A program made the translations under genes and the position numbers. Of a stretch of 24,000 nucleotides of DNA, positions 1 to 24,000 are shown piece after piece. The stretch covers positions 8,277 through 32,276 of the forward strand of contig CAYYED010000022.1 of NCBI GenBank assembly GCA_964470785.1, given 5' to 3'. The notes under the pieces are model-generated. The model did no database searches. It was not told the DNA's origin and saw nothing but the letters and a program-made list of their open reading frames with translations. The first letter of the stretch is position 1. Every line of letters begins with the position of its first letter. Origin of the DNA: an uncultured Candidatus Saccharibacteria bacterium (GTDB taxonomy: Bacteria > Patescibacteriota > Minisyncoccia > Minisyncoccales > PEYH01).

Positions 1-2
1 AT

Positions 3-797
3 ATTTGGACTCCTTGGTTTAGTATTTTTGGCTCTAAGTCCGGGTTTGATTCTTTGGAAGAGTGTTTTGAGGATTTAACAAAACACATTTATGCCATTGA
101 AACCGGTTTAAGCTCGGACCCCCAAATGAACTGGCGGCTGTCAGCCCTGGACAATATTACTCTTATTAGCAATTCTGATGCTCATTCTTGCGAAAAAATA
201 GCCAGAGAAGCAAATGTTTTTGAAACGGATTTAAGTTATAATGCCATTGTAAAAGCAATTAAAACCAAAAACCCGAAAGAGTTTTTGTACACAATTGAAT
301 TTTATCCCCAAGAAGGCAAATATCATTATGACGGGCATCGCGACTGCGAAGTGGTGCTTTCTCCGGAAGAATCCAAAAAATATAATAATGTCTGCCCAAA
401 ATGCGGAAAACCATTAGTGCTGGGCGTAGAAAATAGAGTAGAAAAATTGGCAGATAGAAAGCAGGGCTTTATTCCCGAAGGCGCTATTCCCTACAAAAGT
501 TTGGTTCCCTTAAAAGAAATAATTGCCGAGTCCTTTTATTGCGGAGTAAGCACAAAAAAAGTGCAAGAAGAATATAATAATTTAATAAAAGCATTTGGAA
601 ACGAACTCAAGGTACTCTTAGAAGCAGAAAGCAATGAATTAAAAAATATTGCTTTGCCCGAAGTGTCTGAAGGCATTATCAGAGCAAGAACAGGAAAGGT
701 GATTATTGAGCCCGGATATGACGGTGTTTTCGGAAAAGTAAAGATTTTTTCCAAAGAAGAAAGAAAATGTTTTATAGGACAGAAAGTACTGTTTTAA
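3..797 (+). CDS. Endonuclease Q-like PHP-domain protein (TIGR00375-type), C-terminal part; the 5' end lies upstream of the window
   Basis: Frame 3 is open from base 3 (IWTPWFSIFGSKSGFDSLEECF...). Motifs GLSSDPQMNWR, SNSDAHS, a CPKCG zinc-ribbon and a GYDGVFGKV tail match my recollection of EndoQ/TIGR00375 proteins. Stop codon at 795-797. Confidence 0.6.
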   Translation: MWTPWFSIFGSKSGFDSLEECFEDLTKHIYAIETGLSSDPQMNWRLSALDNITLISNSDAHSCEKIAREANVFETDLSYNAIVKAIKTKNPKEFLYTIEFYPQEGKYHYDGHRDCEVVLSPEESKKYNNVCPKCGKPLVLGVENRVEKLADRKQGFIPEGAIPYKSLVPLKEIIAESFYCGVSTKKVQEEYNNLIKAFGNELKVLLEAESNELKNIALPEVSEGIIRARTGKVIIEPGYDGVFGKVKIFSKEERKCFIGQKVLF

Positions 798-799
798 GA

Positions 800-1012
800 T
801 GAAGCGAAAAACTGACACAACAGTGTCATCCCCACGCAGGCGGGGATCCAAACAATGGATTCCCGTCCCCGCCTCCGCGGGGACAGGCCCCCGCGGGAAT
901 GACAGAAGAGATTGGGAATGCCTGTCCCCGTGAATTCTGTCCCCGTGAAGCATGTCCCCGTGAAAACGGGGAACGGGGAACAGGGAACGAGGAACAGGGA
1001 ACGGGGAACAAA
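800..1012. repeat. GC-rich REP-like cluster with a VIPTQAGI-type palindrome, 3 x TGTCCCCGTGAA (15-bp period) and 6 x CGGGGAA-type heptamers
   Basis: GTCATCCCCACGCAGGCGGGGATCC palindrome. TGTCCCCGTGAA at 923, 938 and 953. Heptamer run at 967-1008, partly complementary to the CCCCG arms. The short ORFs across this stretch look like translation artefacts. Confidence 0.8.
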
Positions 1013-1049
1013 AGAGCTTTTGTCATTTTGAGCTTTACGCTGTAGTTTT

Positions 1050-1125
1050 GCCCGCCTGCAACGCTATGCTTGCATTGCGGGCAGGCCCGCCTGCAACGCT
1101 TTCAGCGTAGCTAATGCGGGCAGGC
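1050..1125. repeat. Two tandem copies of a GC-rich hairpin unit of about 37 bp (GCCCGCCTGCAACGC...TGCGGGCAGGC)
   Basis: Unit 1 spans 1050-1086 and unit 2 spans 1086-1125. Each folds into a stem of about 11 bp. Confidence 0.75.
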
Positions 1126-1151
1126 AATATTATTTGATAACCAGTGAAAAG

Positions 1152-1235
1152 GGCTACGAAATACGAATTCGTATGAATATACGAAAGATAAGGTTCATAA
1201 ATTCGTAGTTTCGTATGCATTCATATTTCGTAGCC
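1152..1235. repeat. Nested AT-type inverted repeat built from TACGAA/TTCGTA motifs, upstream of ftsZ
   Basis: GGCTACGAAATA (1152-1163) is the perfect inverse of TATTTCGTAGCC (1224-1235). There is an inner 12-bp palindrome TACGAATTCGTA at 1162-1173. A related TTCGTAAAT motif recurs at about 15030-15060. Confidence 0.75.
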
Positions 1236-1246
1236 AAATACAATGG

Positions 1247-1275
1247 TTGACCTTCCCTCATAAAAAGGTTAAATT
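1247..1275 (+). promoter_or_regulatory. Possible ftsZ promoter (TTGACC-N17-TAAATT)
   Basis: -35 TTGACC at 1247-1252, 17-nt spacer, -10 TAAATT at 1270-1275. The ATG lies 8 nt after the -10 and no SD is visible. Confidence 0.35.
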
Positions 1276-1283
1276 AAAATAAG

Positions 1284-2702
1284 ATGTCAAAAAAGAAAAA
1301 AATAAATAAAAAGCCCCATATGCCCAATAAAAAGGATAAGAAAGCAGAAATGAAAAAAGCAGTGCCGGATAAAAACGCCGAATCAAGGGTCTGGCAGCCC
1401 CATATTGCCGTAGTTGGTATTGGCGGAGGCGGTTCTACTATTGTCTCTGAAATAGCTAAAAAAATCTATCATAAAAAACTGCCTCATCTTAACAAAATTC
1501 AATTTATTGCCGCTAACGTTGACTCTCAAGCACTTAGGTCTATTTCGGGTAAGACAAAACCATTCGCCTTTGGAAAAAATTTTACCAAAGGGCTGGGTTG
1601 CGGAATGAATCCAGATTTGGGCGAAAAAGCGGCTGAGGAGGCAAAGAAAAGAATTAAAAAAATACTTCAAAAAAGCGATTTTTGCATTTTTGTTACCTGT
1701 CTTGGCGGAGGAACCGGTTCCGGTTCTGCGCCTATTTTTACCAGAATAGCCAAAGAGATGGGTATTTTAAGCTGGGGGATTTTCACCCGGCCCTTCCGTT
1801 TTGAGGGAAAAGAAAGGGTTCAAATAGCCAAAAACGCTTTGAAAAAGACCGTTCCTTTTCTTGATTCTTTTACCATAATGTACAATCAGCGCATTTTTAA
1901 AATCGTAGAAACAAAAACTTCTTTGCAAAAATCGCTTTCAGCAATGAATAATTTACTGGCAGATGCTTTAGAAGGACTTATTGAAACCCTTTACGCTCCC
2001 GGTTTGATTAATCTTGATTTTTCTGACATTAAAACGGTTTTACAAAGCACCAGCGCCAATAAAGCCACATATTTACATTCTCAAGAATGCGGCGGAAAAG
2101 AACGGGCAGAAAAAACAATTCAAGCAGTTCTCAAAAATCCTTTGATTCAGCACAAAATTATCGGAGCCGAAAAAATTCTTTTTAATATTGGCGGGTCAAA
2201 AGATATGAAAATGGCTGAAGTAGAAAAAATAAGCAAAGAGATTGCTGCTTTTAATCCCAATGCAAAAATTATTTTTGGAGTAATGCAAAACGGCCATTAT
2301 GAGGGAAAAATAAGAATTACTCTTTTGGCAGTGGGTTGCGGCAAAACGCAAAAAAAGAAGAAAGAAAGAAAAACTATCAAAAAACCGGTCCAAAAGCCGG
2401 CTCAAGAACCGGCTAAGCCGAGCTCATCGGCAAAGCCCGAGAAGGCAAAAAATCCCAAAAAAACCAAAACATCTAAGCCCAAGAAGAAAAAAGTAAAGAC
2501 CGCTTCGCCACATAAAAGCAGGCCTAAAAACAAAAAAACAATAAAAGAAAAAAAAGAGGAAGAGCCGCTGATATCCGAAAAAAAGACGGTTAGACGCAAT
2601 GCCTTGGATCTACACCGCCAAGCCAAAGAAAATGAAGAAAAAATGTTAGAGGAAGAGACCAAATGGGATATTCCTGCTTTCTTGAGGGCTGAAAAAAAAT
2701 AA
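1284..2702 (+). CDS. ftsZ: Cell division protein FtsZ with Lys-rich N-terminal extension and long Lys-rich C-terminal linker
   Basis: VVGIGGGGSTIV and the GGGTGSGSAPI tubulin signature are present. The conserved C-terminal peptide is WDIPAFLRAEKK. Confidence 0.95.
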   Translation: MSKKKKINKKPHMPNKKDKKAEMKKAVPDKNAESRVWQPHIAVVGIGGGGSTIVSEIAKKIYHKKLPHLNKIQFIAANVDSQALRSISGKTKPFAFGKNFTKGLGCGMNPDLGEKAAEEAKKRIKKILQKSDFCIFVTCLGGGTGSGSAPIFTRIAKEMGILSWGIFTRPFRFEGKERVQIAKNALKKTVPFLDSFTIMYNQRIFKIVETKTSLQKSLSAMNNLLADALEGLIETLYAPGLINLDFSDIKTVLQSTSANKATYLHSQECGGKERAEKTIQAVLKNPLIQHKIIGAEKILFNIGGSKDMKMAEVEKISKEIAAFNPNAKIIFGVMQNGHYEGKIRITLLAVGCGKTQKKKKERKTIKKPVQKPAQEPAKPSSSAKPEKAKNPKKTKTSKPKKKKVKTASPHKSRPKNKKTIKEKKEEEPLISEKKTVRRNALDLHRQAKENEEKMLEEETKWDIPAFLRAEKK

Positions 2703-2708
2703 AATAAA

Positions 2709-2860
2709 ATTGCTTCGTCGCTCCCTCCGGTCGCTCCTCGCAATGACGAAGCGGGGTTATTACAAGACCGCCTATTTGTCATTGTGAGGGCGAGGCCCGA
2801 AGCAGTCTATCCTGCAGACATTCTCCCCGTCATTGCGAGCGGAGCGAAGCAATCTATTCA
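2709..2860. repeat. GC-rich REP-like cluster (ATTGCTTCGTCGCTCC...CTCGCAATGACG family and GTCATTGCGAGC...GAAGCAATC family)
   Basis: Positions 2709-2749 are near-identical (about 3 mismatches) to 12526-12566. Further palindromic GTCATTG(T/C)GAG units follow. Confidence 0.85.
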
Positions 2861-2863
2861 CAT

Positions 2864-3757
2864 ATGAAAAACCAAGACGCAACAATTAAAAAAGTAATTA
2901 TTCCTATTGCCGGACTGGGCACTCGTTTTTTGCCTTTATCAAAGATTATCCCCAAAGAAGCAATGCCCTTGGTTGATAAACCGGTTTTGCAAAAATTGGT
3001 AGAAGAGGCAAGAGGTTTTGGAGCAGAACAGATAATTTTTGTTATTAGCAAAGACAAAAAGCCGATTCTTAATTACTTCAAAAATAATCCCGAGTTAAAA
3101 AAACTTCTTAAGCAAAGAGGAAAAAACAAAGAACTGCAAGAGCTGAATAATTTGGAAAATCTGACAAAACCGCTTAGTTTTTCTTTTGTTGAACAAAAAA
3201 AGCCGCTGGGTGACGGCCATGCTATTCTTCAGGTAGGACAAAAAATCAGGGAGGAAACCGTAGGGGTTTTATTCGGCGATGATATCGTAGAGTCGGAAAC
3301 TCCTTGCTTAGAACAATTAAACAGTGTTTATAAAACCTGCCAAAGGCCGGTAATTGCGCTTTGCAAGGTTCCTAAAAACAAACTTTCCAATTACGGCATG
3401 GTGAAGGTGGAAAAGATTGCCCGGCGGGTATATAAAATTAAAAATATTATAGAAAAGCCATCTATAGAGCAGGCGCCTTCTGATTTGGCTATTGTGGGAA
3501 AATATATTTTAACCTCCGAGTCCTTTGATTTTCTAAAAAACACTAAGCCGAATCCTAAAGGAGAGATTATTTTAGCAAATGCCTTCAAAGATATGCTGCA
3601 AGCAGGCAAAAGCATTTATGGTTATGAGATTGACGGCAAGTGGCTGGAATGCGGCAATAAATTAGAGTGGCTGAAAACTAATGCTTATCTTTCTCTAAAG
3701 GACCCTCGTTTCGGCCCGGCAATTAAAGAATTTTTAAAAGAAAACAAACTCATTTAG
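2864..3757 (+). CDS. galU: UTP--glucose-1-phosphate uridylyltransferase
   Basis: N-terminal IPIAGLGTRFLPLSKIIPKEAMPLVDKPVLQ nucleotidyltransferase motif. Length 297 aa. Confidence 0.9.
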   Translation: MKNQDATIKKVIIPIAGLGTRFLPLSKIIPKEAMPLVDKPVLQKLVEEARGFGAEQIIFVISKDKKPILNYFKNNPELKKLLKQRGKNKELQELNNLENLTKPLSFSFVEQKKPLGDGHAILQVGQKIREETVGVLFGDDIVESETPCLEQLNSVYKTCQRPVIALCKVPKNKLSNYGMVKVEKIARRVYKIKNIIEKPSIEQAPSDLAIVGKYILTSESFDFLKNTKPNPKGEIILANAFKDMLQAGKSIYGYEIDGKWLECGNKLEWLKTNAYLSLKDPRFGPAIKEFLKENKLI

Positions 3758-3773
3758 TTTTAGAATATTATTT

Positions 3774-4703
3774 ATGGAAACACATAATTTATACGATTTA
3801 ATTATTATTGGCGGCGGACCGGCAGGCATTACGGCCGGTCTTTATGCTGTCAGGGAAAGATTAAATGCCCTTGTAATTACTAAAAGTTTTGGCGGGCAAA
3901 TTGCCCAAAAAACCGTGCCCGTGGAGAACTGGCCCGGCAATAAAAAAATCACGGGAATGGATTTAATCAAAAATTTTGAAAAACACCTAAGGAGCTATCC
4001 CATAGACATTGAAAAAGACGGGGTAACAAACGTAAAGAAACTGGAAAACTATTTTTTGGTTAAAACTTCCGGCCGGCATTACTTTAAAACGAAGGCAGTA
4101 ATTGTTTGTACGGGCGCCGATCCCCGGCTTTTGGAAATTAAAGGTGAAAAAAAATTTATTGGCAAGGGCGTGAGCTACTGCGTGCTTTGCGATGGTCCAC
4201 TCTTTAATAATAAGGATGTAGCAGTAATCGGCGGAGGAAATTCTGCTTTTGAAGCAGTATTATTCTTGGCAAAATATGCCAAGAAAATTTATGTTTTAGA
4301 ATATCAGGAACAAATCCCGGCTTTTAAGGATTTACAGGAAAAAGCAGAAAAAACAGGCAAAGTGGAGATAATTACCGGCGTAGTAAGCAAAGAAATAAAG
4401 GGTTCCAATCTTGTAGAACAGCTTGTATATGAAGACAGAAAAACCAAAGAAGTAAAAATCCTCAATGTTTCGGGAATTTTTGTGGAAATCGGCAATCAAC
4501 CGGCCACCTCTTTCGTCAAAGAATTAGTGGACTTCAGTGAAAAAGATGAAATAAAAATTGATCTTGACACTTGCCAGACAAAAACTCCCGGACTTTTCGC
4601 TTGCGGCGATGTCACCCAGGTCTTTCCTAAACAAATAGTTACGGCAGCCGGCGAGGGCTCCAAAGCGGCAGTCAGCGCCTACCAATATATTCAAGAACTA
4701 TAA
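3774..4703 (+). CDS. trxB: Thioredoxin-disulfide reductase
   Basis: FAD motif IIIGGGPAG, redox CVLCDG (CxxC), NADPH motif VIGGGNSAFE and C-terminal GDV...QIVTAAGEG. Confidence 0.9.
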   Translation: METHNLYDLIIIGGGPAGITAGLYAVRERLNALVITKSFGGQIAQKTVPVENWPGNKKITGMDLIKNFEKHLRSYPIDIEKDGVTNVKKLENYFLVKTSGRHYFKTKAVIVCTGADPRLLEIKGEKKFIGKGVSYCVLCDGPLFNNKDVAVIGGGNSAFEAVLFLAKYAKKIYVLEYQEQIPAFKDLQEKAEKTGKVEIITGVVSKEIKGSNLVEQLVYEDRKTKEVKILNVSGIFVEIGNQPATSFVKELVDFSEKDEIKIDLDTCQTKTPGLFACGDVTQVFPKQIVTAAGEGSKAAVSAYQYIQEL

Positions 4704-4762
4704 AATAACTAATGCGAAATATGCAGATGCAGACAATTAAAGTTGGGCTAACTTAACCCAAG

Positions 4763-4811
4763 CCCCCTCTTTTTCCCCCTTCCCTTCAGGGGAAGGGGGA
4801 GATAGAGGGGG
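4763..4811. repeat. C-rich/G-rich palindromic element (hairpin of about 22 bp) between trxB and eno
   Basis: CCCCCTCTTTTTCCCCCTTCCC / GGGAAGGGGGAGATAGAGGGGG arms pair around a 5-nt loop. It is the same style as the element inside trpS at 21239-21285. Confidence 0.8.
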
Positions 4812-4839
4812 AAGGGGTAATTTCGTAATTAAAAGCATT

Positions 4840-6081
4840 ATGTCCGGCATAAAATCAATTCAGGCAAAAGAAATTAAGGATTCCCGCGGGAAGCCGACAT
4901 TGGAAGTAGAGGCAAGAGCAGGGGATTTTATCGTAACTGCCGGCGTACCAAGCGGCGCTTCTACCGGCTCGTTAGAGGCAAAAGTAATAGATATAAATCA
5001 GGCAATTGATAATGTAAATAATATTATTGCCCCACGCTTGATTGATAAAAATCCAACAGAGCAAAAAGAGGTTGATGCCCTGCTTTTGGAATTAGACGGA
5101 ACCGAAGATAAATCAAATCTTGGCGGCAATGCTTTGGTCGGGGTATCAATGGCAATTGCCAAATTAGGCGCTAAAACAAATAATATTCCTTTATGGCAGC
5201 ATATTAGCCAACAATTTCAAAAACAACTGTCCCAAAATGTCAATACCACATTTTCTACGATCGTAGAAAATACGGTATTGCCAAAACCGGCTTTCAATAT
5301 TATCAATGGCGGGGCGCATGCTCAAAATGAGCTGGATATTCAAGAGTTTATGATTGTACCCCAGTCGCAATTGTTTTCAGAAAATTTTGAGCAAGCAAAA
5401 AAAATTTATCAAGAACTGGAAGCGGTTCTTAAAGAAAAAATAGGGGAAGAGTTGGAGATCGGAGATGAAGGCGGATATGCCCCTAATTTAGAAACTGCCA
5501 AAGAAGCGCTTAACGCTATTATGTATGCGGCCAAAAAAATTCCCGAAAAAATCAAAATTATTCTTGATTGCGCGGCAAGCGAATTTTTTGAAAAAGGAAA
5601 TTATTTTATAGAAGGCATCACTCGCTCCAAACAAGAATTGCTGAAATATTATAAGGACCTAATTGTCCAATATCCAATTATTGGATTAGAAGACCCGTTT
5701 GCGGAAAATGACTGGGAGGGGTGGAAAATGTTAATGTCAATGCTCAGCGAGCAAGGGCAAAAAATTACCGTTATTGGAGATGATTTGCTGGTAACTAATC
5801 CAAAAAGAATCAAGGAGGCAGCGGAAAAGACTGCTTGTAATGGAGCAATTATTAAAATCAATCAGATTGGGACGGTGAGCGAAGCAATAGAAGCAGTAAG
5901 GTTGGCAAAATCATATCATTGGAAAACAATGGTTTCACACCGTTCCGGAGAGACATTAGATGATTTTATCGCTGATTTTAGCGTCGGAGTCGGCGCTGAT
6001 TTTATTAAATCCGGAGCTCCGGCAAAACCGGAAAGATTGGCAAAATATAATCGTCTTTTACAAATAGAAAAAGAAACATAA
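4840..6081 (+). CDS. eno: Enolase (phosphopyruvate hydratase)
   Basis: [22 protein letters not shown]-terminus, [18 protein letters not shown] and IKINQIGT motifs. Confidence 0.95.
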
Positions 6082-6103
6082 AAACAATATTATAAAAATA
6101 AAA

Positions 6104-6850
6104 ATGTATAAATTATTTTTATTAAGGCACGGAGAAAGTATTTGGAATAAAGAAAACAAATTTACCGGCTGGACCGATGTGGGATTAACTAAAAAAGGAT
6201 TAAAAGAAGCAAGCGAAGCGGGCAAGCTTTTTAAAAAACAAGGATATATTTTTGATATTGCTTTTACTTCTTTTTTAAAAAAAGCTACCAAAACCCTTGA
6301 TTTAGTTTTAAAAGAAATGCAATTAAAACATATCCCTGTTAAAAAATCTTGGCGCTTAAACGAAAGATTTTACGGTGCCTTGCAAGGGTTAAACAAAGCA
6401 GAAACAGCTAAAAAATATGGAGAAAAAATGGTTCATTCGTGGAGAAGAAGTTATAATTTAAGACCGCCAGCAATTACGAAAAAAGACAGGCGATATCCGG
6501 GAAAAGATCCTTTATACAAAAACTTAAAAAAGAAAGAATTGCCCCTAACCGAATCCCTTAAAGATGTCCAAAAAAGATTGCTTCCTTACTGGAAATCAGA
6601 AATTATGCCAGAAGTTAAGGCAGAAAAGAAAGTTTTGATTTGTGCGCACGGAAATAGCTTGAGGGCACTGGTTAAATATTTGGATAATATTTCTGACAAA
6701 AAAATAGAAAATGTTAACATTCCCACAGGCGTTCCACTTGTATACGAACTTAATCAAAAAATGAAACCAATAAAAAAGTATTACCTTGGAGATCCAAAAA
6801 AATTAAAACAAAAAATTAAAATCGTTATAAAACAAGGGAAGGCGCGTTAG
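6104..6850 (+). CDS. gpmA: 2,3-bisphosphoglycerate-dependent phosphoglycerate mutase
   Basis: [21 protein letters not shown] catalytic-His motif, [12 protein letters not shown] and [10 protein letters not shown]. Confidence 0.9.
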
Positions 6851-6959
6851 TTAATTTTTGCTCTAAGTGTGGTTGTTGATATTTTATTTGGCAATATTAT
6901 AAAAATATGTTAAATTGTTTATATAATAATTAATCATCAGTTTTTTAACTGTTAATTTT

Positions 6960-7691
6960 ATGGCAGATACAAGAGATAAACAAAGCAAAGGCCCTCTCTT
7001 TTGGGCACAAACCGGAATTATCGTTATTTTGCTTGGCTTGCTTCTTTTCCAATATGCCGGATTTGGAAACGAAGGCACTATATCTAAGGACAAGCTCGCC
7101 GAACAAGTAATAAGCTTTATCAAAGAAAAATTGGCCGGGCCAGACCTTGAGCTTGAATATGCGGGAGTAGAAGAAGAAAGCGGATTTTATAAAATAAATT
7201 TTACAATAAAAGGGAATGAACAATATCCAGATCAAGAAGAAAAAGTTTATGTTTCCAAAGACGGAAAGTATTTATTCTTTGAGCCCATTGATATGGAAAC
7301 CTTTGGCCAAGAAGAAATGCAACAGCCAGAAGAAATAGAAGGAAATACAGAACCCACTTCTAATATTGACCCCGAAGAAATGAAAAGCTTCGTTAACTGC
7401 CTTAAAGAAAAAGGATTTTTAATATATGGCGCAGATTGGTGCGGATATACCAAGAAGGTAATAGCTTTGCTTGGCGGAAGAGAAATCGTAGACCCAATAT
7501 ATATAGAATGCACCGAGCAAGAAAAATTGTGTAATGAAAAAGAAATCACAGGATATCCTACTATTTTAATTAATGGCCAAACATATCAGAACGATAGAAC
7601 AATCTATGCTTTTGCTGAAACTACCGGATGTCCTGCTCCGGAAGAGCCTGAAAATATTTCTGTAGATGTTCCCGAAGGAGAGTGTCAGTAA
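6960..7691 (+). CDS. Membrane-anchored thioredoxin-fold protein (VKOR-associated Trx-like type) with a monothiol WCGYT motif
   Basis: One N-terminal TM helix (LFWAQTGIIVILLGLLLF). C-terminal YGADWCGYTKK...ECTEQEKLCNEKEITGYPTILING resembles Trx-like domains, but the second active-site Cys is Thr. Confidence 0.6.
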   Translation: MADTRDKQSKGPLFWAQTGIIVILLGLLLFQYAGFGNEGTISKDKLAEQVISFIKEKLAGPDLELEYAGVEEESGFYKINFTIKGNEQYPDQEEKVYVSKDGKYLFFEPIDMETFGQEEMQQPEEIEGNTEPTSNIDPEEMKSFVNCLKEKGFLIYGADWCGYTKKVIALLGGREIVDPIYIECTEQEKLCNEKEITGYPTILINGQTYQNDRTIYAFAETTGCPAPEEPENISVDVPEGECQ

Positions 7692-7724
7692 TATAACAAT
7701 ATAATTCAAAACAATAATCTTATT

Positions 7725-7961
7725 ATGCCCAAAATCAAAGTGTACACTGCTCCGGCTTGCGTATATTGCGAACTTTTAAAACAATATCTTAAAGAGCATA
7801 ATATTGAATTTGAAAAAATAGATGTTTCGGAGAATGAAAAAGAAGCCGAGAAAATGATTGAAAAAAGCGGGCAAATGGGCGTGCCGGTTATTGAGATAGA
7901 CGGGGAAATAGTGGTGGGATTTGATAAGGCAAAAATAGCGGGACTGTTGAATATTAAATAA
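7725..7961 (+). CDS. Glutaredoxin-like small redox protein (NrdH/YruB-like)
   Basis: 78 aa, with KVYTAPACVYCELLKQYL (CxxC) and GVPVIEIDGEIVVGFD. Confidence 0.85.
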   Translation: MPKIKVYTAPACVYCELLKQYLKEHNIEFEKIDVSENEKEAEKMIEKSGQMGVPVIEIDGEIVVGFDKAKIAGLLNIK

Positions 7962-7964
7962 TAA

Positions 7965-8048
7965 CCGCTGATAGGTCGATGATTCCTACGCTGATAAAAC
8001 GCTGATATCAGCGTCAAATCAGCGTAGTCATCAGCGTTAATTCAGCGG
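7965..8048. repeat. Composite palindrome of CGCTGAT / ATCAGCG octamers between the grx-like gene and gap
   Basis: NCGCTGAT at 7965, 7988 and 7999. Mirrored ATCAGCGN at 8007, 8018, 8030 and 8041. The centre ACGCTGATATCAGCGT is a perfect 16-bp palindrome. Confidence 0.8.
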
Positions 8049-8054
8049 ACATTT

Positions 8055-9074
8055 ATGATAAAAATTGCTATCAATGGCTTTGGCCGAATCGGCCGGCTCA
8101 CTTTTCGCCACATTCTAAAGAATCATCCTGATATGGAGGTAGTGGCAATCAATGACTTGGGAGACCCCAAAATTTTGGCGCATTTGCTTAAATACGATAC
8201 TTCTTACGGCATTTACTCCAAAAAAGTGCGGCTTGGAGATGGCGAGTTTTTTGTAAACGGCAGTATTCGGGAAAAAGCAATTAAACTGCTTAATGAAAGG
8301 GAGCCGGAAAACCTTCCTTGGAAAAAACTGGAAGTGGATATTGTTTTGGAATGCACCGGTGTTTTTAGAGACAGAGAGGGGGCAGGGAAACACCTTAAAG
8401 CAGGAGCAAAATTTGTCATAATTTCTGCGCCGGCAAAAGATAATGGTATCCCCAGTTTTGTTTTAGGGGTTAATGAGGACGAGCTTGATATAGCAAAAAA
8501 TAATATTATAGATATGGGTTCTTGCACTACCAATTGCCTTGCTTCGGTTGCCAAAGTATTAAACGATAACTTTGGCATTGAAAAGGGTTTTATGACTACA
8601 ATCCATAGCTACACCAATGACCAAAGCATTCTTGATTTGGCCCATAAGGACTTGCGCCGGGCGCGCTCGGCAGCAGAAAACATTATTCCTACCACTACCG
8701 GCGCGGCAAAAGCAATTGGAAAAGTTATTCCTGAATTAAGGGGCAAGATAGGCGGAATGGCCGTAAGAGTGCCTACGCCCACCGTTTCCTTAATAGACTT
8801 GGTTTGTGTTTTAAAAAAAACGGCCACTGCTGAAGAAATAAATTATGCTTTTAAGCAAGAGTCGCAGAAAGAAAATTACAAAGGAATTTTAGGAATAGAA
8901 GACGCGCCTTTGGTTTCTTCTGATTATAAGGGCAATACGTTTTCTGCTATTGTAGATTCTGCTTATACTTCGGCTAATAAAAATTTAGTTAAAGTTCTTG
9001 CTTGGTATGACAATGAATACGCTTATGCCTGCCGCTTAGCCGAGTTCGCCGAATATGTCGGTAAGAAACTCTAA
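8055..9074 (+). CDS. gap: Glyceraldehyde-3-phosphate dehydrogenase (type I)
   Basis: KIAINGFGRIGR Rossmann motif, catalytic SCTTNCLA, and WYDNEYAY near the C-terminus. Confidence 0.95.
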   Translation: MIKIAINGFGRIGRLTFRHILKNHPDMEVVAINDLGDPKILAHLLKYDTSYGIYSKKVRLGDGEFFVNGSIREKAIKLLNEREPENLPWKKLEVDIVLECTGVFRDREGAGKHLKAGAKFVIISAPAKDNGIPSFVLGVNEDELDIAKNNIIDMGSCTTNCLASVAKVLNDNFGIEKGFMTTIHSYTNDQSILDLAHKDLRRARSAAENIIPTTTGAAKAIGKVIPELRGKIGGMAVRVPTPTVSLIDLVCVLKKTATAEEINYAFKQESQKENYKGILGIEDAPLVSSDYKGNTFSAIVDSAYTSANKNLVKVLAWYDNEYAYACRLAEFAEYVGKKL

Positions 9075-9122
9075 TTGTAGGTTGTCGTTTGTAAAGTTAA
9101 TTTATTGTTCGAGTTCATCGAG

Positions 9123-9150
9123 AACTACATAATTATTATTGTAGTTTTTT
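9123..9150 (+). terminator. Possible intrinsic terminator of gap
   Basis: AACTACA...TGTAGTT 7-bp AT-rich stem followed by a T run at 9145-9150. The stem is weak. Confidence 0.35.
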
Positions 9151-9164
9151 CTTGCCCCAAACTA

Positions 9165-9193
9165 TTGACAAATAATTGATAGTGTGCTATAAT
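9165..9193 (+). promoter_or_regulatory. Consensus extended -10 sigma70 promoter P1
   Basis: TTGACA at 9165-9170, 17-nt spacer ending in TGC, TATAAT at 9188-9193. Confidence 0.75.
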
Positions 9194-9237
9194 GTAATTG
9201 TCATAAAATGAGAAATCAAGAAAATAGACAAAGGGTC

Positions 9238-9266
9238 TTGACAAGAAATGGATAATATGATATAAT
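9238..9266 (+). promoter_or_regulatory. Consensus extended -10 sigma70 promoter P2
   Basis: TTGACA at 9238-9243, 17-nt spacer ending in TGA, TATAAT at 9261-9266. It lies exactly 73 bp after P1 and shares TATAATGTAATTGTC(A/G)TAAA with P1. Confidence 0.75.
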
Positions 9267-9310
9267 GTAATTGTCGTAAAGTGAAAAAAGAAAAAATAGG
9301 TTAGAAACTC

Positions 9311-9339
9311 TTGACAAAAAAAGGATAGTATGATATAAT
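9311..9339 (+). promoter_or_regulatory. Consensus extended -10 sigma70 promoter P3
   Basis: TTGACA at 9311-9316, 17-nt spacer ending in TGA, TATAAT at 9334-9339. It lies exactly 73 bp after P2. Confidence 0.75.
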
Positions 9340-9345
9340 ACAAAC

Positions 9346-9702
9346 AGAAAGAAAAAGAGGAAGAAGTAAAAAGTTCTATAAAACTAAATATAATGAAGAA
9401 GAGAGAGTCGCTGCGCATTTGCGTGGCGTAACATAAGCTTAGCTCAATGGTTAAATTTAGCTACAATTTCCCGGTTAAATTTAACTATTGAACCAGAAAG
9501 GCGACTCTCTTAAAGAAGTCGCCTTTCGTGGTTTAAAAAAACAAGGTTTAGGCAAGAAAGATGGAGAAGAGAGAGTCGACTCGGGAGAAGGATACCGGCG
9601 AACAGCTTCGGCCCGCCGCCCTTCTCGGACTAAAAGTCCTTTCCGGGTTGTAAAAAATCTTCTCTATCTTTCTCTCCTGAACAATAGGAGATAGTTTTTT
9701 AC
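9346..9702 (+). ncRNA. Structured leader or candidate sRNA downstream of P1-P3, ending in a hairpin plus T6
   Basis: Start is predicted from P3. Mutually exclusive helices: 9402-9411:9501-9510 versus 9497-9505:9518-9526. G-U-containing hairpin at 9411-9428. Hairpin TCTCCT/AGGAGA (9673-9691) followed by TAG and T6 (9695-9700). No family recognised. Confidence 0.4.
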
Positions 9703-9911
9703 AGCTCTTTGATAATACGAAAATTAGCGGAAAATTCGGTTTCGTCGCTTCTTGTTGAGAGCGCAGAGGATATTTTCAATTAAAGTATCTTACGCGCTCT
9801 TTGATACAAGAAGAGTTGGCAAAACCGGCGGCCAAAGAACTGCTGGTATTTCACGCCCACGAGACTATTCTTCGGGATAAATCCAAGTCTCTCGGGCAAG
9901 AAGGAGGAGAA

Positions 9912-10466
9912 ATGAAATTATATAGGATTGCCTCACCCGGATCCTCTCCGGCTTTGATGAAATTGGAGAGGGAGGAAGGAAAGCCGGTGGCGAACATTAC
10001 CATCGGCGAGAGCGGTCGCGGCCGAACGCAGGCAATTATCCCCATTATCGGGAAAGGTTCCAAAGTTCAGGTGAAGAAGACGGACGAAGGAGTTGTCCTC
10101 GTCCGCGGGGAGTGGAACGACGAAGGTCGCTGTATGGCCGTCATCAACGCGGTGGGTTCTTACGACCGCTACAGGTTGTATAAAATCAACGATGCCCAAG
10201 GCGTCCAGACCATCGCGTCCGGCACGATCGCTTTCGGGCAAGCCGGACGCACCAATATGGGAGAGGAAGCCCTCGCAATCCTCTCGCCGGGCGCGGAGTT
10301 CCGACTCAACTCCAAATTCGCGTCCACTTGGTATAAGTGGACCGGAAAGGAGTGGATTGTGGAAACTCCGCTGGAGAGGGTAGCCCGCTTGACTTTGCAA
10401 GAAATTGAGCAAGGGGGGGCGATTGGCTATGAAAACTATACACATAGCCCTCACCCTCCGCGGTGA
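9912..10466 (+). CDS. Orphan protein ORF1 (184 aa, beta-rich with C-terminal helix by eye), no family recognised
   Basis: Perfect SD AAGGAGG at 9901-9907, 4 nt before ATG 9912. GC-rich third codon positions, unlike the host genes. Protein-like composition. Stop TGA at 10464-10466. Confidence 0.7.
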   Translation: MKLYRIASPGSSPALMKLEREEGKPVANITIGESGRGRTQAIIPIIGKGSKVQVKKTDEGVVLVRGEWNDEGRCMAVINAVGSYDRYRLYKINDAQGVQTIASGTIAFGQAGRTNMGEEALAILSPGAEFRLNSKFASTWYKWTGKEWIVETPLERVARLTLQEIEQGGAIGYENYTHSPHPPR

Positions 10467-10896
10467 CCGCGTCGAGAATGGGATATTGGTCAGCAATGGT
10501 CAGATTCCGTTCAATCCCCGCTGGGGGATGACGCGTCATAACACTGGACTGCTCGCTAGCACTCCCTCTCCCGATGGCAACTTGGACAAAGTCCATGTGG
10601 CCATCGTGGATGAAGGAATTGTACTGGTTCCTTGCGAGGCAACCCCTCAAAAGGAACTGGTGCTGATTCAGCAGTACACCCCGGGCGCCGGGGGCAAGCG
10701 TTGGCCGAGCTTCTATGTAAAGGTCGGTCCCGAGGTACGCCCACTTTCCTCTGCTTCCACAAGCGGAGGGTCGGGCGGCGAAACTTGGGTGCTTGTCTCG
10801 GCGCCGCTCGGCTGGGCGGAGAATATCGCCGCCCAGTTCATGAATGAGCGCGACTACGGCGCTCAGACCATATCCTACAAACCATCTCCGCACTAA
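10429..10896 (+). CDS. Orphan protein ORF2 (155 aa), apparent distant paralog of ORF1, overlapping it by 38 nt in the +1 frame
   Basis: ATG 10429 is preceded by a G7 tract (10413-10419) that could act as an SD. KVHVAIVDEGIVLV aligns with KVQVKKTDEGVVLV of ORF1. The ORF2 frame is open from 10384. Confidence 0.65.
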   Translation: MKTIHIALTLRGDRVENGILVSNGQIPFNPRWGMTRHNTGLLASTPSPDGNLDKVHVAIVDEGIVLVPCEATPQKELVLIQQYTPGAGGKRWPSFYVKVGPEVRPLSSASTSGGSGGETWVLVSAPLGWAENIAAQFMNERDYGAQTISYKPSPH

Positions 10897-10950
10897 GTGG
10901 GGATCCCGCTAATCTCAACTCCAGTTCGAGGGTCTGGATTAACAAAACCC

Positions 10951-11004
10951 TCTCTGTTGGTAAGTGTGTACTTACCCTGATGAGTCCGAAAGGACGAAAC
11001 AGAA
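10951..11004 (+). ncRNA. Type III hammerhead self-cleaving ribozyme; predicted cleavage between U10958 and G10959
   Basis: Stem III: 10953-10957 pairs with 10999-11003. H17 is U10958. Stem I: GGTAAGT-GTGT-ACTTACC (10959-10976). Core CUGAUGA at 10977-10983. Stem II: GTCC-GAAA-GGAC (10984-10995) with G10.1-C11.1. Core GAA at 10996-10998 and an A15.1-U16.1 pair. Confidence 0.8.
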
Positions 11005-11050
11005 ATGCTGTTTGACAATTAAATATCAAGCATATGCCTCGGGTTTTTAA

Positions 11051-11094
11051 AGGCAGGTGAGAGGAAAAAAAAGATTGTTTTTTCTCATCTGCCT
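11051..11094 (+). other. Long hairpin (17 bp including G-U pairs) downstream of the ribozyme
   Basis: AGGCAGGTGAGAGGAAA (11051-11067) pairs with TTTTTTCTCATCTGCCT (11078-11094). Three G-U pairs argue for plus-strand RNA. No trailing U run, so it is not a classical terminator. Confidence 0.5.
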
Positions 11095-11122
11095 GCGAGA
11101 GCCCGCGGGTTCCGACACATTA

Positions 11123-11190
11123 TTATTGTTCGAGTTTGATTGTTCGAGCTTGTCGAGAACTTCTCGATTCGCTCCGCTCGCTCGAAGCAT
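11123..11190. repeat. REP-like element (TTATTGTTCGAGTT...TCGAGAACT plus GATTCGCTCCGCTCGCTCGAAGC); the left part repeats 9102-9125
   Basis: TTATTGTTCGAGTT is identical at 9102-9115 and 11123-11136. TCGAGAACT is shared at 9117-9125 and 11153-11161. Confidence 0.7.
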
Positions 11191-11199
11191 TAACCCCTT

Positions 11200-11571
11200 G
11201 GGAACTTCCGAAGTTCCCGACGCAACAAGAAAATAAAATAGATAATCTTAGTAAAAGGACTTTTCCTTTAAGAAACCCTCCTTTCCTAAGTTCAGAAGAT
11301 TTCTGGATTTAGGAAAGGAGGAAAAAATGAAAGCAAAAAAATGTTTTCGCCTTTCTCGCGTCATTACGGCGCGAGAAAGGCATGAAAGATTTCTGGAACG
11401 CCTCCGCAAGGAGGCACTCCAGAGGGGATCCGGGCAGGGCCACAGCCCTGCCCGGGTAAGCGAAGTGGCTCGACTGAAGTCGAGCCACTAAAAAAAGGCG
11501 AGGAGATGTCAATCAGCACTCTGCCATCTCTTCGCCCTTCTATATTTTGATATGGAGGCCAGCCCTCCATA
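11200..11571 (+). other. Chain of eight distinct, mostly perfect GC-rich hairpins
   Basis: H1 11200-11218. H2 11277-11321 (13 bp perfect). H3 11349-11381 (14 bp). H4 11400-11415 (GCAA tetraloop). H5 11428-11457. H6 11465-11488 (10 bp perfect). H7 11497-11536 (12 bp, one G-U). H8 11551-11571. Confidence 0.7.
11327..11491 (+). CDS. Candidate 54-aa Arg/Lys-rich mini-protein (MKAKKCFRLSRVITARERHERFLERLRKEALQRG...)
   Basis: Perfect SD AAGGAGG at 11315-11321, 5 nt before ATG 11327. The SD is the 3' arm of hairpin H2, so it is sequestered. The ORF runs through H3-H6 and stops at TAA 11489-11491. It is below the ORF-track size cutoff and coding status is uncertain. Confidence 0.3.
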   Translation: MKAKKCFRLSRVITARERHERFLERLRKEALQRGSGQGHSPARVSEVARLKSSH

Positions 11572-11697
11572 AAACTCCATAAAAGTATCCAAATCTTTTT
11601 TCATAACAGATTTTCTTCTAAATTAAGGAAAATTGTTATGAGGAAGGATTGCCTGCTTTTTGAGGCAAAATCTGTCCTTCCCAGAGGAGGAGAAAAG

Positions 11698-11961
11698 ATG
11701 AGGAGATTTCCTCATACGCGGAAGTCAGCGATATGGTGGAAGCTTCCCGAGGTTCTCAGAGAAATTCTGCAGGAACTTCAGGGGCAGCCATATCGCTCCT
11801 ACCGTGACGTTAAAGGGAAACTTGATGCCACCGGCATCGAGTATCTCGCCAAGCTTAGAGGCGAGATCCCCGAATACGTCAGGATCCGAATCCCGGAGCC
11901 GGAGGGTCGTGAAGTCGATTTCTATTTCGAGTTTCACGTCACTCGCCGGGGACGGCGGTAG
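11698..11961 (+). CDS. Orphan small protein ORF3 (87 aa; alternative start 11638 gives 107 aa)
   Basis: SD GAGGAGG at 11684-11690, 7 nt before ATG 11698. Charged, helix-like sequence (WWKLPEVLREILQELQGQPYRSYRDVKGKL...). No family recognised. Confidence 0.55.
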   Translation: MRRFPHTRKSAIWWKLPEVLREILQELQGQPYRSYRDVKGKLDATGIEYLAKLRGEIPEYVRIRIPEPEGREVDFYFEFHVTRRGRR

Positions 11962-11962
11962 G

Positions 11963-12173
11963 AGACGCTGCTAGTCCGGAGCCCCGAATAGCCGGACGAA
12001 AAACCGTGAGTTTGACTCACGGCATCCAGTAGATGACACAGCGTCTGACTGGATGTTTAAGGGGCTCTTCTCCGGCCTATAAAAGGCGGATGAAAGCCGG
12101 AGACAGGTAACGCAGGACCCTGGGGATGAATATCCCAAAGTCCAACGCACTTCGGACTCCTGCACGCTTTTTT
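11963..12173 (+). ncRNA. Structured 3' region of ORF3 with pseudoknot potential, ending in a three-way stem plus T6
   Basis: Hairpins at 11974-11997, 12004-12022 and 12023-12055. AGACGCTG (11963-11970) is complementary to CAGCGTCT (12039-12046), which lies in the loop of the third hairpin. Stem 12069-12076:12096-12103. Three-way junction 12112-12163 followed by ACGC and T6 (12168-12173). Confidence 0.4.
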
Positions 12174-12328
12174 CAGCGCATCAGTTATGGCTGGTAGGTT
12201 GAAAAAAGCGAACAGAAAATATTTTTTCCTTAGCAAGCAAATAAAAGTTTTTTCCGGCTAAGATTAACCACCCTTTGGTTAAATTAAAAATTAGTAAATT
12301 ATAACTTAAATTAATGTTTTACAACACC

Positions 12329-12500
12329 GGTTTCTTTCCACGGTGCTGTTGGCAAGGAGGTAAGCAAGGTCGATGAGGTTCTGCTAAGGAAACGAGGCAG
12401 GAGAAAAACTCTCTCTTCCCTCTAATGTCTTGCTTGCACTAAACTCTTGCCGACAGCATTGTGGGAGGAAATTAAAAACAGGGCATTTGCCCTGTTTTTT
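12329..12500 (+). ncRNA. Rod-shaped candidate sRNA of about 170 nt (6S-like architecture, family unassigned) ending in an intrinsic terminator
   Basis: 28-bp closing helix 12329-12356:12446-12473 with 7 G-U pairs, which would be A-C mismatches on the minus strand. Second 9-bp helix 12360-12368:12429-12437. Asymmetric central loops. Apical hairpin 12379-12402. Terminator at 12474-12500. Confidence 0.5.
12474..12500 (+). terminator. Rho-independent terminator (A5-CAGGGC-ATTT-GCCCTG-T6), potentially bidirectional
   Basis: GC-rich 6-bp stem at 12479-12484:12489-12494, flanked by an A run and a T run (12495-12500). Confidence 0.75.
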
Positions 12501-12525
12501 GGTGTCAAAAGTTATTGTTGTTTAG

Positions 12526-12800
12526 ATTGCTTCGTCGCTCCCGCTGGTCGCTCCTCGCAATGACGAGAGGGGAAGCTGATTACCCTCGTAATGACACTTT
12601 TTCACCGTCATCCTGAGTCCCGAGCTTGCCGAGGGGCGTTGAGTCCCGAGCTTGCCGAGGGGCGAAGGATCCCGTTGTTTGCGGTAATGCCACGGGATTC
12701 TTCCCCCGCCCCCTATGCCTATGAATAATAATATGCCCCATTACCGTAAAGAAACACCAGGCCGTCTTCGGCCGCTTAGGGGGCGGGGTCAGAATGACGC
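12526..12800. repeat. GC-rich REP-like cluster closing the island
   Basis: 12526-12566 copies 2709-2749. GAGTCCCGAGCTTGCCGAGGGGCG is tandemly duplicated (12615-12638 and 12641-12664), and its inverse family is at 19296-19330. A 12-bp inverted repeat CCCCGCCCCCTA / TAGGGGGCGGGG lies at about 12704 and 12776. Confidence 0.85.
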
Positions 12801-12832
12801 GGAGAAATTTGATAGAGATTGGTCTCTATCTT

Positions 12833-12862
12833 TTGTTAAAAAAAGAGGATCTGTGGTATAAT
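12833..12862 (+). promoter_or_regulatory. Probable acd promoter (TTGTTA-N18-TGG-TATAAT)
   Basis: Extended -10 TGGTATAAT ending at 12862. The ATG lies 8 nt downstream, giving a leaderless-like layout. A perfect 8-bp inverted repeat GATAGAGA/TCTCTATC sits just upstream at 12811-12830. Confidence 0.5.
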
Positions 12863-12870
12863 AATCTAAT

Positions 12871-13497
12871 ATGCTGTTAAGTGTGGAAAAAACAAAAAAG
12901 CTTTTAGAGAAATATAATATTCCGCTGGCAAAAGGAATAATTATTAATTCTAAAAGCGAGGCGTTAGAATTTGCTAAGGAAACCGGGTTTCCTGTAGTTT
13001 TAAAATTATCATCGCCAAAAATTATCCATAAAACAGAAATTAAAGGGGTAATTGCCAATATTGACGATGAAAATACTCTGTTAAAAGAATGCGAAAAAAT
13101 TTCTCTTTTAGCCAAACAAAAAGGTTCAAAAACTCTTATGCAAAAAATGGAGCAAGGATTGCAATTGATTGCCGGCGCCAAATACGACCCGGTATTTGGA
13201 CCAGTTATTATGTTTGGATTGGGCGGAATTTACGTGGAGATATTCAAGGATATTTCTCTCCGCATTGCGCCGATTAAAGAGAAAGATGCTCAAGAAATGA
13301 TGCAGGAAATAAAAGGATATAAATTGCTGGAAGGATTCCGGGGCAAAGAAGGAATAAATAAGGAGGCAGTAAAACAAATTCTTTTAAATCTTTCTAATCT
13401 TGTTCAAAATGAAAGCAATATTAAGGAGATTGATTTTAACCCCATTATTGCCAATAAGCAAAAGGCGACCGTAGTAGATGCTAAGTTAATATATTGA
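12871..13497 (+). CDS. Acetate--CoA ligase (ADP-forming), ATP-grasp (beta-like) subunit
   Basis: ATP-grasp_5-type sequence: KKLLEKYNIPLAKG...GFPVVLKLSSPKIIHKTEIKGV...GPVIMFGLGGIYVE...IDFNPI. Confidence 0.8.
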   Translation: MLLSVEKTKKLLEKYNIPLAKGIIINSKSEALEFAKETGFPVVLKLSSPKIIHKTEIKGVIANIDDENTLLKECEKISLLAKQKGSKTLMQKMEQGLQLIAGAKYDPVFGPVIMFGLGGIYVEIFKDISLRIAPIKEKDAQEMMQEIKGYKLLEGFRGKEGINKEAVKQILLNLSNLVQNESNIKEIDFNPIIANKQKATVVDAKLIY

Positions 13498-13532
13498 TTC
13501 CTTTGTCGACTTTCAAAGTCGACAGCAATGAT

Positions 13533-14888
13533 ATGAATTATATTTCTTTTGAAAAAATCTTTTTCCCTAAAAGCATAGTCATTATCGGAGCTACGGACAG
13601 AAAAGGTTCGGTGGGCAGGGGATTGGTAGAAAACGCTTTTCAGGGGAAAAAGCAGAGAAAAGTATATTTGGTTAATCCGAACAGAAAAAAGGTCTTCGGG
13701 AAAAAAGTTTACTCAAGCATAAATGATATTAAGGAAAGAATAGACCTTGCCGTGATTGCTGTTCCGGCAAATGTTGTTTTAGGAACGGTAAAGCAGTGCT
13801 GTCAAAAATGGGTAGGTTCAATTATTATTGTTTCTGCCGGTTTTGCCGAGATTGGGGAAAAAGGCAAAGAGCTTCAGGAAAAAATCAAACGAGAATGCGC
13901 TAAAAAAAATATTCCTTTTATTGGACCAAATTGCTTGGGAATTATTAGGCCCTCTATTGTGTTAAATGCCTCTTTTGCCCCGCTGGTTCCTAAATCCGGA
14001 GGTATTACTCTTATTTCCCAATCCGGTGCATTGATTGATTCTATTATTGCCCTTTCTAAAGAAAAAAATTACGGGTTTGCCAATGTTATTTCTTACGGCA
14101 ATGAAGCAGGCATAACCTTGCCTGATTTTTTAAACTGGGCCGGACAAGACAAGGAAACAAAAGTAATTGCCTTATATCTGGAAGGATTAAAAGACGGCAG
14201 AGAATTTCTTAAAATAGCCCAAAGAATCACCCAAGAAAAACCAATTGTTGTTTTAAAAGGCGGTAAAACAGAAATAACCAGAAAAGCGGTTTCTTCCCAT
14301 ACCGGGGCTTTGGCCGGACAAAGTAAGGTCTATTCAGCCGCTTTTAAGCAATCCGGGATTATTGAAGTGAACTCTGTTCAGGAATTATTAGATGTAAGCA
14401 AGGCACTTTCTTGGCAGCCCAAATGCAAAAACGGAATTGGAATAATAACCAATGGAGGCGGAGCCGGTATCCTATGCACCGATTATTGCGGGCAAGCAGG
14501 AATTAATCTTCCCGGAATGTCAAGAGAGGTTGTAAAAAAATTAGAAAAGTCAAAAATAATGCATCAGGGATTTTCTAAAAGCAATCCCTTGGACATTATT
14601 GGAGATGCGCTGTCAGAAAGATATCAGTTGGCAATTGGAGCAATGTTATCGCAGAAAAACATTTATGGATTAATAGTTATCCAGACCCTTCAGATTATGA
14701 CCGAACCGGAAAAAAATGCTAAAATAATTGTAAAAATCAAGCAAAAGCATAAAGAAAAACCGATTATTAGCATATTCATGGGCGGAAGTTTAGACGGAAA
14801 AGCACATCAAATTTTAGAGCAAAACCAAATACCGAATTATCCGGATCCTTTAAGAGCGGTGAAGGCGATGAGAGCACTAGTTAGATAA
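13533..14888 (+). CDS. Acetate--CoA ligase (ADP-forming), CoA-binding/ligase-CoA (alpha-like) subunit
   Basis: FFPKSIVIIGATDRKGSVGRGL CoA-binding start, GPNCLGI, and SQSGAL...SHTGALAG (phospho-His region). I prefer ATG 13533 over the ORF-track TTG at 13494, which overlaps the upstream stop and a GTCGAC...GTCGAC palindrome. Confidence 0.8.
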   Translation: MNYISFEKIFFPKSIVIIGATDRKGSVGRGLVENAFQGKKQRKVYLVNPNRKKVFGKKVYSSINDIKERIDLAVIAVPANVVLGTVKQCCQKWVGSIIIVSAGFAEIGEKGKELQEKIKRECAKKNIPFIGPNCLGIIRPSIVLNASFAPLVPKSGGITLISQSGALIDSIIALSKEKNYGFANVISYGNEAGITLPDFLNWAGQDKETKVIALYLEGLKDGREFLKIAQRITQEKPIVVLKGGKTEITRKAVSSHTGALAGQSKVYSAAFKQSGIIEVNSVQELLDVSKALSWQPKCKNGIGIITNGGGAGILCTDYCGQAGINLPGMSREVVKKLEKSKIMHQGFSKSNPLDIIGDALSERYQLAIGAMLSQKNIYGLIVIQTLQIMTEPEKNAKIIVKIKQKHKEKPIISIFMGGSLDGKAHQILEQNQIPNYPDPLRAVKAMRALVR

Positions 14889-14945
14889 CAAATCCTAATT
14901 TCAAAATCCAAATATGGCAAACTCTGGACTCAAAACCAATAGATA

Positions 14946-15061
14946 ATTTTCAATTTTCAATTTTCAATCAATTTTCAATTCTTAAATTTTCAATTGAAAA
15001 TTAGGAAATTAAGAAATTGTTAAATTCATTCGTAAATTGAAAATTCGTAAATTGAAAATTT
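14946..15061. repeat. AT-type repeat cluster (TTTTCAA(T) heptamers, AATTTTCAATTGAAAATT palindrome, 2 x TTCGTAAATTGAAAA)
   Basis: Direct visual repeats occupy the whole acd-ppsA spacer. Confidence 0.8.
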
Positions 15062-15110
15062 CGACCCGTAGCTTTACGCTTTCATATTAAAAATTATAAA
15101 TATTAGTATT

Positions 15111-18100
15111 ATGCCTATCAAAAACAAACAGCTCATCTTCTGGTTTAACAAACTTACCCATAAAGACGTCCCTTTTGTGGGAGGAAAAAACGCTTCCTTG
15201 GGAGAAATGTATCAGCATTTAATCAAAAAGGGTATTAATATCCCCAACGGCTTTGCTTCTTCTTCTTATGCTTATTTTTATTTTTTAAAGAGTAAGGGCA
15301 TTTGGGATAGAATAGAAAAAATTGTAAAAACACACAATTTAAATGATGTGGCGCAGCTGCAAACCGCAGGTAAAAAAATCAGAAGCCTTATTTTAAAAAC
15401 CAACCTGCCCGAGGATTTGGAAAAAGAGATAATAATCGCCTACAAGAAACTTTCTAAACATTATAAAGAAAAAAATACCGATGTGGCCGTACGAAGCTCT
15501 GCGACAGCAGAAGACCTGCCCAGCATTGCTGCCGATGAAATGGTCTTGGTAAAAATGGGAGACAAAATAAAATACCTTGAAGTAGAAAAGGTATTTGACC
15601 TTCAGCAACAGGTAGAAAACCAGGGCCAACTCTTTGTTCCTTCTTTAAATAATGAGGGAAAAATAGGATGGCACAAAGCAATAGAAGTTTATAAACACCC
15701 TGCTCATAATAAAAAACTTTATAAAATCACTACCCGTTCTGGAAGAGAAATTACTATAACCAAAGATCACTCTCTTCTTACGCTAGACTCCGAAACCCTT
15801 AACATAAAAATATGTTCTATTGATGATGTTAACAGCTCTACCCGCGTTCCGGTAATAAAGCATCTTCCCCTTGCAGAAAAAAAACCTACGTTTTTAGATG
15901 TAGAGAAAATAATAGAATCAAGGCCAACAATAGTTGATAATAAAAGAGTAAAAATAAAACAAAAAAACACCCTTAATCAACAATATGGGTTGCCTGCAAA
16001 GATGTCTATCAATAATGATTTTGCTTATTTTCTAGGAATTTATCTGGCTGAAGGTTCAATATATGAAAAGCAAAACGCTATTGATATATATTGTGACTCG
16101 CAGGAAGTGTTGAAAAGGGTAAGAAAATTTTACAAATCAATCAACAGTTATAATCCTAATAAAATAAAAAGCAAGAGAAAGGTTAGGGTAGCTAATGCTG
16201 TTTTGGCTGCGCTTCTTCACGACATTAGTGGAAAACCTTTGCCATTTTCTGGAAAAGGAAGATCGGCAAGAACTAAACATGTACCGGATTTTATGTTTGT
16301 TCAATCCGAAAAAATTATTGGTCAATTTATAAGAGGATTATTTGATGGAGATGGTTGGATTGAACAAAGTGGTATATATTACTGTTCTTTATCTAAAAAA
16401 TTAATTGGCGGAATATCGGAATTATTGTCAATGCTGCAAATAAAACATTATCTCACCAAAAATTGCACCAACATAAGTATTCCGACAAGTGAAGCAAAAA
16501 AGTTTGAACAGCTTGTTGGTTTTGAAGAACAAGGAAAAAAGCAAAAACTAAATGCCTTGATTAATAACTATCAAACAAGAACTAAGCATCAGGATTTTAT
16601 TGAAACTTTTCCTCCTGGTAAAAAAATAACTGAATTATTAGAGGCAAAGTTAAAACCCCGGCCACAATTACAAAAAATTAAGGTCTTTCTGTGTCCAAAA
16701 TGCGGAACAGAACTAAGAAAAAATGGTTCCTATTCTATCTACCAGAATACGATGGTAAAAATTAGCCGTTATTATTGCAAAAATTGCCACTTTAGTCCAT
16801 CTGAAAGAAGCAACCTTAATTTGCCAAGCCAGTTCACACATAGATATCTTTATTATGATAAATTAGGCAGATTTCAGAAAAACACTATTCCTTGGAACAA
16901 GGGCAACCGAAAACAGCGCTTAACCTACGGAGCTGGCTATTTAAAAAAATTGGCCGAAGAGATAAATTCTCAAGAATTACAAAAAATAACCGACGCTGAC
17001 GTGATGTGGGATAGAATTGTAAAAATTGAACCAATCAAATATTCGGGTTTTGTGTATGATTTTGTGGTTCCAAAAACTCAAAATTTTGCTGCAGGCATAG
17101 GAAGTGTTATTACTCACAACACGGCTTCTTTTGCGGGTCAGCAGGAGACATATCTAAATATTAAAGGAGAAAAGGAGCTTTTGCTTGCTTTTAAAAAATG
17201 TATTGCTTCTTTGTTTACCGACCGAGCTATTTCTTATCGGGAACAAAAAGGTTTTGACCATTTAGAAATTGCCCTTTCCGTGGGGGTGCAAAAAATGGTG
17301 CGTTCAGATATCGGGTCCTCGGGCGTAATGTTTACTTTAGACACGGAAACCGGTTTTAAAAACATTGTACTCATTAATTCTATCTGGGGGATAGGAGAAA
17401 TGATTGTTCAGGGAAAAATCACGCCTGACGAATTTCTTGTTTTTAAGCCGACCCTGACCTTGCCGAAGGGTCGTCAAAAATATCAGCCAATTATTGTCAA
17501 AAATTTGGGCAGAAAGACAAAGAAATTTGTTTACGGTAAAAAAGGCGGATTAAAAGAAGTAATTGTTTCTCCCGGTAAACAGCTCCAATTTTCATTAAAT
17601 GATAAAGATATCCTTACTTTAGCCAAATGGGGAGTAATAATTGAAGAACATTATTCTAAAATCTGGAATAAATGGATGCCCCAAGATATTGAATGGGCAA
17701 AAGATGGAAAGACCGGAGAATTATTTATTGTGCAATCAAGGCCGGAAACCATACATGCAGTAAAGAAAGAAGCGATTTATGAAAAATATGAAGTAGACAC
17801 TAAAAAAGAACCAATTGTGAAAGGCATTGCCATTGGCGATAAAATCGGCCAAGGTAAGGCAAATATCATTCCGAGCGTGAAAAATATGAGAAGGTTTAAA
17901 CAAGGAGATGTTTTGGTAACTAATATGACAGACCCGGACTGGGTGGTGATTATGAAAATGGCATCAGCCATTGTAACTAATGAGGGTGGTAAAAGCTGTC
18001 ATAGCGCAATTGTTTCCCGGGAGCTGGGTATTCCCTGTATTGTTGGAACACGGAACGCTACTAAAATTATAAAAAACGGACAATATATTACCGTGGACTG

Positions 18101-19145
18101 CACCCAAGGGTTAAATGGCAAAGTTTTTGAAGGAAAGGTGCCCTATAAGGTAGAGAAAATTAATCTTAAAAAAGTGCCGAAGTTAAAAACAAAAATTTCT
18201 GTCAACATTGGAGCTCCGGAACTGGCATTTAAGACATCATTTTTGCCTGTGGACGGAGTCGGCCTGGCAAGAGAAGAGTTTATTATTGCCCAAAAAATTC
18301 AAGTCCACCCCTTGGCGCTTTACCACTATAAAAAGCTCAAAAAACAAAGCGCGAAAAACAAAGAACTAAAACCGCTAATTAAGAAAATAGAAGAAATCAC
18401 CGTAGAGCATAAAGACAAAAAAGAATTCTTTATTAAAGAATTGGCAGAAGGCATTGCCCAAATTGCTGCCGCTTTCTGGCCCAATGAAGTAATTGTCAGG
18501 TTTTCTGATTTTAAGACCAATGAATATGCCCAATTGGTGGGAGGAGAATTATATGAACCCAAGGAAGAAAACCCTATGATTGGCTGGCGAGGGGCCTCCA
18601 GATATTATGACCCTGCGTTTGCTCCGGCTTTTAGAATGGAGTGTATGGCAATTAAAAGAGTAAGAGAGGTTTTTGGCTTAAAAAATGTAACCGTAATGAT
18701 TCCTTTCTGCCGCACCACCGAAGAAGGGGAAAAGGTGCTCAAAATTATGAGTAAACACGGGCTTAAAAGAGAAAAAGGGGCACAGGGGCTAAAAGCGTAT
18801 GTAATGTGTGAAATTCCTTCTAACATTCTCTTGGCAGACAAATTTTTAGACATTTTTGACGGAATGAGCATTGGCTCCAACGACTTGACTCAATTGACCA
18901 TGGGCTTAGACAGAGACAATGCCACTCTTGTCCATATTGCTGATGAAAGAAATCCAGCTGTTTTAGAGCAGTTAAAAACAGTAATCAGAAAATGCCGACA
19001 GAGAAAAAAATATGTTGGCATTTGCGGAGATGCGCCTTCTACTTTTATTGACTTTGCCCGATTTTTGGAAAAAGAAAAAATAGATGCCCTATCCTTAAGC
19101 CCTGACGCGGTGATTAAAACTTTACTGCAGATAAATAAAAAATAA
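15111..19145 (+). CDS. ppsA: Phosphoenolpyruvate synthase (pyruvate, water dikinase) interrupted by a 533-aa intein
   Basis: N-extein ends VAVRSSATAEDLP and the C-extein resumes TASFAGQQETYLNI. Phospho-His domain GGKSCHSAIVSRELGIPCIVG. PEP-utilising C-terminus SIGSNDLTQLTMGLDRDN. The two exteins together total 811 aa. Confidence 0.95.
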   Translation: MPIKNKQLIFWFNKLTHKDVPFVGGKNASLGEMYQHLIKKGINIPNGFASSSYAYFYFLKSKGIWDRIEKIVKTHNLNDVAQLQTAGKKIRSLILKTNLPEDLEKEIIIAYKKLSKHYKEKNTDVAVRSSATAEDLPSIAADEMVLVKMGDKIKYLEVEKVFDLQQQVENQGQLFVPSLNNEGKIGWHKAIEVYKHPAHNKKLYKITTRSGREITITKDHSLLTLDSETLNIKICSIDDVNSSTRVPVIKHLPLAEKKPTFLDVEKIIESRPTIVDNKRVKIKQKNTLNQQYGLPAKMSINNDFAYFLGIYLAEGSIYEKQNAIDIYCDSQEVLKRVRKFYKSINSYNPNKIKSKRKVRVANAVLAALLHDISGKPLPFSGKGRSARTKHVPDFMFVQSEKIIGQFIRGLFDGDGWIEQSGIYYCSLSKKLIGGISELLSMLQIKHYLTKNCTNISIPTSEAKKFEQLVGFEEQGKKQKLNALINNYQTRTKHQDFIETFPPGKKITELLEAKLKPRPQLQKIKVFLCPKCGTELRKNGSYSIYQNTMVKISRYYCKNCHFSPSERSNLNLPSQFTHRYLYYDKLGRFQKNTIPWNKGNRKQRLTYGAGYLKKLAEEINSQELQKITDADVMWDRIVKIEPIKYSGFVYDFVVPKTQNFAAGIGSVITHNTASFAGQQETYLNIKGEKELLLAFKKCIASLFTDRAISYREQKGFDHLEIALSVGVQKMVRSDIGSSGVMFTLDTETGFKNIVLINSIWGIGEMIVQGKITPDEFLVFKPTLTLPKGRQKYQPIIVKNLGRKTKKFVYGKKGGLKEVIVSPGKQLQFSLNDKDILTLAKWGVIIEEHYSKIWNKWMPQDIEWAKDGKTGELFIVQSRPETIHAVKKEAIYEKYEVDTKKEPIVKGIAIGDKIGQGKANIIPSVKNMRRFKQGDVLVTNMTDPDWVVIMKMASAIVTNEGGKSCHSAIVSRELGIPCIVGTRNATKIIKNGQYITVDCTQGLNGKVFEGKVPYKVEKINLKKVPKLKTKISVNIGAPELAFKTSFLPVDGVGLAREEFIIAQKIQVHPLALYHYKKLKKQSAKNKELKPLIKKIEEITVEHKDKKEFFIKELAEGIAQIAAAFWPNEVIVRFSDFKTNEYAQLVGGELYEPKEENPMIGWRGASRYYDPAFAPAFRMECMAIKRVREVFGLKNVTVMIPFCRTTEEGEKVLKIMSKHGLKREKGAQGLKAYVMCEIPSNILLADKFLDIFDGMSIGSNDLTQLTMGLDRDNATLVHIADERNPAVLEQLKTVIRKCRQRKKYVGICGDAPSTFIDFARFLEKEKIDALSLSPDAVIKTLLQINKK
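15522..17120 (+). mobile_element. Intein (533 aa) with a LAGLIDADG homing-endonuclease domain and an internal CxxC...CxxC zinc ribbon
   Basis: Block A SIAADEMVLVKMGD (Ser1). Block B TITKDHSLLT. LAGLIDADG motifs FLGIYLAEGS and FIRGLFDGDGWI. Blocks F/G VYDFVVPKTQNFAAGIGSVITHN followed by Thr at +1. Zinc ribbon CPKCG...CKNCH at about 16692-16790. Confidence 0.85.
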
Positions 19146-19335
19146 CGCTCATTCTGAGCCATTCCCTCCGCGTCATTCTAGCCCTTTCTCTCCACGTCAT
19201 TCTGAGTCAGCAGACGAAGAATCCCGTAGTATTACAGAAAAGTATCGGGATCCTTCGCTCCGCTCAGGATGACAGTGGTGTGAAACAACGGGATCCTTCG
19301 CCCCTCGACAAGCTCGGGGCTCAGGATGACGGTGG
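19146..19335. repeat. GC-rich REP-like cluster (3 x (G/C)TCATTCT(G)AG units, then inverted CTCAGGATGAC units)
   Basis: Direct units near 19148, 19172 and 19195. Inverse units at 19264-19274 and 19320-19330. CGCCCCTCGACAAGCTCGGGGCTCAGGATGACGG is the reverse family of 12605-12640. Confidence 0.85.
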
Positions 19336-19358
19336 AGAGGGGCCAGGATAATCTTAAT

Positions 19359-20312
19359 ATGAAAAAATATGATGTTATAACTTTTGGGTCAGCAAGCGAA
19401 GATATTTTTGTCTTTTCCGAGGATTTTTTTAAGAAAAATTTGTGTTTTCCTTTGAACGAAAAACTGGAAATGGATAATATTTTAACTCGAACCGGAGGTG
19501 GAGGCACTAATGCGGCAGCTACTTTTGCTTTACAAGGACTAAAAACCGCTTACTGTGGAAGTATTGGAACGGACTGGGCAGGACAACAGATGGTAAAAGA
19601 TTTAAAAAAATTCAACATTTCTCAAAACCTTTTATCTCAATTAGCTAATAAAAAGACCAATTGTTCGGTAATTTTGAGCAAAAAACAGGAAGGAAGGGTC
19701 TTACTGATATATCGCGATGCCTCTAATTTTCCACCAAAAATCTTTAAGCCAGAAAAATTAAAAACAAAATGGTTTTACATTGCTCCTTTGGCCGGAGAAA
19801 TGTCTAAAAAAACTAATGCTTTTTTAAATTTTGCCAAAAAAAACAATATTAAAGTAGCTCTTAACCCCAGTAAACAACAAATTAAATGGCTAAAAATTAA
19901 TCTTAAGCATATTCTGCCTAAAATAGACGTTATCTTAATGAATGAGATAGAGGCAAATTTGCTTTTTGGAGATTATGGTAATCCAAAAAAATGTTTTCAA
20001 AAAATTAAACCTTATTTAAGGGGAATCTTCGCTACGGGCAGTAAAAGCAGGTTAATAATTTTTGATGGTAGCTATATCTATACTGCTAAATTTAAATTAG
20101 CCAGAAAAAAAGTGGAAGATATGACCGGCGGGGGAGATGCTTTCGGTTCTGGACTTATTTCCCGTATTATTCAGGGGAAAAGCCTTGAACAGGCAATTCA
20201 ATTTGCCTCTGCTAATGCAGCCGCTTGTGTGCGAAAATGGGGAGCCAAAGAAGGACTTTTGAAAAAAAATGAAAAATATCAAAAAGTAAAAGTAAAAAAA
20301 ATAAAAATATAA
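19359..20312 (+). CDS. PfkB-family carbohydrate kinase (ribokinase-like)
   Basis: GGGGTNAAATFALQG and DMTGGGDAFGSGLISRI (PfkB signature 2). I prefer ATG 19359 (MKKYDVITFGSA) because the ORF-track start at 19326 lies inside the REP element. Confidence 0.8.
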   Translation: MKKYDVITFGSASEDIFVFSEDFFKKNLCFPLNEKLEMDNILTRTGGGGTNAAATFALQGLKTAYCGSIGTDWAGQQMVKDLKKFNISQNLLSQLANKKTNCSVILSKKQEGRVLLIYRDASNFPPKIFKPEKLKTKWFYIAPLAGEMSKKTNAFLNFAKKNNIKVALNPSKQQIKWLKINLKHILPKIDVILMNEIEANLLFGDYGNPKKCFQKIKPYLRGIFATGSKSRLIIFDGSYIYTAKFKLARKKVEDMTGGGDAFGSGLISRIIQGKSLEQAIQFASANAAACVRKWGAKEGLLKKNEKYQKVKVKKIKI

Positions 20313-20337
20313 CATTTATGACGATCGTCATAAATGT
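20312..20337. repeat. Perfect 26-bp palindrome ACATTTATGACGATCGTCATAAATGT, overlapping the last base of the PfkB stop codon
   Basis: Self-complementary around a central GATC. Confidence 0.85.
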
Positions 20338-20361
20338 AATACTATTATTAAAATAATAAAT

Positions 20362-20399
20362 ATTGAATAATAAGTATTGTATTGAATAATAAGTATTGT
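20362..20399. repeat. Perfect tandem duplication of a 19-bp unit ATTGAATAATAAGTATTGT
   Basis: Units at 20362-20380 and 20381-20399. Related ATTGAA fragments follow up to the trpS start. Confidence 0.85.
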
Positions 20400-20466
20400 A
20401 TTAAATTGAATTAAATAATAATAGGTATTGAATATTGGATATTGAAGATAAAAATATAAAAAAATT

Positions 20467-21534
20467 ATGCCAACTAAAGATATCAAAGAAAATAAAGCTA
20501 TCAAAAAAATCGTGTTAACCGGTGACAGGCCCACCGGGCCTTTGCATTTGGGCCATTATGTCGGTTCCTTAAAAAACCGAGTTGATTTTCAAGATAAGCA
20601 TGATTGCTATTTTATTATCGCCGATTATCAGGTGCTGACCGACCAGCTTCATAAAACAAAAGAAATTGAAAAAAATATCCGAGAGATAGTGCTGGATTAT
20701 TTATCTGTGGGCATTGACCCGGAAAAATCAACTATTTTTGTCCAATCGCAAATTCCGGAAATTGCCGAACTTAATTTAATCTTTTCTATGCTGGTTACTT
20801 TGGCCCGAGTACAAAGAAATCCGACGGTAAAAGAAGAAATTAACGCTTCGGGCACTAAAAGAGCAAGCTTGGGATTTATCAGTTATCCGGTATCGCAGGT
20901 GGCAGATATTTTGTGTGTAAGAGCCGATTTGGTGCCGGTAGGCAAAGACCAATTGCCTCATATTGAAATGACCAGAGAAATTGCTTCCACTTTTAACCGG
21001 TTATTTAAAAAAGTATTTCCTTTGCCCGAAGCAATTCAAAGCCAAAACCCCGGCCTGCCGGGATTAGACGGCAAAAAAATGTCTAAATCAAGAAATAATG
21101 CTATTTTTTTGTCTGATGCTCCTAATGTTGTGGAAGAAAAAGTAATGAAAGCCATTACCGACCCTCAAAAAATTCACTTAAACGACAAGGGGCATCCGGA
21201 AATTTGCAATATTTATAAGTATTACAAAGCGCTATTTACCCCCTCCTTAATCCTCCCCCTTAAAAAAGGGGGGGGAGGAGAGGGGATGGTTGAAGCCGAA
21301 AGAATTAAACAATTATGCCGGGAAGGAAAACTTGGGTGCGTAGATTGTAAAAAACAGTTTGCTCAAATGTTAAATCAATTTTTAGAACCAATCCGAGAAA
21401 AACGGGCTCAATTTGCTAAAGAACCGAATTTAATAAAAGAAATTTTAGAACAGGGAAGAATCAAGACCCAAAAAAGAGCCGCAGAAACCCTGGCTCTTGT
21501 TAAACAAGCAATGGGAATAAAATATAATATCTAA
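20467..21534 (+). CDS. trpS: Tryptophan--tRNA ligase with Cys motif for an Fe-S cluster and a 14-aa in-frame insertion
   Basis: TGDRPTGPLHLGHYVGSL (HIGH-type), KKMSKS, and C-x36-C-x6-C-x2-C near the C-terminus. Confidence 0.9.
   Translation: MPTKDIKENKAIKKIVLTGDRPTGPLHLGHYVGSLKNRVDFQDKHDCYFIIADYQVLTDQLHKTKEIEKNIREIVLDYLSVGIDPEKSTIFVQSQIPEIAELNLIFSMLVTLARVQRNPTVKEEINASGTKRASLGFISYPVSQVADILCVRADLVPVGKDQLPHIEMTREIASTFNRLFKKVFPLPEAIQSQNPGLPGLDGKKMSKSRNNAIFLSDAPNVVEEKVMKAITDPQKIHLNDKGHPEICNIYKYYKALFTPSLILPLKKGGGGEGMVEAERIKQLCREGKLGCVDCKKQFAQMLNQFLEPIREKRAQFAKEPNLIKEILEQGRIKTQKRAAETLALVKQAMGIKYNI
21239..21285. repeat. C-rich/G-rich palindromic REP-like element lying in frame inside trpS
   Basis: CCCCCTCCTTAATCCTCCCCC-TTAAAAAA-GGGGGGGGAGGAGAGGGG encodes TPSLILPLKKGGGGEG. 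It contains a G8 run at 21268-21275 and is the same style as 4763-4811. Confidence 0.7.
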
Positions 21535-21552
21535 CTGAGGAAGGAGTTTTTA

Positions 21553-23949
21553 TTAACTAATTTTTATTTCTTTAACGTTTAGCAGTTGAGAAATCAAGGG
21601 CAAATATTTTTTAAGCTTGCTTTTGTTTTCTGAAATAATAATTGCCCTATCTAACTTTGCTTTCATAGAAAGCTGTTTTTTTGTTTTTATTTTTCGAATC
21701 TGGGCAATAACAGAAATTGCCAATTGAAAATCTTGAACAGCCTCGGGAAAGTAGAGGAGATTTTTTAACTCTGGCAAAAGAGAGAGATGAATGCTTTTGT
21801 CTCTCTCTTTTTCTCTAAAATATTCCTGATAAATCACTTCGGTTATATGGGGCATAATCGGCGCGTAAAGCTTTAAAACGGCCAAAAGAACGCTGTAAAG
21901 AGTAAACTGCGCTCCCTTTTTAATGTTCTCGCTTTTTGGCTCGTAAAGGCGGCGCTTTATAATCTCCAAATAATAATCGCAAAAAAGCTTCCAAAAAAAG
22001 TCATCTGTTATATTCTTGGCTTTAGCATATTTATATTCATCCATTGCTTGTTTATAATCTGCCACTGCTTGATATAATTTAGTCAAAATCCATTTATCTT
22101 CATCTTTAAGGTATTCGGCGTCTTTGATAGAAAAATCATATTCTTTAAGATGCATTAAAGAGAAATTAGAAGCATTCCAAACTTTGTTGACCGTTCTTCT
22201 GCCAATTTTTATCTCCTCTTCCGAATAGCGCAAATCATCGCCCGGAGAAGATTGGGAAGCCCAATAACGTAAAGCGTCTGCTCCGTATTTTTCAATTATT
22301 TCTTTGGGCTCTATAATATTTCCTTTTGACTTGGACATTTTTTCGCCATTAGGGTCTAAAACAAAACCTGAAATCATTACATCTTGCCACGGCAATTCCT
22401 GGAAATTAAGATAAGAGCGCGCCAAGGTATAAAAAAGCCAAAAATTGATAATGTCGTGCGCTTGCGGACGCAAAGACATAGGGCCTAAACCGCTGACTTT
22501 GTCAGCGGTCGGCCAAGTCGGCTCAAAACCATAAAAAGAATAAGCAATTTGCGGGGTTAAAGAACTGGTTACCCAGGTGTCAAAAACATCTTTTTCCGGA
22601 ACAAATTTTTTGCTTCCGCATTGGCATTGTTTTTTCGGAACACTGTGCAAAGGATCAACCGGCAAATCATCAATCTCAGGCAAAATTATTTGTCCACACT
22701 CTTGGCAATACCAAATAGGAATAGGAATTCCAAAATATCTCTGTCGGGAAATACACCAGTCCCAGCGCAAACCCTCAATCCAATGGTCTAACCGCGTTTT
22801 CATATACGGGGGATGCCAATTAAGTTTTTGTGATTGCTGAAGAAACTTATCTTTTAAATCAAGGTATTTGATAAACCATTGTTCGGTAACCAAAATCTCA
22901 ATTGGCGTGCCGCATCTTTCATGGACATTAAAAGTGTGAATAATATTTTTTTGGCCTTTAACTGCGCCTATTTCTTTTAATTTTTCCAAAACTTTACTCC
23001 GGGATTGTTCAACCGACAAACCGGCAAATTCATTAGCTAATGCATTCATTGTTCCGTTTTTTTCAATCGAAATCCTTAAAGGCAATTGGTGCTTAAAATA
23101 CCACTCTATATCCTGCGTATCTCCAAAAGTGCAGCACATTACCGCACCGGTGCCTTTTTCCATATCAACACTGTCATCCTGCAAAACAGGCACCTCTTGT
23201 CCGAATATCGGGACAATAACATTTTTGCCCACAAAAGCGCGGTATCTTTTGTCTTTTGGATGGACAAAAACTGCTACACAGCTTGGCAAAAGCTCGGGCC
23301 GCGTAGTAGCAATGCATATGCTATGCATATGCTCTCTCGCAGAATGCACGCTCTGAAATTCAATTTCAGTAAATAAAGATTCTTTTTCTTTGTCTTGGAC
23401 TTCGGCTTGGGCAATAGCGGTCTGACATTCGGGGCACCATAAAACAGGGGATTCTTTTTTATAGACCCTGTTTTTGTTATAAAGTTCTATAAAATATTGC
23501 TGGCTTAGCTTTTGAACTTCGGGGCTGATGGTTGAGTAGGGTTTGGAAAAATCGCAGGACATGCCAATGCTCTTCCAATCAGAAATAAATTCGGGCAAGA
23601 GGTGTTTAATGGTTCTTCGACACAAATCAATAAATCGTTCCCTGCCTAAATCAAAAAGTTTTACTTTGCCGATTTCTTCTATTAGCTTTTCCGTGGGCAA
23701 GCCGTTGTCATCGGTGCCAAAAGGATAAAAAACATTTTCTCCTTTCATTCTATGATAGCGGGCAATAATATCTTGATGCGCATAAGAAAAAGCATGGCCT
23801 AAGTGCATTTTACCGCTGACCGTGGGCGGGGGAGTATCAATAGAAAAAACTTTCCCCTTTTTTTGGGAATTGAATTCAAAAATTTTCTCTTTATGCCAAA
23901 ACTCCTGCCATTTTGGCTCTTGTCTTTGAAAATCATATATTTTTTCCAT
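21553..23949 (-). CDS. valS: Valine--tRNA ligase (compact archaeal-like type)
   Basis: IDTPPPTVSGKMHLGHAFSYAHQDIIARYHRMKG (HIGH region), GTDDNGLPTE and KMSKSKGN. Length 798 aa. Confidence 0.85.
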   Translation of the reverse strand: MEKIYDFQRQEPKWQEFWHKEKIFEFNSQKKGKVFSIDTPPPTVSGKMHLGHAFSYAHQDIIARYHRMKGENVFYPFGTDDNGLPTEKLIEEIGKVKLFDLGRERFIDLCRRTIKHLLPEFISDWKSIGMSCDFSKPYSTISPEVQKLSQQYFIELYNKNRVYKKESPVLWCPECQTAIAQAEVQDKEKESLFTEIEFQSVHSAREHMHSICIATTRPELLPSCVAVFVHPKDKRYRAFVGKNVIVPIFGQEVPVLQDDSVDMEKGTGAVMCCTFGDTQDIEWYFKHQLPLRISIEKNGTMNALANEFAGLSVEQSRSKVLEKLKEIGAVKGQKNIIHTFNVHERCGTPIEILVTEQWFIKYLDLKDKFLQQSQKLNWHPPYMKTRLDHWIEGLRWDWCISRQRYFGIPIPIWYCQECGQIILPEIDDLPVDPLHSVPKKQCQCGSKKFVPEKDVFDTWVTSSLTPQIAYSFYGFEPTWPTADKVSGLGPMSLRPQAHDIINFWLFYTLARSYLNFQELPWQDVMISGFVLDPNGEKMSKSKGNIIEPKEIIEKYGADALRYWASQSSPGDDLRYSEEEIKIGRRTVNKVWNASNFSLMHLKEYDFSIKDAEYLKDEDKWILTKLYQAVADYKQAMDEYKYAKAKNITDDFFWKLFCDYYLEIIKRRLYEPKSENIKKGAQFTLYSVLLAVLKLYAPIMPHITEVIYQEYFREKERDKSIHLSLLPELKNLLYFPEAVQDFQLAISVIAQIRKIKTKKQLSMKAKLDRAIIISENKSKLKKYLPLISQLLNVKEIKIS

Positions 23950-23954
23950 ACCTT

Positions 23955-23984
23955 ATTTTAGCAAATATTGACAGGCCTTGGCAA
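23955..23984 (-). promoter_or_regulatory. Possible valS promoter (TTGCCA-N18-TAAAAT on the minus strand)
   Basis: Minus-strand -35 at 23984-23979 and -10 at 23960-23955. The ATG lies 5 nt after the -10. Confidence 0.3.
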
Positions 23985-24000
23985 TTGCAGTTCTTAAAAA

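What the first reader, a model, noticed from the sequence alone, without database searches (positions are those of the whole stretch)
10951..11004. Complete type III hammerhead ribozyme 55 nt after the ORF2 stop codon
Every invariant core position is present in the correct order for an open-stem-III hammerhead. The layout is TCTG-U(16.1)-U(17), then the predicted cleavage site, then stem I GGTAAGT/ACTTACC with a GTGT loop, then C3-U4-G5-A6-U7-G8-A9. Next come stem II GTCC/GGAC with a GAAA loop (G10.1-C11.1), then G12-A13-A14, then A15.1 and CAGA, which pair back to 10953-10957. Cleavage between 10958 and 10959 would trim the promoter-driven ORF1-ORF2 transcript to a defined 3' end. It would also release the downstream RNA with a 5'-OH. 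A competing hairpin, CAG (11000-11002) with CTG (11008-11010), could sequester the 3' strand of stem III, which would allow regulated or co-transcriptional cleavage. A hammerhead inside an orphan gene cassette in a CPR-like genome is unusual.
Basis: partly seen in the sequence, partly recalled or inferred. Interest (0 to 1): 0.8.

Follow-up and report, generated by a model that had tools for sequence, protein, structure and literature searches.

The report
Hammerhead ribozyme ending a gene cassette
A complete self-cutting RNA (a type III hammerhead ribozyme) sits just after a conserved two-gene cassette in a CPR-type bacterial genome, where it most likely trims the messenger RNA to a hairpin-protected end; it is a new example of a known kind of bacterial and phage ribozyme, not a new kind of element.

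Summary
Window 10953-11003 (+) has every invariant hammerhead core nucleotide, three perfect helices of 7, 4 and 5 bp, and U17 at 10958. Rfam Hammerhead_3 scores 46.1 bits. That is 2.4 bits below its gathering score but has E=2.5e-7 for the window. A covariance model built only from relatives in other loci scores it 68.7 bits.

The same ribozyme lies at the same place after ORF2 in three orthologous loci, at 88-99% identity against about 77% for the coding DNA, with compensatory changes. Related CPR loci carry 1-4 such hammerheads, all on the coding strand and between genes. Phage contigs hold the same subtype in similar arrays.

A hairpin that was not searched for abuts stem III in 15/17 CPR and 17/20 phage copies. 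Two 99.1%-identical loci differ only after the ORF2 stop: one has hairpin plus hammerhead, the other an intrinsic terminator.

Best reading: a self-cleaving 3'-end or intercistronic mRNA-processing module, as already proposed for clustered prophage hammerheads. Cleavage is untested. The proposed regulatory competing hairpin, the "orphan cassette" label and the claim of unusualness are not supported. Verdict: real, and a new member of a known kind.

The parts
10928..10952 (+). Hairpin directly abutting stem III: GAGGGT 10928-10933 with ACCCTC 10947-10952, 13-nt loop. It would remain at the 3' end of the upstream cleavage product. A possible H-type pseudoknot adds CCAG 10921-10924 with CTGG 10934-10937.
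   Evidence: a hairpin of at least 6 bp ends 0-3 nt before stem III in 15/17 CPR and 17/20 phage hammerheads, against 16% of random positions. Covariation GAGGGT/ACCCTC to GAGGTT/AACCTC is seen in L042 and L046. Pseudoknot support is only weak (Fisher p=0.007).
10953..10957 (+). Stem III, 5' strand (TCTGT; U16.1 = 10957)
   Evidence: Compensatory G-C to A-U change in L012 and C to U (U-G wobble) in L017.
10958..10958 (+). Position 17 (U, cleavage triplet GUU). Predicted cleavage between 10958 and 10959, leaving a 2',3'-cyclic phosphate on 10958 and a 5'-OH on 10959.
   Evidence: Position 17 is C in most relatives and U in the window, L013 and one phage copy; it is never G.
10959..10976 (+). 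Stem I (GGTAAGT/ACTTACC, 7 bp) with loop 1 GUGU (10966-10969)
   Evidence: The stem covaries fully across loci while loop GUGU is conserved.
10977..10983 (+). Core C3 U4 G5 A6 U7 G8 A9
   Evidence: invariant in the alignment.
10984..10995 (+). Stem II (GTCC/GGAC, G10.1-C11.1) with loop 2 GAAA
   Evidence: loop 2 is RAAA in nearly all relatives.
10996..11003 (+). Core G12 A13 A14, then stem III 3' strand ACAGA (A15.1 = 10999)
9912..10466 (+). ORF1 (184 aa from ATG 9912), a conserved all-beta protein of unknown function and the first gene of the cassette
   Evidence: No Pfam, NCBIfam or PADLOC hit. No PDB fold match.
10429..10896 (+). ORF2 (155 aa), a conserved all-beta protein of unknown function. 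The window copy lacks the roughly 330-nt C-terminal extension present in close relatives; a remnant of the old end, 'ggatcccgcTAA', lies at 10901-10912.
   Evidence: No PDB or BFVD fold match.
11009..11108 (+). Structures on the downstream cleavage product: a 7-bp hairpin at 11009-11032 and a long nested hairpin at 11037-11108 with no T-run. The box TGTTTGACAA at 11009-11018 resembles the 'CTTTGATAA' box that follows hammerheads or transcription starts in relatives.
9101..9126 (+). Left copy of a 26-nt direct repeat that brackets the promoter-leader-ORF1-ORF2-hammerhead block. The right copy is at 11136-11161.
11136..11161 (+). Right copy of the 26-nt direct repeat (85% identical to 9101-9126), with a further partial copy at 11123-11136
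9165..9339 (+). Three tandem perfect sigma-70-type promoters (TTGACA-17-TATAAT with TG) at 73-nt spacing, a possible source of the transcript

Best explanation
Window 10953-11003 encodes a functional type III hammerhead ribozyme transcribed with ORF1-ORF2.

As the RNA emerges, stems I and II form as local hairpins. When ACAGA (10999-11003) is made it closes the 5-bp stem III, and the core cleaves between U10958 and G10959.

The upstream product is the ORF1-ORF2 mRNA. It ends in a stable hairpin or pseudoknot (10921-10952) plus a 6-nt tail bearing a 2',3'-cyclic phosphate. The downstream product starts with a 5'-OH and carries the folded ribozyme body.

The hairpin-plus-hammerhead unit is therefore a self-contained mRNA 3'-end or intercistronic processing module. 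In sister loci the same place is occupied by an intrinsic terminator. In multi-cassette loci the module cuts a polycistronic transcript into single-cassette mRNAs with standard ends.

Shown: the sequence and structure, the conservation and covariation, the strand and position rules, the linked hairpin, and the terminator swap. Inferred: that it cleaves, that the hairpin protects the new 3' end or stacks on the short stem III, and that the effect is defined and stable mRNA ends.
For: Identity:
- All core positions are present and the pairs next to the core are Watson-Crick.
- Hammerhead_3 gives 46.1 bits, E=2.5e-7.
- The leave-out family model gives 68.7 bits.
- 1 of 3000 shuffles gave a comparable hit.
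- The isolated fold is the hammerhead junction.

Selection:
- The hairpin-plus-hammerhead block is 98.8%, 90.7% and 88.0% identical in L013, L017 and L012, while the adjacent coding DNA is 77-79% identical.
- Stem III shows G-C to A-U in L012. Stem I is wholly replaced but still complementary, and stem II shows C-G to U-A, in L042 and L046. These were found by blastn, not by structure.
- Across 12 family members 99.5% of cells are paired and 13 of 16 pairs show double changes. These members were selected by a pairing descriptor, so this count is partly circular.
- Loop 1 GUGU at 7 bp and loop 2 RAAA at 4 bp from the core are conserved, although neither was required by the descriptor used on the CPR loci. 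This fits the loop-loop contacts that natural type III hammerheads need (PMC6155905).

Function:
- All 19 family hits in ORF2-bearing loci are on the coding strand.
- In the loci inspected they lie between genes. In eight loci one sits 46-106 nt after the ORF2 stop; other loci have an intrinsic terminator 25-130 nt after the stop instead.
- L017 and L014 are 99.1% identical over 2958 nt, up to 4 nt past the stop. L017 then has hairpin plus hammerhead and L014 has an intrinsic terminator.
- In L013 a 125-nt 5'UTR found after the promoter is repeated (98%) just after the hammerhead. In that locus the ribozyme therefore creates the same 5' end that a transcription start creates.
- The unsearched hairpin abuts stem III in 32 of 37 copies, against 16% of control positions.
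- Phage contigs carry the same subtype in same-strand arrays placed about 27 nt after gene ends.
- Clustered prophage hammerheads have been shown to cleave about 2-kb polycistronic transcripts in vitro, and in E. coli for the A. tumefaciens arrangement (PMC3088659).
Against: - No cleavage data exist for this sequence or its relatives.
- The Rfam score is 2.4 bits under the curated threshold.
- The cleavage triplet is GUU, which from general knowledge of minimal hammerheads is slower than GUC. Most relatives have C17.
- With upstream context, the nearest-neighbour minimum-free-energy structure does not contain stem III. Such models do not score the non-canonical interactions of the hammerhead core.
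- The window has a single hammerhead and no recognisable cassette gene downstream, so any intercistronic role is lost here and only 3'-end formation remains.
- Many ORF1-ORF2 loci lack any hammerhead, so the ribozyme is dispensable for the cassette.
- A terminator-like hairpin at 9649-9703 lies between the promoters and ORF1, so the transcription input is uncertain.
- The protective or stacking role of the hairpin is inference only.
Confidence: 0.72

Rival explanations
1. It is a relic. The hammerhead was the boundary of a multi-cassette array whose downstream cassette has been lost. It may still fold or even cut, but it has no selected role in this genome.
For: The window has only one hammerhead. 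Nothing conserved follows it: ORF 11638-11961 has no homologs. ORF2 has suffered a roughly 330-nt deletion just upstream. U17 replaces the commoner C17. Many cassettes do without a hammerhead.
Against: The module is intact at every core position and pair. It is 98.8% identical to L013 while the neighbouring coding DNA is 77% identical. It is identical in all contigs of this population. A decaying element would be expected to show core or stem defects.
Confidence: 0.12
2. It is mainly a DNA-level cassette junction. The hairpin-plus-hammerhead sequence travels as the end of a mobile gene cassette, integron-like or recombinase-mediated, and is kept because it marks or mediates cassette exchange. 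RNA cleavage would be secondary.
For: Homology between the 99.1%-identical L017 and L014 breaks 4 nt after the stop codon, exactly where the module starts. The same module lineage follows different genes (ORF2 in the window, an upstream 256-aa ORF in L042). The cassette is a GC island, 10-19 points above its flanks, sitting in different neighbourhoods. A 26-nt direct repeat brackets the block in the window. A large serine recombinase is present in L042.
Against: Conservation follows the RNA rules (invariant catalytic core, covarying stems, strand specificity), which a DNA site would not require. No recombinase is present in the window. The direct repeats are not found in other loci.
Confidence: 0.08
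3. It processes a circular or mobile RNA. Pairs of same-strand hammerheads would excise a roughly 1.6-kb RNA that is then ligated into a circle, as with retrozymes or viroid-like agents.
For: Units of 1637 nt (L016 3280 to 4917) and 1642 nt (L042 2590 to 4232) are bounded by same-strand type III hammerheads. The stem II and loop signature is shared with two 366- and 377-nt records in the viral collection, which look like viroid-like satellite RNAs (that identification is from memory and based on length only).
Against: The window has a single hammerhead, so no unit can be excised here. The units are ordinary protein-coding cassettes with ribosome-binding sites. L013 showed a duplicated 5'UTR rather than circular overlap. 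Perreault et al. looked for circular or spliced products from clustered bacterial hammerheads and found none (PMC3088659).
Confidence: 0.04
4. It is a conditionally active ribozyme. Alternative pairing sequesters stem III, so cleavage, and with it ORF1-ORF2 mRNA fate, is regulated.
For: In-context minimum-free-energy folds replace stem III with CAG 10922-24 paired to CUG 10954-56.
Against: The alternative seen in the folds is also 3 bp and is not conserved in loci whose upstream hairpins differ. No aptamer-like conserved element adjoins the ribozyme.
Confidence: 0.03
5. It is a chance match to the hammerhead consensus.
For: The score is below the Rfam gathering threshold. Loose descriptors give about 0.007 hits per shuffled window.
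Against: E=2.5e-7. 68.7 bits with an independent family model. Conserved orthologs and paralogs with covariation.
Confidence: 0.01

Closest known systems
Type III hammerhead ribozyme (Rfam RF00008, Hammerhead_3)
   Same: Identical catalytic core (C3-A9, G12-A14, A15.1-U16.1, H17). Open stem III with closed stems I and II. Full-length alignment to the model. Stem II, loop 2 and loop 1 are as in two 366- and 377-nt viroid-like records and in phage copies.
   Different: It scores 46.1 bits against a gathering score of 48.5. It has short tetraloops on both stems. It is DNA-encoded in a bacterial chromosome rather than in a circular RNA replicon. A hairpin is fused to the 5' side of stem III.
Clustered hammerheads flanking genes in prophages (Perreault et al. 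2011, PMC3088659)
   Same: Same-strand hammerheads between genes or short gene blocks. The proposed role is processing long transcripts into gene-length mRNAs. Related loci here (L016 with 4, L042 with 3, L010 with 2) and phage contigs (L050, L057, L063 with 3 each) show exactly this layout.
   Different: The window has one copy, in a housekeeping neighbourhood with no integrase or phage genes. The hosts are CPR/Patescibacteria. The flanked genes are a previously unnamed all-beta pair and, in sister loci, Csx3, Csx20 and SAVED-type genes. The abutting hairpin is not mentioned in that paper.
Self-cleaving ribozymes in bacterial 3'UTRs (the twister reporter work and hammerhead suggestions summarised in Weinberg et al. 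2019, PMC6765202)
   Same: A ribozyme downstream of a stop codon that can set mRNA 3' ends and influence expression.
   Different: That work used engineered reporters. Here natural variation (terminator against ribozyme at the same junction) provides the argument, and no expression data exist.
Synthetic ribozyme insulators such as RiboJ (an sTRSV-derived hammerhead plus hairpin; from my own knowledge, not checked here)
   Same: It works similarly: a hammerhead standardises a transcript end and an adjacent hairpin stabilises the product.
   Different: RiboJ is engineered and sits in a 5'UTR with the hairpin 3' of the ribozyme. Here the element is natural, the hairpin is 5' of the ribozyme, and it stays on the upstream mRNA.
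Intrinsic (Rho-independent) terminators
   Same: Same position after the stop codon and the same end result: an mRNA ending in a stable hairpin. The two are interchangeable in near-identical loci.
   Different: The hammerhead forms the end by RNA self-cleavage rather than by polymerase release. There is no U-tract, and transcription can continue into the next cassette.

Membership tests
Hammerhead ribozyme, type III | Invariant core C3 U4 G5 A6 N7 G8 A9 and G12 A13 A14 | tested here: met
   CTGATGA 10977-10983 and GAA 10996-10998. Invariant in the family alignments.
Hammerhead ribozyme, type III | A15.1-U16.1 pair and H (not G) at position 17 | tested here: met
   A10999 pairs with U10957, and U10958 is position 17. 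Position 17 is C, U or A in all relatives.
Hammerhead ribozyme, type III | Three helices around the core with standard pairs next to the core (1.1-2.1 and 10.1-11.1); these are the acceptance rules of Perreault et al. 2011 | tested here: met
   G10959-C10976 and G10984-C10995. Stems of 7, 4 and 5 bp with no mismatch. Rules quoted.
Hammerhead ribozyme, type III | Topology: stems I and II closed by loops, stem III open | tested here: met
Hammerhead ribozyme, type III | Covariation supporting the helices in homologs | tested here: met
   Orthologs and paralogs found by blastn show compensatory changes in stems I, II and III. In the family alignment 99.5% of cells are paired and 13 of 16 pairs show double changes, but those members were chosen by a pairing descriptor.
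Hammerhead ribozyme, type III | Score at or above the Rfam gathering threshold for RF00008 | tested here: not met
   46.1 against 48.5 bits, E=2.5e-7. The relative L042 2590-2644 passes with 51.7 bits, while other clear relatives score 33-40 bits. The threshold is conservative for this subtype.
Hammerhead ribozyme, type III | Loop 1 to loop 2 tertiary contact needed for activity at physiological Mg2+ | tested here: inconclusive
   Loop 1 GUGU and loop 2 RAAA are conserved at fixed distances of 7 and 4 bp from the core, which is what such a contact predicts (PMC6155905). No 3D model or probing was done.
Hammerhead ribozyme, type III | Site-specific self-cleavage giving 2',3'-cyclic phosphate and 5'-OH ends | not testable with these tools
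   No biochemical or transcript-end data are available.
Clustered gene-flanking hammerheads of prophages and mobile elements (Perreault et al. 2011) | Two or more same-strand hammerheads flanking genes | tested here: not met
   The window has one copy only. The feature is met in related loci L016, L042 and L010 and in phage contigs.
Clustered gene-flanking hammerheads of prophages and mobile elements (Perreault et al. 2011) | Prophage or integrase neighbourhood | tested here: not met
   All other window genes look like housekeeping genes (FtsZ, enolase, GAPDH, ACD, PPDK, tRNA synthetases). L042 has a large serine recombinase. ORF2 relatives were not found in IMG/VR.

The most novel reading that the evidence does not exclude
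The window shows one unit of a ribozyme-punctuated cassette system in CPR bacteria and their phages, which has not been described in the literature I could search. Each unit would be a standard 5'UTR, one or two genes, a hairpin or pseudoknot and a type III hammerhead. The units would be exchangeable at the DNA level (a GC island, varying neighbourhoods, a breakpoint right at the module). At the RNA level they would be cut into uniformly ended mRNAs, with the hairpin-hammerhead acting as a terminator substitute that lets transcription run on. Sister arrays carry genes related to cyclic-oligonucleotide signalling (Csx3, Csx3-AAA, Csx20, Csx16-like, SAVED-TM). The unknown ORF1-ORF2 pair could therefore be a new defence or counter-defence module whose expression depends on ribozyme processing.
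Probability: 0.25. Interest if true: 0.6.

Novelty: new member of a known kind. Interest (0 to 1): 0.38.

Why it matters
The biological role of bacterial hammerheads is still called an open question (PMC6155905, PMC6765202). This locus adds natural genetic evidence that bears on it.
- Near-identical loci carry either an intrinsic terminator or a hairpin-plus-hammerhead at the same junction.
- A hairpin is fused to stem III in about 86% of this subtype, in both CPR genomes and phage contigs.
- One locus has the same 5'UTR placed once after a promoter and once after a hammerhead.

Together these make the hypothesis that the ribozyme is a 3'-end and 5'-end maker for cassette mRNAs directly testable with small constructs. 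The finding also extends hammerheads to CPR/Patescibacteria, for which the paper search found no report. It flags a conserved, structurally novel two-protein cassette that keeps company with Csx3, Csx20 and SAVED genes. If the finding is only what it seems, it is a well-supported extra example of a known ribozyme class.

Tried and rejected
- Other ribozyme classes or a second hammerhead in the window or in hammerhead-less sister loci. Rfam E-value scans and an unfiltered family-model scan found none.
- A circular or tandem element in L013. The apparent 1576-nt periodicity is only a 125-nt duplicated 5'UTR.
- An empty-site test for insertion of the island. Every contig with the identical GAPDH also carries the island.
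- A link between ORF1 and the N-terminus of the L042 fusion protein. The hhalign probability was 5%, so this is inconclusive.
- ORF2 relatives in IMG/VR: none.
- CRISPR-cas genes next to ORF1-ORF2 in three long contigs: none. The Csx and SAVED association is therefore limited to the multi-hammerhead loci.
- A pseudoknot upstream of the hammerhead. Statistical support is only weak.
- ORF 11638-11961 as a downstream cassette gene. It has no homologs.
- The 26-nt direct repeat as a general cassette end. It is absent from other loci.
- The papers on ribozyme-associated gene classes (PMC3867598, PMC4509812) and on 3'UTR ribozymes (PMC5785228) are not held in the library.
Full report
OBSERVATION.
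- Stem III is TCTGT 10953-10957 paired with ACAGA 10999-11003.
- U17 is at 10958.
- Stem I is GGTAAGT 10959-10965 with ACTTACC 10970-10976, with a GTGT loop.
- The core CUGAUGA is at 10977-10983.
- Stem II is GTCC/GGAC with a GAAA loop (10984-10995).
- GAA is at 10996-10998.
- The ORF2 stop codon is 10894-10896, so the element begins 55 nt downstream.

Rfam's curated threshold lists nothing in the window. With E-value reporting, Hammerhead_3 (RF00008) aligns end to end at 10951-11005 (+) with 46.1 bits against a gathering score of 48.5. The E-value is 1.6e-9 for the local stretch and 2.5e-7 for the whole window, and it is the only credible RNA-family hit. The 55-mer folds into the hammerhead three-way junction as its minimum-free-energy and centroid structure (-17.7 kcal/mol, z=-3.3, 0 of 200 shuffles as stable). 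A loose type III descriptor hit 20 times in 3000 dinucleotide shuffles of the window, and only one of those had as many base pairs as the real site.

CONTEXT. The window looks like a low-GC (about 38%) CPR/Patescibacteria chromosome segment. It carries FtsZ, enolase, GAPDH (8055-9074), an ADP-forming acetyl-CoA synthetase pair (12871-14888), an intein-containing PPDK, a sugar kinase and two tRNA synthetases.

Between GAPDH and the synthetase genes lies a 3.7-kb compositional island with GC up to 60%. From left to right it holds:
- three tandem perfect sigma-70 promoters (9165-9339);
- a very structured 360-nt leader ending in a terminator-like hairpin (9345-9712, z=-8.3);
- ORF1 (9912-10466) and ORF2 (10429-10896);
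- the hammerhead;
- a long hairpin (11037-11108);
- about 1.7 kb of GC-rich sequence with no conserved gene.

A 26-nt direct repeat (9101-9126 and 11136-11161) brackets the promoter-to-hammerhead block. No integrase, phage or cas gene is in the window.

ORF1 AND ORF2 ARE NOT ORPHANS. ORF2 has 63 homolog clusters and ORF1 has 48, almost all unnamed, from Paceibacteria, Parcubacteria, Minisyncoccales and similar metagenome-assembled genomes. The two genes are adjacent nearly everywhere. Both give confident all-beta AlphaFold2 models (pLDDT 84.5 and 91.7) with no Foldseek match in PDB or BFVD, and no hit in Pfam, NCBIfam, PHROGs or PADLOC. The pair is 10-19 GC points richer than its flanks in many genomes and sits in different neighbourhoods. 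It behaves like a horizontally mobile cassette. The window copy of ORF2 has lost the roughly 330-nt variable C-terminal extension; the old stop region survives at 10901-10912.

THE HAMMERHEAD IS CONSERVED AND RECURRENT. I fetched 47 loci through the ORF2 alignment. A structural descriptor and then a covariance model built from its hits (R1) found 19 hammerhead matches of E below 1e-8, all on the ORF2 strand, among the 20 hits listed at E up to 1 (the other is a minus-strand match at E=0.83). After removing one duplicate contig these are 17 distinct sites in 11 loci.

Three of them (L012, L013, L017) are positional orthologs of the window's copy, 46-51 nt after the full-length ORF2 stop. Their hairpin-plus-ribozyme block is 88.0%, 98.8% and 90.7% identical to the window, while the coding DNA is 77-79% identical. 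Within this set:
- L012 has a compensatory G-C to A-U change in stem III;
- L017 has a C to U change that keeps a U-G pair;
- L042 and L046, found by blastn, have a completely different but complementary stem I and a C-G to U-A change in stem II.

Over 12 family members, 99.5% of cells are paired and 13 of 16 pairs show double substitutions. These members were selected with a pairing descriptor, so I give more weight to the blastn-defined cases.

A second model (R2) built without the window or its orthologs still scores the window site at 68.7 bits. One relative passes the Rfam threshold (L042 2590-2644, 51.7 bits) and other obvious relatives score 33-40 bits. The curated cutoff is therefore simply conservative for this short-looped subtype. 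Loop 1 (GUGU, 7 bp from the core) and loop 2 (RAAA, 4 bp from the core) are conserved, although the descriptor used on the CPR loci did not require them. That is the signature expected of the loop-loop contact natural type III hammerheads need for activity at cellular Mg2+ (PMC6155905).

WHAT IT DOES. Several independent observations point to mRNA end formation.

(i) Position. In the loci inspected the hammerheads lie between genes. In eight loci a hammerhead follows the ORF2 stop by 46-106 nt. Other loci have an intrinsic terminator 25-130 nt after the stop instead.

(ii) A natural swap. L017 and L014 are 99.1% identical over 2958 nt, up to 4 nt past the ORF2 stop. L017 then continues with hairpin plus hammerhead, and L014 with a GC-rich hairpin and T-run.

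(iii) Arrays. L016 has four hammerheads, L042 three and L010 two, all on the same strand and 0.4-3.2 kb apart, delimiting single genes or gene pairs.

(iv) L013. A 125-nt 5'UTR that follows the promoter is repeated at 98% immediately after the hammerhead. Ribozyme cleavage would therefore generate the same mRNA 5' end as transcription initiation does.

(v) A linked hairpin. Every copy is preceded by a hairpin of variable, covarying sequence whose 3' arm runs straight into stem III. A hairpin of at least 6 bp ending 0-3 nt before stem III is present in 15/17 CPR and 17/20 phage copies, against 16% of random positions. In the window this is GAGGGT 10928-10933 with ACCCTC 10947-10952. An H-type pseudoknot with CCAG 10921-24 and CTGG 10934-37 is possible but only weakly supported.

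After cleavage the upstream mRNA would end in this hairpin plus a 6-nt tail with a cyclic phosphate. I infer that this protects against 3' exonucleases and/or that the hairpin stacks on the short stem III. The downstream RNA would start with a 5'-OH and the folded ribozyme.

(vi) The same subtype, with the same abutting hairpin and same-strand arrays placed about 27 nt after gene ends, occurs in IMG/VR phage contigs. Two 366- and 377-nt records in that collection, which I take from memory to be viroid-like satellite RNAs, share stem II and both loops.

All this matches what Perreault et al. described for prophage hammerheads. They showed that clustered hammerheads cleave about 2-kb polycistronic transcripts in vitro, and in E. 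coli for the A. tumefaciens arrangement, and they proposed processing into gene-length mRNAs (PMC3088659). Later reviews still list the role as unresolved (PMC6765202; PMC6155905).

CAVEATS.
- Nothing here shows catalysis.
- The cleavage triplet is GUU rather than the commoner GUC.
- With native upstream sequence the thermodynamic minimum-free-energy structure replaces stem III with a 3-bp alternative, CAG 10922-24 with CUG 10954-56. Such models ignore the core's non-canonical interactions, and the alternative is not conserved in loci with other hairpins.
- The window has one hammerhead and no conserved gene after it, so only the 3'-end role can apply here, and a relic status cannot be excluded.
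- Whether the three strong promoters feed ORF1-ORF2 is unclear, because a terminator-like hairpin lies between them.

NEIGHBOURS IN SISTER ARRAYS. In L016 the hammerhead modules follow a split Csx3-AAA/Csx3 pair and an HD-like gene. In L042 they follow a SAVED-TM gene, with a Csx20-like gene upstream and a large serine recombinase nearby. L046 has a weak Csx16-like match. Long contigs with ORF1-ORF2 but no hammerhead show no cas genes. The link to cyclic-oligonucleotide signalling is suggestive, not established.

RIVALS.
- Relic of a lost array (0.12).
- DNA-level cassette junction (0.08). The breakpoint at the module and the GC-island behaviour fit, but the RNA-type conservation does not.
- Circular-RNA excision (0.04). 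There is a single copy here, L013 is not circular, and no circles were seen by Perreault et al.
- Regulated switch (0.03).
- Chance (0.01).

VERDICT. This is a real, complete type III hammerhead: a new member of a known kind, here in a CPR chromosome. It most likely acts with its abutting hairpin as a self-cleaving substitute for a terminator, or as an intercistronic processing site, for a mobile two-gene cassette. The literature search found no report of hammerheads in CPR/Patescibacteria, and the abutting hairpin is not mentioned by Perreault et al. or in the hits of a targeted search. Absence from that library is not proof of novelty. Interest is moderate. The ribozyme itself is ordinary, while the terminator swap, the hairpin linkage and the cassette architecture offer a clean handle on the unresolved function of bacterial hammerheads.

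Noticed in passing
window 9165-9339: Three tandem 73-nt units, each carrying a perfect extended sigma-70 promoter (TTGACA, 17 nt, TG-n-TATAAT; 12/12 matches). Such an array of consensus promoters is striking in any genome.
   Followed up: partly
window 9345-9712: A GC-rich, very strongly structured RNA (minimum free energy -137.6 kcal/mol, z=-8.3) directly downstream of the promoter array. It ends in a terminator-like hairpin plus T-run (9649-9703). It has an internal repeat GAAGAGAGAGTCG (9398-9410 and 9566-9578) and alternative pairings. There is no Rfam hit and no homolog in the fetched loci. It could be an unknown small RNA or a leader/attenuator.
   Followed up: partly
window 9101-9126 and 11136-11161 (plus 11123-11136): A 26-nt direct repeat (85% identical) brackets the promoter-leader-ORF1-ORF2-hammerhead block. 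It may be an insertion footprint. It is present in all contigs of this population but in no other fetched locus.
   Followed up: partly
window 11161-12870: The remainder of the island has GC-rich patches and an orphan ORF (11638-11961) with no homolog among 5.8 billion proteins. It also has a perfect-stem hairpin at 11277-11321, a terminator-like hairpin at 12478-12500 and a tandem 26-nt repeat at 12614-12665. Its nature is unknown.
   Followed up: partly
window 10897-10912: ORF2 in the window has lost the roughly 330-nt C-terminal extension found in close relatives. The former stop region (ggatcccgcTAA) survives out of frame just after the new stop.
   Followed up: yes
window 15111-19145: The pyruvate phosphate dikinase gene carries an intein with a LAGLIDADG homing-endonuclease domain (about residues 190-670).
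   Followed up: no
L017 199-3150 against L014 1-2954: The two loci are 99.1% identical up to 4 nt past the ORF2 stop. They then diverge completely: hairpin plus hammerhead in L017, an intrinsic terminator followed by a housekeeping gene in L014.
   Followed up: yes
L013 266-390 and 1842-1966: A 125-nt 5'UTR containing a long hairpin occurs once after a promoter (ahead of ORF1) and again at 98% identity right after the hammerhead. A 'CTTTGATAA'-like box follows transcription starts, hammerheads and, in the window, the leader terminator (9707-9718 and 11009-11018).
   Followed up: partly
L016 417-3230; L042 239-1580 and 5260-6831; L046 867-1289: The genes delimited by hammerheads in sister arrays include Csx3-AAA (split), Csx3, an HD-like protein, Csx20-like, SAVED-TM and a weak Csx16-like match, with a large serine recombinase nearby. 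These are components related to cyclic-oligonucleotide signalling and ring nucleases.
   Followed up: partly
window 9912-10896 (ORF1 and ORF2); L042 2791-4161 and L046 3428-4579: ORF1 and ORF2 give confident all-beta AlphaFold2 models with no detectable fold relative in PDB or BFVD. In L042 and L046 an ORF2 domain is fused to a longer N-terminal region that may be a distant ORF1 relative (hhalign inconclusive).
   Followed up: partly
L015 5678-5779 (-); L012 2599-2680; L015 2336-2417; L016 5477-5549; L027 703-929: tRNA genes lie within about 1-3 kb of several ORF1-ORF2 cassettes, and a SAM riboswitch lies in L015. The tRNA proximity could reflect integration hot spots.
   Followed up: no
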